A stretch of 64,000 nt of DNA from Trueperaceae bacterium (GCA_965213705.1 OZ243913.1:2336001-2400000), one strand, 5' to 3'. Counted from the first letter of the stretch, positions 1-64,000 are shown. The notes: generated from the sequence alone by a model not told the origin. A program made the numbers and translations.

Positions 1-70
1 TGCTCGTGGCCGCGCCGACCTGCTGCGCAAGCGCACCAGTCACGTCACCATCGTTTTGGAGGAAAAGTAA
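1..70 (+). CDS. rplV: 50S ribosomal protein L22, 3' end (partial)
   Basis: Frame from base 2 reads ARGRADLLRKRTSHVTIVLEEK*, the L22 C-terminal motif; directly precedes rpsC. Confidence 0.93.
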   Translation, partial: ARGRADLLRKRTSHVTIVLEEK

Positions 71-895
71 GTGGGAAACAAAATCAACCCGCTCGGCTTC
101 CGCCTGGGGGTGAACAAGGAGTCGTCGGCCAAGTGGTACGCGAGTCCCGACGCCTATCCCCAGCTGCTCGCCGACGACCGGCTCATCCGCGAAACCATCC
201 AAAAAGAGGTGGGCCGCGCCGGTATTTCGCGCATCGAAATCGAGCGTGCGGCGCACAACATCAACATCACCATCCACACCGCCAAACCGGGTGTCGTTAT
301 CGGCCGGGGCGGCGAGTCCATCAAAGAACTGCGCACCAAACTCGACGGCAAGCTGAGCGGCACCATCGCCGTGAACGTGCAAGAAGTTCAGAACGCCAAT
401 ACCAACGCGGCCCTGATTGCGCAGCGCATCGCCGAGCAGCTCGAGCGCCGTTTCGCGTTTCGCCGCGCCATGAAGCAAGCCGTGCAGCGCACGATGGAGT
501 CGGGCGCTCAAGGCGTCAAGATTCGCTGTTCGGGTCGTTTGGGCGGCACCGAGCAAGCCCGCCCCGAGTGGTACTCGGACGGCCGCGTGCCGCTGCAAAC
601 TTTGCGCGCCGACATCGAGTACGGCACGGCTCGGGCGCAGACCACCTACGGCATCATCGGCGTCAAGGCGTGGGTGTTCAACGGCGAAATCGTCGGCGAC
701 AAACAGCGCCGCGCCGCCCTGTTGCCCAGGACGAGGCGTGATGAGGACAAACAGCGTCGCCGCCGCCGCCCAGCCGCCAAACGCGGCAACAGCCGGGGCG
801 GTAGTGACCGTCCCGGCAGCGACCGTCCCGGCAGTGACCGTGGGGGTAGCGACCGGCCCAGCGGTGCTCGCCCCCCGCGCAAGGACCGTAGCTGA
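71..895 (+). CDS. rpsC: 30S ribosomal protein S3
   Basis: [13 protein letters not shown] start, KH domain, [12 protein letters not shown] motif; S10 operon order. Confidence 0.98.
800..859 (+). repeat. 15-bp imperfect tandem repeat x4 encoding [10 protein letters not shown] in the S3 tail
   Basis: ggtagtgaccgtccc ggcagcgaccgtccc ggcagtgaccgtggg ggtagcgaccggccc. Confidence 0.9.
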
Positions 896-1320
896 TGCTG
901 TTACCCAAACGCGTCAAGTACCGTAAGCAGATGCGCGGCCGCATGACCGGCGACACCAAGGGCGGTGACTACCTCGCCTTTGGCGACTACGGACTCGTCG
1001 CGATGGAACCGGCCTGGATAAAGTCCAACCAAATCGAGGCTTGCCGCATCGCCATGAGCCGTTACTTCCGGCGGGGCGGTAAGATTTACATTCGTATTTT
1101 TCCCGACAAGCCCGTGACCAAAAAGCCCCAAGAGGTGCGCATGGGTAAGGGCAAGGGTGCCGTCGAATACTGGGTCGCGGTCGTCAAGCCGGGTCGGGTC
1201 GTGTTCGAGGTCGCCAACGTGACCGAGGAGCAAGCCAAAGAGGCGTTCCGTTTGGCCGGCCACAAACTCCCCATCAAGACCAAGATGGTCAAGCGTGAGG
1301 TGTACGATGAAGCCCAGTGA
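895..1320 (+). CDS. rplP: 50S ribosomal protein L16
   Basis: [23 protein letters not shown] motif. Confidence 0.98.
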
Positions 1321-1498
1321 GGTGCGCGAGCTGACCGTGGACGAAATCCACGACCGGGTTGCCAAACACCGCGAAGACTTGCTCGACCTGCGGGTGCAGT
1401 CGACCGTCGGTCAGGTGCCGAACACCAAAATCATCCGCACCAAAAAACGTGACATCGCGCGGCTGCTCACCATCGCCAACGAAAAGGACAAGGCATGA
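1307..1498 (+). CDS. rpmC: 50S ribosomal protein L29
   Basis: MKPSEVREL...[14 protein letters not shown] at 1307; operon position. Confidence 0.95.
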
Positions 1499-1740
1499 AA
1501 AAGACACTGCAGGGCCGCGTGGTCAGTGACAAAGCCGACAAGACAGTGACCGTCCTGGTCGAGCGGCGCTTTAAGCACCCGCTTTACGGCAAGGTCGTCA
1601 CCACGACGAAAAAGTACCTGGCCCATGACGAAACCAACGAGTTCGGCGAGGGCGACGTGGTGGAAATCGTCTCGAGCCGCCCCATCAGCAAGCGCAAGAG
1701 CTTTACCGTCGACAAACTTATCGAGAAAGCGAGGGGGTGA
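1495..1740 (+). CDS. rpsQ: 30S ribosomal protein S17
   Basis: [14 protein letters not shown]...HPLYGK...RPISKRK. Confidence 0.98.
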
Positions 1741-1745
1741 GGGGT

Positions 1746-1797
1746 TTTTTAGTCTTTGGTTTTTAGTTTTTAGTTTCACTAATAACTAACCGCTAAA
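1746..1797. repeat. Heptamer-periodic AT-rich repeat/imperfect hairpin between the S10 and spc blocks
   Basis: tttttag tctttgg tttttag tttttag followed by actaata actaacc gctaaac. Confidence 0.6.
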
Positions 1798-1814
1798 CGC
1801 TTTTACCTTCTATC

Positions 1815-2183
1815 ATGATTCAACAAGAGACTTTTTTAGACGTAGCCGACAATTCGGGTGCACGCCGCATTCAGTGCATACGCGTGCTCGGCACCGGCCA
1901 ACAGTTCGTGGGCGGCGTCGGTGATATCATCGTGGCCGCGGTCAAGGACGCCATCCCCAACGCGGGCGTTAAAAAAGGTGACGTCGTCAAGGCCGTCATC
2001 GTCCGCACGCGCAAAGAAATCAACCGCCGCGACGGTTCGTCGATTCGCTTTGACAGCAACGCCGCCGTCCTAATCAACAACCAAAACGAGCCGCGCGGCA
2101 CACGCGTGTTCGGACCCGTGGCGAGGGAGCTGCGCGACAAACGCTTTATGCGCATCGTGTCCTTGGCACCGGAGGTTCTGTAA
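1815..2183 (+). CDS. rplN: 50S ribosomal protein L14
   Basis: [16 protein letters not shown]...[13 protein letters not shown]...SLAPEVL. Confidence 0.98.
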
Positions 2184-2503
2184 TGGCTAAAATTCATCTC
2201 AGGCGAGGCGACACGGTTCGCGTCATCGCCGGCAAGTTCAAGGGTTCCGAAGGCAAAATTATGGCGGTGTTGCCCGAGAAAAGCCGGGTCGTCGTGGACA
2301 ACGTCAACGTCATCAAAAAAGCGCAGCGGCCCACTCAGGACAACCCGCGGGGCGGATTCGTAGAGCGTGAAGCGCCGATTCACATCAGCAACGTGCAGTT
2401 GCTCGACCCCCGCTCGGGTGAGCTGACCCGGGTGCGTTACCGCGTCGAAAACGGTCACAAGTCACGCGTGAGCGTCAAAAGCGGCGCGGCGCTGGACGAG
2501 TAA
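2183..2503 (+). CDS. rplX: 50S ribosomal protein L24
   Basis: [16 protein letters not shown] motif, EAPIHISNV. Confidence 0.97.
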
Positions 2504-2510
2504 GGGAGAC

Positions 2511-3089
2511 ATGGACTCAACAGACACGCCTACTACAGGAACGGACCTGTCCGTTTCGCTCAAACAGCGCTTTAAGGACACGGTCGTCGCCGAGTTGCAA
2601 AAGCGCCACGACTACGCAAACGTCATGGCGGTGCCGAAACTGGAAAAAATCGTCATCAACATGGGTCTGGGCGCGGCGCGTGAAGACAGCAAGGTGCTGG
2701 ACAAAGCCGGTCGCGAACTCGCTCAAATCGCCCTGCAACGCCCGGTCGTCACCAAGGCTAAGAAGTCGGTGTCGAACTTCAAACTGCGGGCCGGTATGCC
2801 CATCGGCGTGATGGTCACGTTGCGCGGCGAGCACATGTGGGTCTTTTTGGAAAAACTCGTCAACATCGCCCTGCCGAGGGTTCGCGACTTTCGCGGCATC
2901 AACCCCAACAGCTTTGACGGCCGCGGCAACTACTCGATGGGCGTGCGCGAACAGCTCGTCTTCCCAGAAATCAGCTACGACCAAATCGACGCGGTGCGCG
3001 GGATGGACATTTCCATCGTCACCACCGCCGAGACCGATGAAGAGGCGCGCGACCTGCTCGAGCTGCTCGGGATGCCCTTCAGAAAGTAA
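2511..3089 (+). CDS. rplE: 50S ribosomal protein L5
   Basis: [30 protein letters not shown]. Confidence 0.98.
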
Positions 3090-3098
3090 AGGAGTTTT

Positions 3099-3284
3099 AT
3101 GGCTACCAAAGCCCACATTGCCAAGTCCAAACGTGAAGCCAAGTTTTCAACCCGTCAGGTCAACCGCTGTATGCGCTGCGGCCGCTCGCGCGGTTACCTG
3201 CGTGACTTCGGCCTGTGCCGAATTTGCATGCGCGAAGAAGCGCACAAAGGCTACTTACCCGGCGTCACCAAGGCGAGCTGGTAA
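3099..3284 (+). CDS. rpsZ: 30S ribosomal protein S14, zinc-binding (type Z)
   Basis: 61 aa with CMRC...CRIC and a C-terminal PGVTKASW. Confidence 0.96.
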
Positions 3285-3368
3285 CAGCTCCAACTCGACA
3301 ACAAAGAAAGCATTATGTAGAGAGGACGGTCGCACCGCTTGGTTCGATACCGCTCTCGAGGAGGAAAC

Positions 3369-3767
3369 GTGAACACAGACCCCATCGCCGACATGCTGAC
3401 GCGCATTCGCAACGCCCAGGCGATTGCCGAAGCGAGCGTCGACGTACCGGCCAGCAAGTTCAAAAAAGCCGTCGCCGCGCTGCTCGTCAAAGAAGGTTAC
3501 TTGAAGTCCGTCGAAGACGCGACCAACAAGGCCGGTCACCCGGTAATTCGCATCGGGCTCAAGTACGGCCCACGCCGCAGCCCGCTTATCAACGCGCTGA
3601 CCCGCGTCTCCAAACCGGGCCGCCGCGCTTACGCCAAGGCGGGCGCCGTGCCGGTAGTGCGCGGCGGCTTGGGCATCGCCGTCGTCTCGACCTCGCAAGG
3701 CCTCATGGTCGACCGCGACGCGCGCCGTAAAAACGTCGGCGGCGAAGTCGTTTGCGAGGTTTGGTAA
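3369..3767 (+). CDS. rpsH: 30S ribosomal protein S8
   Basis: GTG start after [36 protein letters not shown]. Confidence 0.97.
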
Positions 3768-4306
3768 TGTCGCGCATCGGTAGACTGCCCGTGCCTGTGC
3801 CCAGCGGCGTCAACGTCAACGTCCAGGGCGACAGCGTCGTCGTCAAGGGTCCCAAAGGCCAACTGACCGTGCCGCTCAACAAACGCTTGAGCATCGACAT
3901 GGGCGACGGCGAACTCACCCTAAGCCGCCCCAGCGACGCTAGAGACGACCGCGCGCAGCACGGCCTGGCGCGCAGCCTTATCAACAACGCCGTCGTCGGC
4001 GTGACCGAAGGCTTTACCCGTAACTTAGAGATTCGCGGCGTCGGTTACCGCGCGCAGATGCGCGGGGGGGCGTTGGAACTGAGCCTCGGCTTTTCGCACC
4101 CGGTCGTGGTCGAGCCGCCCGAAGGCATTGCCATCGCTACGCCCGAACAAACCCGCATCACCGTCAGCGGCATCGACAAGCAACTCGTCGGCCAAACGGC
4201 CGCGAATATTCGCGCGCTCCGTCCGCCCGACTCGTACCACGGCAAGGGTGTCCGCTACGAGGGTGAGCAGGTCCGTCTCAAAGCCGGTAAGACAGCGGCC
4301 CGGTAA
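3767..4306 (+). CDS. rplF: 50S ribosomal protein L6
   Basis: [28 protein letters not shown]. Confidence 0.97.
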
Positions 4307-4320
4307 TTAGGAGTTAGACG

Positions 4321-4668
4321 ATGTCCAGACTAGAATCCGCCACGCGCCGCAAGCTGCGCACGCGCCGCCGCTTAAAACGGCCGGTCAAAACCGACCGCTT
4401 GCGCCTCAGCGTGTTTCGCAGCAGCAAACACATCTACGCGCAAATCATCGACGACGAACAGGGTATCACCGTGGCTGAAGCCAACTCGCGGAGCTTGGAC
4501 GCGTCCGGCGACAAGGTCGAGCAGGCCCAGGCGGTCGGCAAAGCGCTCGCCGAGCGGGCCAAAGAAGTGGGCGCCGTCCGCGTGGTTTTCGACCGGGGCA
4601 GCTACCGCTACCACGGCCGCGTCAAAGCGCTCGCCGAAGGTGCGCGCGAGGGAGGCTTGGAGTTTTAA
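4321..4668 (+). CDS. rplR: 50S ribosomal protein L18
   Basis: [44 protein letters not shown]. Confidence 0.98.
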
Positions 4669-5144
4669 TGGCAAACAACAGCGACTTTGAAGACAAAGTG
4701 ATTTTTATCCGCCGCACCGCCAAAACCTACAAGGGCGGTCGCCGCTTCCGGTTCGGCGCGATGGTGGTCGTGGGTGACCGCAACGGCCGCGTGGGCGTCG
4801 GTTTGGGCAAAGCCAAAGAGGTGCCCGTCGCCGTACAAAAGGGTCAGTACGTCGCCATGCGCAACGTCATCGAGGTGCCCATCGCCGAGCCCGGTACGAT
4901 TCCCCACGAGGTCTTGGGCGAGCACGGCACCAGCCGCGTGATGCTCAAACCGGCCGGGGCCGGTACCGGCGTCATCGCGGGTGGTGTGCCCAGGGCGATT
5001 GCCGAACTGGCGGGTTTGCGCAACCTCCTGACCAAAGAACTCGGCTCGCGCAACCAAACAAACGTCGCTTACGCGGTCATCGAAGGCCTCAAGCAACTCA
5101 AAACTTATGAAGAGTCCAAGGCCGAACGGGAGGCAGCGCGGTGA
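4668..5144 (+). CDS. rpsE: 30S ribosomal protein S5
   Basis: [28 protein letters not shown]. Confidence 0.98.
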
Positions 5145-5314
5145 AAATCACGCTGAAGCGCAGCCTTATCGGCGTCAAGAAAGACCAGCGGGCGACCGTC
5201 AACGCGCTCGGCTTGCGTAAAACGGGCGACAGCCGCACCGTCGCCGACACGCAAGACGTGCGCGGTATGGTCGACAAAGTAGCGTACTTGCTAGAGGTAG
5301 AAGGGCAGGACTAA
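5141..5314 (+). CDS. rpmD: 50S ribosomal protein L30 (not in ORF track)
   Basis: GTG 5141 reads [57 protein letters not shown]; lies between rpsE and rplO. Confidence 0.95.
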
Positions 5315-5779
5315 GTGAAACTGAACGACTTGAAACCCGCACCGGGCAGCAAAAAAACGCGCCGCCGTGTGGGCCGAGGTTTGGGCAGCGGCCGCGGAAA
5401 AACTGCGGGCCGCGGTCAAAAAGGCCAGAAGAGCCGCAGCGGTTTCAGCCAGGGTGCCGGCTGGGAAGGCGGGCGTTCGCGCCTCGTCATGCGTTTGCCG
5501 AAACGTGGGTTTACCCACCAGGGTGACGACTACCAAGTTGTCAACTTGGCCGACCTGAACGTGTTTGAAGACGGAACTGAGGTAACTGCCGAACTGTTGA
5601 AGACCCGCGGGTTGGTGCGCAGCCTGAAACGCCCGGTCAAACTGCTGGGCAACGGCGAACTGACCGCTAAAAACTTGCAGGTTCATGTAGACGCCTACAG
5701 CAAAAGTGCCGCTCGAGCCCTACAAGACTCGGGCGGAAGCGCCGTAGGTGCCGAAGCGCAGGCTGAAGGAGCCGAGTAA
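5315..5779 (+). CDS. rplO: 50S ribosomal protein L15
   Basis: RVGRGLGSGRGKTAGRGQKGQKSR, RLPKRGF. Confidence 0.98.
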   Translation: MKLNDLKPAPGSKKTRRRVGRGLGSGRGKTAGRGQKGQKSRSGFSQGAGWEGGRSRLVMRLPKRGFTHQGDDYQVVNLADLNVFEDGTEVTAELLKTRGLVRSLKRPVKLLGNGELTAKNLQVHVDAYSKSAARALQDSGGSAVGAEAQAEGAE

Positions 5780-7098
5780 TGTTAGCGGCGTTTCGCAACG
5801 CACTCATCATTCCTGACCTGCGAGCGAAGCTGCTGGTGACGATAGGTTTGTTGGCCGTTTACAGGCTGATGGTGTTTATTCCCACGCCGGGCGTCGACAT
5901 CGAGGTCCTGCAAGCCGGGAACTTCGGGCAGGGCGACATTTTCACCCTACTGAACTTTATCTCGGGCGGCAACTTCGAGGTTTTCTCGATTGCCGCTCTC
6001 GGCGTGATTCCTTACATCACGGCCAGCATCATCATTCAGCTGCTCACCTCGGTTTATCCACCTTTGGAAAAACTACAAAAAGAAGGTGAAGAGGGCCGCC
6101 GCAAGATTACCCAGTACACCCGCTACGGGGCAACCGCGCTGGGCGCTATCCAGGCGGTGTTTTTGGCTATCGCCCTGATAGGCCCGAGTGGTGCACTGAG
6201 ACTAGGCTGGTCGAACGGACCCTTTTTCTGGTTTATCGTTCTCATCACGCAGGTGGCGGGTATCACGGTGGTGATGTGGCTCGGCGAAAAAATCACCGAG
6301 TACGGTATCGGCAACGGCATCTCGCTCATCATCTACGCGGGCATCGTCGCCCTTTTTCCGGGCGCTCTGAGCCAGCAGTTCGCGCTCATCAGCAGTGGTG
6401 AGGCGAACATCTTCGGCCTCATCATCTTCTTGGCGCTGTTGATTCTGGCAATTACGGGCATGGTCCTCATTCAGCAGGCCGAGCGGCGCATCCCCGTTCA
6501 GTACGCCCGCAAGGTCGTCGGCCGGCGCGTGATGGGCGGCCAGAGCACCTACATTCCCTTACGCGTCAACGCCGCCGGGGTTATCCCTATCATCTTCGCG
6601 GTGTCCATCATCATCTTGCCGACGGTCATCATCGGGGCGTTTCCCACCGTCGGTTGGTTGCAGGCGGCGGGCGTGTGGTTCAACACCGCGCAGTGGCAAG
6701 GACTTATCACCAGCACGCTGCTGATTATGGCGTTTACCTACTTCTACACGCAAATCACCTTCGACCCGCGGCGCATTGCCGAAAACCTGCGCGAGTACGG
6801 CGGTTTTGTGCCGGGCGTGCGGCCGGGCTTGCCAACCCAAGAGCACTTGGCGCGCATCACCAACCGCATTACCCTGTGGGGCGCGCTCTTTTTGGGCGCG
6901 GTCAACGCCACGCCGCAAGTGCTGGCCTGGATTACGGGCACAGGCTCGCTGCCCTTCGCCTTTTCCGGAACGGGCCTCCTGATTATCGTCGGGGTCGCGC
7001 TCGACACCTTGCGCCAGCTGGAAACCCAGCTCACCATGCGTCACTACGAGGGGTTTGTCTCCAAAGGGCGTATCCGGGGCCGCGGGAGGCGATTTTAG
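5779..7098 (+). CDS. secY: Preprotein translocase subunit SecY
   Basis: Multiple TM segments, SIAALGVIPYITASIIIQLL, GIGNGISLII, GFVPGVRPG. Confidence 0.98.
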   Translation: MLAAFRNALIIPDLRAKLLVTIGLLAVYRLMVFIPTPGVDIEVLQAGNFGQGDIFTLLNFISGGNFEVFSIAALGVIPYITASIIIQLLTSVYPPLEKLQKEGEEGRRKITQYTRYGATALGAIQAVFLAIALIGPSGALRLGWSNGPFFWFIVLITQVAGITVVMWLGEKITEYGIGNGISLIIYAGIVALFPGALSQQFALISSGEANIFGLIIFLALLILAITGMVLIQQAERRIPVQYARKVVGRRVMGGQSTYIPLRVNAAGVIPIIFAVSIIILPTVIIGAFPTVGWLQAAGVWFNTAQWQGLITSTLLIMAFTYFYTQITFDPRRIAENLREYGGFVPGVRPGLPTQEHLARITNRITLWGALFLGAVNATPQVLAWITGTGSLPFAFSGTGLLIIVGVALDTLRQLETQLTMRHYEGFVSKGRIRGRGRRF

Positions 7099-7673
7099 TG
7101 CCGCCGTCCGAGGTGCTGTTGCTGATGGGGCCGCCCGGCGCGGGCAAGGGTACGCAGGCGGTCAAGCTGGCGCGGGCTAGAAAACTGCACAAGATTTCTA
7201 CAGGCGACATGCTCCGCAGCCACGTAGACAAAGGCACAGCCCTCGGACTCGAGGCCAAGAACATTATGGCGGCGGGCGACCTCGTGCCCGACGACCTCAT
7301 CATCGACATGGTGCGGGCGGAGCTGGAAGCGCACAAAGAAAACGGCGTGCGCGCCCTTCTCGACGGTTTTCCGCGCACGCCCGGCCAAGCCGCGGCGCTC
7401 GACACGCTGTTGCAGGACTACGACGCGCCGCTCACCGCCGCCGTCCTTTTGGAAGTCGAAGAAGACGAACTGGTCAACCGCTTGCGGGGGCGCGCCCTGG
7501 AAGAGAATCGCAGCGACGACGACGCCGCCACAGTGCGTGAGCGTATGCGCGTCTACCGCGAGAAAACGCAGCCTCTCCTCGACTACTACGACGAGCGCAC
7601 AAAACTGCGCCGCGTCAACGGCATAGGCACGGTCGAAGAGGTCTTCGCGCGCGTCACCGAGGTACTGCCGTGA
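7098..7673 (+). CDS. adk: Adenylate kinase (short-LID type)
   Basis: GTG 7098; GPPGAGKGTQA P-loop, ISTGDMLR, LDGFPRT, RSDD. Confidence 0.96.
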   Translation: MPPSEVLLLMGPPGAGKGTQAVKLARARKLHKISTGDMLRSHVDKGTALGLEAKNIMAAGDLVPDDLIIDMVRAELEAHKENGVRALLDGFPRTPGQAAALDTLLQDYDAPLTAAVLLEVEEDELVNRLRGRALEENRSDDDAATVRERMRVYREKTQPLLDYYDERTKLRRVNGIGTVEEVFARVTEVLP

Positions 7674-8455
7674 TTTTAAAGCGCGCTCGAGAACTCGACC
7701 TTATGGCCGAGGCGGCCGTCATCAACCGTGAGGCTTTGGAGTCTATAGAACCTTTCATCAAGCCGGGTGTGTCGACCAGGGTACTCAACGACATGGCCGA
7801 AGATGCTATCCTCACGCGGGGTGGGCGACCGGCCTTTAAGGGCTACCGCGGTTTCCCCGCGGCGCTGTGCTGTTCGGTCAACGAGGTGGTCGTCCACGGT
7901 TTCCCGAGTGACAAGCCTCTGCTCGAGGGCGACATTTTGTCGATAGACGTGGGCACCTTTTACCGAGGTTACGCCGCCGACATGGCAAAAACGTATCCTA
8001 TCGGCAACGTTTCGGCCGAGACGCAGCGTTTGCTCACCGTCACGGAAAACTCGCTCTACGCGGGCATCGAGCAGGCGTATCCCGGCAACCGCCTGGGAGA
8101 CGTCTCCGCGGCGATTCAGCGCGTCATAGAAGCGGCGGGTTACTGGGCTATTCGGGAGTTCGTGGGTCACGGCATCGGTGCCGAGTTTCACGAAGCGCCC
8201 GAGGTACCCAATTACGGCAAACGGGGTACGGGTCCGGTTCTGCGCCCTGGTCTCGTGCTGGCTATCGAGCCGATGGTCGCCGAACGGCGTACCAAAGTAA
8301 AGATTTTGGCTGACCAATGGACGGCGCCGACCGCCAACGGCAGCTTGGCCGCTCATTTCGAGCACACCGTCGCGATAACGACCGACGGTCCGCAGGTTTT
8401 AACGTCGAAAGACCAAGCCAAGGTGCTGGTCGCAGGAGGTGCACGTGGCGCGTAG
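7670..8455 (+). CDS. map: Methionine aminopeptidase type I
   Basis: [38 protein letters not shown]. Confidence 0.97.
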
Positions 8456-8720
8456 ACGCTCAAGGCGGTCAGGCCCACCCAAGGAACGCAAAGAACGCCC
8501 CGAGGAAACGACCCAGGACACCATCCGGGCTGAGGGGGCCGTGCTCGAGGCGCGCCCCAACACCACCTTTTTGGTCCAGCTCGACGCCGGTCCCGAAATT
8601 CTCGCCCACGTCGGCGGCAAAATGCGCCGCAACTACATCCGAATTTTACCGGGCGACCGGGTTATTCTGGAAATAAGTACTTACGACCCTGAAAAGGGCC
8701 GGATTGTTTACAGGAAGTAG
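8445..8720 (+). CDS. infA: Translation initiation factor IF-1 with basic N-terminal extension
   Basis: [22 protein letters not shown]...YD...GRIVYR; GTG after GGAGG. Confidence 0.95.
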
Positions 8721-8768
8721 CTTATAGGTATCATCTATAAATTGGTTTATAGATGATACCTATAAGCT
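8719..8768. repeat. Perfect 23-bp AT-rich inverted repeat (4-nt loop) between infA and rpmJ
   Basis: agcttataggtatcatctataaa-ttgg-tttatagatgatacctataagct. Confidence 0.9.
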
Positions 8769-8781
8769 CCAAGGAGGAACA

Positions 8782-8898
8782 ATGAAAGTCCGTGCGTCCG
8801 TCAAGCCCATGTGCGACAAGTGTAAAGTCATTCGTCGCCACGGCAAAGTGTACGTCATCTGCTCGGCGAACCCGAAGCACAAGCAAAGGCAGGGCTGA
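8782..8898 (+). CDS. rpmJ: 50S ribosomal protein L36 (zinc-binding; not in ORF track)
   Basis: [38 protein letters not shown] after AGGAGG. Confidence 0.97.
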
Positions 8899-8901
8899 AT
8901 T

Positions 8902-9282
8902 ATGGCGAGAATTTCAGGCGTCGACTTGCCGCGCGACAAGCGCGTCGAGTACGCCCTACCCTACATCTACGGCATCGGCTTGAGCCGCGCCCAGGAAATC
9001 TTGGCGGCGGTCGACATCGACCCGGACATCCGCGTCAAGGACTTAGCCGAGTCCGACGCTCAAAAAATTCGTGAGTACGTCGACCGCAACTTCAAGGTCG
9101 AAGGCGACTTGCGCCGCGAAATCCAACTCAACATCAAACGGCTCATGGACATCGGGTCGTACCGCGGCTTGCGGCACCGCCGCGGTTTGCCGGTAAGAGG
9201 CCAGTCGACCAAAACCAACGCTAGGACGCGCAAGGGTCCTCGCCGCACCGTCGCCGGCAAGAAAAAAGCGACCAAGAAGTAA
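8902..9282 (+). CDS. rpsM: 30S ribosomal protein S13
   Basis: [36 protein letters not shown]. Confidence 0.98.
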
Positions 9283-9294
9283 AAGGAGTAGTTT

Positions 9295-9696
9295 ATGGCA
9301 AAAGCACCTGCTAAAACCGCCAAGCCGAAAAAACGTGCCCGGCGCAACCTCGTTGAGGGTCGGGCTTTTATCCACGCGTCGTACAACAACACCATCATCA
9401 CCATCACCGACGTCGACGGCAACACGGTCGCCTGGTCGAGTGCGGGCTCCATCGGCTACAAGGGCTCCAAAAAGGGTACGCCCTACGCCGCCCAGCTCGC
9501 CGCCGCCGACGCGACCCGCAAGGCGCAAAACATGGGTCTGTCGCAACTTGACATCGTCATCCGGGGTACGGGCTCGGGCCGCGAACAAGCGATTCGTTCC
9601 ATCCAGGCGACCGGCGTCAATGTCCGCACCATCATCGACGACACGCCGGTGCCGCACAACGGTTGCCGTCTGCGCAAGCGCAAGCGGAACGCTTAA
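9295..9696 (+). CDS. rpsK: 30S ribosomal protein S11
   Basis: HASYNNTIITITD, TPYAAQ, DTPVPHNGCR. Confidence 0.98.
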   Translation: MAKAPAKTAKPKKRARRNLVEGRAFIHASYNNTIITITDVDGNTVAWSSAGSIGYKGSKKGTPYAAQLAAADATRKAQNMGLSQLDIVIRGTGSGREQAIRSIQATGVNVRTIIDDTPVPHNGCRLRKRKRNA

Positions 9697-9705
9697 GGGG
9701 AGTTT

Positions 9706-10323
9706 ATGAGTCGTTACCGAGGTCCAGCCGTCAAAATCAGCCGCCGCGAAGGGGTCAACCTCACCGAAACCCCTAAAGTCCAGCGCTACATGGAGCACCA
9801 CCCGTACCCGCCGGGCCAGCACGGCCAGGCGCGCCGTCGCAAGCCGAGCGACTACGGCGTTCGCTTGCGCGAAAAGCAAAAACTGCGCCTCTACTACAAC
9901 CTGGGCGAAAAGCAATTCCGTAACTTGTTCGACGAAGCCTCACGCCGCGAAGGTGCGACGGGCGCGGTGTTTTTGCAGCTCTTAGAGTCCCGACTCGACA
10001 ACGTCGTGTACCGGCTGGGTATCGCTTACACACGCCGTCAAGCCAGACAGTTCGTCTCGCACGGGCACGTCTTGGTCAACGGTCAAAAAATTGATGTGCC
10101 GTCCTACCGGGTCGACCCCGGCGACGAAATCGCGGTGGCGCCCGGCAGCCGCGACAACGCGCACATCAAAAGCAACATCGAAGCGCGCCGCCGCGGCAAG
10201 ATGCACCCTTGGCTCCAGTTCGACGCCGACGCCATGACCGGCAAGTTTATGAACCGTCCGGCCAGGGAAGACTTGGTCGTGCCGGTCAACGAACTTCAAG
10301 TCATCGAGTACTACTCGAGGTAA
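9706..10323 (+). CDS. rpsD: 30S ribosomal protein S4
   Basis: [36 protein letters not shown]. Confidence 0.98.
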
Positions 10324-10326
10324 CCC

Positions 10327-11283
10327 ATGATTCAAATGACCCCCGACATCAAAGCCGAAGTCACCGACAAGTACGGCGAGTTCACCATCGAGCCGATGCA
10401 GCGCGGCTACGGCGTTACTTTGGGCAACCCGCTGCGCCGTATCCTGCTGTCGTCGATTCCCGGCACCGCCGTGACGAGCGTGTACATCGAAGACGTGTTG
10501 CACGAGTTTTCAACCATTCCCGGCGTTAAAGAAGACGTCATGCAGATTATCCTCAACTTGAAAGAACTCGTGGTCAAACTCCACGACGACGAACCCGTAA
10601 CCCTGACGCTGCGCGGTGAAAGCGAGGGTGTTATCACCGCGGGCAGTTTCGAGACGCCGCCCAACGCCGAGGTCGTCAACCCCGAGCTGCACATTGCCAC
10701 GCTCGCCAAAGGTGGCAAGCTCGTGATGGAAGTCCGCGTCGAGCCGGGCGTGGGTTACGTGCCGGCGGACATTCACGGCACCAAAGACCGCATCAACTCG
10801 ATTCCGGTCGACGCGATTTTCACGCCCGTGCGCCGGGTGGCTTACCGCGTCGCCGACACGCGCGTGGGCCAACAGACGGACCTCGACAAGCTCGTTTTGC
10901 GCATCTGGACCGACGGCAGCGTCGCGCCGGGCGAAGCCCTGACGATGGCCGTAGAAATCATGCGCAGCCAACTCGCCGTTTTCGGTGGCGAGGTAGCCGC
11001 CATGCCGACGGTCGAGGAAAAAGTCCCGGTCACGGTCATCGCGCCGCGCGCCGCCCAAGAAGAAACGGCCCCCGCCGAGCCCGAAGGCGTGCAGATGAAC
11101 TTGGACGGGTTGGAACTCTCGAGCCGCGTCCTTCACTCCTTGCAAGAAGAGGGCATCGACTCCATCAACGCGCTCCTCGCGCTGAGCGAACGCGACCTGA
11201 AAAAGGTCGGCGGCATCGGTGAGAAGTCCCTGGAAGAAATCACCGACCAGCTCGTCGCCCGCGGGCTGAAACTGAAGGAGTAA
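10327..11283 (+). CDS. rpoA: DNA-directed RNA polymerase subunit alpha
   Basis: [33 protein letters not shown]-terminal HhH domain. Confidence 0.98.
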
Positions 11284-11285
11284 AG

Positions 11286-11648
11286 ATGAGACACTTGTCC
11301 AGCGGACGTAAGCTCAACCGCAACTCGTCCCACCGCATCGCCCTCAACCGCAGCCAAGCGACGGCACTGTTCCGCCACGGCCGCATCAAAACGACGCTGG
11401 CGAAAGCCAAAAACCTGCAGCCTTACGTTGAAAAACTCATCACCACCGCGCGCGGCGGCGACCTGCACGCGCGCCGGCTGGTCGGCAAGGAAATCCACGA
11501 CCAGGTTGTCCTGCGCAAACTCATGGACGACATCGCCCCGAGCTTTGCGGCGCGCCCCGGCGGTTATACCCGAATTTACCGCCTGGGGATGCGCCGCGGC
11601 GACGCCACGCAAGAAGCTTTAATCGAGCTTGTCGGCGACGACGAATAG
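11286..11648 (+). CDS. rplQ: 50S ribosomal protein L17
   Basis: MRH...[28 protein letters not shown]. Confidence 0.98.
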
Positions 11649-11669
11649 GTTTTGTGAGCATCAGCAGAG

Positions 11670-11700
11670 AGCCGAAGCACCAAGCTTCGGCTTTTTTATT
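11670..11700 (+). terminator. Intrinsic terminator of the alpha operon
   Basis: agccgaagc-accaa-gcttcggct followed by a T-run. Confidence 0.85.
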
Positions 11701-11751
11701 GGTTTGTCCAACCTTCTCGGCGAGCATCAAAAACCGAAGGGAGCCCGCGCC

Positions 11752-12135
11752 GTAACCGACTGCCCTTTTTGCCTCGAGACCAACGCTCTTTACGGCGACA
11801 TTCTCGTCCAAAACGAGCACGCCTACCTTGTCACCCTGCCCGACCCCGTCCTGAAAGACTCGCTCATGATTATCCCGCTGCGCCACGTCGAAACGCCTTT
11901 TGACCTGAACGACGAGGAGTGGCTGGCGCTGAAAAGTTTGCTTGACGAAGCTAAAAGGGTGCTGGACGCTCGAGGCGCGCAAGGCTACAACGTCGGCTGG
12001 AACGTCGGCGCAGTGGCCGGGCAGCACGTGCCGCACGCGCACCTGCACGTGTTCGCGCGCTTTGCCGACGAGCCTTTGGCAGGCCGGGGGATTCGCTACG
12101 CGTTCAAACAACCCGTGAACAAACGACCCTCTTAA
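11752..12135 (+). CDS. HIT family hydrolase (start codon uncertain)
   Basis: DCPFC at the N-terminus, AGQHVPHAHLHVF histidine triad; the expected start position is GTA at 11752. Confidence 0.8.
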   Translation, partial: VTDCPFCLETNALYGDILVQNEHAYLVTLPDPVLKDSLMIIPLRHVETPFDLNDEEWLALKSLLDEAKRVLDARGAQGYNVGWNVGAVAGQHVPHAHLHVFARFADEPLAGRGIRYAFKQPVNKRPS

Positions 12136-13626
12136 TTATTCGCGCCGCGACAACACCGGACAATAAAGCCCGAGGTTTTCCCGTTGCCACCAGCGCCCGT
12201 CGCCCCGGAGTTCCGAAGGGGCGGTGTAGCGGTAGTCGTAAAGGGTGGCGCGGATAAACTTGGGTGGCTGTTCGAAGGGGTTGGACTCGAGCAAAGCCGT
12301 CACCTCCGGCGCACCCTCCAACAGCCGCACCAAAAACTGCACGAACCAGGGCGTGCGCTGGCAACTCCCCAGGGCGGCGAACCACACCTGCCAGTCGAGC
12401 CGCGGCATGTGCGGCTGAACAAGCGGCGGCGCGCGGCTGGGATCGCCGGGCTTGTACTTGAACGTGTAGGGCAGCCAAATCTCACCGTCGTCGCTGCCCT
12501 CGACGATGATTTCAGGTCGCCGCGTCGTCATGACCCGAAACAAGCCGTAGCTGTTGAACGACCGAAACGGTTGCAGCCAGCCGTAAGCGCGGTCGGCGAA
12601 GCCGGGCCAAGGAGCACCGGGCCGCAGCGCGCTGTAAACGAGCAGCGGCGTGAACGCGATGACCGTTGCCGCCACGAGTGCCATGAGGGCTCGAGGCCAG
12701 CGCCTGTAAGCTTTTGCGGGTGCATCCGTTCGGAGCCACCGAAGCGCCCGGTCGTCGAGAAGCGGCACACAGAGCACGACCGTCAACAAGTTGAAAAACC
12801 CGTAGTTGCCGGTCAGCGCGATGAGCAGCATCAAGAGGGCGGTGAAGCCGCCTGCTAGGAGTCGCAGCCGCCGCGGCGCGAAGTAGAAAAACGGCACGAC
12901 GAGTTCGACGAAGAAAGTGAAGTAGAGTGAGAGTTTCTGAACCCACAGCGGCAGGTGATGCGCCCAAAACGCTAGCGGCGTCGGGAGGGGTTGGGTTTCG
13001 TAGTGAAACTGCAAAGCCACGCCCGTCAGCCACGAAGCGTCGCCCGAGGTGAGCTTGACCACGCCGGAAGTGAACATAAGCCGGAACAGCAGCAGCCTCA
13101 GCAAAAACAGCGCCAGGCGCGACGGCTCCGGCCCCCGCCCGAAACCCGTGCGAACGGTCAGCGGCGCGAGGAAGATGGCGAGAAAACCCGCCTCGAGCAG
13201 CAACACGTCCCACTGAAAACTCAAAAACACTTGTCCGCCCACGGTGAGCGACAAGTAAAATAGCCACAGCAGCGCCAGCGACGGCGCGGGCAACACACCC
13301 AGCATCAACAGGACGGCGACCAGCACGCCCCCGCCGCAGAGCAGGTTTAAGACAACGTCGCTGCCGCTCAACCACAGAAGCGTCGACAAACGTAAGTAAG
13401 CATCGGAACCGAGCGCGTCGCGCGCCCTGGTCAAGTAGTCCGCCACCGGCAAGATGCCGCTCGAGCCTATAAGCCCCTCTATCTGCACCCAAAGCGACAC
13501 GAAAGCGATGAGATAGACGAGGCCGAGCGCCCGCAGAAACAGGTCGGCGGTGACGCGGGTGCTCGGCGCGTCCCCCAGCCACTTTGAGAGAAAAGGCCAC
13601 CCCCAGCCGGTTCGTGTGTCGTTCAT
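12136..13626 (-). CDS. Lipase maturation factor (LMF1) family membrane protein
   Basis: FLRALGLVYLIAFVSL, GQVFLSFQWDVLLLEAGF, HYETQPLPTP, HMPRLDWQVWF. Confidence 0.9.
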   Translation of the reverse strand: MNDTRTGWGWPFLSKWLGDAPSTRVTADLFLRALGLVYLIAFVSLWVQIEGLIGSSGILPVADYLTRARDALGSDAYLRLSTLLWLSGSDVVLNLLCGGGVLVAVLLMLGVLPAPSLALLWLFYLSLTVGGQVFLSFQWDVLLLEAGFLAIFLAPLTVRTGFGRGPEPSRLALFLLRLLLFRLMFTSGVVKLTSGDASWLTGVALQFHYETQPLPTPLAFWAHHLPLWVQKLSLYFTFFVELVVPFFYFAPRRLRLLAGGFTALLMLLIALTGNYGFFNLLTVVLCVPLLDDRALRWLRTDAPAKAYRRWPRALMALVAATVIAFTPLLVYSALRPGAPWPGFADRAYGWLQPFRSFNSYGLFRVMTTRRPEIIVEGSDDGEIWLPYTFKYKPGDPSRAPPLVQPHMPRLDWQVWFAALGSCQRTPWFVQFLVRLLEGAPEVTALLESNPFEQPPKFIRATLYDYRYTAPSELRGDGRWWQRENLGLYCPVLSRRE

Positions 13627-13639
13627 CCTGCCCCCTATT

Positions 13640-14794
13640 TTACAAAAAGCTCGAGCCCACCCCATCCCACTTCACATTTAAGAGGTCGGCGACCGTCGCG
13701 CCGACATCCGCGAAGTTTCTCGTTTTCAGGTCTTGCCCCGCTCGGCCCGGCTGGTAAGCCAGCAGCAGGCCGTACTCCCGCGTGTGGTCGCTGCCCAGCG
13801 ACGTCGGGTCGTTGCCGTGGTCACTAACGAACAGCAGCGTGTCGTCTTCGCCGACGGCGTTCAAGAGGTCGGGCAGGCGCGCGTCTACGTCTTGTAGCGC
13901 GCGAGCGTACCCCGCCGGGTTGCGGCGGTGGCCGTAGAGCGAGTCGAACTCGACGAGGTTGCAAAAGATAAGACCGTCGGGCCGCCGTTTCATCACTTCA
14001 AGCGTTTTCGTCACGCCGTCTGTATTCGAGTCGGTGTGAACCTCTTCGGTAAAGCCGCGGTGGTCGTAGATGTCGGGGATTTTACCGATGCCGACGACCG
14101 CCTTGCCCGCCGCTCGCAGCTTGTCCAGCACGGTCTCGTGCGGCGGGGCGAGGGAGAAGTCCTTGCGCGCCCCGCCGAGGCGCTCAAACGCGCCCGGCTC
14201 GCCCCCAAACGGCCGGGCGATGACGCGGGCCACGGCGTGTTCGCCCTGCAGAATCTCGCGAGCCGCCCCGCACCAGGCGTAAAGGATCGTCAAGGGCACC
14301 TTGTCCACGTGCGCCGCAACCTGAAACACGCTGTCCGCGCTCGTGTAGACGATGGGCTCGCCCGTCGCTAAGTGTTCCTGGCCCAGTTCTTCGATGATGG
14401 TCGTCCCCGACGCGGCGACGTTGCCGAGGTGACCCGTCCCCGTCGCCGCGTCGAACGCGTCCATGACTTCTTTTGGAAACGAAGGATGCTCGGGCGGAAA
14501 GGTTTGAAAAGGATGCTCCAGCACCACGCCCATAAACTCCCAGTGGCCCGTGGTCGTGTCCTTGCCGGGAGAACGCTCGAGCAGCCGCCCGAAAGAAGCG
14601 AGGGGCGTTTCAGCAGTTCTCACCGACGACACGCCAATGATGTTGCCCAAGCCGAGCCGCCGAAAGTTGGGTAGCTCGACCCCGGTTTCCTCGAGCGTGT
14701 GGTCAAGCGTGTGCGCGCCTCCGTCGCCAAAACGTTCGGCGTCGGGCAGCGCGCCCAGCCCGACCGAGTCGAGCACGATGATTGTTACGGTCAT
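13640..14794 (-). CDS. deoB: Phosphopentomutase
   Basis: [46 protein letters not shown]. Confidence 0.96.
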
Positions 14795-14841
14795 GGGTCA
14801 AGTATACGTGGCTGGGGACGGGGGTCGGTCATAATACGCCT

Positions 14842-16485
14842 GTGAAGAACTTGAGCGAACGGGTTTTGGCGAAACTTCAAACGCTAGCTCCAAAAGCTCA
14901 AAAGCTCGTCGTGGCCGTTTCGGGCGGGCCGGACTCGGTGGCATTGCTGCGGCTTTTGCTGGAGAGTTCGTACACGCTCGAGGTCGCTCACTTCGACCAC
15001 GGCTTACGGGAAACCTCCCGCGAAGACACCGACTTCGTCCGCGACTTGGCCGCCCGTTTCGACCTTCCTTTTCACACCGAGCGGGCCGAGGTCGCCCGTA
15101 TTGCTGCGGCTAAGGGCTGGAACGTCGAAGACGCGGCGCGGCGAATGCGCTACGGCTTTTTGACCCGCACCGCCAAACGGGTTGCTGCCGACGGGGTCGT
15201 AACCGGGCACACGCTGGACGACCAGGCGGAGACGGTGCTGCTGCAACTGCTGCGCGGCGCAGCCTACCTGCGCGGCATGAAGGCGGTGCAGGGCCGCGTG
15301 CTGCGGCCGCTGCTGGACACGCCAAGGCTCGAGCTGCTCGCCTACCTGCAGGGCCTCGACCAACCTTTCTTGACCGACGCCACAAACCTCGACACCTCCA
15401 GAACGCGCTCATGGCTGCGGCTCGAGGTTGTGCCCTTGTTAGAACAGCGTTACCCGAGTCTGAAAAAATCGTTGGCTCGGTTGGCAGACGTACAAGGCGC
15501 GGCCGTAGAGCACCTACGCGAACAGGGGAGAGGGCTGCTGAACGAGGGCGGGCTCGAGGTCGCGACCCTGCAAAAAGCCGGTCTCGCCGTGCGGCGTCAG
15601 GCGGTTGCCGAACTGTTGAAAGATGCCTCGGTGCCCGTTTCTTTCGAGCGGGTCGAGGGTCTTCTCGCGTTGCTGAGTGCTGAGAAACCCGTGCGCGCAT
15701 CGCTGAGTGAAACTCTGAGCGCCCGCGTTGCCTACGGCAGCCTTACGCTCGTCGAAAAAAGCGCGAAGACGCTCCCGGAGACGCCCGTCACCCGCGCTGC
15801 GGACTTACCGCCGGAGGTCGACGCGGCTGTACTCGAGCACTACCCCAACCTCGTTTACCGCAGTCGCCGACCGGGGGACGTGATTCGTTTGCCCGGCGGC
15901 ACCAAAAAACTGAGCGACCTGTTCATCGACAAAAAAGTCCCGCGCGAGGAGCGGGACACGGTGCGCCTGCTCGCCTCGGACAGTCAAGTGCTGTGGGTAG
16001 AGGGTGTTGCGGTCAATGTGTCGGTGGCTCGAGCCTCTGCAGACGCCGATGTCCATTTTATGGCGTGCGCTCTCGCCTTGGCCGAAAAAGCCGCCCTCCT
16101 CGGCGAATTGCCGGTCGGGGCCGTCGTCGTTCACGGAGGCGAGGTTGTTGCCGAAGCGCACAATGAAACCGAAAGCTCAAACGACCCGACCGCGCACGCC
16201 GAAGTCCTGGCGTTGCGGCGGGCGGCGGAAACTTTGGGCGACTGGCGGCTTGCCGGCTGCACCCTTTACGTCACGCTCGAGCCCTGCCCGATGTGTTTCG
16301 GCGCGGCGTTGCAAGCGCACCTGCCCCGCCTCGTCTACGGAGCTGCAAATAGGCTCGAGGGCGCGCTGGGCTCGGTCACAGACTTGCGCACCGCCCCCTG
16401 GAAACGTGAGCCGGAGGTGCGCGGCGGCGTGCTGGCGGGCTGGAGCGCCGCGCTCCTCAAGACGTTTTTCGCCCCTAAACGCTGA
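14842..16485 (+). CDS. tilS: tRNA(Ile)-lysidine synthetase TilS fused to a C-terminal TadA-type tRNA adenosine deaminase
   Basis: AVSGGPDS PP-loop, GHTLDDQAET; C-terminal ELPVGAV, DPTAHAE, TLEPCPMC. Confidence 0.92.
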   Translation: MKNLSERVLAKLQTLAPKAQKLVVAVSGGPDSVALLRLLLESSYTLEVAHFDHGLRETSREDTDFVRDLAARFDLPFHTERAEVARIAAAKGWNVEDAARRMRYGFLTRTAKRVAADGVVTGHTLDDQAETVLLQLLRGAAYLRGMKAVQGRVLRPLLDTPRLELLAYLQGLDQPFLTDATNLDTSRTRSWLRLEVVPLLEQRYPSLKKSLARLADVQGAAVEHLREQGRGLLNEGGLEVATLQKAGLAVRRQAVAELLKDASVPVSFERVEGLLALLSAEKPVRASLSETLSARVAYGSLTLVEKSAKTLPETPVTRAADLPPEVDAAVLEHYPNLVYRSRRPGDVIRLPGGTKKLSDLFIDKKVPREERDTVRLLASDSQVLWVEGVAVNVSVARASADADVHFMACALALAEKAALLGELPVGAVVVHGGEVVAEAHNETESSNDPTAHAEVLALRRAAETLGDWRLAGCTLYVTLEPCPMCFGAALQAHLPRLVYGAANRLEGALGSVTDLRTAPWKREPEVRGGVLAGWSAALLKTFFAPKR

Positions 16486-17284
16486 GGTTTTCTCTCAAAA
16501 CACCAAGCAGTTCTGTGTACCCGCGCTGCCCCGAAGCCACGAAAGTGTGACCGCCCGCGACTTCGACGAGTTTCGCTCGGTCGATGCGCTCCACGAGTTT
16601 GCGGGTGTGCTCGAGGCGCACCGTAGTGTCGCTTTTGCCCTGCACGACGAGGCAGGGCGCGCTCACCCGCGGTGCGAGTGCGTAGGCCCGGCGACCGAGT
16701 TGCCGCAGTTGGTCGATGGCCTCGGTCGGCAGGGTGACGCCTTTTTTGAGCTGCGCCTGCACCTCCGGGTCGGTCAGGTCGGCGTCCGGCACGATGTCCT
16801 TAAAGGTCTCACGCGTTTGGGGGTCGCCAAAGTCGGCGTTTTCGAACGGTCTGACCTGCCGAACGAAGTGTTTGAACACAGGCAGCAGCTTCACCCGCCA
16901 GTCGTCGAAGCGCCAGAACGGGGCGAGGAGGACGAGGCTGTCGGGCAGGGCGCGCGTCGCCGCAAGCAGCGCGAGTGCCCCGCCCATCGAAAAGCCGAGG
17001 AGCAGGGTTTGTTCGGCCCCGTCGGCCAGCCTCACGAACTCGGTCTCGACCGTTCTCGCCCAGTTTTGCCAGCGTTTTTGCCCAAGGGATTCGATGTCCG
17101 AACCGAAACCGGGCAGCAAGGGCACGCGCGCCTGCCAACCCGCCTCGGCGAGAAACCTGGCTAGGGGCCGCAGCTCGGCGGGCGTGCCGGGAAAGCCGTG
17201 GACGAGCAGGGCGCGGCGCTTGGCGTTCCCCAGCGTAAAGGGTTGATGTTCGGGGGCGCTGTAGAAATTCGGCACGGTTCTCAA
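16475..17284 (-). CDS. Alpha/beta hydrolase (carboxylesterase-like)
   Basis: LLVHGFPG, GFSMGG nucleophile elbow, GKSD, GGH. Confidence 0.85.
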   Translation of the reverse strand: MRTVPNFYSAPEHQPFTLGNAKRRALLVHGFPGTPAELRPLARFLAEAGWQARVPLLPGFGSDIESLGQKRWQNWARTVETEFVRLADGAEQTLLLGFSMGGALALLAATRALPDSLVLLAPFWRFDDWRVKLLPVFKHFVRQVRPFENADFGDPQTRETFKDIVPDADLTDPEVQAQLKKGVTLPTEAIDQLRQLGRRAYALAPRVSAPCLVVQGKSDTTVRLEHTRKLVERIDRAKLVEVAGGHTFVASGQRGYTELLGVLRENLSV

Positions 17285-17434
17285 GGTGACACGGCCCGAG
17301 CCCGGCTGCAGGGCTCGAGCCTACAGGAACGCAGCGGGGGAGAAGAATCCGTTTGCTCTCCACCCTCGAGCGTGTGCCGTCATCTTGTTTGTTTTGCCAA
17401 AGCTCGTCATACTCGCCTTACCAAGGAGGCAAAC

Positions 17435-17665
17435 ATGGACGAAGTCAAGCGAGACTTTGAAGAGTACGTCGCCGACCTGCATGCACAACTCAAGGCCGAC
17501 CGCGTGGTGGGCGCGGTCGGCGACGACGACGAGGCTGAATTGACGCAGCTCGTCAGCGACAGCCGCGCGCAGATTGAAGGAGCGGAGGACTCGCAAACGG
17601 CCAGGGAGCGCTTCGAAGCATTCAAAACCAAAGCCGAAAGATACGGCCAGGGCGCGGGGATATGA
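17435..17665 (+). CDS. Small acidic hypothetical protein
   Basis: ATG after AAGGAGG; 76-aa helical ORF. Confidence 0.65.
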   Translation: MDEVKRDFEEYVADLHAQLKADRVVGAVGDDDEAELTQLVSDSRAQIEGAEDSQTARERFEAFKTKAERYGQGAGI

Positions 17666-17726
17666 GGTTTAGGGACGCTTTTCTGAATTGAAAGAGACGT
17701 GCTGGCGGGCTCGAGCCTACCCTCAC

Positions 17727-17811
17727 GTCACTCTGAGCGACAGTGAAAGAATCTCTGGCGGTGCGGTAAAAACGAGATTCTTTCACTTCGCTGCGCTACG
17801 TCCAGAACGAC
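17727..17811. repeat. REP/MITE-like palindromic element between convergent genes
   Basis: gtcactctgagcgac..agtgaaagaatctc[loop]gagattctttcact..tcgct..cagaacgac; 14-bp perfect inner inverted repeat. Confidence 0.7.
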
Positions 17812-17844
17812 GACAGTAGGGGGTTCGCGGCGTTCTGCGTAGCC

Positions 17845-18798
17845 CTACGCCACTTTGACGACGATTTTGCCGTGAACCGCTTCGCCGCCCTGTTCCAAAA
17901 GCTTGTGAGCTTCGGCGACCTCTTCCAAGGGAAACGTCTTGCCGATGACGGACTTGACCTGCCCGCGCTCGAACAGCGCGCGCATCTTGTCGAGTTTGTG
18001 TTTGGCGTCTTCCAAGTGGACGAAGCGGACGGTCGCGTTTTTACGCATCGCCGGGCTGAGGTCGCCGCCCGCGCCCGTCACCGTGACGAGTTGGCCGTCC
18101 ATCTTGACGACCGCGATGCTCTTGGCAAGCTGGCCGCCCGCCGCGTCGAAGACGACGTCGACGCCCGCCCCGTTCGTCACGCGGTTGACGGTCTCGACGA
18201 AATCCTCAGTTTTGTAGTCGATGACCGTGTCCGCGCCGAGCGACTTAACCAGCTCTGCGTCGTAGCTGCCGCAGGTAGCGAACACGTAAGCGCCCGCCGC
18301 TTTGGCGAGTTGCACCGCGTAGGTGCCCACCCCGCCCGCCGCGCCGTGGATGAGGACGGTGTCGCCCAGGCTCAAACCCGCGCTCGTAAACAGCGCCGCG
18401 TAGGCCGTGCCGCCCGCGACCGGCACGGCGGCGGCCTCTCCCATTGATAAGTTGGCGGGCTTTTTGGCGAGGCGTGAGGCGTCGGTGACGTGGTACTCGG
18501 CGTTCGCGCCGCCGCGCGGGTCCATCAGGTCGATGGCGTAGTACACCTCGTCACCGGGTGCGAAGTCGCGCACGCCCGCGCCAGTTTCCTCGACGACGCC
18601 CGCCGCGTCGAAACCTAGGACCAGCGGCGGCTGCAGCATCGCGCCGAACATGCCGCTGCGCACACCCGTGTCGGCTAAGTTGACCGAAGTCGCGTGGACG
18701 CGGACGAGCGCGTCGTTTGCGCCGACTTCGGGCTTGTCCCTGTCCTGCATGACCAGCTTGTCCGGGCCACCGTACTCGTTCAAGACGACTGCTTTCAT
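17845..18798 (-). CDS. MDR-superfamily NADPH:quinone oxidoreductase-like protein
   Basis: MKAVVLNEYGGP, LGFDAAGVV, VLIHGAAGGVG, GKIVV. Confidence 0.9.
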   Translation of the reverse strand: MKAVVLNEYGGPDKLVMQDRDKPEVGANDALVRVHATSVNLADTGVRSGMFGAMLQPPLVLGFDAAGVVEETGAGVRDFAPGDEVYYAIDLMDPRGGANAEYHVTDASRLAKKPANLSMGEAAAVPVAGGTAYAALFTSAGLSLGDTVLIHGAAGGVGTYAVQLAKAAGAYVFATCGSYDAELVKSLGADTVIDYKTEDFVETVNRVTNGAGVDVVFDAAGGQLAKSIAVVKMDGQLVTVTGAGGDLSPAMRKNATVRFVHLEDAKHKLDKMRALFERGQVKSVIGKTFPLEEVAEAHKLLEQGGEAVHGKIVVKVA

Positions 18799-19457
18799 AC
18801 GTTCACCTCTTTCGCGTTCGTGTTTGTCAACTGGTCGAAAACCTCTAAAAAGACCTCTACCGGCTGCGCGCCCGAAACGCCGTAAGCGTCGTTGAAGACG
18901 TAAAACGGCACGCCGGAGATGCCCAGTTCGGCGGCGCGTTGCTGGCTGGCCGCGACCTCAACTTGGCCCGCGTCGCTTTTCAGGTACGCCTCTACTGGCT
19001 CGCGCTCGAGCCCTGTCCGTTCGGCAACCTTCAACAACACGCCCAAATCGTTCAAGTCCTCGCCGTTTTCGAAGTACGCCTTGAAGAGCGCGTCCGCCGC
19101 GGCGAGACTTTTGCCCTCGTCCTCGGCAAACAGGATGAGGCGGTGCGCGTCGGCGGTGTTGTTCGCTTTCTGGATGTTCTCGAAGTCGAACGCCAGCCCC
19201 TCGGCGTGCCCCAGCTCGGTGAGCTGCCCGAACATGCCGCGCGCCCGCTCCCAGCCGCCGAACTTTTTGTCGGCGAAACCCCGCCAGGGCAGACCTGTGG
19301 GCGGCAGTTGCGGTTGCAGTTGAAACGGTCGCCAGGTTTCCGTGACGCTCAACTCGGGGCGTAAGGCGAGGGCTTTTTGCAGCCGCGCTTCGCCGACGTA
19401 GCACCAGGGGCAAGCGATATCGGCGTATATTTCGATGGTGATGGGTTGTTGGGTCAT
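18795..19457 (-). CDS. DsbA/FrnE-family oxidoreductase
   Basis: DIACPWCYVG, RPFQLQP, GISGVPFYVF, VSGAQP. Confidence 0.9.
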   Translation of the reverse strand: MTQQPITIEIYADIACPWCYVGEARLQKALALRPELSVTETWRPFQLQPQLPPTGLPWRGFADKKFGGWERARGMFGQLTELGHAEGLAFDFENIQKANNTADAHRLILFAEDEGKSLAAADALFKAYFENGEDLNDLGVLLKVAERTGLEREPVEAYLKSDAGQVEVAASQQRAAELGISGVPFYVFNDAYGVSGAQPVEVFLEVFDQLTNTNAKEVNV

Positions 19458-19514
19458 GGGGTTCCTTTGGTGGATTTGACAAGTACCGAGTACCGAGTGG
19501 AAAGTAGAATCCGG

Positions 19515-20144
19515 TCAGTAGCTCACCATCGGCGCTTTGTGCAGCCACTGGTCGGTGTCGAGTTGCGCGAGCATGAAGTCCGCTACGTCGGCCCTCGAGA
19601 CCCGCATCCCCGAGTCTTTACCGACGAAGGTGCTTTTGTAAACGCCGGTATGCTCGCCGTCGGTGAGCATCGGGCCGCGCACGACTATCCACTCCAGGCC
19701 GCTGTTGCGGAGGACTTCGGCGTGGTTTTCGGCGTCTTTCAAAACGCTGCCGGAGAGCGCCTTGAGCATGAACTTGACAATTCGGTCCGAGACCTTGGGT
19801 TGGTCGTTCGGGTCCGAAACGCCCGCCCCGGTGAGGCTGACGACGCGCTTCACGCCGTGTTTTTTCATAGCCTCGACGATTGCGCGCGTGGCGACCGTTT
19901 GCACGTCGTCGGGCGAACCCTTGGCGTGGCCGAGGACGCTCAAAACCCCGTCGGTACCCTCGACGGTGCGCTCGACGTCGGCCGCGTTTGTCGCGTCGCC
20001 CTGGATAACGGTAAGCCGCGGGTCCTCGATCGTCAGCTTGGACGGGGTGCGCACCAGCGCCTTGACCGTGTAACCCTTGGCGAGGGCTTGGCGCACCAGC
20101 GGTAAACCGGTGCGCCCGGTCGCGCCGAAAATGGCGAGTTTCAC
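19515..20144 (-). CDS. NAD(P)-binding atypical SDR (biliverdin reductase B-like)
   Basis: IFGATGRTG Rossmann motif, WIVVRGPML, VSRADVA. Confidence 0.88.
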   Translation of the reverse strand: MKLAIFGATGRTGLPLVRQALAKGYTVKALVRTPSKLTIEDPRLTVIQGDATNAADVERTVEGTDGVLSVLGHAKGSPDDVQTVATRAIVEAMKKHGVKRVVSLTGAGVSDPNDQPKVSDRIVKFMLKALSGSVLKDAENHAEVLRNSGLEWIVVRGPMLTDGEHTGVYKSTFVGKDSGMRVSRADVADFMLAQLDTDQWLHKAPMVSY

Positions 20145-21046
20145 GCGGGCACCTCCTGTTTCGAAAACGCGTCTTTGTGCAGCCTGACCCAGGCCTCGAG
20201 CGGCGTCAGTTCGACGGGCATCTTCTCCACGGCCGCCGCCGTGTCGACGTTCGAGGAAAACATTTCCGGGTGTTCGTAGGCCATCGCGTAGCCCTGCGCC
20301 GCGCCCTGGCCCATGCCGGGGAAAACGGCGTCGAGCTTGTCGCCGAACTCTTGGGCGGGCATCGCCCGGAAGGTGATTTTGCGCCCCAGCGCGCGGCTGA
20401 AACGCTCCGCGACCTCCTCGCCGTTCAAACGTTCGGGGCCGCTGATTTTGAGGTTGAGGTCCGCGACCTCCGGATTCTTAAAAGCGTAGCTCGCAAACTT
20501 GGCGACGTCGGCGGTCGCGGTCCACTGCATCTTGACTTCCAGAGGCGTGGGGTAGGCGAACACGTCGTCCTGGACGATTTCCTCGCGGGTCCAGGGGCCT
20601 AAAAAGTTCTCCATGTAGGCGGTCGGTTGCAGCACGACATAGGGGGTTTGGCTGTTTTGCAGGTGCTCGAGCACGTCCAAACGCACGTCGAAACCGGGGT
20701 TGCCGCTGCGCTGCGGCGGGATTTCCCCGCTGGTGTTCCAAACGACGAGCCCTGCACCCGCCTCTTTCGCCGCGTCTACAGCATTTTTGCCGTAGGCCAG
20801 GCCGTCCGTGGGCGCGTCGGTGAAAAAGGGTACGTGCATAAAAACGCCCTCCACGCCTTCGTTCGCCTTTTTCAGGCTGTCCGGCTCGCCGAGGTCGCCC
20901 TCAAAGACTTCCGCGCCCGCGTCCTGCAGGTCTCGAGCGTGCGCCGCGTCGCGCGTCAGCACGCGCACCTCGTGGCCGTCCTCGATGAGCTTCTGCGCCA
21001 CGGGTTTGCCCTGCGAACCGGTCGCGCCGTAAACGAGTATTTTCAT
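20141..21046 (-). CDS. NmrA-family NAD(P)-binding protein
   Basis: VYGATGSQG, LQPTAYMENF, ALGRKI. Confidence 0.88.
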   Translation of the reverse strand: MKILVYGATGSQGKPVAQKLIEDGHEVRVLTRDAAHARDLQDAGAEVFEGDLGEPDSLKKANEGVEGVFMHVPFFTDAPTDGLAYGKNAVDAAKEAGAGLVVWNTSGEIPPQRSGNPGFDVRLDVLEHLQNSQTPYVVLQPTAYMENFLGPWTREEIVQDDVFAYPTPLEVKMQWTATADVAKFASYAFKNPEVADLNLKISGPERLNGEEVAERFSRALGRKITFRAMPAQEFGDKLDAVFPGMGQGAAQGYAMAYEHPEMFSSNVDTAAAVEKMPVELTPLEAWVRLHKDAFSKQEVPA

Positions 21047-21117
21047 GATGCTCCTTCCGCCGTGAAGGTCACGGCTGTGGCTCGAGCTTAGCCTGTATGG
21101 TTCATTGTGTAAAGTAG

Positions 21118-21131
21118 TTACTAGAAAGTAA
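21118..21131. promoter_or_regulatory. Candidate HxlR-family operator in the divergent promoter
   Basis: Palindrome TTACT-agaa-AGTAA between the nmrA-like gene and the hxlR-like regulator. Confidence 0.45.
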
Positions 21132-21183
21132 ACCAGTTACCGATAATGAAGTTTTGTGTTAAAGTGGGCATCTGGAGGTTGAC

Positions 21184-21519
21184 GTGGTAGCCAAAAAAAC
21201 CTACACGACCATTGTTCAAAGTGACGAGCGCTGCGTGGTCGAGCGCACCGCCGACGTCATCGGCGGCAAGTGGACGACCCTCATCCTGCGCGAACTCTTG
21301 AAAGAGACGAGGCGTTTCGGCGAGTTGCGCGCCGCGCTGACCGGCATCAGCCCCAAAACCCTCACCGACCGCCTGCGCGAGTTGGAGGACTGCGGCGTTC
21401 TGAAACGCACCGTTTATCCCGAAGTGCCGCCGCGCGTCGAGTACACGCTGACCGAAAAAGGCGAGGCGCTGCGCGACATCGTCGACGCGATGGCGGCGTG
21501 GGGGGCGCGCTGGACGTAA
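21184..21519 (+). CDS. HxlR/DUF24 winged-helix transcriptional regulator
   Basis: CVVERTADVIGGKWT, RRFGEL, ISPKTLTDRLRELE, VPPRVEYTLT. Confidence 0.93.
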   Translation: MVAKKTYTTIVQSDERCVVERTADVIGGKWTTLILRELLKETRRFGELRAALTGISPKTLTDRLRELEDCGVLKRTVYPEVPPRVEYTLTEKGEALRDIVDAMAAWGARWT

Positions 21520-21611
21520 GATCAAAAAAGGACCGAGTACCAAGTAAAAAGTAAAACCTTGATTTTTTGAGTCAACGACGCCTTTCGGCTAGGGGCGTTA
21601 CACTACCTTTC

Positions 21612-22664
21612 ATGTCCATTCCTATCTTTGACGGCCACAACGACACGCTGCTGAGCCTTTACTCGGGAAAACGCGGTGAGGGCGTCGGTTTTTTCGAACG
21701 CTCCGAGGTTGGTCACATAGACTATCCTCGAGCGCTCGAGGGCGGTTTCGGGGGCGGCTTCTTCGCCATTTTCTCCTCGTCCGGCGAGGACTTGACCGAA
21801 AAACTCGTCGAAACGCCCGAAGGTTACGACGTGCCGATGTCGGAGCCGCGGGCGCAGGAGCCCGCGCTAAAAGACACGCTCGCGATGGCCGCCAACCTGT
21901 TCCGCACCGAGGCCGCCTCGGAGGGTAAGTTCAAAGTGGTGCGAAACTTAGGAGAATTGCGCGGGTGTCTCGAGCACGGCGTCATGGCGGCGATTTTCCA
22001 CATCGAAGGGGCGGAGGCGATTGACACCGACCTGGACGCGCTCTACGTCCTTTACAAAGCGGGTTTGCGCTCGCTCGGCATCGTTTGGAGCCGTGAAAAC
22101 GCCTTCGGGACCGGCGTACCCTTTTCGTTTCCCTCGCATCCCGACACCGGCCCCGGCTTGAGCGACGCGGGCAAAGAGCTGGTCACGACCTGCAACCGCT
22201 TGGGAATCATGCTCGACCTGTCGCACCTCAACGAAAAAGGTTTTTGGGACGTGGCGAACCTGAGCGACGCGCCGCTGGTGGCAACGCACTCGGACGTTTA
22301 CGCCCTGTCGCGCTCGGCGCGCAACCTCACCGACGAGCAACTGGAGGCGATTCGCGCTTCCGACGGCATGGTCGGGCTGAACTTCGCGGTGACCTTTTTG
22401 CGGGAGGACGGTTTGCGCGTACCCGACACGCCGCTTTCGGTGATGGTGCGCCACATCGACTACCTCGTCGACAAACTCGGTGTTGAGCGGGTCGGCCTGG
22501 GTTCGGACTTTGATGGGGCGACGATTCCCGAGGAAATAGGTGACGTGACCGGCTTGCCTAAGCTCATGGCTGCACTGCGGGACAGCGGGTATGACGAGGG
22601 GGCGCTCGAGAAACTCGCCTACAAAAACTGGCTGCGGGTACTGGAGAAAACTTGGAAGGAGTAA
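21612..22664 (+). CDS. Membrane dipeptidase (peptidase M19)
   Basis: FDGHNDTL, HIEGAE, DLSH, ATHS, GLGSDFDG. Confidence 0.92.
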   Translation: MSIPIFDGHNDTLLSLYSGKRGEGVGFFERSEVGHIDYPRALEGGFGGGFFAIFSSSGEDLTEKLVETPEGYDVPMSEPRAQEPALKDTLAMAANLFRTEAASEGKFKVVRNLGELRGCLEHGVMAAIFHIEGAEAIDTDLDALYVLYKAGLRSLGIVWSRENAFGTGVPFSFPSHPDTGPGLSDAGKELVTTCNRLGIMLDLSHLNEKGFWDVANLSDAPLVATHSDVYALSRSARNLTDEQLEAIRASDGMVGLNFAVTFLREDGLRVPDTPLSVMVRHIDYLVDKLGVERVGLGSDFDGATIPEEIGDVTGLPKLMAALRDSGYDEGALEKLAYKNWLRVLEKTWKE

Positions 22665-22670
22665 GCGCAA

Positions 22671-22727
22671 GTAGTTTGTAGGCAGTGGGTTGTGGTTTTC
22701 TACAAGCTACAAGCCACTGGCTACAGG
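22671..22727. repeat. Heptamer-periodic imperfect inverted repeat
   Basis: gtagttt gtaggca gtgggtt gtggttt / ctacaag ctacaag ccactgg ctacagg. Confidence 0.6.
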
Positions 22728-22784
22728 CTGAACCTGAGCATGGAAAGCACCTCCGCCGCTTGTTTTCTGCGTTAAAGTAGAACC

Positions 22785-23963
22785 GTGAAAATCCTCCACA
22801 CCGCCGACTGGCACGCCGGACGCACCCTGCACGGCGTCGACCGCACGCCGGAAATCCGGGGCGTGCTGGCCGAAATCGCCGAGCTTGCTAAAACTGAAGC
22901 CGTCGACCTCATCATCGTCGCCGGGGACATCTACGACTCGAAAAATCCCGGTGCGGACGCCGAGCGGGCCGTTTACGAGTTTTTCCTAAGCACCGGGGCC
23001 GCCGGGATTAGAAGCGTCGTCATCGCGGGCAACCACGATTCGCCCTCACGCTTGGACGCGATTCAAAACCTGCTCAAACTCGCCAACGTTCACCTCGTCG
23101 GACACCCGCAGGTGGCGGGGCAGGGGGGCGTGTTCGACCTCGCGCTGAACGGTGAAGTGGCGAGGGTTGCCGCCCTGCCCTTCGTCTCCGAACGGCGAAT
23201 TGTCAAGGTGGCGGAACTCTTGGAGAGCGACCCCGGCCAGTGGCTGGAAAAATACCAGGGCGGGATGCGGCGGCTGATTCAGAACCTTAGTAGCAACTTC
23301 ACCAACGACACCGTCAACCTTCTCGTCATGCACGGCACTATGAACGGCGCGACGCTGTCAAACTCGGAGTACACCTTCCACTGCACCGACACCTACGCGC
23401 TGGGGGCGGATATTTTGCCCGACCGGGCGAACTACGTCGCGCTCGGGCACATCCACAAGCCGCAGGCCATCCAGGGCTACCCGGAGAACGCCGGGCGCTA
23501 CGCGGGCAGCATCTTACAGCTCGACTTCGGCGAACAGGGCGACGCCAAGCACGTCTACATCGTCGAGGCGAGGGCGGGCAAGCCGACGGAACTTCTCAAA
23601 GCCGTGCCGCTCCAAAGCGGCAAACGGCTCAAGCGGTTGAACATGGAACTGGATGACCTCGAGCGCCGCGCTCACGAGTTCGATTATGACGGCTACCTCA
23701 AACTCGCCCTCAAGCTCGAGCGCCCCCGCCCCGGCTTAAAGGACCGCATCCGCGCGGACTTTCCCAACGTGCTCAGCATCGATATCGAACTGCCCGAGGT
23801 CGAGACGAGCGAGGAAGAGGTTGATTTGGAGGGAATGGACTTGCTGGCGGCTTACGCCCGCTATTACGAAGAAAAACGCGGACAGGGTGTGCCGGACGAC
23901 GTGCAGGACGCGTTTAAGGACTTGCTCGAGGAGGAGGAAGAGGTGCCGGAGGTGGTTATCTGA
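22785..23963 (+). CDS. sbcD: Exonuclease SbcD (Mre11-like)
   Basis: HTADWHAG, AGDIYD, AGNHDS, YVALGHIHKPQ, YAGS. Confidence 0.93.
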   Translation: MKILHTADWHAGRTLHGVDRTPEIRGVLAEIAELAKTEAVDLIIVAGDIYDSKNPGADAERAVYEFFLSTGAAGIRSVVIAGNHDSPSRLDAIQNLLKLANVHLVGHPQVAGQGGVFDLALNGEVARVAALPFVSERRIVKVAELLESDPGQWLEKYQGGMRRLIQNLSSNFTNDTVNLLVMHGTMNGATLSNSEYTFHCTDTYALGADILPDRANYVALGHIHKPQAIQGYPENAGRYAGSILQLDFGEQGDAKHVYIVEARAGKPTELLKAVPLQSGKRLKRLNMELDDLERRAHEFDYDGYLKLALKLERPRPGLKDRIRADFPNVLSIDIELPEVETSEEEVDLEGMDLLAAYARYYEEKRGQGVPDDVQDAFKDLLEEEEEVPEVVI

Positions 23964-24257
23964 ATAGATTGGCGACAAATGGATAGTTGTATAGTTTTCC
24001 TAGGATGTGCATGTGATTTCTAAAAGACGCTGCTTTGTCATCATGCCCTTTCACGATGACTATCGTGAGGTGTATGACCAAGTTTACAAGCTGGTTTGTG
24101 AAGCCAATGACGTTGACTGCTGGCGTGTTGATGAAATCGCACGTCCAGGTTCAATAACTCAAGATATTGTTGACGGAATAATTGATGCGGATTTAGTCAT
24201 CGCAGATCTTACTTCACAAAATCCCAATGTGTTTTACGAATTGGGAATATCGCATAG

Positions 24258-25461
24258 GGTAGTCAGGTGAGATTATCTCTTAGCTAAAGAAAGGGGAGCC
24301 GTTGATGACGCAAACTGCGTCACATGACAAAGAACCGACTCCCCCTAGAAAGCTTAGCGTGCGTGAATGATGAGTGTAAAGCCTATGGAGAGAAAGGGCA
24401 AGGCAACTTGAGCGTACGCAAGGTCTACAGCAAAGACGAAATACGTTATCTACGCTGTCGCCTTTGCGGTAAAGAGTTCAGCGAACGTAAACGCACCGCT
24501 TTGTGGAACACCAAACTGCGTGAGAAGAAAGCGATTAAGGTAGCCGAGCAACTTTCTGAGGGCACCTGCTATGAGGGCACAGCTCGTGCTATGAGGGCAC
24601 AGCTCGTTTGCTGAGGGTGTCTGTTGGGGCAGTGCAGCGCTTGGCGGGTTGTTTGGGCAAACATGGTCAGAGGTTTCATGACGAGCGGGTAAGGCATTTA
24701 CCGTCGACAGCGTTGCAAGCCGACGAGCGTTGGGGGTATGCAGGCAACAAAAAGCAGCAACAGTGGGAGGCCGAAGTCATCGACCTCAAAAGTCGCTTGG
24801 TCGTTGAGCGTGCTCTGGGCAAGCGCGATGAAACGCTGATAGCGAGGGTGCTGAGGGGCGCAGCAGCCAGAGTGTCCTATCCTCAAGGGGTGGTGCTCTT
24901 CTCGGATGGCGAGCACAGCTACAAAACTCTCTTCCCAAAGGTGTTCGGCACACCCTACCAACCAAGCCGTAAGGGAGGGCGTGGTCGCCGTCCCGACCTC
25001 CGTTACCGTATCGGGCGTCGTCAAGCTCATGTGCGGGTCGTTAAACGACACCAGGGGAAACGTCTGGTCGAAGTGAGCGTCGACCTGGCACATGGGAGCA
25101 ACAAGCGTCTCCAGCGAGAACTGCAACGCCTGGGTTACAACCAGCCCAACACCAGCGCTATCGAACGTCGCAACGGCACCGCCAGACGCATGGACGCGTT
25201 CAGCGTCCGCAAATCGCTAGCCTTTGCCCGTCGGCCCGAGTCTCGCAACGCCAACGGCGCTTGGAGCATCACTGTCTACAACTGGGGACGAGCGAACCGC
25301 TCACTCAGAAAGCTTCTACCGGAACCTCAAGGCAGAAAGCTCTATGAGCAGCGCTCTCCCGCGATGGCCGCTGGCCTGACCGACTCCCTTTGGTCGGTCG
25401 AAGACATCCTTCGCTATCAGCCTTTCCCTCCAGGTCCATGAGATAATCTCACGGCACTGCC
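24258..25461 (+). mobile_element. IS1-family-like insertion sequence, 1204 bp
   Basis: IRL ggtagtcaggtgagattatctc; IRR reverse complement ggcagtgccgtgagattatctc; 8-bp TSD tcgcatag at 24250-24257 and 25462-25469. Confidence 0.9.
24324..25441 (+). pseudogene. IS1-family transposase, frameshifted by a 20-bp tandem duplication
   Basis: N-terminal Zn ribbon (CVNDEC...CRLC); DDE-type QADERW, FSDG, IERRN; tgctatgagggcacagctcg duplicated at 24567-24606. Confidence 0.85.
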
Positions 25462-26016
25462 TCGCATAGTATTGGAAACAAAACTACAATGACAGCACAG
25501 TCACTGGACGATGTTCCTTTTGATATTGCAAGCTACCGTATAATACTTTACGAACAATCAATTTCCGGCAGTAAAAAATTGTTTGCCGCTCTTGATCAAG
25601 CAGTCAAAGAACTACTGTCCAGCTTGGACAAAACCAACAACCCTGTTCAAGAAGCTTTCAGTAAACGATCGGTGACTGGGATTCGGCACCGTAAGCCGCT
25701 CATTCAAGTTATAAATGTTGCTAAGCTGCATAAGTCTCTGAAAACTTTGATAGAAAACGAAAACATTAAGTATGTAGAGGATTTGAAAAAACTCAATCTG
25801 GAAAAGATGAAAGAAAAGTATGACCTTGGCGCAACTAATCTTACGACCTTGGTAAAAATTGTTTTAAAGAATGAAGCTTATGATGATTTAGATGTTCTTC
25901 AAGAGCTAATTTTGAAATATCGTCTTGATATGTCACAGGGATATAGGTCACCAAGCTGGGAAATGTGACAGCCGAGTAAAGCCACTCTTTTTTCGTTTCT
26001 GCGCTAGACTGTCACC

Positions 26017-26277
26017 ATGCAAACCGTCAAGCTCGAGCTTTCTCCAGACCTCGCCGCTTTGTTGCAAAGTTTCAACCAGCCGCTCGAACAGTCCGCGCGA
26101 GAACTCATGACGCTCGAGCTGTACCGTCGTGGCGTGATTTCGAGTGGTAAGGCTGCCGAACTTCTCAACATGCCCCGCTTTGAATTTGTGCATTACGCCT
26201 CGCGCCTCGGCATCGCTTTTTTCGACATGACCGAGGACGAGTGGAAAGCAGAAGCGGGTTTTGCTGAAACGTTGTGA
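26017..26277 (+). CDS. UPF0175-family putative antitoxin
   Basis: LELYRRGVISSGKAAELLNMPRFEF; overlaps the PIN gene. Confidence 0.8.
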   Translation: MQTVKLELSPDLAALLQSFNQPLEQSARELMTLELYRRGVISSGKAAELLNMPRFEFVHYASRLGIAFFDMTEDEWKAEAGFAETL

Positions 26278-26735
26278 GGTCTGTTCCTGTCTCAAATGCA
26301 AGCCCTCTGATTGCGCTTGAACAAATTCGTTTGCTGGATGTACTCGAGCGCATTTTTACCAGCATCATCGTTCCGCCAGCGGTAGTCAGAGAAGTTGCGC
26401 CGACGGTTGTTTTACCTGCTTGGGTCGAGCAACAGCCTCTTTCGCAAGCTATCGGCTCGCAAATCTTGTCCGCATCGCTCGGTGCCGGGGAAAGTGAAGC
26501 TTTGAGTCTTGCACTCGAGCTGAAAGCCCCTTTGGTTATCCTCGACGAGCGCCCTGCCAGACGCTTGGCGCAAGCCCTCGGACTTCCTGTTGTCGGAACT
26601 CTCGGCTTACTTCTCCAGGCCAAAAAACGCGGTTTCATTCCTTTGCTCAAACCTCAGTTGAATGCACTCTTGGAGCATGATTTTCGCGTGTCACCTAAAC
26701 TGTACGACCAAATCCTTAAAAATTCAGGTGAGTAG
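26274..26735 (+). CDS. DUF3368-family PIN-domain protein (putative toxin)
   Basis: VSNASPLIAL, LGAGESEAL, LDERPARRLA, GTLGLLL. Confidence 0.85.
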   Translation: MRSVPVSNASPLIALEQIRLLDVLERIFTSIIVPPAVVREVAPTVVLPAWVEQQPLSQAIGSQILSASLGAGESEALSLALELKAPLVILDERPARRLAQALGLPVVGTLGLLLQAKKRGFIPLLKPQLNALLEHDFRVSPKLYDQILKNSGE

Positions 26736-26747
26736 CTTTTACATTTT

Positions 26748-26842
26748 TGGCAGTATGGCGTTCGCGTCAACAGGCATGGTGCGTCTGTTTCACCTGGCAC
26801 GATGGTGACGCCTCTGATGTAGAAATTGTTAATTATCATTAG
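26748..26842 (+). pseudogene. higB: Truncated, frameshifted HigB (RelE-like killer toxin) remnant
   Basis: QYGVRVNR / (shift) WCVCFTWHDGDASDVEIVNYH* matches the HigB C-terminus; immediately upstream of higA. Confidence 0.7.
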
Positions 26843-26850
26843 GAGGCACT

Positions 26851-27156
26851 ATGACAACCGATAAGCTTTCCCCCATCCATCCCGGCGAAGTCTTGCTAGA
26901 AGAGTTTTTAAAACCTATGGAACTGAGCCAGAACCGGCTCGCGCTCGGGATTGGCGTCAGTGCCAGGCGAGTCAATGAGATTATTTTGAAGCGGCGTTCG
27001 GTGACAGCCGACACCGCCCTGCGGTTGGGGCGTTACTTCGGAACTTCACATCAATTCTGGTTGGGTTTGCAAACGGCCTACGACCCCGAGTTGGCCCAAG
27101 ACCAACTCGGCGACAAACTCGAGCGCGAAGTCAGGGTACACGCTCACGTTGCTTGA
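26851..27156 (+). CDS. higA: HigA-family antitoxin (Xre HTH)
   Basis: PIHPGEVLLEEFLKPM, TADTALRLGRYFGTS, FWLGLQ; AGGAGG RBS. Confidence 0.92.
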   Translation: MTTDKLSPIHPGEVLLEEFLKPMELSQNRLALGIGVSARRVNEIILKRRSVTADTALRLGRYFGTSHQFWLGLQTAYDPELAQDQLGDKLEREVRVHAHVA

Positions 27157-27271
27157 GGGCGCGCTCGAGGGGTTGACCCCCTCCCTTCAAAACCTGGAGT
27201 AAACTTAAAAGCGTGCCGAACCGAACCTCGTTAAGATTGCCTAACAAACTTTACAGCTCGAGGAACCCCGC

Positions 27272-30067
27272 ATGACCCCGCTCAAGCTCGAGCTGACCGG
27301 CTTTACCGTGTTCCGCGAGGCGGCGAGTGTGGACCTGGAAGGGCTCGAGCTGTTCGCCATTTCGGGGCCGACCGGGGCGGGCAAAAGCACGCTGCTGGAC
27401 GCCCTCACCTACGCGCTCTACGGGCAGACCGCGCGACTGGGCAAGACGGGGCTGGACGTGCTCATCAGTCCGGGGGCCACGCAGATGTCGGTGGTGCTCG
27501 CGTTCCGCACCGCGCGCGGCACTTATCGCGTGACCCGCACCGCCGACCGCAAGCCGAGCGGGGCGGTATCGCGCAACACGCGCATCGAACACTTAGAAAG
27601 TAGCGCGAAGTGGACGCAGTTGCCTGAGAGCGAGAAACTGAAAGAAGCCGACGCGAAGTTGGAAGAAATCGTCGGCCTCGACTACGACGGCTTTACGCGC
27701 TCGGTGCTGCTGCCGCAGGGCGCGTTCGACGAGTTTTTGCGCGGCGACAGCGCCAAGCGGCGCAAGCTGCTGGTAAACCTCCTGGGCCTCGACCGGGTGG
27801 AGGAGATGCAGCGCGAAGCCGGTCGGCGCGCGCGCGAATCGGAGGCCAAGGGGGAGAGCTTAAAGGCGCGCTTGGAGCAAGACTACGCGGGCGCAACCCC
27901 GGAGCGCCTGCGCGACCTCAAAAAAGAGTTGCGGAGTTTGACCAAGGAGCGGGACGCTTTGGGCGCGCGGCAGACCGAGTTGGTCAAAGACCTCAAAGAA
28001 CTCGACGAGGTCAAGGCGCTCGTTGACGAGCAGCGCAAGGTGCAAACCGAACTGACCGAACTCAAGACGCAAGAAGAGGACGTCAAGGCGGCGCGGCGCA
28101 GGCTTGGGGCGGCCAAACGTGCGGCGCTCGTCGCCTCGCAAATCGAAGGGCTTGCGACCGTTCAAGCCAAGCTGAAGCGCGTTCGGGACGAACTCGTTAA
28201 GGGTGAGGCGAGCTTGCAAACTAAACGCGCTGAGGTCGAAGCGGCGCAAACTGCCTTGAGTCGAGCGCGCCGCGCGAGTGAAACGCGCCTGCCGGACATC
28301 GAAGCGAAGCTCACCGCCCTGGCGGGCGTCACGCCGCTCCTTACCGCGCTCACCGCTCGAGGGGGCCGGCTCGAACTGGCTCAAAAAGCCGACGCCGCCA
28401 CGCCCTACTCGGATACCGCTTGGGACGACCTGCAACGCTCAACCGCCCAACTGCCCGCCCTCGAGGGCGCGGAAGCGGCGCTGGCCGAGGCGAAAAGCGA
28501 GGTGGAGACGGGCGCGAAAACCTTAAAAACCTTGCAAACTGAGGAAGTCTCGCTCGGTCAGTCGCTCGAGACCCTCAAAACCGAAGGTGCCAAAGCGCGA
28601 ACGACCTCCGACGCGGCGGTTGTGGCCTACGAGGCGGCCGTCGTCACCGACCGAGCTGCGGCGTTGCGCGAACACCTTCACGTGGGCGAGGCTTGCCCGG
28701 TGTGCGCCCAAACGGTAACGACGTTGCCGCCCGCCCAAGACAGCCGCACGACTGCGCTGAAGGAGGCTCGAGACACGGCTGACACCGCCCTGACAGCCTT
28801 GCGCGAAAGTTACCAAACGACCAAAGCCAAGCTCGAGACCGCCACCGTGCGGGTCAAGGACAGGGCTGTCGCCCTGGAAAACATCCAGCAAAAGTTGGCG
28901 CGGCTCACGGCCGCTCTCAAGACTCAAAAAGAGCCGTTCGCCTCGCTCGGCGTGGCGGGGACGGCTGAGATAAAAAGAGCGCTCGAGACCCGCAAAACGC
29001 TTCTCCTGGCGGCGCTGGCGGCGCAGGTTGTCGAGCGGACCGGCGGAGTCGACCCGCGCAAGGTGCAGCAGACTCTTCAAACCGAGAAGCGGACGCTCGA
29101 GACCGCCCTCAAAACTGCGGAAACCTCGGCACAAACCGCGCAGACCGCGTTTGACCGAGTCGGTACGCAGGCCGAAATGCTGACGCGGCAGTCGGGCGAG
29201 TTGCAGGACGAGTTCGAAGGCGCTCGCTCAACCCTGGAGCGTTCCCTGAAAAATGCCGAGTTCGCCACGGCGGAGGAGGCGCGGGCGGCGCTGCTGGGTG
29301 AGGCCCAAATCAGTGCGCTCGAGGCCCGGTTGAAAACTTTCGAACTCAACAAAGAAAGCGTCGAACGCCGCGACGTGGAACTCGCGGCGAGGCTTGCCGG
29401 GCGCACGCTCGACGAGGAGCGTTACCGGCGCTTGAAAGAAGAAGAAACCGACCTGGCGACGACGCTGGCCGAGTTGCAAAAGAACCAGGGTCGCCTGGAG
29501 CGCGACCTGAACCACGTGGCGGAACAGCTCGAGAAGGCCAAGGGTTTACGGGACCAGCTCAAAGCGGCCGCGGCCCGCTTCGACCTCTACCGCCTGCTCA
29601 ACCTGGACCTGCGCGGCAATGAGTTTCAGGAATACTTGCTCGCCCAAGTCCAGGCCAAGCTCGCACGGCGCGCCTCGCACATCCTGCGCGACGTGACCGA
29701 GGGGCGCTACGACCTTCGCCTTGAGAACGGCGACTATGTAGTCCGCGACGCCTGGGCGACCGGCGAGTTGCGCAACGCCAAAACCTTGTCGGGCGGCGAG
29801 ACGTTTATCGCCAGCTTAGCCCTCGCGCTGGCGCTCTCCGACACCATCGCGGGCAGCCACGCGCTCGGCGCGCTGTTTCTGGACGAGGGTTTCGGGACGC
29901 TCGACGCCGACACGCTCTCCTCGGTCGCGGGCGTGCTGGAAAACCTCACCCGCGAGGGCCGCATGGTCGGCATTATCACCCACGTCAAAGAACTCACCGA
30001 GCGGTTGCCCGCCCGCCTCAAGGTGAGCAAGGGTGCCACGGGCTCGACGCTGAGTTGGGATTTATGA
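27272..30067 (+). CDS. sbcC: Exonuclease SbcC (Rad50-like SMC ATPase)
   Basis: GPTGAGKS, LPQGAF Q-loop, coiled coils with CPVC zinc hook, LSGGE, FLDEGFGTLD. Confidence 0.95.
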   Translation: MTPLKLELTGFTVFREAASVDLEGLELFAISGPTGAGKSTLLDALTYALYGQTARLGKTGLDVLISPGATQMSVVLAFRTARGTYRVTRTADRKPSGAVSRNTRIEHLESSAKWTQLPESEKLKEADAKLEEIVGLDYDGFTRSVLLPQGAFDEFLRGDSAKRRKLLVNLLGLDRVEEMQREAGRRARESEAKGESLKARLEQDYAGATPERLRDLKKELRSLTKERDALGARQTELVKDLKELDEVKALVDEQRKVQTELTELKTQEEDVKAARRRLGAAKRAALVASQIEGLATVQAKLKRVRDELVKGEASLQTKRAEVEAAQTALSRARRASETRLPDIEAKLTALAGVTPLLTALTARGGRLELAQKADAATPYSDTAWDDLQRSTAQLPALEGAEAALAEAKSEVETGAKTLKTLQTEEVSLGQSLETLKTEGAKARTTSDAAVVAYEAAVVTDRAAALREHLHVGEACPVCAQTVTTLPPAQDSRTTALKEARDTADTALTALRESYQTTKAKLETATVRVKDRAVALENIQQKLARLTAALKTQKEPFASLGVAGTAEIKRALETRKTLLLAALAAQVVERTGGVDPRKVQQTLQTEKRTLETALKTAETSAQTAQTAFDRVGTQAEMLTRQSGELQDEFEGARSTLERSLKNAEFATAEEARAALLGEAQISALEARLKTFELNKESVERRDVELAARLAGRTLDEERYRRLKEEETDLATTLAELQKNQGRLERDLNHVAEQLEKAKGLRDQLKAAAARFDLYRLLNLDLRGNEFQEYLLAQVQAKLARRASHILRDVTEGRYDLRLENGDYVVRDAWATGELRNAKTLSGGETFIASLALALALSDTIAGSHALGALFLDEGFGTLDADTLSSVAGVLENLTREGRMVGIITHVKELTERLPARLKVSKGATGSTLSWDL

Positions 30068-30097
30068 GTTGGGCCTTGTGAAAGGTAAAGTAGGACG

Positions 30098-30301
30098 ATG
30101 ACACTGATGAAGTTGGGCGACTTTACAGTCGTGCTCGAGAAAGTCTGCGCCTTTGAATACGTGCGCCCGCGCGTGGACCAGGGCGGTACTGAAAGCGGGC
30201 AGGTGGCGCTGCGCATCATGTTGGACGGCGGTCACGAGGTCACCGTGTACGGTCAAGCCTCGATAGTCGCCTTCGTGACCGCGCTCAAGGCGCTCGGTTA
30301 G
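30098..30301 (+). CDS. Small hypothetical protein
   Basis: 67-aa ORF filling the gap; TAAAGT -10-like box 6 nt upstream of ATG. Confidence 0.55.
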   Translation: MTLMKLGDFTVVLEKVCAFEYVRPRVDQGGTESGQVALRIMLDGGHEVTVYGQASIVAFVTALKALG

Positions 30302-30852
30302 CCCACCTGCAAAAGCGCGCCGACGAGGACGTTGAAAACAAGGGTGCCCAAACCTGCCACGAGCAGCGTCGTCCAGGTGTCGCGGCCCTTTTTCAAGTTC
30401 ATGCTCGACTGGACGGCCAAATACGCAAAGTAGACGTTGGCGGCGATGGCGGCCAAACTCAGCAGCGGGAGCAGCAGTACCCCAATGAGGGTGATAATGA
30501 GCAGCAGCGACAGCACGCCGAACAGCACCGCGAGCGGACCCCAGAACAGCGAAAAGGTGTAGGCGACCTGGTCGAAGGTGCCGGTGCCGCCCTGCCGTTT
30601 GCCGAACAGGTACACGAGGTAGGTGAACACCCCAAAGCCGAGCAGCGTGAGGATGATGTTCTGCACAAAACCGGCTATCCCGCCGCCGAGCCCGAACAAA
30701 CCCGATATAGCGGCGGCAACCGCCACGTAAACGAGCGCTTCGCGCAAACCACCGCTGTCTTCGAACCGCTCGAAGGTGGCGACGCTCGGACTCGTCAAAA
30801 CCTGTCTGCTCTGCGAAATCATGTCGGGAATCGAGGGGGATGCCATAGCCAT
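30298..30852 (-). CDS. Yip1-family membrane protein
   Basis: About five hydrophobic segments, VLTSPS..F, GGTGTFDQV; AGGAGG RBS. Confidence 0.75.
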   Translation of the reverse strand: MAMASPSIPDMISQSRQVLTSPSVATFERFEDSGGLREALVYVAVAAAISGLFGLGGGIAGFVQNIILTLLGFGVFTYLVYLFGKRQGGTGTFDQVAYTFSLFWGPLAVLFGVLSLLLIITLIGVLLLPLLSLAAIAANVYFAYLAVQSSMNLKKGRDTWTTLLVAGLGTLVFNVLVGALLQVG

Positions 30853-30974
30853 ACCTCCTGGGTTGGTTTAAACCCCAGTGTAACGCAAGTTTCAATAAGG
30901 AACTTGAGGCTGCTCGGTTGCGACCGAAAGCGGGCCTGAAAAAACGTGTGACTCCTTTTTCGGCGCGCCCTTGC

Positions 30975-31010
30975 AAAAAAGAAGGCCTCGAGCTTTCAGG
31001 CTCGAGGTCT
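30975..31010 (-). terminator. Intrinsic terminator downstream of tRNA-Leu
   Basis: Hairpin aggcctcgagc-tttcag-gctcgaggtct with an A-run on + (U-run on -). Confidence 0.75.
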
Positions 31011-31024
31011 CACCCAAAACGTGT

Positions 31025-31111
31025 TGGTGCCGAGGATGGGACTTGAACCCACACAACCTCGCGGTCACTAGAACCTGAATCTAGCGCGTCTACCAATTCC
31101 GCCACCTCGGC
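31025..31111 (-). tRNA. tRNA-Leu (anticodon CAG)
   Basis: Reverse complement gccgaggtggcggaattggtagacgcgctagattcaggttctag...ggttcaagtcccatcctcggcacca; long variable arm; encoded CCA. Confidence 0.96.
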
Positions 31112-31136
31112 CCGGCTGGGCTGCAGACAAGGTGTA

Positions 31137-31165
31137 AGTGTAGCAACTATTCCCCGAGGGCGCAA
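31137..31165 (-). promoter_or_regulatory. Sigma70-type promoter of tRNA-Leu
   Basis: TTGCGC-N17-TACACT with extended TG on the minus strand. Confidence 0.6.
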
Positions 31166-31180
31166 TACCCGGTTTTTAGG

Positions 31181-31798
31181 CTATTCGTCGGCGGTCGTGC
31201 GCAACAGCTCGGCGTCGAGCAGCTTGATTTTGCCGTAGCCCGCGTCGATGGCCCCAGAGCGGGACAGCTCGCCGACCACCTTGGTCACCGTTTCTCGTAC
31301 CGAACCCACCGCCGCGGCCAGGTCGTCGTGGGTGATGTGAACGGTCACGTCGCCGGCGTCGTCCTCGCTCGACAAGGCACTGTCTTTCAAGTCCAGCAAC
31401 TCGGCGGCGATGCGGGCCTTGAGGCGTTTGCCGGACAGCCGGTACAAAGAGCGGTACAGGTGTTCGACGACCTCGACCAGGTGCTCGTTCAGCTCGTTCA
31501 GTTCTTGCCGGTCCAGGCGTGTGGGCTCGAGCACGGCCAGCTCGCAGGGCGTAACGGCTTCGGCAAAGTAACGCCGCTTGAGGTTGTACAAAGCTTCCTC
31601 ACCAAAGTAGCCGCCCGGCTTGACATAGCGCAGCGTCAGCCCGGTTCCTTCGTTGTCGACCGTGTGAATACGCACCAAGCCGTCGCGTACTCGGTACAAG
31701 TAAGAGGGGTCACCCGGAAAGAGGATGACTTCGTCGGGATTGTAGGTTTGTATGTCCACGTAGTTTGTTTGAGGCAGGGCACTACTCATCGGCAACAT
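31181..31798 (-). CDS. CRP/FNR-family transcriptional regulator (DdrI/SdrP-like)
   Basis: cNMP-like domain with YFGEEAL; HTH ITHDDLAAAVGSVRETVTKVVGEL. Confidence 0.88.
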   Translation of the reverse strand: MLPMSSALPQTNYVDIQTYNPDEVILFPGDPSYLYRVRDGLVRIHTVDNEGTGLTLRYVKPGGYFGEEALYNLKRRYFAEAVTPCELAVLEPTRLDRQELNELNEHLVEVVEHLYRSLYRLSGKRLKARIAAELLDLKDSALSSEDDAGDVTVHITHDDLAAAVGSVRETVTKVVGELSRSGAIDAGYGKIKLLDAELLRTTADE

Positions 31799-31921
31799 CC
31801 GTCTCCGGCGTTTCTCGGTTGCCCCGTTCGGTCCTCACAAGGCACTATAGCTGTAAGGTAGTCGAGTACTTAATAGCGCACCTTACGAAGACGTTTCGGC
31901 ACCTTCGCGGCTTCTTGACGT

Positions 31922-33004
31922 TCAAACGTTGAACAAGAAGTGAACGACGTCGCCGTCTTGCACGACGTACTCTTTACCCTCGGTGCGCACCCAGCCTTTG
32001 GCTTTTGCCGCCGGGACGCTGCCCGCCTCGACGAGCTTTTGCCACTGGATGACCTCGGCGCGGATAAAGCCGCGTTCGAAGTCGGTGTGAATTGCGCCGG
32101 CGGCCTGCGGCGCACGGCTGCCGCGCGTCACCGTCCAGGCCCGCACCTCTTTTTCGCCCGCGGTCAAAAAGGTGAGGAGGCCTAAGGCGTCGTAGCCCTT
32201 GTGGATGAGGCGGTTCAAACCGGGTTCACTCAAGCCCAAATCCTGCAAAAAAGCAGCCTGGTCCTCGCTGGACAGTTCGCCGAGTTCCTGCTCGATTTTA
32301 GCCGAGATGACGACCGTCTCGGCACCCTCTTGAGCGGCCAGTTCGCGCACCTGTTCGACGTAGCGGTTGCCCGCCGTCACGTCGTCTTCGGCCACATTGC
32401 ACACGTAAATCACGGGTTTGGCGGTGAGCAGGTTGAATTGGGGCAGCTCCACGTCCGTCAGCCTGGCAGGGGTGCCCTGGGAGAGGTGCTCGAGCAGCGC
32501 GTCGGCCGCCGTGACTGTCGCCGCGTCCTCGGGGCTGGCCTTGGCGCTGCGGCGCAGTTTCTCCAAGCGCTTTTCCAAACTGCCGATGTCGGCCAGCGCC
32601 AGTTCGGTGTTGATGGTCTCGATGTCGGCCAGCGGGTCGACCCGGTTGGCGACGTGGATAACGTTGTCGTCGTCGAAACAGCGCACCACGTGCGCCACGG
32701 CCGAGACCTCGCGGATGTTCGCCAAAAACTGGTTGCCCAGACCCTCACCCTGGCTCGCCCCTTTGACCAACCCGGCGATGTCGACGAATTCGACGGTGGT
32801 GGGCACTACGGGCGGCACACGCTCGCCCTTGGTGTAGAGTTTTTTGAGCGCGGCGAGCCGTTCGTCCGGCACCGGCACCACCCCGACGTTTTTGTCGATG
32901 GTGGCGAACGGGTAGTTGGCCGCCTCGACCTGCGCCTTGGTAATCGCGTTGAAAAGCGTACTCTTGCCCACATTGGGCAGTCCGACGATGCCGATTCCCA
33001 GCAT
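31922..33004 (-). CDS. ychF: Redox-regulated ATPase YchF
   Basis: [49 protein letters not shown]. Confidence 0.97.
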
Positions 33005-33226
33005 TAGACAACTCCTTCGGGGTGTCCGGCTTCAAACACCAAAGAAGCAGTATAGCAAGCCGTCGTGAGCTGTTTATTGAGGGCTCGAGACGAGAAAGCC
33101 CTAATTCCAACCTACATTTTTCCGACGCTGTAAAGTTCGCTTTCGAAGAGGCGGTTGACCGTGAGCGGCACCGCGCTCATGCTATTCTCGGCGCTATGAA
33201 AGTTAGACCATGAAGAAAGTCGAACC

Positions 33227-34222
33227 ATGAACATAGGTCTTTTGGGTGCGGGTACGGTCGGCATGGCCGTCGCCCAGCTTTTGGCAACCCGTGACGATGT
33301 GGACGCCTCGCTCGCCAAGGTGTTGGTGAAGGATTTGGACAAGGCTCGAGACCCCATCCCCAGTCACCTCCTCACCACCGACCCGGACGAGGTTTTGGAC
33401 GCTGCCGACGTGCTGGTCGAGGTGATGGGCGGCACCGGCTTGGCGGGCGACCTCACACTCGTCGCCCTGGAGCAAGGCAAACAGGTCGTCACCGCCAACA
33501 AAGCGGTCTTGGCCGAGCGTTGGGACGAACTAGTGCCCTTCATCGACGCGGGCCAGCTGTATTTCGAGGCGGCGGTGATGGCGGGTACGCCCGTCGTCGG
33601 GCCGCTGACCGGGGCGTTGCGGGGCTCACTGCCCGTCGAACTCCACGCGATTTTGAACGGAACGTGCAGCTATATTTTGGGCGAGCTTGAAAAAGGCGCC
33701 GACTTCGCAACGGCCCTCGCCGAAGCCCAACGCCTCGGCTACGCCGAGGCCGACCCCACGCTCGACATAGGCGGGTTCGACGCGGCGCACAAACTGAATG
33801 TGTTGGCGCGACTCGTGTTCGACCCCCAACTGAGTTGGGACACCGTCAAGGGTACGACCACCGGCATCGAACGGCTGACCCCGGAAACGATGCAAAAGGC
33901 GCTCGAACTCGGCGGCCGGGTGCGCTTGCTAGGCAGCGTCTATCCCGAGGACGGCGCGTGGCAAACAACCGTGCGGCCGGTGTTTCTGCCGAACGTTCAC
34001 CCCTTGGCGAGCGCCGCGAGCGGGCGCAACGCGCTGTACTTTCGCGGCGACGCGGTCGGCGAAGTGCTCATCACGGGCGCGGGCGCGGGCGGAATGCCGA
34101 CGGCGAGCGGGGTGGTGGCCGACCTACTCGCTGCGCTCGAGGGTCGGCCCGGCCCGAGCCCGTTAAAAAAAGCCGTACCCGTGCCTACTGAGCCCGTCGC
34201 CAAACTCGAGGAGCTGCGGTGA
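33227..34222 (+). CDS. hom: Homoserine dehydrogenase (no ACT domain)
   Basis: GAGTVG, VVTANK, ILNGT, GYAEADPTLDIGGFDAAHKL, GAGAGG. Confidence 0.94.
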   Translation: MNIGLLGAGTVGMAVAQLLATRDDVDASLAKVLVKDLDKARDPIPSHLLTTDPDEVLDAADVLVEVMGGTGLAGDLTLVALEQGKQVVTANKAVLAERWDELVPFIDAGQLYFEAAVMAGTPVVGPLTGALRGSLPVELHAILNGTCSYILGELEKGADFATALAEAQRLGYAEADPTLDIGGFDAAHKLNVLARLVFDPQLSWDTVKGTTTGIERLTPETMQKALELGGRVRLLGSVYPEDGAWQTTVRPVFLPNVHPLASAASGRNALYFRGDAVGEVLITGAGAGGMPTASGVVADLLAALEGRPGPSPLKKAVPVPTEPVAKLEELR

Positions 34223-34512
34223 CAAGGTCTGCGGTGACAAGCGTGCAGTGGGACTACCTCTCTATCAGGTTCACCTACAAGGGGCGCGGCATCACGAAGG
34301 AGTTCGCCCTGCTGGACGTCGACGGTGAGCGGGTGAGCAGTTACTCAAGCCAAGACGAGGAAGCCCCCGCGAGCCTGCCCGAACTTTTGGCGCTCGTCGG
34401 GGCGGACGGCTGGGAGTTGGCGACCCACGCGTTTTCCGAGACCAGCGGGATGCACCACATGCACTTCAAACGTCCCCGCGACGCTCGAGCCGAACCCCAG
34501 GCCACGCTGTGA
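34219..34512 (+). CDS. Hypothetical protein coupled between hom and thrC
   Basis: GTGA overlaps at both ends; VGADGWEL motif. Confidence 0.65.
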   Translation: MTRSAVTSVQWDYLSIRFTYKGRGITKEFALLDVDGERVSSYSSQDEEAPASLPELLALVGADGWELATHAFSETSGMHHMHFKRPRDARAEPQATL

Positions 34513-35795
34513 GCGCCTACTTCAGCACCCGCGACGAGGCCAAAACACTTCTCTCGTTCGAAGACGCCCTTCTCAAAGGCCTCGCCCCGGACGGCGGTTT
34601 GTTCGTTCCCGACTGCGTGCCGCGGCTCGAGCCCGCCACTTGGCGAGACGCCGATACCCTCGCCGAACTGGGTGTTAAAGTTTTGCCAGCCTGGCTCGAG
34701 GACGAAATCGTCCCTGACGTTTTGGAGCATATCGTCCGCGACGCGTTGGACTTTTCGGTGCCGCTGGTCGAGTTGGAAAAAGGTTTGTGGGTGCTCGAGC
34801 TGTTTCATGGCCCCACGCTGTCGTTCAAAGACGTCGGCGCGCGCACGATGGCGCGACTCATGCAGCACTTTTTGAACAGGCGCGGCGAGACGCGCACCAT
34901 CCTCGTCGCGACCTCGGGCGACACCGGCAGCGCCGTGGCGGACGGCTTCGCGGGCATGGACAACATCGAGGTCGTACTGCTCTACCCCGCGGGCAAGGTC
35001 AGCGAGGTGCAAGAGCGGCAACTCATCATGAAGCGCCCCGGCGTGCGGAGTTTCAAGGTCGAGGGCAGTTTCGACGACTGCCAGCGCCTGGTTAAAGAAG
35101 CCTTTGTTGATGAGGCCCTAGCCCACTTGCCCTTGTCCTCGGCCAATTCCATCAACATCGGGCGCTTGCTGCCGCAGTCGCTGTACTACCTGTGGGCCGC
35201 GAAAAAGACCGGGCTTGACGCCCCAAACTTCTGCGTGCCGAGCGGCAACTTGGGCAACCTCACCGGGGGCGTGTTCGCGGCGCTCATGGGGCAAAAGGTC
35301 CACCGTTTCGTCGCCGCGCATAACGCGAACCGCTACTTTCCGGATTTTTTGAGTTCTACCGCCGAGGCTTATAGCTTCCCCGCCACTTTAGCCACCGTGT
35401 CCAACGCAATGGACGTGGGCTCGCCGAGCAACTTCGAGCGCCTTTATCATCTGGTGCCCTCAGAGCGCCTGCGCAACTGGCTGTGGGGTACGAGCGTGAC
35501 CGACGAGGTTACCTTAGAGCGCATGAAAACGGTTTACGAAACTTACAATTACGTCGCTTGCCCGCACACGGCGGTGGGCTTAGAGGGCGTGGCCCGCTAC
35601 CGCGCCGCAACCGGCGACGCTACGCCGACGATTGTCCTCGCCACCGCCCATCCGGCCAAGTTTCCCGACGCGGTCCGGCAAGCCCTGAACGTCGAGCCGC
35701 CACGAGAGGAGGCGCTCGAGTCCCTCATCCACGGCGAGACGAGTGTGACGGCGCTCGAGCCCACTTTGGCTGCTCTGCGGCAAGCTCTACTCTAA
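34509..35795 (+). CDS. thrC: Threonine synthase
   Basis: GLAPDGGLF, ELFHGPTLSFKDVG, ATSGDTG, SANSINIGRL, PSGNLGN, TAHPAKF. Confidence 0.96.
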   Translation: MSAYFSTRDEAKTLLSFEDALLKGLAPDGGLFVPDCVPRLEPATWRDADTLAELGVKVLPAWLEDEIVPDVLEHIVRDALDFSVPLVELEKGLWVLELFHGPTLSFKDVGARTMARLMQHFLNRRGETRTILVATSGDTGSAVADGFAGMDNIEVVLLYPAGKVSEVQERQLIMKRPGVRSFKVEGSFDDCQRLVKEAFVDEALAHLPLSSANSINIGRLLPQSLYYLWAAKKTGLDAPNFCVPSGNLGNLTGGVFAALMGQKVHRFVAAHNANRYFPDFLSSTAEAYSFPATLATVSNAMDVGSPSNFERLYHLVPSERLRNWLWGTSVTDEVTLERMKTVYETYNYVACPHTAVGLEGVARYRAATGDATPTIVLATAHPAKFPDAVRQALNVEPPREEALESLIHGETSVTALEPTLAALRQALL

Positions 35796-35798
35796 GTT

Positions 35799-36419
35799 AT
35801 GAACGTTTACATCGTCCGGCACGGCGAAACGCAGAGCAACCTGGACAAACGCTTTCAGGGGAGTTTGCCCGTTCCCCTCACGCCTGCGGGCGAAGGGCAG
35901 GCAAAGCGTCTCGGCGCGTGGTTACGCCATGCCGAGGTAGACGACGTCCTCTCGAGCCCCGCCCTGCGCGCCGTACAAACGGCGGAGATTTTAGCCTGTT
36001 GCTCGGGTCAAGCCAACAGTATCGTTTTAGCGCCCGCCCTTGCTGAAATCGACTGCGGCGCGTGGCAGGGTAAGACGTTTGAAGAGGTTGAACTTGAAGA
36101 CCCTGAGACGTTCTCGGGTTGGCGAAGCGGCAGTGTCTCGTTTTGTTTTCCGCAGGGCGAAAACCTCATGGGGGTTCGCAAGCGAGTCGGCAGGTTCTTC
36201 GACAAAATCGTTGCAGAACGTGCGGGCGAAAACCTCGTTCTCGTCTCCCACGGCGCGGCCATCACCATGCTGCTTACGCACGTTTTGAAGTTGGACCCTG
36301 GCGAGGCGTGGCAAACGGGTCATCTCATCCACAAAAATACGGCTGTAACACGGCTCGAGCTGAATCCCCGAACACGTGAAGTTGTCGCTTCCGTCGTCGC
36401 TCAGACAGACCACTTGTGA
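35799..36419 (+). CDS. Histidine phosphatase (phosphoglycerate mutase-like) family protein
   Basis: RHGET, SSPALRAVQTA, VSHG. Confidence 0.9.
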   Translation: MNVYIVRHGETQSNLDKRFQGSLPVPLTPAGEGQAKRLGAWLRHAEVDDVLSSPALRAVQTAEILACCSGQANSIVLAPALAEIDCGAWQGKTFEEVELEDPETFSGWRSGSVSFCFPQGENLMGVRKRVGRFFDKIVAERAGENLVLVSHGAAITMLLTHVLKLDPGEAWQTGHLIHKNTAVTRLELNPRTREVVASVVAQTDHL

Positions 36420-36619
36420 TGCCCATTTATAAATTTCGCACCTTCGAAGAAGCGCGAGAAGCCCTGTGGAGCGATGTGCTGGACGAGGCGTACCTGAAGC
36501 GCGTGGCCGACCTTTGGGAAAAGTCGGCAAAGCTGCATCCCAAGCGCTTTCGGCCGGGCGTCTACAAGTACCGGTCGATTGAAGAAATGAACCAGGCTCG
36601 AGACCACTTGCTCGACTGA
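36416..36619 (+). CDS. Small hypothetical protein
   Basis: MPIYKFRTFEEAREALW...GVYKYRSIEE, internally repeated motif; overlaps the upstream stop. Confidence 0.6.
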   Translation: MMPIYKFRTFEEAREALWSDVLDEAYLKRVADLWEKSAKLHPKRFRPGVYKYRSIEEMNQARDHLLD

Positions 36620-36628
36620 CACTCCAAC

Positions 36629-37477
36629 CTAACGCCGCACCGCGTACGGCCCCGTTTCGTCATTCCCCAAATGCAGCACCCGCATGTCCTCCATGAGTTT
36701 TTTTAAGAGCGCCAGCAAGCTGTACTCGGTGAACTTGGCAAGCTCCCCGCTCACGCCGGGATAGACTGCTTCGCGCAGTTCGGAGAGCGTGAGGGGACCG
36801 GATTGAAGCGCCGTGTAAACTTGCTCGAGCCGCTCCAAGCGGTGTTGCCGCACCTCGTTCAGTTTGGTGTAGGGGTCGTCAATCATCTCGCCGTGGCCCG
36901 GCCCGAGGGCGGTGAGCTTCAGGCCGCGCAAGGTGTCGATGGTAGCGAGATAGTCCGCCACGTCCCCCTCGGGCACGCCGACCCAGGTCGAGCCCTTGCC
37001 CGCCAACACGTCGCCGACGAGGGCGAGCTTGTCGGCCTCAAGGTAGTAACTCAGGTGGCCGGGGCTGTGGCCGGGGGTAAAAATCGTGCGGACGGTTTTG
37101 TTGCCGACGACGAGCGTTCGGTCGGGGTTGAGAGCCTGGAGGTTTTGGAGGTCGGGCGTCTCGAGCCTTGGCAGTTCGTTCGGGTGGACGTACACCGCAA
37201 CGCCGGGCCAGCGCTCCTGCACCAAGCCCAAACCCGCGACGTGGTCGCCGTGGCTGTGGGTGAGAAGGACGGCCTTGAGAAAGGTGACCCGTGCGGCTCC
37301 GAGTGCCGCGGCGACCTCTGCCAAACTCGCCGGTTCGTGAAAACCGGGGTCGACGAGCACGCCCACGCCGCCGTCCGCGACGAGGTAGCTGTTCGTCGTC
37401 GTAAAGGGCGGCAGGGTCTGGCTGGGCAGCTCGAGCCGCCACACGCCGGGGGCAACGTGTTCGTGGAGTGAAGTCAC
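36629..37477 (-). CDS. MBL-fold metallo-hydrolase
   Basis: THSHGDH, TPGHSPGH, GD, PGHG; probable GTG start at 37477. Confidence 0.9.
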   Translation of the reverse strand: MTSLHEHVAPGVWRLELPSQTLPPFTTTNSYLVADGGVGVLVDPGFHEPASLAEVAAALGAARVTFLKAVLLTHSHGDHVAGLGLVQERWPGVAVYVHPNELPRLETPDLQNLQALNPDRTLVVGNKTVRTIFTPGHSPGHLSYYLEADKLALVGDVLAGKGSTWVGVPEGDVADYLATIDTLRGLKLTALGPGHGEMIDDPYTKLNEVRQHRLERLEQVYTALQSGPLTLSELREAVYPGVSGELAKFTEYSLLALLKKLMEDMRVLHLGNDETGPYAVRR

Positions 37478-37566
37478 GTTAGGTAAAGACGAAAAAAGTA
37501 CCGAGTGAAAAGGGGCAAGCTTTTTCTCCTCTTCCACACAAAAAACGAGTGCTCAGACACGAGCAA

Positions 37567-38493
37567 CTATCTTCTCAGGTACTCAACGGCTGCGTCCAGC
37601 GCGTCCGCGCCCGGAGTTGCAACGTCCGGCACCACGCCGCGGCCTTCCCAGGTAGGGCCGCCGATGGGGGCCAGGACGCCTGCGGCAATCCAGGCTTGCG
37701 AACCGTCGCGGAGGCAAAAGGGCAGCACCGCCTCGACGTTGCCCGCGCTCGTTTCGCCGATGACGACCGCCCGGCCCCGGTCTTGCAAAGCGCCGGCCAG
37801 GCCCTCAGCCGCGCTGTTGACGTTGCCGTCGATAAGCACAACGAGCGGCAGTTCGGTCTCGACGGCGCCGATGGCGGGGTAGGGCAGCGGCAGCGCCCAG
37901 TTGGTCACGGTGCGCCACAAAAAGCCGTTTGTGAACACGCCTGCGGTTTGCATCATCTCGACCAAGCGGCCGCCCGGGTTCCCGCGCAGGTCGAGAACAA
38001 AGCCCTGCGCGCCCTGTTGCACCAGGTCTCTAACGGCTTGCCGCACGTTGCCAGCGACATTGTTAGAGGCCAAGTCGGGCAGCCGGATGTAGCCGACCGA
38101 ACCGTCCAACAAGTCGTATTCGACGTTGCCCAAACGCTCAGAGGTTCGGGTTTGCGCGAAAACGCCCAGGCAGGGCAAGTCGCCGTATTCTTCACGAATT
38201 CTCGCAACCTTTTGGGGCGGTACAAAAACCGAGTGGCTGTCGCCGATGCGCTCGTACATTCGCTCGAGCACCCCGTAAAACGCCGCGTCGTCCGCGGCGG
38301 CGAGGGCTTCGGGCTCGAACTCGGTGCGAACCTCGTCCCAGTCCAGACCCAAGTCGGCCAGGTCCCAGTACCTTTCCGCCACGAGCCGCCAAGCCGTGTC
38401 GAAGCGGTTTGAGTAGTCTTGGGCGTACGCCGAGCCGAGAACCGACAGGGCGGCGAGCACGGACAAAAAAACGAGCACTGGAAAACGCTTCAT
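37567..38493 (-). CDS. Secreted S41-family peptidase (no PDZ domain)
   Basis: Signal peptide; GYIRL, LDLRGNPGG, SAAE, EGRGVVPD. Confidence 0.85.
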   Translation of the reverse strand: MKRFPVLVFLSVLAALSVLGSAYAQDYSNRFDTAWRLVAERYWDLADLGLDWDEVRTEFEPEALAAADDAAFYGVLERMYERIGDSHSVFVPPQKVARIREEYGDLPCLGVFAQTRTSERLGNVEYDLLDGSVGYIRLPDLASNNVAGNVRQAVRDLVQQGAQGFVLDLRGNPGGRLVEMMQTAGVFTNGFLWRTVTNWALPLPYPAIGAVETELPLVVLIDGNVNSAAEGLAGALQDRGRAVVIGETSAGNVEAVLPFCLRDGSQAWIAAGVLAPIGGPTWEGRGVVPDVATPGADALDAAVEYLRR

Positions 38494-38590
38494 AGACTTT
38501 CAGTGTAGCCTGTGCGTTCCGGGCCGGGGGCGCGGGGCCTTACGCGGATGTTTATAGCCCTCATAAAAGCAGCCGTAACTACCAACTGTG

Positions 38591-39538
38591 CTAGGTCGTC
38601 TCGAGCGGTAACAGGTCGCGGGCGTAGCGCTCGAGCAGTTCCTCGCTGATGGGGGGGCCTTGCGCGCCGATTTCGGTGACGTTGAGCGCGCCCGCCACGT
38701 TGCCGAGCCGGGCGGCGTCGCGTAAGTCGTAGCCCTGCATGATGCCGTGAGCGAAAGCCGCGGTGTAGTAGTCGCCCGCGCCCGCCGAATTGACCACGTC
38801 GTCGACCTCCAAGCCCTCGACAAGCTCGGTCAGCTCGGGCGTGATGACGATGGAACCCCGTTCCCCCACCTTGACGATGACGCGTTCGATACCGTGCCCG
38901 GCAAGCCCGGCGACCGCGTTGGAGATGGAGCTTTCGCCGGTCAGGGTGAACAGCTCTTTTTGGTTCATGAGCAGGTAGTCCACACTTTGAACCAAGGTGA
39001 TGAGCCGGTCTTTGAGCGCGTGAACCGCCCCGCTGCCCATGTCGATAAAGGTGGTAAGTCCGGCCTGCTTGGCGATGTCGAGCGCCTTGACCGCGTACTC
39101 GCGCTGCAACCCGCCGATGAGGCTGTACGCGCTCATGATGAGGGCGTCGCACTCGGTAATGGCTTTGGGGTCGAGTTCGGCCGCGTCCAAGTTGCGGCTC
39201 GCGCCGGGTGAACTGATCATGGTCCGCTGCGCGTCCGGAGTGATAAAGATGATGACGCTGCCCGTCGGCAAAGACTTGTCGCGCTGCAAGGTGCTGGTGT
39301 CGACACCGGCCGCCTTAACGTTTTGCAGTGCCAGCTCGGAGAACGGCCCACCGCCGATGCAGGTGGCGATTTTGACCTCGTGGCCGAGCTGGGCCAAGAC
39401 CGTGGCGATGGTGCCCCCCGCCCCGCCGGGCTCGGTAACGGCGCGGGTTACGGTGACTTCGCCACCCGCTTCTGGCAACTCGGTCACAAAATACATCAGG
39501 TCGGCGGTCATGTCGCCGACAACAAAGAACTTAGACAT
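38591..39538 (-). CDS. PfkB/ribokinase-family carbohydrate kinase
   Basis: PGGAGG, VKVGERGS, AGAGDYY anion-hole motif. Confidence 0.9.
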   Translation of the reverse strand: MSKFFVVGDMTADLMYFVTELPEAGGEVTVTRAVTEPGGAGGTIATVLAQLGHEVKIATCIGGGPFSELALQNVKAAGVDTSTLQRDKSLPTGSVIIFITPDAQRTMISSPGASRNLDAAELDPKAITECDALIMSAYSLIGGLQREYAVKALDIAKQAGLTTFIDMGSGAVHALKDRLITLVQSVDYLLMNQKELFTLTGESSISNAVAGLAGHGIERVIVKVGERGSIVITPELTELVEGLEVDDVVNSAGAGDYYTAAFAHGIMQGYDLRDAARLGNVAGALNVTEIGAQGPPISEELLERYARDLLPLETT

Positions 39539-39724
39539 CCGCCCCCTTTCAAACTGCTCCCGTGTGTTGTTTCAGGTTAACTTTACACTACCTTGGGTGA
39601 GTAAGTGTAGCGGTGTAGCCCTTTATGCTCGAGCTTGTTTGGTGAGCACAGTTTAGAAACGTCCACGAAGGAAGTCCAGGGACAAAAGACCTGGGAAACC
39701 TTCGCGCCCGCGCCGTGCGCGAAC

Positions 39725-40252
39725 TCAGTTGCCCGGCTCGATGAGGCCGTAGTCGCCGTCGTTGCGCAGGTAGATCACGCTCGTAAGGTTGGTCTCCAAG
39801 TTGTGAAACATAAAGAACGTGTGTCCCAGGGCCTCCATTTGTACGGCGGCGTCTTCGGGGGTCATGGGCCGCAAGACGTGCCGCTTGGTGCGTGCAAGGC
39901 GCGGTTCGGCGTCTTCTGCGGCGTCCTCGAGCGGCGGGGGAAGGTCGTTTGTGCGGCGAGCCAGCAGCTTGCCCTTGAAACGTTTGAGTTGCCGCTCCAA
40001 CTTGTCAACGACTTTGTCTACGGCGGCATAGGTGTCCTGACCGCTTTCTTCAGCCCGAACGATGCCGTGGGGCACGTTGAGTTGCACTTCGACCCGGGCC
40101 GGGTCGCTCGAGCCGCTGTCGTAAGACATCACCACTTTGGCGTCCACGATTTGGTCGGAGAACCGCTCCAACTTCTCGAGCTTGTCCTCGGCGTAGTTGC
40201 GCATGGCGTCGGTGACGTCTATGTTACGACCGGTAAGTTTATAAATGTTCAT
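39725..40252 (-). CDS. hpf: Ribosome hibernation promoting factor (long HPF/RaiA)
   Basis: GRNIDVTDAMRNYAEDKL, YAAVD...LERQL, MEALGHTFF, YLRNDGDYGLIEP. Confidence 0.93.
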   Translation of the reverse strand: MNIYKLTGRNIDVTDAMRNYAEDKLEKLERFSDQIVDAKVVMSYDSGSSDPARVEVQLNVPHGIVRAEESGQDTYAAVDKVVDKLERQLKRFKGKLLARRTNDLPPPLEDAAEDAEPRLARTKRHVLRPMTPEDAAVQMEALGHTFFMFHNLETNLTSVIYLRNDGDYGLIEPGN

Positions 40253-40598
40253 CGTTTCCCCTTCGGTTGCTGAGTACAGACTTGCTTCGGGTGCAGCCAG
40301 TGTACCACCGCGCCGAGGTTAGGCAGAGCTGACGCAAAGTAGGTCAGGCAAAGAGCCGCGGAGGAGCCGGTAAAGAAGGTAACAGGAAACAAACTTCTCA
40401 ACCCCCTCGAGTCGGACCTCCGCAGTTGTTCCACCTTGTTCATGAAGGCTACCGACCCACAAACCAGCCGACGAACCTTGCAACCAGCCATCAACCGAGG
40501 CCAGACGGTTTACCTCATGAGGACGCTGGCCTGAGTACCGTGGGTTCACTATCGCCAAGCTCCGTGCTTGTTAACCGCGTCTGCTTTAGACTGCAAGT

Positions 40599-41372
40599 AT
40601 GACCAACCTTGCCGTCCTGAAACGTTTGGAGCAAAGCCTTCGCGACGTTGGCGCACAGTCACGCGAAATTGTCAAAACGGACGGCTTCATGGTGTTCCTC
40701 GACCTCGCCTCGAGCGCCTACCTACTCAGTTACGCCGTCCCCTCGGCAAGAGAACCCGCAGACTGGTCGCAAGCAATCGCCGCCATGCGTGAAGCGTTCG
40801 AGAGTAGAGGACGACGACCCCGCCTCGAGTATTTCCACGAACTGCATCCGGGGCTGGCCTGGGCGCTCGAGGAAGCGGGCTTCGCGCAGGACATGAGCGT
40901 TCCGGTGATGACCCTTGCGCCGGAAGATTTGGCAAAGCCGACCTCTGCCGAAGGAAGCTACGTTCGCTTGACGGCCGACGACGCGGACAGGCTCGAGCCC
41001 TTCTTGCGTGGTCAAAACCTCGCTTACGGCGGCGACGGTGGCGAGGACGCGCTTGTGTGGTTACCCAACCTGCTCGAGGGTTTGAAAGCGGGCCGGAGTT
41101 GGGTGGCGGGGCTCGAGCAAGCGGATGAGTTCGTCTCGGGGGCCATAATTCAAGGTGCTGAGGTCGGTGAACTGGCGGGCGTGTGGACGTTGCCGGACGA
41201 GCAAAAACAAGGTCTGGCGTTTCGCGTTTGCCAGCGTTTACTCTCTGACTATTTTGCGGAGGGCCACGAATGCTGGCTCTCGGCGGCGGAAGGGGCGCTC
41301 TCGCTGTACGAACATCTCGGCTTCGAGCGTGTGGGGACGCAGCTCAACTACGGGTGGCCCGAAGGTGTCTGA
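40599..41372 (+). CDS. GNAT-family acetyltransferase
   Basis: GVWTLPDEQKQGLA acetyl-CoA motif, LYEHLGF. Confidence 0.85.
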   Translation: MTNLAVLKRLEQSLRDVGAQSREIVKTDGFMVFLDLASSAYLLSYAVPSAREPADWSQAIAAMREAFESRGRRPRLEYFHELHPGLAWALEEAGFAQDMSVPVMTLAPEDLAKPTSAEGSYVRLTADDADRLEPFLRGQNLAYGGDGGEDALVWLPNLLEGLKAGRSWVAGLEQADEFVSGAIIQGAEVGELAGVWTLPDEQKQGLAFRVCQRLLSDYFAEGHECWLSAAEGALSLYEHLGFERVGTQLNYGWPEGV

Positions 41373-41379
41373 CCGAGAG

Positions 41380-42603
41380 TTATGACCTGTCGACCTCGAG
41401 CACCCCCATCACCCACCGCTGTTTTGCCTCCGGCCAGGTCTCGAAAAGCTCGACGAACCTCTCTTTGTCAACTTTATAAAGCTCCACCACATCGCGCGGC
41501 TCGAGCCTCAACAGCAACTGCTGGACGACTTCGCGCTGGTGCCCGGCGACGGTTTCATGCGGGCGCAGCAGCAACTTTGTGAGGTCGGGGGAAAGTTGTT
41601 CGGGCCGTACCCGGTCGCCCCGCTCCAACTTGGTGACGAGGTATTCAAGCTCGAGCAGCGTCTCGGGCACTTCGGACTGCAGCTCGAGCAAGCGCCCCTT
41701 GCGCTGCGGCGGCGTGAGGGCGGCGAAGTCGGTGTCGGGGTCGTGCTCGAAAAACAGGTCGGCGAGCAAAAATTCGCGCTTTTGGCGCAGCGCGTCCGGG
41801 TGGGCGCGGTACCAGGCTAAGTCAATTTCGACGAGGTTTTCGGCCTGCAGGTGCTCGAGCAGTTCGGGGTCGCGCAAAAAAACGGCGTGCCGTTTGCTCG
41901 TCAAAGCCTCGAACTCGGCTTCGTTTTCCAAAACGAGGTAGGCGTTGCCGCCACGAGAACGCAGCACAAATACGCCTCCGAAAGCCGGGGTATAGAAGTT
42001 GGCCGTTTCTTCGAAAACAACGTCGGGGATGCCCAGACGCCGCGCGCGCAGGTCGCCGTGGGTGCGAGCGCTGTCCATAATTCGCTGCCGCAGCGCTGGG
42101 TCGAACCAGGCCAGCCGCTCGTCCCTGAACCGCTCCACGAGTTCGTTTTGCTCGGCAGCGACCGCGCCGAGCCCGCCCGCGTTGGAGCGCACCGTCACCG
42201 ACTCGACCCGGAGGAGGTTTTGCGGGTTGGCGTAGGTGCTGAACCCCTGGTCGAACTCCAATTGCAGCGCGGTCTCGCGGGTCAGGTCGGCGATTTCAGC
42301 CCCAAAGCGCGCGTAGTAGCTCGCCATAAGGGGGCGCTCGAACGACATGACCGGCGCGTACAAGGCGCTGCCACGTTGGTCGACGGTGAGGATGACGGCG
42401 AACGAGTTTGCCAGACCCTGCGTCAGGTAGTAACGTTTCCCCTTTTCCGCCGCGATTTCAGGACTCCAGCCTGAGCCGTCGATTTGAAAATTGGTGAGGG
42501 TCGTCGGCGCTAGCCCGAGTTCGGTCAGCGCGTCGTTGTAGCGCTTCACGAGCGCCGGACTGGTGATGCGGACGAGGTCGGGGTAGTGGGTTTCGGGCGT
42601 CAT
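41380..42603 (-). CDS. Uncharacterised protein, DUF6638-like
   Basis: SPALVKRYN...FQIDGSGWSPEI and NFYTPAFGGVFV resemble the DUF6638 family as recalled (unverified); last gene of the AAA cluster. Confidence 0.65.
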   Translation of the reverse strand: MTPETHYPDLVRITSPALVKRYNDALTELGLAPTTLTNFQIDGSGWSPEIAAEKGKRYYLTQGLANSFAVILTVDQRGSALYAPVMSFERPLMASYYARFGAEIADLTRETALQLEFDQGFSTYANPQNLLRVESVTVRSNAGGLGAVAAEQNELVERFRDERLAWFDPALRQRIMDSARTHGDLRARRLGIPDVVFEETANFYTPAFGGVFVLRSRGGNAYLVLENEAEFEALTSKRHAVFLRDPELLEHLQAENLVEIDLAWYRAHPDALRQKREFLLADLFFEHDPDTDFAALTPPQRKGRLLELQSEVPETLLELEYLVTKLERGDRVRPEQLSPDLTKLLLRPHETVAGHQREVVQQLLLRLEPRDVVELYKVDKERFVELFETWPEAKQRWVMGVLEVDRS

Positions 42604-42640
42604 CGGTGGCCTCGAGAGCAAAGGGGTAATGAGTGAAGAA

Positions 42641-42728
42641 AGTACCGAGTACCGAGTAAAAAGTAAAAAGTGAGGTCAAAAAGGAGCGTGGTAGCATCCG
42701 CCCAAGCTTTTACCTCCCCGCTCCTTTT
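42641..42728. repeat. Heptamer repeat (agtaccg/agtaaaa) plus hairpin
   Basis: agtaccg agtaccg agtaaaa agtaaaa agtgagg, then aaaaggagcg...cgctcctttt; related arrays at 19482, 21529 and 37497. Confidence 0.75.
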
Positions 42729-42741
42729 CTCCTCAACCTGC

Positions 42742-44694
42742 TTACTTCTCATCTCTCGCCGCCACCCGCCGCGCTACCTCTTCGCGCAGCCGCACGTCCT
42801 TGACCATCTCGTCCAGGCGGCGTTCGCGCGTCACGTTCTGGATGCGGACCAAGTTGTCGAGGTACTGTACCGACTCTTGCAGCCGGATGTCCGCAAAGGA
42901 CAAGCCCTTCATGTTGGCGTGCATGAGTTCGATGAGCTTACCCTTTTTGGTTTCATAATCGGTCGCGAAAAAGAGGCTGTGGTCGTCGAACCACTCGTCG
43001 GGCAAGCCGAAATCCATCACGCGGTTGTTGACGGCTTGCTGGATGTTGCGCACGTCTCGAGAGGTGAAAAAGGGAAAAGCGGCTTGCGTTTGCCGGTAGA
43101 GTTCGGCAAAAAAGGCGTGCTGGCTGGGTTGGTAGTCACGGCGGACACGCTCGAGAACCTTACCAATTACGGCCTCTTCGGGCTCGGCGTCCCCGTCGTG
43201 CGCTTCGGACAGACTGCTCAGCCCGGCCTGGTCGGTGAGGTAGGTGTACTCCGGGTCTTGCATCTCGATGAACTTAGGGTCTATTTCCGCGTAGCGCCGC
43301 CACCACAAGTAATCCTGGTCCAAAAAGTCTTCCCGCGTTTCGGCCCCGTCCACCGGAAAGCGGGCGACGACGCGCGACAGGACGGCCTTGTCGAGCTGGT
43401 CGGGGAGGTTGGTAAAGATGTCGATGGCGGCGTTGCCGCGCTGCACCGCGTAAGCGCCCTCGGTGTAGCGCAAAAACACGCCGATGACCTCGCGCACGCC
43501 CGCCGAGACGCCCTGGCGCGTGCGGTCTTCAAGGTTGTTCTCCGCGTCGTCGATGGGCGCGTAGATGATTTTGCCGGGGTCTTGCAGGGGCCGCATCCAC
43601 GCCACCATCCGCTCGGCGCTGCCGCCCTGGAAGGTCGAGACGACCGTGTCCGGCAGCGGCCAGAACAAAAAGGGGATGCCCAACGCCTGGCAATGGTCGT
43701 GCAACATCGTCGCGGTGGCGGCGATTTGCAAACTCTTCCCGGTGCCCGGTTTGCCGTAGCCGAGGCGCAAACTCGGGAAACCGCCGAGGTCTAAAAACGG
43801 GTTGCGCTGCGCCGCTAGGTCGTAACACAGCAGCCGCTCGACCAGTCGCCGCGCCCCGTGCTTGGCCGCGCGGTTGCCGACAATTTGGTTCAGTTCGACC
43901 CGGTTGAACTCGACGCTCGAGGTCGGCCCGCCCAGGTCTATTTCAAAGCCTTGCAGGTGAAAGTCGCCGTGCTCGAGCTTGTACGCCCGCGTTGTGAACG
44001 GCTCCGCAAACGCGAACGACGCCTCGCGCAGCTTGACCTCGTCCAGCACCGCGCGGAAGTAGAGTTGCGTCATCTTGACAAAGTCCAGGTCGGTTTGGAC
44101 GGCGCTCGAGTCCAGGTACATCCCGTAGTAAAACAGGTTGCACTGCAAGGCGCGCACCGGGTTTTGCAGCGACAGCTCGGGCACGCCCTGAAAGTCGAAT
44201 TGAAGGTTGCCTAGTTCTTCCACTTTGTAATCAGCCAGCTCGAAAGAAACGTAGTAGGCGCACACGAACACCGTAATCGCCGAGGCCGTCACGTACTTGC
44301 CGCGAAACTTGGTCTTTTGGGCTTCGCTCAGGCCGCCGCGGGCGTTTTGTTCGGTGAGTTGCTCCAAACCCGAAGCTTCGGTATAAAGTTTCGAAACGTA
44401 CATCCCGAGCTTGAGGCCTTCGCGCACGACGTGGAGCGTGTGGTTCACGTCGTCGTCGAGCAGCGCCTCGTCGCGGCTCGTTTGCCGGGCGATTTTGAGG
44501 AGCGAAACGGTTTCGGTCTGCGTGGTTGCTAAAGAAGATTCACGGTAACCCGGTGTGGCGCTCGGCGCAGGACGCTCGTTCAGCACGCCCGCTTTGGGTT
44601 GCCACTCGACTCGAGCCAGAAACGCGTTAGCGCGGGCGGTGAACTCGTTGAGTTCGTCTTGCTTGATGGGTAACCAAGAAACGCTGCTATCCAT
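42742..44694 (-). CDS. Classical-clade AAA ATPase with an uncharacterised N-terminal domain
   Basis: Walker A GKPGTGKS, pore loop VVSTFQGGS, Walker B APIDDAE, sensor/SRH FTNLPDQLDKAVLSR. Confidence 0.9.
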   Translation of the reverse strand: MDSSVSWLPIKQDELNEFTARANAFLARVEWQPKAGVLNERPAPSATPGYRESSLATTQTETVSLLKIARQTSRDEALLDDDVNHTLHVVREGLKLGMYVSKLYTEASGLEQLTEQNARGGLSEAQKTKFRGKYVTASAITVFVCAYYVSFELADYKVEELGNLQFDFQGVPELSLQNPVRALQCNLFYYGMYLDSSAVQTDLDFVKMTQLYFRAVLDEVKLREASFAFAEPFTTRAYKLEHGDFHLQGFEIDLGGPTSSVEFNRVELNQIVGNRAAKHGARRLVERLLCYDLAAQRNPFLDLGGFPSLRLGYGKPGTGKSLQIAATATMLHDHCQALGIPFLFWPLPDTVVSTFQGGSAERMVAWMRPLQDPGKIIYAPIDDAENNLEDRTRQGVSAGVREVIGVFLRYTEGAYAVQRGNAAIDIFTNLPDQLDKAVLSRVVARFPVDGAETREDFLDQDYLWWRRYAEIDPKFIEMQDPEYTYLTDQAGLSSLSEAHDGDAEPEEAVIGKVLERVRRDYQPSQHAFFAELYRQTQAAFPFFTSRDVRNIQQAVNNRVMDFGLPDEWFDDHSLFFATDYETKKGKLIELMHANMKGLSFADIRLQESVQYLDNLVRIQNVTRERRLDEMVKDVRLREEVARRVAARDEK

Positions 44695-45835
44695 GTACGT
44701 TTCCGTTCGCGTCGTAGCTCAGCACTCGAGCGCCTTCGAACTCCGGCACCCGCGCGGTCAACTCGTCCAAGTGCTGCGCCAGCGCGTGCGGCAGCAGCAC
44801 ACTCCTGTGAATCACCGAGGCGCGGCGCGCGTAGCTCTCGGGGTCGGACTCGGGGATGTGGAACAGCTCGCGCACCCGGCCGCCCGGCGCGAAGAGGCTG
44901 TTCGTCACGCTTTGGCGCCTCGAGAAGACAATCTCGTCGGTGATGAACAGGACTAAGTCGTCCTCGTCACCGTAAGCTTCCAGCAACTCCAAAATCGCCC
45001 CCTGGCTTTCATCCAACACCGCGCCCTCTTGTTCCAACAGCAGCGGCGTGTACAGCGGCCCGATGCCGATGCGTTTCAAGATTTTGGGGTGGATGGGCTC
45101 GAGGGCGTCGTCAATCGCCATCGCCAGGATGCCCACGTCGGGCACGCGGCCGCCCTCGGCCCGGATAACTTCCAACAGTTGCGCGTGGTTGACTTTGCGG
45201 TGCTCGAGCGGGTCGGCCTCGTTGTTCTGTTCAAACGTCATGACGTGGACGTAGGGCCGGTTCGTCTTGAAGTCGTAGCAGGCCCACGAAGCGAGGTAGG
45301 TACGCATGTCTTTCCGCGTCGGCTCCTGTTTGATGATGTTGTCGGGCTCGAGCATGAAGGGCATGAACAGCTTGCTTTCATCCAACATCTCGAGGTAGCC
45401 GCGCTCGGCGAGTTGCCACAAAAAGTCGACGGGTTCTTGTTGGTACTTGAACAGGTAGTCGAGCGTGAGGCTTTTAAGCATACTCTCGGCGGGCAGGTCG
45501 CGCAGGCGTTCCTCGCGGTGAAGCAGGTCGACGCCGAGTGCGCTGACTTCCTGCGCGTTCGGAAAGCCGGAGTCGGTCAGGTCGACCCATAACAGCCGCG
45601 CGTGCGCGGGGCTGTGGGTGTATTTCAGCCGCAGCGTTTCGACGGTGTAGAGCAGGCGGCCTAGCGACGCGCCGACCACCGCGGCCTCGTAACTGTTTTC
45701 GCTGTCGTCCACGCGGTAGCTCTGCGCCAGCAGGTCGAACACCCGCCGCAGCAACCAAAAGTAACGCGTGTAGTCGTCGCTTTGGAGCAGCGTGAAGTCC
45801 GGGTTGTCGTGGATGAGGGAGGGTTGGTCGGTCAT
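44687..45835 (-). CDS. Uncharacterised 382-aa protein coupled to the AAA ATPase
   Basis: Long ORF with host-like codon use; 8-bp overlap with the AAA start; motifs DSGFP, WACYD, IHPKILKRIGIGPLY. Confidence 0.8.
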   Translation of the reverse strand: MTDQPSLIHDNPDFTLLQSDDYTRYFWLLRRVFDLLAQSYRVDDSENSYEAAVVGASLGRLLYTVETLRLKYTHSPAHARLLWVDLTDSGFPNAQEVSALGVDLLHREERLRDLPAESMLKSLTLDYLFKYQQEPVDFLWQLAERGYLEMLDESKLFMPFMLEPDNIIKQEPTRKDMRTYLASWACYDFKTNRPYVHVMTFEQNNEADPLEHRKVNHAQLLEVIRAEGGRVPDVGILAMAIDDALEPIHPKILKRIGIGPLYTPLLLEQEGAVLDESQGAILELLEAYGDEDDLVLFITDEIVFSRRQSVTNSLFAPGGRVRELFHIPESDPESYARRASVIHRSVLLPHALAQHLDELTARVPEFEGARVLSYDANGNVHG

Positions 45836-45874
45836 GGTCTGTGGCGGTTCAAGGTGAGACCTCGCTATAAAACA

Positions 45875-46285
45875 TTATGGCGTAAACCGCAAACCTTTTT
45901 GAAGGTTTTTGACGCTCCTCTTCCACTGAGGAAATTGTTCTTCGTTTTCACTCCAAAGCTCAAACAATTCGGAATCCTCTTGCAAAACACGTTTTAGCCC
46001 CCTTTGTGCAAGCTTAACTAGGCTGCTGTCGGCACTGATTTGATTTGCCCGCAGCCAGCTTTCTGCTTTTTCGGGTAGTTGCACGTCAAAGTCAGGGTTC
46101 AAACTGGCGACGATTGCGGCAGCGGCCACTGCTTCTTGACCGAAATCAACCTCGAGATATTCCTCTTCGGTAAGGACAATCTCAAACGTGTTTCTCAAAG
46201 GCGTAGCGTCGCTGTACTCTTGCAAAGTTCCGAGATAGTCGAGGGCTCCGTCATTATCGAAGTAAGTCGCGTCCCAAGCTCCCAT
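45875..46285 (-). CDS. DUF4259-like protein
   Basis: MGAWDATYFDNDGALD start and SELFELW C-terminal motif; AT-richer than its neighbours. Confidence 0.75.
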   Translation of the reverse strand: MGAWDATYFDNDGALDYLGTLQEYSDATPLRNTFEIVLTEEEYLEVDFGQEAVAAAAIVASLNPDFDVQLPEKAESWLRANQISADSSLVKLAQRGLKRVLQEDSELFELWSENEEQFPQWKRSVKNLQKGLRFTP

Positions 46286-46314
46286 ACTAAAGCTCCGATG
46301 CTCTACGCATAGAC

Positions 46315-47640
46315 TTAAAACGTCTCGCCCGCCTCCGCGCCTGCCTCGTCGCCGGGGTAGCTGAAAAACGAGCTTTTCGTCGGGTCGATGCCGTACTGGG
46401 ACTTGAACTGCTCGATGAGCTTGAGTTCGCGTTCGCGGATGCGGCTGATGGCCTCGGCCTGGGCGGCTCGAGCGTTGGCGATGTCGGCTATTCGCTGCGG
46501 GTGTTTTTCCATCCGGCGCATCCGGATTTCGTCCGAGACAGCTCCGGCCCGCGCCATGTACTCGACGTTGCGCTGGTCGGCCTCGGCCCCGAGGTCGTCG
46601 AGTTGCTTGGCGATGTCCTGGTCGGCCATCGCTTTCATCGCTTCGAGGCGTGAGCGAAAGGTCACCACCCGCTCTTCGGTGTCGCTGCGCAGCGCGGTAA
46701 TCCACATGCGCTGGTTGTCGCGCAGTTTCATCTGGGTGCGCTCGTGGACTTCGAGTTCCGAGGCGAACTTTTCCTTGCTCTGGAACAGCACGAAGGCGGT
46801 GTTGCGCCGCCCGCGCAACTCTTCGACCGCGGTGCGCAGTTGCGAGATTTTCTCGGTCTGTTGAGCGTGCTCGCTGGTGCCGTTGACGAGTGACTCGAGG
46901 GCGTCCTCCTCGGCGCGCAGTTTCGCCTCGGCGTCGTTGAGGCTCTGGTCGAGCTTTTCTAAGGCGCGGGCCGCTTCCTCTTTGACCTTGAACGCGGACG
47001 CTTTTTTAGCGCTGACGTTGCGGAGTTGCTTGTCGATTTCCTCTTTGCGGCGTTCCATAATCGCAATCGTCTTCTCGACGCGGAGCATAAACTCTTGCAG
47101 GGACGCTTCCATGTCGGCGCTCATGAGTCGCTGTCTGGCCTGGCGCTTCGTTTCGGACTTGGCCTCTTGCAGCCGCGCCTCGGCGGTTTGGAGGTCTTCT
47201 TCGGCGTCGGCAATGGCGCGCTCTTTGAAGAAGCGGCGTTTTTGCGCGGACTCCATCTTCTCTTGCGCCTCTTTGAGTTGGCTTTCAGCCTCGTCGAGGA
47301 TGGCCTGCTCCTCGCGCGAGGGCTGGTTTAAGTTGAGGTATTCCGAGCCCATGCTCTCGAGCACCGCGTTCAGCCCGAAGACCGCTTGGCCCAGGTCTTT
47401 TTCCTCCTGGGTCGCGTCCTTGCGGAGTTCTTCCAGGTCGGCGGTGAGGACTTTCATCCGCAAGTCGCGCTCGCGCGTGTCGCGCACCTTGGCGGCCTCG
47501 TCCATCTGCTGCTCCAGTTCGCTGAAGCGCGCCGAGAAGTCGGTCTGGTCGCGGTTGCGCGTTTCTAATTTGCTCACGGCGGTTTGCGTTTCGCCGGTGA
47601 GTTGGCTTAGAAGCTGGTCTGAACCTAGCGATTGCGTCAT
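46315..47640 (-). CDS. Long coiled-coil protein of unknown function
   Basis: About 441 aa, E/K/R/A/Q-rich with heptad pattern; AGGAGG RBS. Confidence 0.85.
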   Translation of the reverse strand: MTQSLGSDQLLSQLTGETQTAVSKLETRNRDQTDFSARFSELEQQMDEAAKVRDTRERDLRMKVLTADLEELRKDATQEEKDLGQAVFGLNAVLESMGSEYLNLNQPSREEQAILDEAESQLKEAQEKMESAQKRRFFKERAIADAEEDLQTAEARLQEAKSETKRQARQRLMSADMEASLQEFMLRVEKTIAIMERRKEEIDKQLRNVSAKKASAFKVKEEAARALEKLDQSLNDAEAKLRAEEDALESLVNGTSEHAQQTEKISQLRTAVEELRGRRNTAFVLFQSKEKFASELEVHERTQMKLRDNQRMWITALRSDTEERVVTFRSRLEAMKAMADQDIAKQLDDLGAEADQRNVEYMARAGAVSDEIRMRRMEKHPQRIADIANARAAQAEAISRIRERELKLIEQFKSQYGIDPTKSSFFSYPGDEAGAEAGETF

Positions 47641-47859
47641 ACAAAACCTCCTACGTTGCTGCACTCTGCTTCGTTCCACCTTGTATTGGCACATTCCTGG
47701 CTGTCACGTTGCCGTCACCTTTTACGCTGCCACAGTGTACGCCTTTGGGGGGGCGAACGCCTCAAACTTTAGCAGGAAGGCGAGAGCGTCAGACTAACCC
47801 CTTTGCACCCCGACCGCCCATTCCTGAAATTTCGATGAGAAATAGCCTACAATGCGGGT

Positions 47860-50250
47860 ATGCGTCTTGTAACTCTTGGGGGGTTACAGCTAGACGGGGT
47901 CTCTTTCAACCGGGTCAAACCACTTCTTCTTCTCACCTACCTCGCACTTGAAGGTCCGCAGGAACGGCGGTACTTGGCCGAACTGTTTTGGCCCTTGGCG
48001 AGCAACCCCCTGAACAGCTTGTCGGTCGCCCTGATGCGGCTCAGGAAAGTGCTGCCGGGCAGCTTGGAGGCCGACGATACTCGAGCCTGGACAGGTATTG
48101 CGACCGATGTGGGTGAGTTGAACGCCAAGTTGAACGAGGGCGATTTCGAGGCGACGCGCCGCCTTTACGGCGGGCCGTTTGTGCACGGTGTGACGAACGA
48201 CTGGGGCGTCGAACTTGAAGAGTGGGTTTACGCCAAGCGTGAAGACTGCGCCGCGCGGGTGCAGCGCGCACTTCTCAAACTTGCTGAAAGCGAAGCGGCC
48301 CAGGGCCGTTTCGAAGCGGCGGCGCAGCGGGCCGAGGCGGGCTTTACCCTCGACTTCGCCCCCGAGCCGGAACCTGAAGACTTAGGCCGCCTGTACACGC
48401 TGTTGCAAGCGGGCGAAAGTCCGCTGGCGAGCAGGGTCAAAGAAGAAGCTGAAAGTTTCGACATCGCGCTGGGGTTGAGCGCGGCGGAGGCCAGAGCCCG
48501 CTTGCAGCGCGCCCTGCTGGGCCGCACGGAAGAGCAAGAATTACTGCGCTCTTTGGCCCCCGGCGAGTGGGCCTGGGTGCAGGGCCGCGCCGGGATGGGC
48601 AAGACGACGCTGCTGAAAAGCTTAAGCCCCCAGTTTTTGCCGGGCCGGAGCGGTCTGCCCTTCGCCACCGTCGCGCCGCTCGTCGGGCGGGCGCTGCAAG
48701 AAGGTGAAGGTGGCGTCCTGTACAAGCTGCGTGAAATACAGGGCACCCTGGCGATAGACAACTGGGAACTTGTGGACGCCGAGAGCCGGCGCGTGTTGCA
48801 AAAACTTTATGAGGTGGGCAGCGCGGCGCGCGTCGTCGTTTCGTCGCGGCAGAATCCGCCTTTCAAGCTTGACACGCGCGTCGAACTCGGTCCCTTGAGC
48901 CGGGAAGACTTGAGCACCGTGCCGGGCGCTTGGGAAAAAACCCAGGGCCTGCCCGCCTTTGTCGACGCTTTTTTGCGCGAGGACTCGCTGTCGCTGGTGC
49001 TCGAGGACAAACTCGAAGCCCTGTCGCCGCTGGCTTGTCAAGTCTACTTCGCCCTCACCCTCCTCGACGTACCCGACCCGGCCGCGGTGCGGCGGGCACT
49101 CCGCTTAAGCGCTACCGAGGCGGCCGAGGCCCTGGAAGACCTGCTGCGGCGCGGCTTCATCGAGCCGTCGGGCCAGGTGCGCGTGCGGCAGGCGGCGCAG
49201 GAGTACCTGAGCACGCGCCCCACGCTGCACGGCCCGCTCGCCTTGCAACTCGCTCGCGTGCTCGAGCCCGAGCGCGCCTTTCCGCTCTATCAGGCCGCCC
49301 GTCACCTGTGGCGCGACGAGGACGAACCCAGAGCCGTTGAAGCCTACCTTGCCTGGGCCGGAGAACTGCTCGAGCGCGGTTTTCCGCAGCGCGCGGTCGA
49401 GGTGTTGGACGACGCGCCCGTCGAGCGCCCGGTTACCTTTTTGAAAAGCCGCGCTTTAGAGCGGGCCGGGCGCTATCAAGAAGCTTTCGCCGCCGCCGTC
49501 CCGCTTGCCGAAACGCCGGGTGTACTCGCGCTGCGGGCCACGCTCCACTGGCGGTTGGGTAGGCCGGAGGAAGCGAGAGTGGCCGCCGAAGCCGCCCTGA
49601 AAGGGGAGATGTTCCCAAGGGCCGAAGGCTTAAACGTTCTGGGCCATTTAGACCTGTCCGCCGGGAAGCCTGAGACTGCTATGCAATTTTTTCGACGGGC
49701 GTCGGCGCTGTGGCTCGCGCTTGGCGAGACGACCCGCTGGGCTGGGTCGCTCAACAATTTAGCGCTTGCGCGAGTAGAGGTTGGTGAGAACGTCGAGACA
49801 GCTTTTGAAGAAGCTTTGGCGGCGGCGAGCCGTAATCTAAGGACTCAAGCCCTCGTAAAAATCAATTTAGGGCGCGAGTATGGTCGCCAGCACAGTTGGG
49901 AAAAAGCCGGCAGCGTTTTTGAAGAAGCCATTGCCTTGGCAGAGGAAACAGGTGAAGTTCGCCTTGCTAGCAATGCTTGGAACAATTTAGGTGTTTGTCT
50001 CGAGCAACATCAGCCCGAACAGGCGCGGCAAGCCTACAGGAAAGCTTTAGATTTGGCGCAGCGAGCTGGTGACCAGTTTATGGTGGCTGGCTCGCTGTCC
50101 AACCTAGCCGAACTCGAGGGCGACGCCGAAGCCTGGGAGGAGGCCATGCGGCTGTTCGAGGCGACGGGCAACCACGCCATCGTCGAGCAAAAACGCGCCC
50201 GTATCCCGCTCGACCACCCGGTCAGGCGGCGGTCAGGGCAAACTCATTAG
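47860..50250 (+). CDS. SARP-like regulator (wHTH/BTAD + P-loop + TPR)
   Basis: KPLLLLTYLALEG..RRYLAELFWP, LYGGPF, GRAGMGKTT, C-terminal TPRs (NNLG). Confidence 0.82.
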   Translation: MRLVTLGGLQLDGVSFNRVKPLLLLTYLALEGPQERRYLAELFWPLASNPLNSLSVALMRLRKVLPGSLEADDTRAWTGIATDVGELNAKLNEGDFEATRRLYGGPFVHGVTNDWGVELEEWVYAKREDCAARVQRALLKLAESEAAQGRFEAAAQRAEAGFTLDFAPEPEPEDLGRLYTLLQAGESPLASRVKEEAESFDIALGLSAAEARARLQRALLGRTEEQELLRSLAPGEWAWVQGRAGMGKTTLLKSLSPQFLPGRSGLPFATVAPLVGRALQEGEGGVLYKLREIQGTLAIDNWELVDAESRRVLQKLYEVGSAARVVVSSRQNPPFKLDTRVELGPLSREDLSTVPGAWEKTQGLPAFVDAFLREDSLSLVLEDKLEALSPLACQVYFALTLLDVPDPAAVRRALRLSATEAAEALEDLLRRGFIEPSGQVRVRQAAQEYLSTRPTLHGPLALQLARVLEPERAFPLYQAARHLWRDEDEPRAVEAYLAWAGELLERGFPQRAVEVLDDAPVERPVTFLKSRALERAGRYQEAFAAAVPLAETPGVLALRATLHWRLGRPEEARVAAEAALKGEMFPRAEGLNVLGHLDLSAGKPETAMQFFRRASALWLALGETTRWAGSLNNLALARVEVGENVETAFEEALAAASRNLRTQALVKINLGREYGRQHSWEKAGSVFEEAIALAEETGEVRLASNAWNNLGVCLEQHQPEQARQAYRKALDLAQRAGDQFMVAGSLSNLAELEGDAEAWEEAMRLFEATGNHAIVEQKRARIPLDHPVRRRSGQTH

Positions 50251-50286
50251 CTTGGGGGCGAAACGTCGGTTTAACCGGAGGTGGGT

Positions 50287-51840
50287 ATGAAAACAGGCTT
50301 GTTGATTGGGGTCGTTCTAGTCTTGGTAGTCGGGTGTACGCCAAGGGCCGAAGTTCCTACAGAAGAGGTTACGTTTGCGGTCGAGGAGGCTGCGCAGGGA
50401 GAATACGTCGCGGCGCGCTTAGGCGGTTTCAGCCTCGAGCTTTCTGCCAAGGTGAGTGTTTCGGTCGGCGGCGTGCCCGCCAGGGTCGTGTCGTTCAACG
50501 AGCGCGTCGTTGTGTTCGAAGTGCCACTGAAAGCCCGTGAGACGGCTGAACTCGTCCCGGTCGTCGTGTCGGACGGCCGCGTCACGGCTGAGGGACGCTT
50601 AAAAATCCTCGGTGAGGTCGTTCCCGGAAGAGTTATTTTGCTCGTGTTGCCGGATGTCGATTTGACCGCTGGGCTAAGCCAAGCCTTGCAAAACTTTTTC
50701 GAGCGCGAAGACGGCCTGTTCCGTGGCCTGCAAACCGTGACGGGCGAACCTGTGGGGCCAGGGATTGAAGAACGGCGCACGCTCCTTAATCCGCTGAGTG
50801 ACACGGGTTTTGAGGGCAGTATCGAAGAAAATATGAGCTTGTTAAGGGAAACCGGCTCGCCTTGCTTGGGTGACTTGGTGATTTTAGACCTCAACGGTGT
50901 TCCCCTCGAGGAAATCCTGCAAGAACTTGCCGAAGTAAACTTACCCGGTGACGGTGATATGTACGGAGCTGGCGACCAGAGCGGAGAAGAAGCTCTAAAA
51001 ACCATCGGTATCGACCCCACCGCCCGGCTTTTTACAGGCTTGGGCGTTACCATCGCCGTTTTGGACTCGGGGCTAGACCGAGAACTGTTCGGCAGGCCCT
51101 GGCTCGAGACTTTGGCCTACAACTTCGTCAGCGACAGCAGAACGAACCTTGACGTCTACGCCCTGCACGGCACCGCCGCCGCCCTGGCCGCCGCCGGTGT
51201 CGGGGTCGGCGTGGCCCCGGCCGCCGACCTCCTCCCCCTGAAAGTTTGTGACGGCGACGACGTGCGCTGCCGGGCGGACCATGTGGCCCTGGGCATTTGC
51301 CACGCGCTTGTCCACGCGCCGCGCGGCCCCGAAAACCTTGTCATGAACCTCAGCTTCGGCAGCCCGCTCGACGTCACCGTGCATGAACTGCTCTTGGAGC
51401 ACGCCGTGACCAGGCTCGGCGTCGGCGTCGCGGCGTCGGCGGGCAACGAGGCTGGTTTGGGCTCGCCCCCACACTATCCGGCGGCTTACACATTTGTTAC
51501 CGAGACCCCCCGAGAAACAGGTGACGGCCTTATCGCGGTGGCGGCCCTGGACGCTAACTTGCAACCGTGGGCGGGCGGGACAAAGGGCGGCTACATCGAC
51601 GTGACCGCGCCCGGTGTCAACCTGCTCGACGGCGGCCTCGGGACTTCTTTTTCTGCGCCCTACGCGGCGGGCGCGGTGGCGCTGTTCAAAGAAGCCTCCG
51701 GCGGCCGACTGTCGCCCGGTGAGATTGAAGTGTGTCTCGAGCAGGGTGCCGACGCCAGCGCCGGGTTCGCCGCGGACGAGGTCGGCAGCGGCGTGTTGAA
51801 CGTGGCCGACGCTTTGAAAATCTGTGGGCTCGTCCCCTAG
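50287..51840 (+). CDS. S8 subtilase-family serine protease, putative lipoprotein
   Basis: Lipobox-like VVGC; catalytic IAVLDSG, HGT, GTSFSAP; oxyanion SAGN. Confidence 0.88.
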   Translation: MKTGLLIGVVLVLVVGCTPRAEVPTEEVTFAVEEAAQGEYVAARLGGFSLELSAKVSVSVGGVPARVVSFNERVVVFEVPLKARETAELVPVVVSDGRVTAEGRLKILGEVVPGRVILLVLPDVDLTAGLSQALQNFFEREDGLFRGLQTVTGEPVGPGIEERRTLLNPLSDTGFEGSIEENMSLLRETGSPCLGDLVILDLNGVPLEEILQELAEVNLPGDGDMYGAGDQSGEEALKTIGIDPTARLFTGLGVTIAVLDSGLDRELFGRPWLETLAYNFVSDSRTNLDVYALHGTAAALAAAGVGVGVAPAADLLPLKVCDGDDVRCRADHVALGICHALVHAPRGPENLVMNLSFGSPLDVTVHELLLEHAVTRLGVGVAASAGNEAGLGSPPHYPAAYTFVTETPRETGDGLIAVAALDANLQPWAGGTKGGYIDVTAPGVNLLDGGLGTSFSAPYAAGAVALFKEASGGRLSPGEIEVCLEQGADASAGFAADEVGSGVLNVADALKICGLVP

Positions 51841-51856
51841 CATTGCGAAAAGTTTG

Positions 51857-51884
51857 AAGGGCCTCGAGTACCCTCGAGGCCCTT
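51857..51884. terminator. Probable bidirectional terminator hairpin between convergent genes
   Basis: aagggcctcgag-tacc-ctcgaggccctt, then ttg. Confidence 0.7.
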
Positions 51885-51910
51885 TTGCCGTGGTCTCTTC
51901 GCCGCGCTTT

Positions 51911-52792
51911 CTACGGCTGCGCAATGGCCGCCGCGCCGATGACGCCTGCGTCGGTGCCGAGTTCGGCCGCGCGGATGTCGACCGGCGCGAAGCCCGCCGC
52001 GAACCGCTCGGCGGCAGCGCGAATTTTGTCGAGGTAAAACGCGCCCACCCCGCTCATGCCGCCGCCGAGGACGAAGCCGTCGGGGTCCAAAATCTTGAGG
52101 AGGTTGGCGACGCCGAGGCCGGTGAACGTCGCGGCCTGGTCGACGACGGCCAGGGCTTTGGGCTCGCCGGCCTGAGCCCGCTCGAACACCTCCTGGGTGC
52201 TCAAGCTTGCGCCGTAACTGAACGACGCGTCCCGCGCTATGGCCCGCCCCGACGCTAAAGCTTCCCAGCAGCCGTGGTGGCCGCAGCCGCACAGCGGGCC
52301 GCCCGGCAGCAGCGTCATGTGGCCGACCTCGCCCGCCGCCCCGGTCGCGCCGTGAATGACTGCGTCCCCGACGAACACGCCGCCGCCGATGCCGGTCGAC
52401 AAGGTGATGTAGACGCTGCTGGTCAAGTCTCGAGCCGCGCCGTAGCGGTGCTCGGCGTAACCCGCGGCGTTGGCGTCGTTCTCGAGGGTGATGTGCAAGC
52501 CCAACGCCTCTTGCAAAAGCGCCACGAGCGGGACGTTTCGGAAGCCCGGGATGTTCGGCGCGAACACGACGACGCCGTTTCTCAGGTCGAGCGGCCCCGG
52601 CGAACCGACGCCCACGCCGCGCACCTCCGGGTGTTCGGCGAGCAGCGTTTGTGCGGTCGTCGCCAGCGCCGTCACGACGGCCTCTAAGCCGGTCTGCGGC
52701 GTGGCGACGCGGCGCTGCGCCAAGATGACGCCGTCGTCGACCACCGCCGCTGCGATTTTGGTACCGCCTAAGTCCAGCCCGAGCGTTTTCAT
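51911..52792 (-). CDS. ROK-family sugar kinase (glucokinase-like)
   Basis: GLDLGGTK, ENDANAA, GEVGH, CGCGHHGCWE. Confidence 0.92.
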   Translation of the reverse strand: MKTLGLDLGGTKIAAAVVDDGVILAQRRVATPQTGLEAVVTALATTAQTLLAEHPEVRGVGVGSPGPLDLRNGVVVFAPNIPGFRNVPLVALLQEALGLHITLENDANAAGYAEHRYGAARDLTSSVYITLSTGIGGGVFVGDAVIHGATGAAGEVGHMTLLPGGPLCGCGHHGCWEALASGRAIARDASFSYGASLSTQEVFERAQAGEPKALAVVDQAATFTGLGVANLLKILDPDGFVLGGGMSGVGAFYLDKIRAAAERFAAGFAPVDIRAAELGTDAGVIGAAAIAQP

Positions 52793-52855
52793 GGTGAGAC
52801 ACGCTAACCCGCTTGCCGTAACGCCGTCAAACCGTGTAGCGTCGTCAAAACGGTT

Positions 52856-54337
52856 TCAATCGAGATAGGTCACTATCAACTGCGACTCGGTGTCGCTGTC
52901 TTCGAACGAGGTGGCGCGTCGCCGATTCGTGCCGTTCAGGGGGTCGCCTTCGATGACGAACACCAGGCCGTTGCTGCTCTGCTGCCAACCGGGCAAGTCG
53001 TTGACTTCCTGGACTATCTTTGCGAGGTTGGGGGTCAGGGCGGCCGGGTCGCGGCGGGTGCCTTCTTTGGACAGCCAAGGTGGGGGCTCCCACACGGCGA
53101 CCTCACTCGTCCGCGGCCGGCTCGAGATGTCGCCTACGCCCTGATGAACGAACGTCAAGGCCTGCGGGTTCGCTTGGCCGTAAACGTACAGCTTGACGTA
53201 GCCGCTCGTCTCGTGGTCGACGGTGAACTGGATGCGCGCGTCCAAAATCGTCGCCTTGGGCGGGATGCCTAAGTCGGTGAAGCGTAAACCGATGAGCTGG
53301 TCCGTGTCGACGAAGTCGGTGTTGTAGGTCAGGTCGATGTCGCCGCTTTTGATGTCGACGGCGTTGGCCGGAAAGTCCTCGTTGCGGTCCGGCCCCTTTT
53401 CCCGCGGCACGTTGTTCACCGCGCTCAGGTACTGTTCCGCGTCGTCCGAGGGTCTACGGACGGGCACCACGATTTTCTTTTCCGCGCCGCCGCCGCGGTT
53501 GAAAGTCGCTGTGACTTGCGCGTTGGAACTCAGCGTGACGGAGCAACTGCTCGCTGCCGGGGCGGGGCAGTTTTGCCAACCCGTAAAAACCGAGCCCGCG
53601 TTTTCACGCGCACTCAAGATGACGGTGGAACCTGCCAAAAAGTCGCTTTCGCAGTCGCTGCCGCACTCTATGCCGGTCGGGTTGCTGGTGACCGCGCCGC
53701 TGCCGCTGCCGGCTTTGAGAACCTCGAGCGTGTACAGGGACGGGTCGGGGCTTACGGTGTCGAACAGGGCCGTGACCGTCTTGGGCGCGTCCAGGGTGAG
53801 CTGGCAGGTGGTGCCCGAGCAGTCACCGGCCCAACCCGTAAAGACAGCACCGCTGTCCGGGCTGGCTTGCAGCGTGACGGCGCTGCCCGCTTTGAGCGCG
53901 ACCTCGCAAGCGTCGCGGCACAGGGCAACCTCCTCACCGGCCTCCAAAACCCGCACCGTTCCGCTGCCGCTGCCTGCCTGAGCAAGCGTCAGGACAAAGG
54001 TCTTTTCGGCAAAGGTGGCGCGCACGGCCTTGTCGGCGTTCATGACGACCTCGCAGCTGGGCGCGGCGGGGTCGCTACAGTCGCCGTCCCAGCCCTCGAA
54101 CACCGAGCCGTCGTCGGCGGCGGCGGTGAGCCGGACGGTTTCACCCGCGGCGAACGGTGCGGTCACGTCCTCCCGGTAGGCGGTGACGTCCGCCGCCTGC
54201 ACCTCGACCGTCCCGCTGCCCTCGCCCAAAAAATTTACCGTGAGGGCGGGGGAGACGTCGGAGCTGTTGTTGCAAGCGGCTAGGAGGGCGGTGGCGGTAA
54301 GCAAGACGGCGTAGCGCGAGAAAGCTCTTGGGTTCAT
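52856..54337 (-). CDS. Lipoprotein with three InlB-B-repeat-like beta domains and a C-terminal beta-sandwich
   Basis: LAAC lipobox; three GSGSG.V...SVF.GW.G.C...C.V...TA.F repeats. Confidence 0.75.
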   Translation of the reverse strand: MNPRAFSRYAVLLTATALLAACNNSSDVSPALTVNFLGEGSGTVEVQAADVTAYREDVTAPFAAGETVRLTAAADDGSVFEGWDGDCSDPAAPSCEVVMNADKAVRATFAEKTFVLTLAQAGSGSGTVRVLEAGEEVALCRDACEVALKAGSAVTLQASPDSGAVFTGWAGDCSGTTCQLTLDAPKTVTALFDTVSPDPSLYTLEVLKAGSGSGAVTSNPTGIECGSDCESDFLAGSTVILSARENAGSVFTGWQNCPAPAASSCSVTLSSNAQVTATFNRGGGAEKKIVVPVRRPSDDAEQYLSAVNNVPREKGPDRNEDFPANAVDIKSGDIDLTYNTDFVDTDQLIGLRFTDLGIPPKATILDARIQFTVDHETSGYVKLYVYGQANPQALTFVHQGVGDISSRPRTSEVAVWEPPPWLSKEGTRRDPAALTPNLAKIVQEVNDLPGWQQSSNGLVFVIEGDPLNGTNRRRATSFEDSDTESQLIVTYLD

Positions 54338-54432
54338 GACGTTGCCTTTCGAGGTGAGGGCGTGCCCTCTTGAATTTACAGCTTTTGTCTTGGTGCGGTT
54401 TTTGGGCGGGGTCCTAATTCGGGCGCTTCAGG

Positions 54433-56390
<1,958 letters not shown>

Positions 56391-56406
56391 GCGCAGCAGG
56401 GTCCGA

Positions 56407-56706
56407 CTAGACGCCGAAATCTTGCGGCCTGCCTCGCTGAAAGGTGAGTTTGGGCGTGTAGCGCAGGTTCAAACTCGCGGCGACCTCGCGCTGCAGGTGA
56501 CCGCTGGCCCCGTTGAGCGCTTCCAAAAGGTCGTCGTAGGCGTCATCTTCTAGGGTGCTCACCGACACTTCGGCGCTGCGCCCGTCCCCGGTCACCTGAA
56601 CCTCTTCGACGGTAACCACCAGCGGCACACGCGGGTCGCGCAAGGTGGTGATGAGGTTGGAGAGTTCACGCTGCAGGGTCTGCTCTAACTTGGCGAATTT
56701 GCTCAT
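56407..56706 (-). CDS. rbfA: Ribosome-binding factor A
   Basis: LRDPRV, LNGASGHLQREVA..LNLRYTPKLTF. Confidence 0.9.
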   Translation of the reverse strand: MSKFAKLEQTLQRELSNLITTLRDPRVPLVVTVEEVQVTGDGRSAEVSVSTLEDDAYDDLLEALNGASGHLQREVAASLNLRYTPKLTFQRGRPQDFGV

Positions 56707-56835
56707 GCCCGCCAGGATAACAGAGGCGCGTCCTGCTTAGGGTTGTCGGCGCTCTCACCGTGACCCCGGCCAAAACAGACCTTGTAGACAGGCCTTGTAG
56801 TGGCCTGTCGTGGCAGTGGCCTATTATACTGGATC

Positions 56836-58014
56836 GTGACGGTCACCCTTCCCAAAGCCGCGGCGCGAAGGCTGCTCGCCCACCACCACTTTCGACAATG
56901 GGATGTAGAAACGGTGTTGGCGCGCCTCGGCAGCGTCCAGTTCGACCCGTTGAAACCCGTCGGGCGCAACCACGACCTCGTGTTGCAGGCTCGCGTTCCC
57001 GGTTACCGAGTAGACGACTGGGAACGCCTCGCTTACAAAGACCGCTTTCTCCTCGACGCCTGGGACAAACAAGCCTCGCTCGTGCTGACGAAAGACTGGC
57101 CCGTGCGCCGTGTCTACCACGCTTGGCACGAACCTCGTTGGCGCGAGCGCGTTTTGGACGCGCATCCGGAGGCTGTCGACACCGTGCTTGCCGAACTGCG
57201 TGAGCGCGGGCCGCTGACCTCGAGCGCGTTCAGGTTTCAAATTCACAAAGACGAGTGGCGGGGTTCCTGGTACGGCCCCAAACTCACCAAGCACGTGCTG
57301 CGCGCGCTGTGGCACACGGGCCGCGTGCTCACGCACGGCCGCAAAAACGGCCACCACGTTTACGATCTTGCCGAGCGCGTCGTGCCCGCTGAATACTTTC
57401 ACGCGGCCACGGTAAGCGAGCGCGAAAGCGTCGAGTGGCTCGTCAAGTTGCGGCACCGGGCCGTCGGCCTGCTCCGCCCCAACGCGAGTTGGGAGGTGTG
57501 GAGTTTCGGTCTAAAGGCGGCGGAGAAAAACCGGGTCATCGCCGACCTCGCACGGCGCGGCGAACTCGTCCCCGTCGAAGTCGAAGGGGTGCGCTTCCAC
57601 GCGTTGCCGGGTGTGCTCGAGACCCTGGACACCGCCCAACCCGTCAACCGCATGGTTTTCGTCGCCCCGCTCGACCAAATCGTCTGGGACAGAAAGGCCG
57701 TGGCGCACCTGTTCGGCTTCGACTACGTTTGGGAGGTCTACAAACCTGTTCAGGACCGCAAGTGGGGTTACTACGTGTTGCCGGTCTTCTACCGCGACCG
57801 CTTCGTGGCGCGCTTCGACTCGAGGCTTAAAAACGGCGTTTGGGAACTCTACGCCTGGTACTGGGAGCCGGGTGTGACGCCGGACGCCGACATGCTCTCA
57901 GCTTTGGAAAAAGCGGTGGCGCGCTTCAAAACGTATCTCGGCGCTGAAAAAGTGAAGCTGCCGCGGGGCCTGGACAAGGGCACGCGGGCCGCGTGGCAGG
58001 CGGGAGCGAAATAG
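56836..58014 (+). CDS. YcaQ/AlkZ-family crosslink-repair DNA glycosylase
   Basis: VQFDPL..VGRNHDLVL, APLDQIVWDR, WEVYKP..RKWGYYVLP. Confidence 0.85.
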   Translation: MTVTLPKAAARRLLAHHHFRQWDVETVLARLGSVQFDPLKPVGRNHDLVLQARVPGYRVDDWERLAYKDRFLLDAWDKQASLVLTKDWPVRRVYHAWHEPRWRERVLDAHPEAVDTVLAELRERGPLTSSAFRFQIHKDEWRGSWYGPKLTKHVLRALWHTGRVLTHGRKNGHHVYDLAERVVPAEYFHAATVSERESVEWLVKLRHRAVGLLRPNASWEVWSFGLKAAEKNRVIADLARRGELVPVEVEGVRFHALPGVLETLDTAQPVNRMVFVAPLDQIVWDRKAVAHLFGFDYVWEVYKPVQDRKWGYYVLPVFYRDRFVARFDSRLKNGVWELYAWYWEPGVTPDADMLSALEKAVARFKTYLGAEKVKLPRGLDKGTRAAWQAGAK

Positions 58015-58458
58015 ATGGAGCTTCAAGTAGGCGAGTATACCGTCAGCACGGACAAAACTAAGCTTGAGCTGGACGTGATTCACGGCTTTCTCTTCACCTG
58101 CTACTGGTCTAAGGGCGTTCCGAGAGAGGTCGTGGCGCGGTCTCTCGAGCACTCGCTCTGCTTCGGTGTCTACAAGGGTCGGGAGCAGGTGGGGCTGGCC
58201 CGCGTCGTTACCGACTACGCGACGTTCGTGTATGTCGCCGACGTGTTTGTGCTCGAGGTCCACCGGGGGCGAGGTCTGAGTGTCGCCCTGATGGATGCGG
58301 TCGTAAACCATCCTGATTTGGCGGGCGTGCGAACTTGGCTGCTCTTGACCTCGGATGCCCACGGCCTCTACCGCAAGTTCGGTTTCGAGGTTTTTGAAAA
58401 CGAGCGTGTGATGCGGCGGAAGGTGCCGTATCCCTACAGGCTCGAGGAGCCTCTTTAA
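58015..58458 (+). CDS. GNAT-family acetyltransferase
   Basis: ARVVTDYATFVYVADVFV..HRGRGL, DAHGLYRKFGF. Confidence 0.9.
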   Translation: MELQVGEYTVSTDKTKLELDVIHGFLFTCYWSKGVPREVVARSLEHSLCFGVYKGREQVGLARVVTDYATFVYVADVFVLEVHRGRGLSVALMDAVVNHPDLAGVRTWLLLTSDAHGLYRKFGFEVFENERVMRRKVPYPYRLEEPL

Positions 58459-58482
58459 CAAGCTTGTGCTAGCATATATGTC

Positions 58483-58773
58483 ATGAAGCGCACCACGGTT
58501 TATTTAGAAGAAGAAACCGACCTCGAGCTTAAGCGCTTGGCGAAACGAGAGGGATGTTCGAAAGCTGAACTCATCCGCGGGGTTCTGAGCGGACACGTTG
58601 AGGAGGCCAAAAAGAAACCTTTCCAGTTACCTGACTGGGTGGGAATGGGCCGGAGTGAGGTCTCTTACACGCCGGAAGAGGAAGAAGCGCTGCTGGGACG
58701 GCTTATCGAAAAAGACTACGCGCGCATCATGGCGGATTGGGAGGCGCACGAACGTAACGATGATTCTGGCTGA
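58483..58773 (+). CDS. Ribbon-helix-helix antitoxin (VapB-like)
   Basis: MKRTTVYL...LKRLAKREG.SKAELIR; overlaps the PIN gene. Confidence 0.82.
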   Translation: MKRTTVYLEEETDLELKRLAKREGCSKAELIRGVLSGHVEEAKKKPFQLPDWVGMGRSEVSYTPEEEEALLGRLIEKDYARIMADWEAHERNDDSG

Positions 58774-59158
58774 TACGAGCGGTATCCTCGTGCTTTTGGA
58801 TCCACGTCACGAGCGTCATGAGGCGGCGAAGCGCTACCTGCCCGATTTGCTCATCCCTACTTCCATTCTCTGCGAGGTGGACTACCTGGCGAGCGAGCGC
58901 TTTGGTCCACTGGCCGCCCGCAGGTTCTTAGCGAGTCTTGCAGAGGCGAAGTTCCCGTTTCTCGACCTTGATTTGCTAGATATTCAGCTTACTTACGCGT
59001 TGATGGAGCAGTATGCCGACGCAAATATTGGTTTCGTAGACGCGAGCATCGTGGCGCTCGCTGAACGTCACAAAATAAATAGAATCCTGACTCTTGACCG
59101 AAAACACTTCAGCTTTGTAAAAGCTCCGACTCTGGGGATTTTGGCATCTTTGCCGTGA
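58760..59158 (+). CDS. PIN-domain toxin (VapC-like)
   Basis: ILADTSG, ILCEV, FVDASIVALAE, TLDRKHF. Confidence 0.88.
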   Translation: MILADTSGILVLLDPRHERHEAAKRYLPDLLIPTSILCEVDYLASERFGPLAARRFLASLAEAKFPFLDLDLLDIQLTYALMEQYADANIGFVDASIVALAERHKINRILTLDRKHFSFVKAPTLGILASLP

Positions 59159-59958
59159 TTGTCGTCAAAGTCGGCGGCTCTTTGGGCATCGACTACGACG
59201 CCCTCTGCGCCGACGTGGCCGAACTTTGGAAAGCGGGCCGGAAGCTCGTCCTCGTCCACGGTGGCAGCGCCGAGACGAACCGCGTCGCCGCAGCGCTCGG
59301 GCACCCGCCCAAGTTCGTTACCTCCCCGAGCGGCTACACCAGCCGCTTTACCGACCGTGAAACCCTGGAGATTTTCGAGATGGTCTACTGCGGCAAGGTG
59401 AACAAAGGAATCGTCGAGCGCTTGCAGAAGTCGGCGGTCAACGCGGTCGGACTTTCGGGACTTGACGGCCGCATCTTCGAGGGCAGACACAAAGACTCGG
59501 TGCGCAGCGTCGAAGACGGCAAAACGAAGATTTTGCGCGGCGACCACACGGGCACCGTCGAGCGGGTGAACGTGGGTCTGCTCGAGCTGCTTCTTTCGAA
59601 CAACTACCTGCCCGTCTTGACCCCCCCGGGTGCGAGCTTTGAAGGCGTCGCCGTGAACGTCGACGGCGACCGGGCGGCGGCGGCGGTGGCCGTGGCGCTG
59701 AAAGCCGAAACCCTCTTACTGCTTTCCAACGTGCCGGGTTTGCTGCGTGACTTTCCGGACGAGAGCACGCTTATAGAAAGTATTCCCGCTCGAGACGTCG
59801 AAAGTTTTATGGCGTTCGCCGAAGGCCGCATGAAAAAGAAAGTCCTGGGCGCGGCCGAGGCGGTCGCGGGCGGGGTGGGCAGGGTGGTTTTCGGGGACGC
59901 TCGAGTTCCATCTCCTATCCAACAGGCTCTTGCCGGACGCGGCACGGTCGTATTATAG
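59155..59958 (+). CDS. lysZ: [LysW]-aminoadipate/glutamate kinase
   Basis: MIVVKVGGS, VHGGS, SPSGYTSRFTD, NVDGDRAAA, GRMKKKV. Confidence 0.92.
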   Translation: MIVVKVGGSLGIDYDALCADVAELWKAGRKLVLVHGGSAETNRVAAALGHPPKFVTSPSGYTSRFTDRETLEIFEMVYCGKVNKGIVERLQKSAVNAVGLSGLDGRIFEGRHKDSVRSVEDGKTKILRGDHTGTVERVNVGLLELLLSNNYLPVLTPPGASFEGVAVNVDGDRAAAAVAVALKAETLLLLSNVPGLLRDFPDESTLIESIPARDVESFMAFAEGRMKKKVLGAAEAVAGGVGRVVFGDARVPSPIQQALAGRGTVVL

Positions 59959-59968
59959 TCGCGCCATT

Positions 59969-60445
59969 ATGAACCCTTTGCGGCGCCGTTTCGCACTGTT
60001 CGGTTGTGCGCTTTTTCTGAGCGTTCCTTTGCTTACAGCTTGCCCCATCTATCCCGACCCCTCTTTTCCGCCGCCGCCCCCAAACTATGATTTCAAAGGA
60101 ACATGGTTAGGTACTTTGAGCGACAGCCAGGGTGGCGAGGGCTCGCTTGCCCTCACTTTCAACTACCAAAGTTATTTCTCTTTTGGCGGTGGCTGGCAGG
60201 CAAATTTTGGTTCCGGCGACTCGGAGGGTGTTTTCGACGGTCAGGAAGACCCCTACAGCGGCGGCGTTTCGGCGTTGCTGTACCTTGCCGAGTTTCCAAA
60301 CTGTGCGCTCGAGATTAGGGGCGCCAGAGATGAGGATACCGTGGCGGGAACCTACCGAGCGGCGAGCTTTCAGCCGGAAGGCTGCACGGCCGCCGCCTTC
60401 GGTCTGGGAACCTTTACCGTGACGAAGCAGGCCCTGGCAGACTAA
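59969..60445 (+). CDS. Hypothetical lipoprotein
   Basis: Basic N-terminus, hydrophobic stretch, LTAC lipobox; beta-rich body. Confidence 0.7.
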   Translation: MNPLRRRFALFGCALFLSVPLLTACPIYPDPSFPPPPPNYDFKGTWLGTLSDSQGGEGSLALTFNYQSYFSFGGGWQANFGSGDSEGVFDGQEDPYSGGVSALLYLAEFPNCALEIRGARDEDTVAGTYRAASFQPEGCTAAAFGLGTFTVTKQALAD

Positions 60446-60547
60446 ACTCGGGCATGACCCAAGTCGCCAGCCACACCCACTGCTTGTTTGACTTGTGGCA
60501 CTAGCTATGTGGCACTGCCTATAAGGCGCTACCCGGGTCGTGCAGGC

Positions 60548-60577
60548 TTGACCGGCTTTGCCCCACCGTGATAGACT
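60548..60577 (+). promoter_or_regulatory. Sigma70-type promoter of tRNA-Ile
   Basis: TTGACC-N18-TAGACT with extended TG. Confidence 0.55.
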
Positions 60578-60631
60578 TTCTGGCGCTCGAGCTGCGGCCG
60601 GTTGATTCGGATTGTAGGTTCGCAAACGTTC

Positions 60632-60708
60632 GGGCGATTAGCTCAGTTGGTTAGAGCGCGTCGCTGATAACGACGAGGTCAGTGGTTCAAATCCACTATC
60701 GCCCACCA
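60632..60708 (+). tRNA. tRNA-Ile (anticodon GAT)
   Basis: gggcgattagctcagttggttagagcgcgtcgctgataacgacgaggtcagtggttcaaatccactatcgcccacca. Confidence 0.97.
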
Positions 60709-60713
60709 CAACA

Positions 60714-60752
60714 AGCACAGGCGTCATCTTTAAATTAGATGACGCCTGTGCT
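60714..60752. terminator. 16-bp hairpin between tRNA-Ile and the convergent htrA-like gene
   Basis: agcacaggcgtcatct-ttaaatt-agatgacgcctgtgct. Confidence 0.7.
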
Positions 60753-60848
60753 GTTCGAGGCGTTCGGCTCGCCTCAAGAGGGTTCTTGGCAGTACAAACA
60801 AAGAGTTCAAGAGCTTTACTTTTACTCGATTCTAAAACTTCTCGAGCC

Positions 60849-62117
60849 CTATCGAAACACGTCCTGCTTGGCCCCCAGCACCAGCCGCAGTTTGAAGGTG
60901 GCGTCGCCCCGTTGCACGGTGACAACTACCGTTTGACCGACCTCTTTGCGAAACAGGACCTCGAACAGGTCGTTAACCGTACGCACGCGTTCGTCGTCGA
61001 CTTCTGTAATCACGTCTGCCCGCTCTATCTCGCGCCGGACCGGGTCGACTTCTAAGTCCTTAAAACCTGCTTTGGCGGCGGGTCCGCCCGGTTGCACGGT
61101 ACCTACGATAGCGCCCGCACGCGGGCCGAGGTTGGCCTGGGGAGAACGGCTGGGACTGTATTCGCCGGGTAGGGTCAGGCCGACGACGGGAATGTCGTGG
61201 CGTTCGCCGGCCATGAGCGCTGTTACCGCTTCGCTGCTTGCCAGCACAGGCACCGCGTAGGAAGCGAAACCGCGTTGCGGAACGATGATGGGGCGCAGGT
61301 ATTCAGGAATCGGGCTGTCGCTGGGCGAGCCCAAAGCGTTCGGCCGAAAGCTGATATAGCTCACTACCCCTATCGCCTCGCCCTGCGCGTTGATGATGGG
61401 GCCGCCCGAGTCGCCGGGAGACAACGCCGCGGTCAGCTCGATGGTGTCTTTCGCGAAGCGGGCCCGCGGGCTTGCCACCCCGAGCCGCGAGATGCGCCCG
61501 GCTCGGCCCTCTAAAAACGCCCCCCGACTGTTGCCGATGGCGATGATGTCGCTGCCGACCTTGGGTGTAGCGGTCGCCAAGGGCAAAAAGGCCACGCCGA
61601 CAGGTGTTTCCGCCTTGAGCAGGGCCAAGTCCAGGTAGGCGTCGAAGCCGACGGGCTCGAGCGGGTACTCACGCCCGTCGGGACTCACCCCGACGTAAGT
61701 GACGCCGGCCCGGACATCGCCGGAAATCTCACTTTTGTCGACGACGTGGTTGGCCGTCAGCACAAAACCGTCATCGCTGATAAAAAAGCCGGTGCCCACG
61801 CCGATAGGGCCGCCTAAGTACACCGGGCTGCGCGCCTCTATGCGCAGCGTAGCCGGACGGGCGGCGTTGAACACCTCGCTGAAAGCGCCCGAGGGCGGTA
61901 CCACCTCCGGCAGGTTTTGGCTGACGTGGTGGTAAGCGAGGCTCGGCTGCCGTTTGAAAGGGGTTACAAAAGACCAGGAGAACACGGTTACCAGCAGGGC
62001 GAGCAGCAACCAGGTCAGGCGGCGCAAACCTTTTCTGGGGGGCAGTTCGGTGAGTGGTACGAGGTCGGTCGCTGAAGCGTCGGCAGGTGGAGAAGGGTCG
62101 CTCTCGTGCATGTTCAT
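60849..62117 (-). CDS. HtrA/S1C serine protease with PDZ domain
   Basis: N-terminal TM, GTGFFI, LTANHVV, DLALLK, GDSGGP, C-terminal PDZ. Confidence 0.9.
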   Translation of the reverse strand: MNMHESDPSPPADASATDLVPLTELPPRKGLRRLTWLLLALLVTVFSWSFVTPFKRQPSLAYHHVSQNLPEVVPPSGAFSEVFNAARPATLRIEARSPVYLGGPIGVGTGFFISDDGFVLTANHVVDKSEISGDVRAGVTYVGVSPDGREYPLEPVGFDAYLDLALLKAETPVGVAFLPLATATPKVGSDIIAIGNSRGAFLEGRAGRISRLGVASPRARFAKDTIELTAALSPGDSGGPIINAQGEAIGVVSYISFRPNALGSPSDSPIPEYLRPIIVPQRGFASYAVPVLASSEAVTALMAGERHDIPVVGLTLPGEYSPSRSPQANLGPRAGAIVGTVQPGGPAAKAGFKDLEVDPVRREIERADVITEVDDERVRTVNDLFEVLFRKEVGQTVVVTVQRGDATFKLRLVLGAKQDVFR

Positions 62118-62526
62118 ACACTATTATGTGGCAAACAAGCGGCTCGTGACTGCTAGATAAATGACAAACGGCCCGGCGCGACCGGGCCGTAACTTTTGCA
62201 CCGTGAGGTCGGCGTCGTCTGCTGATGAACGGCTCTAGCCGTCGGAACCGCGCAGAACCTGAGGGCTGACGTCCTGGTGGTTGACGTCGAAGCGCCGGAA
62301 ACAAAAAAACCCGATTGCGTGAAAAGTTTTCACGCAGACCCCTCTCGGGGGTTTGCACAGCGGTAGCAAAAAGTTTTGTAAGCACACGCTCGTTTTTGGG
62401 GTTGAACCGAGCGAACAAGTCGTACGTGCGGTCTGACGTATAATCGTGGGGAACGGTAACTGTGGGGGACGGTAGCCCGTCGCTGTGCGAACCGATAACC
62501 GAATTTACGCGAAACGGGTGTCAACG

Positions 62527-63543
62527 ATGTCTCTAGCTGCAACCATCAACAACAAGGGTGAACTCGACTACACGGCCAAGGTCGCCCTCATCGCCGAAAA
62601 GCTCCGCGCCTGGCAGGGTCCCGTCGTGCTCGTCAGCCACGTCGACCCGGACGGCGACGCGCTCGGCAGCACCTTGGCACTGAAGCGGGCCTTGGAAAGC
62701 CTTGGCAAAGAGACTATCTTACCCTTCGAAGCGCCGCGCTTTTTGGCGTTTTTGGCGCACGAGGGCGAACTCTCCGCACCGCTCGACAAGCTGCCTGAAA
62801 ACACGCTGCTGGCCGTGCTGGACGTGTCCGACGCGGCTCGAGCCGTCGGCGCACCGCTTACCGGCGCAGCGTTCACCGTCAACATCGACCATCACGGCAC
62901 CAACGACCGTTTCGGCGACTTGTCCTGCGTACAGCCCGCCAAGGCCGCCACCGCGCAAATTGTCAAGGACCTTGTCGACGCCATGAACGTCGCTTGGACC
63001 CCGGACATTGCAACACCTTGTCTCACCGGCATCATCACCGACACGGGGAACTTTCGCTACAGCAACACCAACCGCGGCGTCCTGAGCGACGCGGGCGAAC
63101 TGTTGGAAGTCGGCGTGAACTACGCCGACCTGACCGACCGCTTGCAGTGGCGCGACCCGAAATACTTTGAAATGCTCGGCAAGGTCATGGCGACGGTGAA
63201 GTTTCCCTTGAACGGGCTCGTCGCCACCGCCGTCATGACGCCCCAGATGGAAGCGGAGGTCGGCGAGAGCGACGACGACTCGAACGACTACGTCGGGCTG
63301 ATTCGCTACGCCGAAGGCACCAAGGCCGCCATCTTTTTCAAGGTGCGCGAAGACCACGTCAAGCTGTCGGTGCGGGCTCGAGACGGCGTCTCGGCTCAGG
63401 CGATTTGCTACGCCCTCGGCGGCGGCGGCCACGTCAGCGCGGCCGGCGCGAAGGTTGAAGGAACGTTCTCAGAAGTCGAACACAAAACGCTTCAAGCGAC
63501 CGCGGAAGAGTTGCAACGTAAGGGATTTCTGGGCGCAGACTAA
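62527..63543 (+). CDS. nrnA: DHH/DHHA1 phosphoesterase (NrnA nanoRNase/pAp phosphatase)
   Basis: HVDPDGDALGS, IDHH, TDTGNF, GGGGHVSAAG. Confidence 0.9.
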   Translation: MSLAATINNKGELDYTAKVALIAEKLRAWQGPVVLVSHVDPDGDALGSTLALKRALESLGKETILPFEAPRFLAFLAHEGELSAPLDKLPENTLLAVLDVSDAARAVGAPLTGAAFTVNIDHHGTNDRFGDLSCVQPAKAATAQIVKDLVDAMNVAWTPDIATPCLTGIITDTGNFRYSNTNRGVLSDAGELLEVGVNYADLTDRLQWRDPKYFEMLGKVMATVKFPLNGLVATAVMTPQMEAEVGESDDDSNDYVGLIRYAEGTKAAIFFKVREDHVKLSVRARDGVSAQAICYALGGGGHVSAAGAKVEGTFSEVEHKTLQATAEELQRKGFLGAD

Positions 63544-63576
63544 AATCCTCAATATAAGTTAGGTACACTTATCCTC

Positions 63577-64000
63577 ATGAGCTATGACTATCCAAAGTTC
63601 ATTGCTGATACCACTGCTGATTTGCTAAAGGTCAAAGGGCAAGTCTTGAAACGGGTCTTGTTGAACATTGTCGGACACGAGTTCAACGTCTTGTATTTGC
63701 AATTCACATCAGGTTGGTTTAGGGCACTGGGTATAAACGGCTCAGAAACGTTGGGTTTTTATAAGTTTGAGGGGGAACCCGTCGAAGGACCTACCGATGA
63801 AACAGGTATAGGACAAATCTGTACCTTTCCTCCATTCGAGATTTTTACGGGGAAAGAGGTTGCTGAGGTTCGTCAAACCGGTGAAGCGTGGAACGGCCAC
63901 GGATTCGAGTTTATGTTTACCAACCTGTTTGATAAGACGCTCATAGTTCAGTCGATTTACACAGGTAACGAGCCTAAAGATTACGTTGACTGCATCAAGC
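63577..64000 (+). CDS. Hypothetical protein, AT-richer, runs off the window end
   Basis: ORF MSYDYPKFIADTTADLL... open to base 64000; TACACT 7 nt upstream of ATG. Confidence 0.65.
   Translation, partial: MSYDYPKFIADTTADLLKVKGQVLKRVLLNIVGHEFNVLYLQFTSGWFRALGINGSETLGFYKFEGEPVEGPTDETGIGQICTFPPFEIFTGKEVAEVRQTGEAWNGHGFEFMFTNLFDKTLIVQSIYTGNEPKDYVDCIK

Follow-up and report, generated by a model that had tools for sequence, protein, structure and literature searches.

What does a bacterium do with an AAA ATPase whose neighboring genes encode a coiled-coil protein and two proteins that match no characterized system? The question is raised by a gene cluster in the window analyzed here, a 64-kb stretch (64,000 nt) of a Trueperaceae genome that is assembled as one 4.25-Mb contig and is 98% complete (genome G000, C1:2336001-2400000). 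A preliminary description, made from the DNA alone, had proposed that the ATPase assembles or disassembles polymers of the coiled-coil protein (CC) by a logic like that of PspA/ESCRT-III or TelA. We found that the cluster is real and widely conserved and that its AAA module is apparently undescribed.

The four co-oriented minus-strand genes of the preliminary description are present among the open reading frames of the window (Table 1), but a fifth had been missed: a DUF4259 gene lies between CC and X, and the order from 5' to 3' is CC, DUF4259, X, AAA ATPase, DUF6638. Other details of the early reading were correct. CC has a strong ribosome-binding site (AGGAGG, 6 nt before the ATG), the X stop overlaps the ATPase start by 8 nt, and the last protein indeed belongs to the DUF6638 family. 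None of the five window proteins has a TM-like segment (no 19-residue window at hydropathy 1.6), and domain searches found neither a nuclease domain nor any other effector domain that is known. An NCBIfam search gave nothing above cut-off, and an Rfam search gave no match.

Table 1. Features of the cluster, by nucleotide position in the window or, for parts of the ATPase, by residue.
Feature	Position	Strand	Description
CC	46315-47640	-	441 aa, first gene; all-helical; above cut-off in no Pfam family
DUF4259 gene	45875-46285	-	136 aa, between CC and X; PF14078, 114 bits
X	44687-45835	-	382 aa; without family; helical N-half and beta-sheet C-half
AAA ATPase	42742-44694	-	650 aa; PF00004, 30.4 bits (cut-off 21.2)
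AAA ATPase parts	Walker A 314-321; pore-loop F355; Walker B D382-D383-A-E385; sensor-1 N429; R441/R445		
Short genome-wide repeat	42645-42657	-	in the 138-nt spacer between AAA ATPase and DUF6638; 46 exact copies in the source genome
DUF6638 protein	41380-42603	-	407 aa, last gene; PF20343, 165.8 bits (cut-off 27)

The DUF4259 gene is likely a recent passenger, because its base composition is low in GC (GC 48% and GC3 50%, against ~61% and ~80% in its neighbors) and because it is missing from the corresponding site in a genome of the same genus (G032). The short repeat between the ATPase and DUF6638 genes is not specific to the module. On one side the cluster is flanked by a regulator-like gene that diverges from it, on the other by a GNAT gene that converges on it. 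Since the DUF6638 stop lies 7 nt from the GNAT stop, no membrane gene follows the module here.

At least 558 stretches of species genomes code for a relative, and we analyzed the best 80. Judged by title, most of these 80 (68) come from Bacteroidota and all but one of the rest from Desulfobacterota, Verrucomicrobiota, Bdellovibrionota, Patescibacteria and Trueperaceae. Within this best 80 of at least 558, every one of the 73 loci whose flank reaches 2.6 kb has CC and X upstream (in one of them CC is visible by HMM only), and DUF6638 lies downstream in 77 of the 78 loci with at least 300 nt of flank. In genome G020, DUF6638 is ~126 kb from the ATPase. A distant clade, whose ATPase is ~27% identical, matched 10 records of a plasmid collection, some of them chromosome-sized, from Sinorhizobium, Shinella, Rhizobium and Vibrio; the four genes stand in order in all four of the records examined. 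Metagenomes added 80 loci of this clade, 50 of them with both flanks, and the order is kept in 50/50. These samples are rich in kin and their loci are not independent; that gene order persists at ~27% protein identity places the clustering far beyond chance. Judged from sequence and gene order, the four genes form one unit that is kept in at least seven phyla; the preliminary description had spoken of similar proteins in other phyla. The sequences change slowly, CC being 50-60% identical across phyla.

How did the module reach the window's own phylum? It is present in 5/61 genomes of the window's family and in 4/301 genomes of the phylum, all within that family. In a quick tree the same-phylum ATPases form one clade (SH-aLRT 99), which fits a single acquisition, and the window ATPase groups with a Trueperaceae sequence. 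Elsewhere the module occurs in S. meliloti, in Vibrio and Rhizobium megaplasmid records and in Patescibacteria. Searches of viral contigs and a phage collection found no relatives.

The ATPase combines an orphan N-terminal region of ~260 aa with an AAA core and an extended C-terminal helical part. PF00004 (residues 313-446) is the only Pfam domain found, and the N-terminus has no Pfam match to an MIT domain. The preliminary description had rightly picked out two motifs, STFQGG in the pore loop and TNLPDQLDKAVLSR in the SRH, and both are conserved. Walker A is intact in 205/205 homologues, and the pore loop follows S[TS][FY]QG in 203/205. T428-N429, R441, R445 and E385 are invariant in 28/28 aligned ATPases, and the acidic residue two places after D383, E385 here, is D in the distant clade. 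The finger positions read L-S-R in the window's clade (one Arg, S440-R441) and R-Q-R in the distant clade. What had been overlooked is the Walker B motif itself, IDDAE in the window, with Asp at the usual position of the catalytic Glu. DD rather than DE is found in 203/205 homologues of both clades, the other two being unparsed. NSF D2 also carries a DD motif.

Are these features those of a motor? The nearest solved relatives of the ATPase core, all weak, belong to the classic clade: Cdc48 is the best PDB match (E 0.0045), the others include Rpt4, fidgetin-like 1, Msp1, spastin and Vps4, and the only non-AAA rows are two plant SCARECROW proteins (E 1.2). Searches of PDB sequences with the whole ATPase and with profiles A1, A3, A6 and A7 gave nothing significant. 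PMC6696164 defines the classic clade by an SRH with sensor-1 and two arginine fingers, links hydrolysis to the Asp and Glu of Walker B, and describes Pex6 D1, which lacks both, as unlikely to hydrolyze. The module ATPase has the pore-loop and sensor-1 features given there but not the Walker B Glu. The proposal of a classical AAA unfoldase stands as far as the nearest relatives go and is weakened by the DD motif. The protein may be a classic-clade-like ATPase with predicted slow or partner-triggered hydrolysis, since DD in place of DE may make turnover slow or regulated. Together with the single Arg at the finger positions, DD also means that motor activity is not assured.

CC has 293 representative homologues at E≤1e-3. 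A model built from 110 sequences (pLDDT 74.5, pTM 0.60) agrees with the predicted all-helical protein and shows long hairpins, including helices 178-248 and 256-359, and a poorly modeled C-terminal part. Residues ~132-142 are modeled as a turn between helices 109-134 and 139-174. This tip, a window picked after inspection, has at least one aromatic and at least two K/R residues in 106/110 homologues, compared with 17% of same-sized windows; CC is otherwise acidic (pI 5.1). A hydrophobic-basic stretch occurs at an apparently matching place in the short forms of CC. From general knowledge of peripheral membrane proteins, the basic-aromatic tip is a candidate membrane contact.

Is CC a member of a known family of membrane-remodeling proteins? 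Fold searches with the CC model matched coiled coils of a generic kind (best Z 12.5; best Foldseek E 0.045). The CHMP4B hairpin ranks 29th (Z 10.4, rmsd 1.3, 78 residues), tied with unrelated coiled coils. At the weakest level, the Foldseek neighbors include helical pore-forming proteins and F-BAR domains, none of them significant. A Pfam scan of 110 CC homologues had no PspA_IM30 or Snf7 among the matches listed (25 of 32 families, the other seven having one member each), and hhalign against 25 PspA proteins gave probabilities of 0.2-0.3%. TelA matched 0/30 short-form CC proteins in Pfam and is absent from the families listed for the 110 long forms, and hhalign gave a probability of at most 0.2% with a shallow TelA profile (Neff 1.85). 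The PspA/ESCRT-III or TelA logic proposed for CC thus found no homology by Pfam or hhalign, and the link to these proteins can be one of analogy only.

Two further hints of TelA came up. In the ESM Atlas, TelA appears on 10% of the members of one neighbor cluster (rank 25, score 0.85), a lead that neither Pfam nor hhalign confirmed. In global mode, short-form CC scored 6.6 against TelA, above 40/40 shuffles (maximum 5.7); we rejected this score because it comes from a trivial 27-column end overlap. The source genome encodes a true PspA elsewhere and has no match to TelA.

X is modeled well (pLDDT 89.2, pTM 0.87). Among solved structures, Foldseek gave it nothing at E≤0.001, and its best Z is 5.3. 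Fold searches with its C-terminal half (~174-336) are topped weakly by T-fold proteins: GTP cyclohydrolase I in one (Foldseek E 0.07) and QueD2, PTPS, uricase and FolX in a second (Z 4.7-5.3), with many more T-fold rows at Z 4-5. The QueD2 match (Z 5.3, rmsd 3.2, 95 aligned residues) is to be read against the Z of 7-8 that unrelated models typically reach, and the TM-scores of the T-fold matches are below 0.3. The T-fold resemblance of the X model is thus a weak lead. Invariant charged and polar residues of X include D188, D242, E301, E323 and H350. An ESM Atlas search with a Flavobacterial X, whose model there is poor, gave no usable feature match. DUF6638 has no relative among PDB sequences and no mention in the literature searched, which took in few subscription papers and no supplements.

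Does the module work at the membrane? It had been described as cytoplasmic, which fits the source genome with its soluble proteins but not most relatives, which carry membrane genes. Among first-clade loci with 4 kb downstream (72, from the best 80 of at least 558), a 175-aa TM gene follows DUF6638 in 67 and a 560-aa 3-TM gene lies downstream in 68. The two proteins have two or three TM segments, neither matches Pfam above cut-off, and the membrane proteins of most carriers have large soluble domains. The distant clade instead has a DUF2333-like gene in 61/61 loci and the 3-TM pair in 0/61. An N-terminal TM-like segment is present in 66/68 DUF2333-like ORFs, and the gene downstream of the module in S. 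meliloti is DUF2333 (PF10095). This family, like PF20343 and PF14078, is a real match of unknown function.

In the source genome, profiles of the 175-aa and 560-aa pair matched nothing. Nor did the 560-aa profile match in four same-family carriers or in Desulfonema magnum, while positive controls did. A PF10095 profile search, run without a positive control, had no match anywhere, and tblastn of the source genome with 9 of the 68 DUF2333-like queries gave one marginal 58-aa match (E 0.009). The membrane partner is therefore swappable: the 3-TM pair, DUF2333, or, as in the source genome, none found. The membrane genes of most relatives suggest that the module acts at the membrane, and this link is weaker for the source genome, the same-family carriers and D. 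magnum. Since no known anchor gene was found in a 98%-complete genome, the window apparently holds a minimal soluble core that stands alone, and an unrelated anchor elsewhere in the genome is possible.

We propose, tentatively and at somewhat short of an even chance, that the module is an ATP-dependent remodeling machine whose ATPase works on a scaffold of membrane-bound CC, by a Vps4/ESCRT-like logic without shared ancestry. CC would bind the inner face of the membrane through its basic-aromatic hairpin tip and would likely assemble into a scaffold. The ATPase, which the aromatic pore loop suggests may be a hexameric threading motor, would take CC as its substrate and disassemble or reshape the scaffold, with hydrolysis slow or partner-triggered in keeping with Asp in place of Glu in Walker B. 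X and DUF6638 would be probable cofactors, X being a putative partner of the ATPase on account of the overlapping stop and start. Direct binding of CC to the membrane would account for a core that does without an anchor gene. Such a machine might serve envelope upkeep or stress. Several findings weigh against this reading: the DD motif and, in the window's clade, the one Arg at the finger positions; the generic coiled-coil matches of CC and its lack of detectable PspA or TelA homology; the 560-aa gene, which gave no match in the source genome, the four same-family carriers and D. magnum; the separated DUF6638 of G020; and the true PspA that the source genome already has.

What else might the module be? 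The loss of the Walker B Glu in both clades would suit an AAA protein that turns over little nucleotide and, as a nucleotide-bound scaffold or switch, holds CC, X and DUF6638 in a static complex instead of pulling on CC. PMC6696164 links hydrolysis to the Asp/Glu pair and describes it as unlikely in Pex6 D1. However, the aromatic pore loop, the sensor-1 Asn, R441 and the acidic residue (E385/D) are strictly kept, and this protein is the sole ATPase in the module; we regard such a switch as unlikely. Slightly less likely still is a system for defense against phages or for some other conflict, with CC to sense or block the invader and the ATPase to reset or trigger the system. The patchy spread through the window's family and phylum and the presence on Vibrio and Rhizobium megaplasmid records and in Patescibacteria would fit. 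Yet PADLOC models gave no specific match, only partial coiled-coil noise from CC to JetC (23 bits) and LmuB and nothing from the other four proteins; there is no nuclease or known effector domain; the recurring neighbors in Flavobacteriaceae and S. meliloti look like housekeeping genes; and the sequences change slowly across phyla.

The T-fold proteins that top both fold searches for the C-terminal half of X, along with its invariant acidic residues and H350, raise the thought of a metabolic unit, where X would be a T-fold-like enzyme or ring for a purine- or pterin-type molecule, matured or reactivated by the ATPase. Z-scores below those of unrelated models and the low TM-scores speak against it, and the coiled-coil and membrane partners would be left unexplained; we consider it quite improbable. 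Very improbable is a small export or membrane-insertion machine whose ATPase passes either CC or a client through its membrane partner. In its favor are the threading-type pore loop and, in most carriers, membrane proteins whose soluble domains are large, and helical pore-forming and F-BAR proteins are among the weakest fold neighbors of CC, although none is significant. But the core is kept where its membrane partner has been exchanged or was not found, which a channel could hardly tolerate.

A bolder form of the remodeling proposal, which is possible but on balance unlikely, is that an ESCRT-like machine evolved a second time and independently. A coiled-coil protein outside the ESCRT family would form the polymer, hold the membrane with its own hairpin tip and be recycled by a dedicated DD-type AAA motor and two cofactors without a close relative of solved structure, with various anchors or, here, none. 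If this were true, an ESCRT-like machine would span rhizobia, Vibrio, Flavobacteria, Patescibacteria and Deinococcota. Conservation of the order in at least seven phyla, including the tiny genomes of Patescibacteria, probably reflects a basic function, and no part of the module has a known function or a close solved relative. The window version, four soluble proteins without TM segments, is the simplest set to express and reconstitute, and it offers a test of whether the DD Walker B that this AAA ATPase has by nature is compatible with motor activity. Moreover, S. meliloti is a genetic model species that carries the module, which makes it testable now. Its tag SMc02733, presumably the module ATPase, seemed to offer a lead. 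Of the 27 clones in a ChvI study, the one for SMc02733 is intragenic and unvalidated (PMC3687685). The ATPase gene of another strain gives a GATC fragment of 160 nt rather than 166 nt; given this difference and the presumed identity of the tag, we set the ChvI lead aside.

How does the module compare with systems that are known? No characterized system matched it, in line with the preliminary description, and a literature search covering few subscription papers and no supplements found no description of it. By the tests run on its sequences, it is outside the ESCRT-III/Vps4, PspA and TelA systems. TelA/KlaB (PF05816) resembles CC in its similar length, its all-helical make-up and, by eye, a similar hydrophobic-basic turn, but it has no Pfam or hhalign link to CC, the TelA profile being shallow. 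TelA is listed among components of sub-membrane structures in the accessible part of PMC7824862; neither that part nor the corresponding part of PMC13622651 describes the module. PspA and Snf7 operons with AAA+ ATPases, for which ATP-dependent membrane remodeling has been proposed, are reported in the part of PMC11237479 available, and none of the operons given there has the content of the module.

With classic-clade AAA proteins (Cdc48/p97, proteasomal Rpt/PAN, fidgetin-like 1, spastin, Msp1 and i-AAA), the module ATPase shares Walker A, the aromatic pore loop and the sensor-1 Asn of the SRH, but it differs in its marginal similarity (E≥0.0045), orphan N-terminus, DD Walker B and long C-terminal extension. 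Unlike the Vps4/ESCRT-III and PspA systems, the module has a CC twice the size of PspA without a profile match to it, no Pfam MIT domain and a DD Walker B, and it includes X and DUF6638, which have no counterpart in either system. With Vps4/CdvC and ESCRT-III it nonetheless shares a single-ring, classic-type AAA protein whose pore loop is aromatic and whose gene is accompanied by that of an all-helical hairpin protein and, in most cases, by membrane genes.

In the window, a low-GC DUF4259 gene lies between the coiled-coil gene (CC) and gene X, and the same-genus genome G032 has no DUF4259 gene at this CC-X site. The operon of Flavobacteriaceae (loci L018-L081) carries many unrelated passenger genes between its core genes (for example, L058:7553-8143), and its spacers look like insertion hot spots. 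A NUDIX hydrolase, usually placed between the ATPase and DUF6638 genes, occurs in 23 of the 80 relative loci (the best 80 of 558 matches). In the same-family genome G020, the DUF6638 gene lies ~126 kb from the other three core genes.

Coordinates of features in the window and in G020
Feature	Location	Strand	Remark
DUF4259 gene	window 45875-46285	-	low GC; between CC and X
Divergent 796-aa protein, then subtilase (S8) protein	window 47860-51840	+	
Short repeat copies	window 42645-42657, 19486-19498, 21533-21545		
DUF6638 gene	G020:C1:3475123-3476352	-	

A short repeat, possibly a REP-like intergenic element, occurs as 46 exact copies in the genome under study (G000), where a naive estimate predicts 0.13, and the CC-X spacer of G032 also carries it. 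Elsewhere in the window, positions 24001-26000 have a GC of 0.50 versus about 0.61, and this stretch may be a small foreign insertion.

The 796-aa protein contains TPR repeats and matches an NTPase weakly; by eye, its N-terminus may bind DNA. Together with the subtilase it adjoins the module in G032 as well; the pair was not seen at the remaining module loci of the family.

Two distant-clade loci, L082 and L084, lie on records labelled 'plasmid'. Because these records measure 3.7 and 4.6 Mb and bear chromosome-type genes (tdk, choXWV and formate-tetrahydrofolate ligase), they are probably mislabelled chromosomes. Separately, the gene for TelA, the toxic-anion-resistance family protein, in locus L091 adjoins, by eye, the gene for a single substrate-binding plus vWA-like protein.
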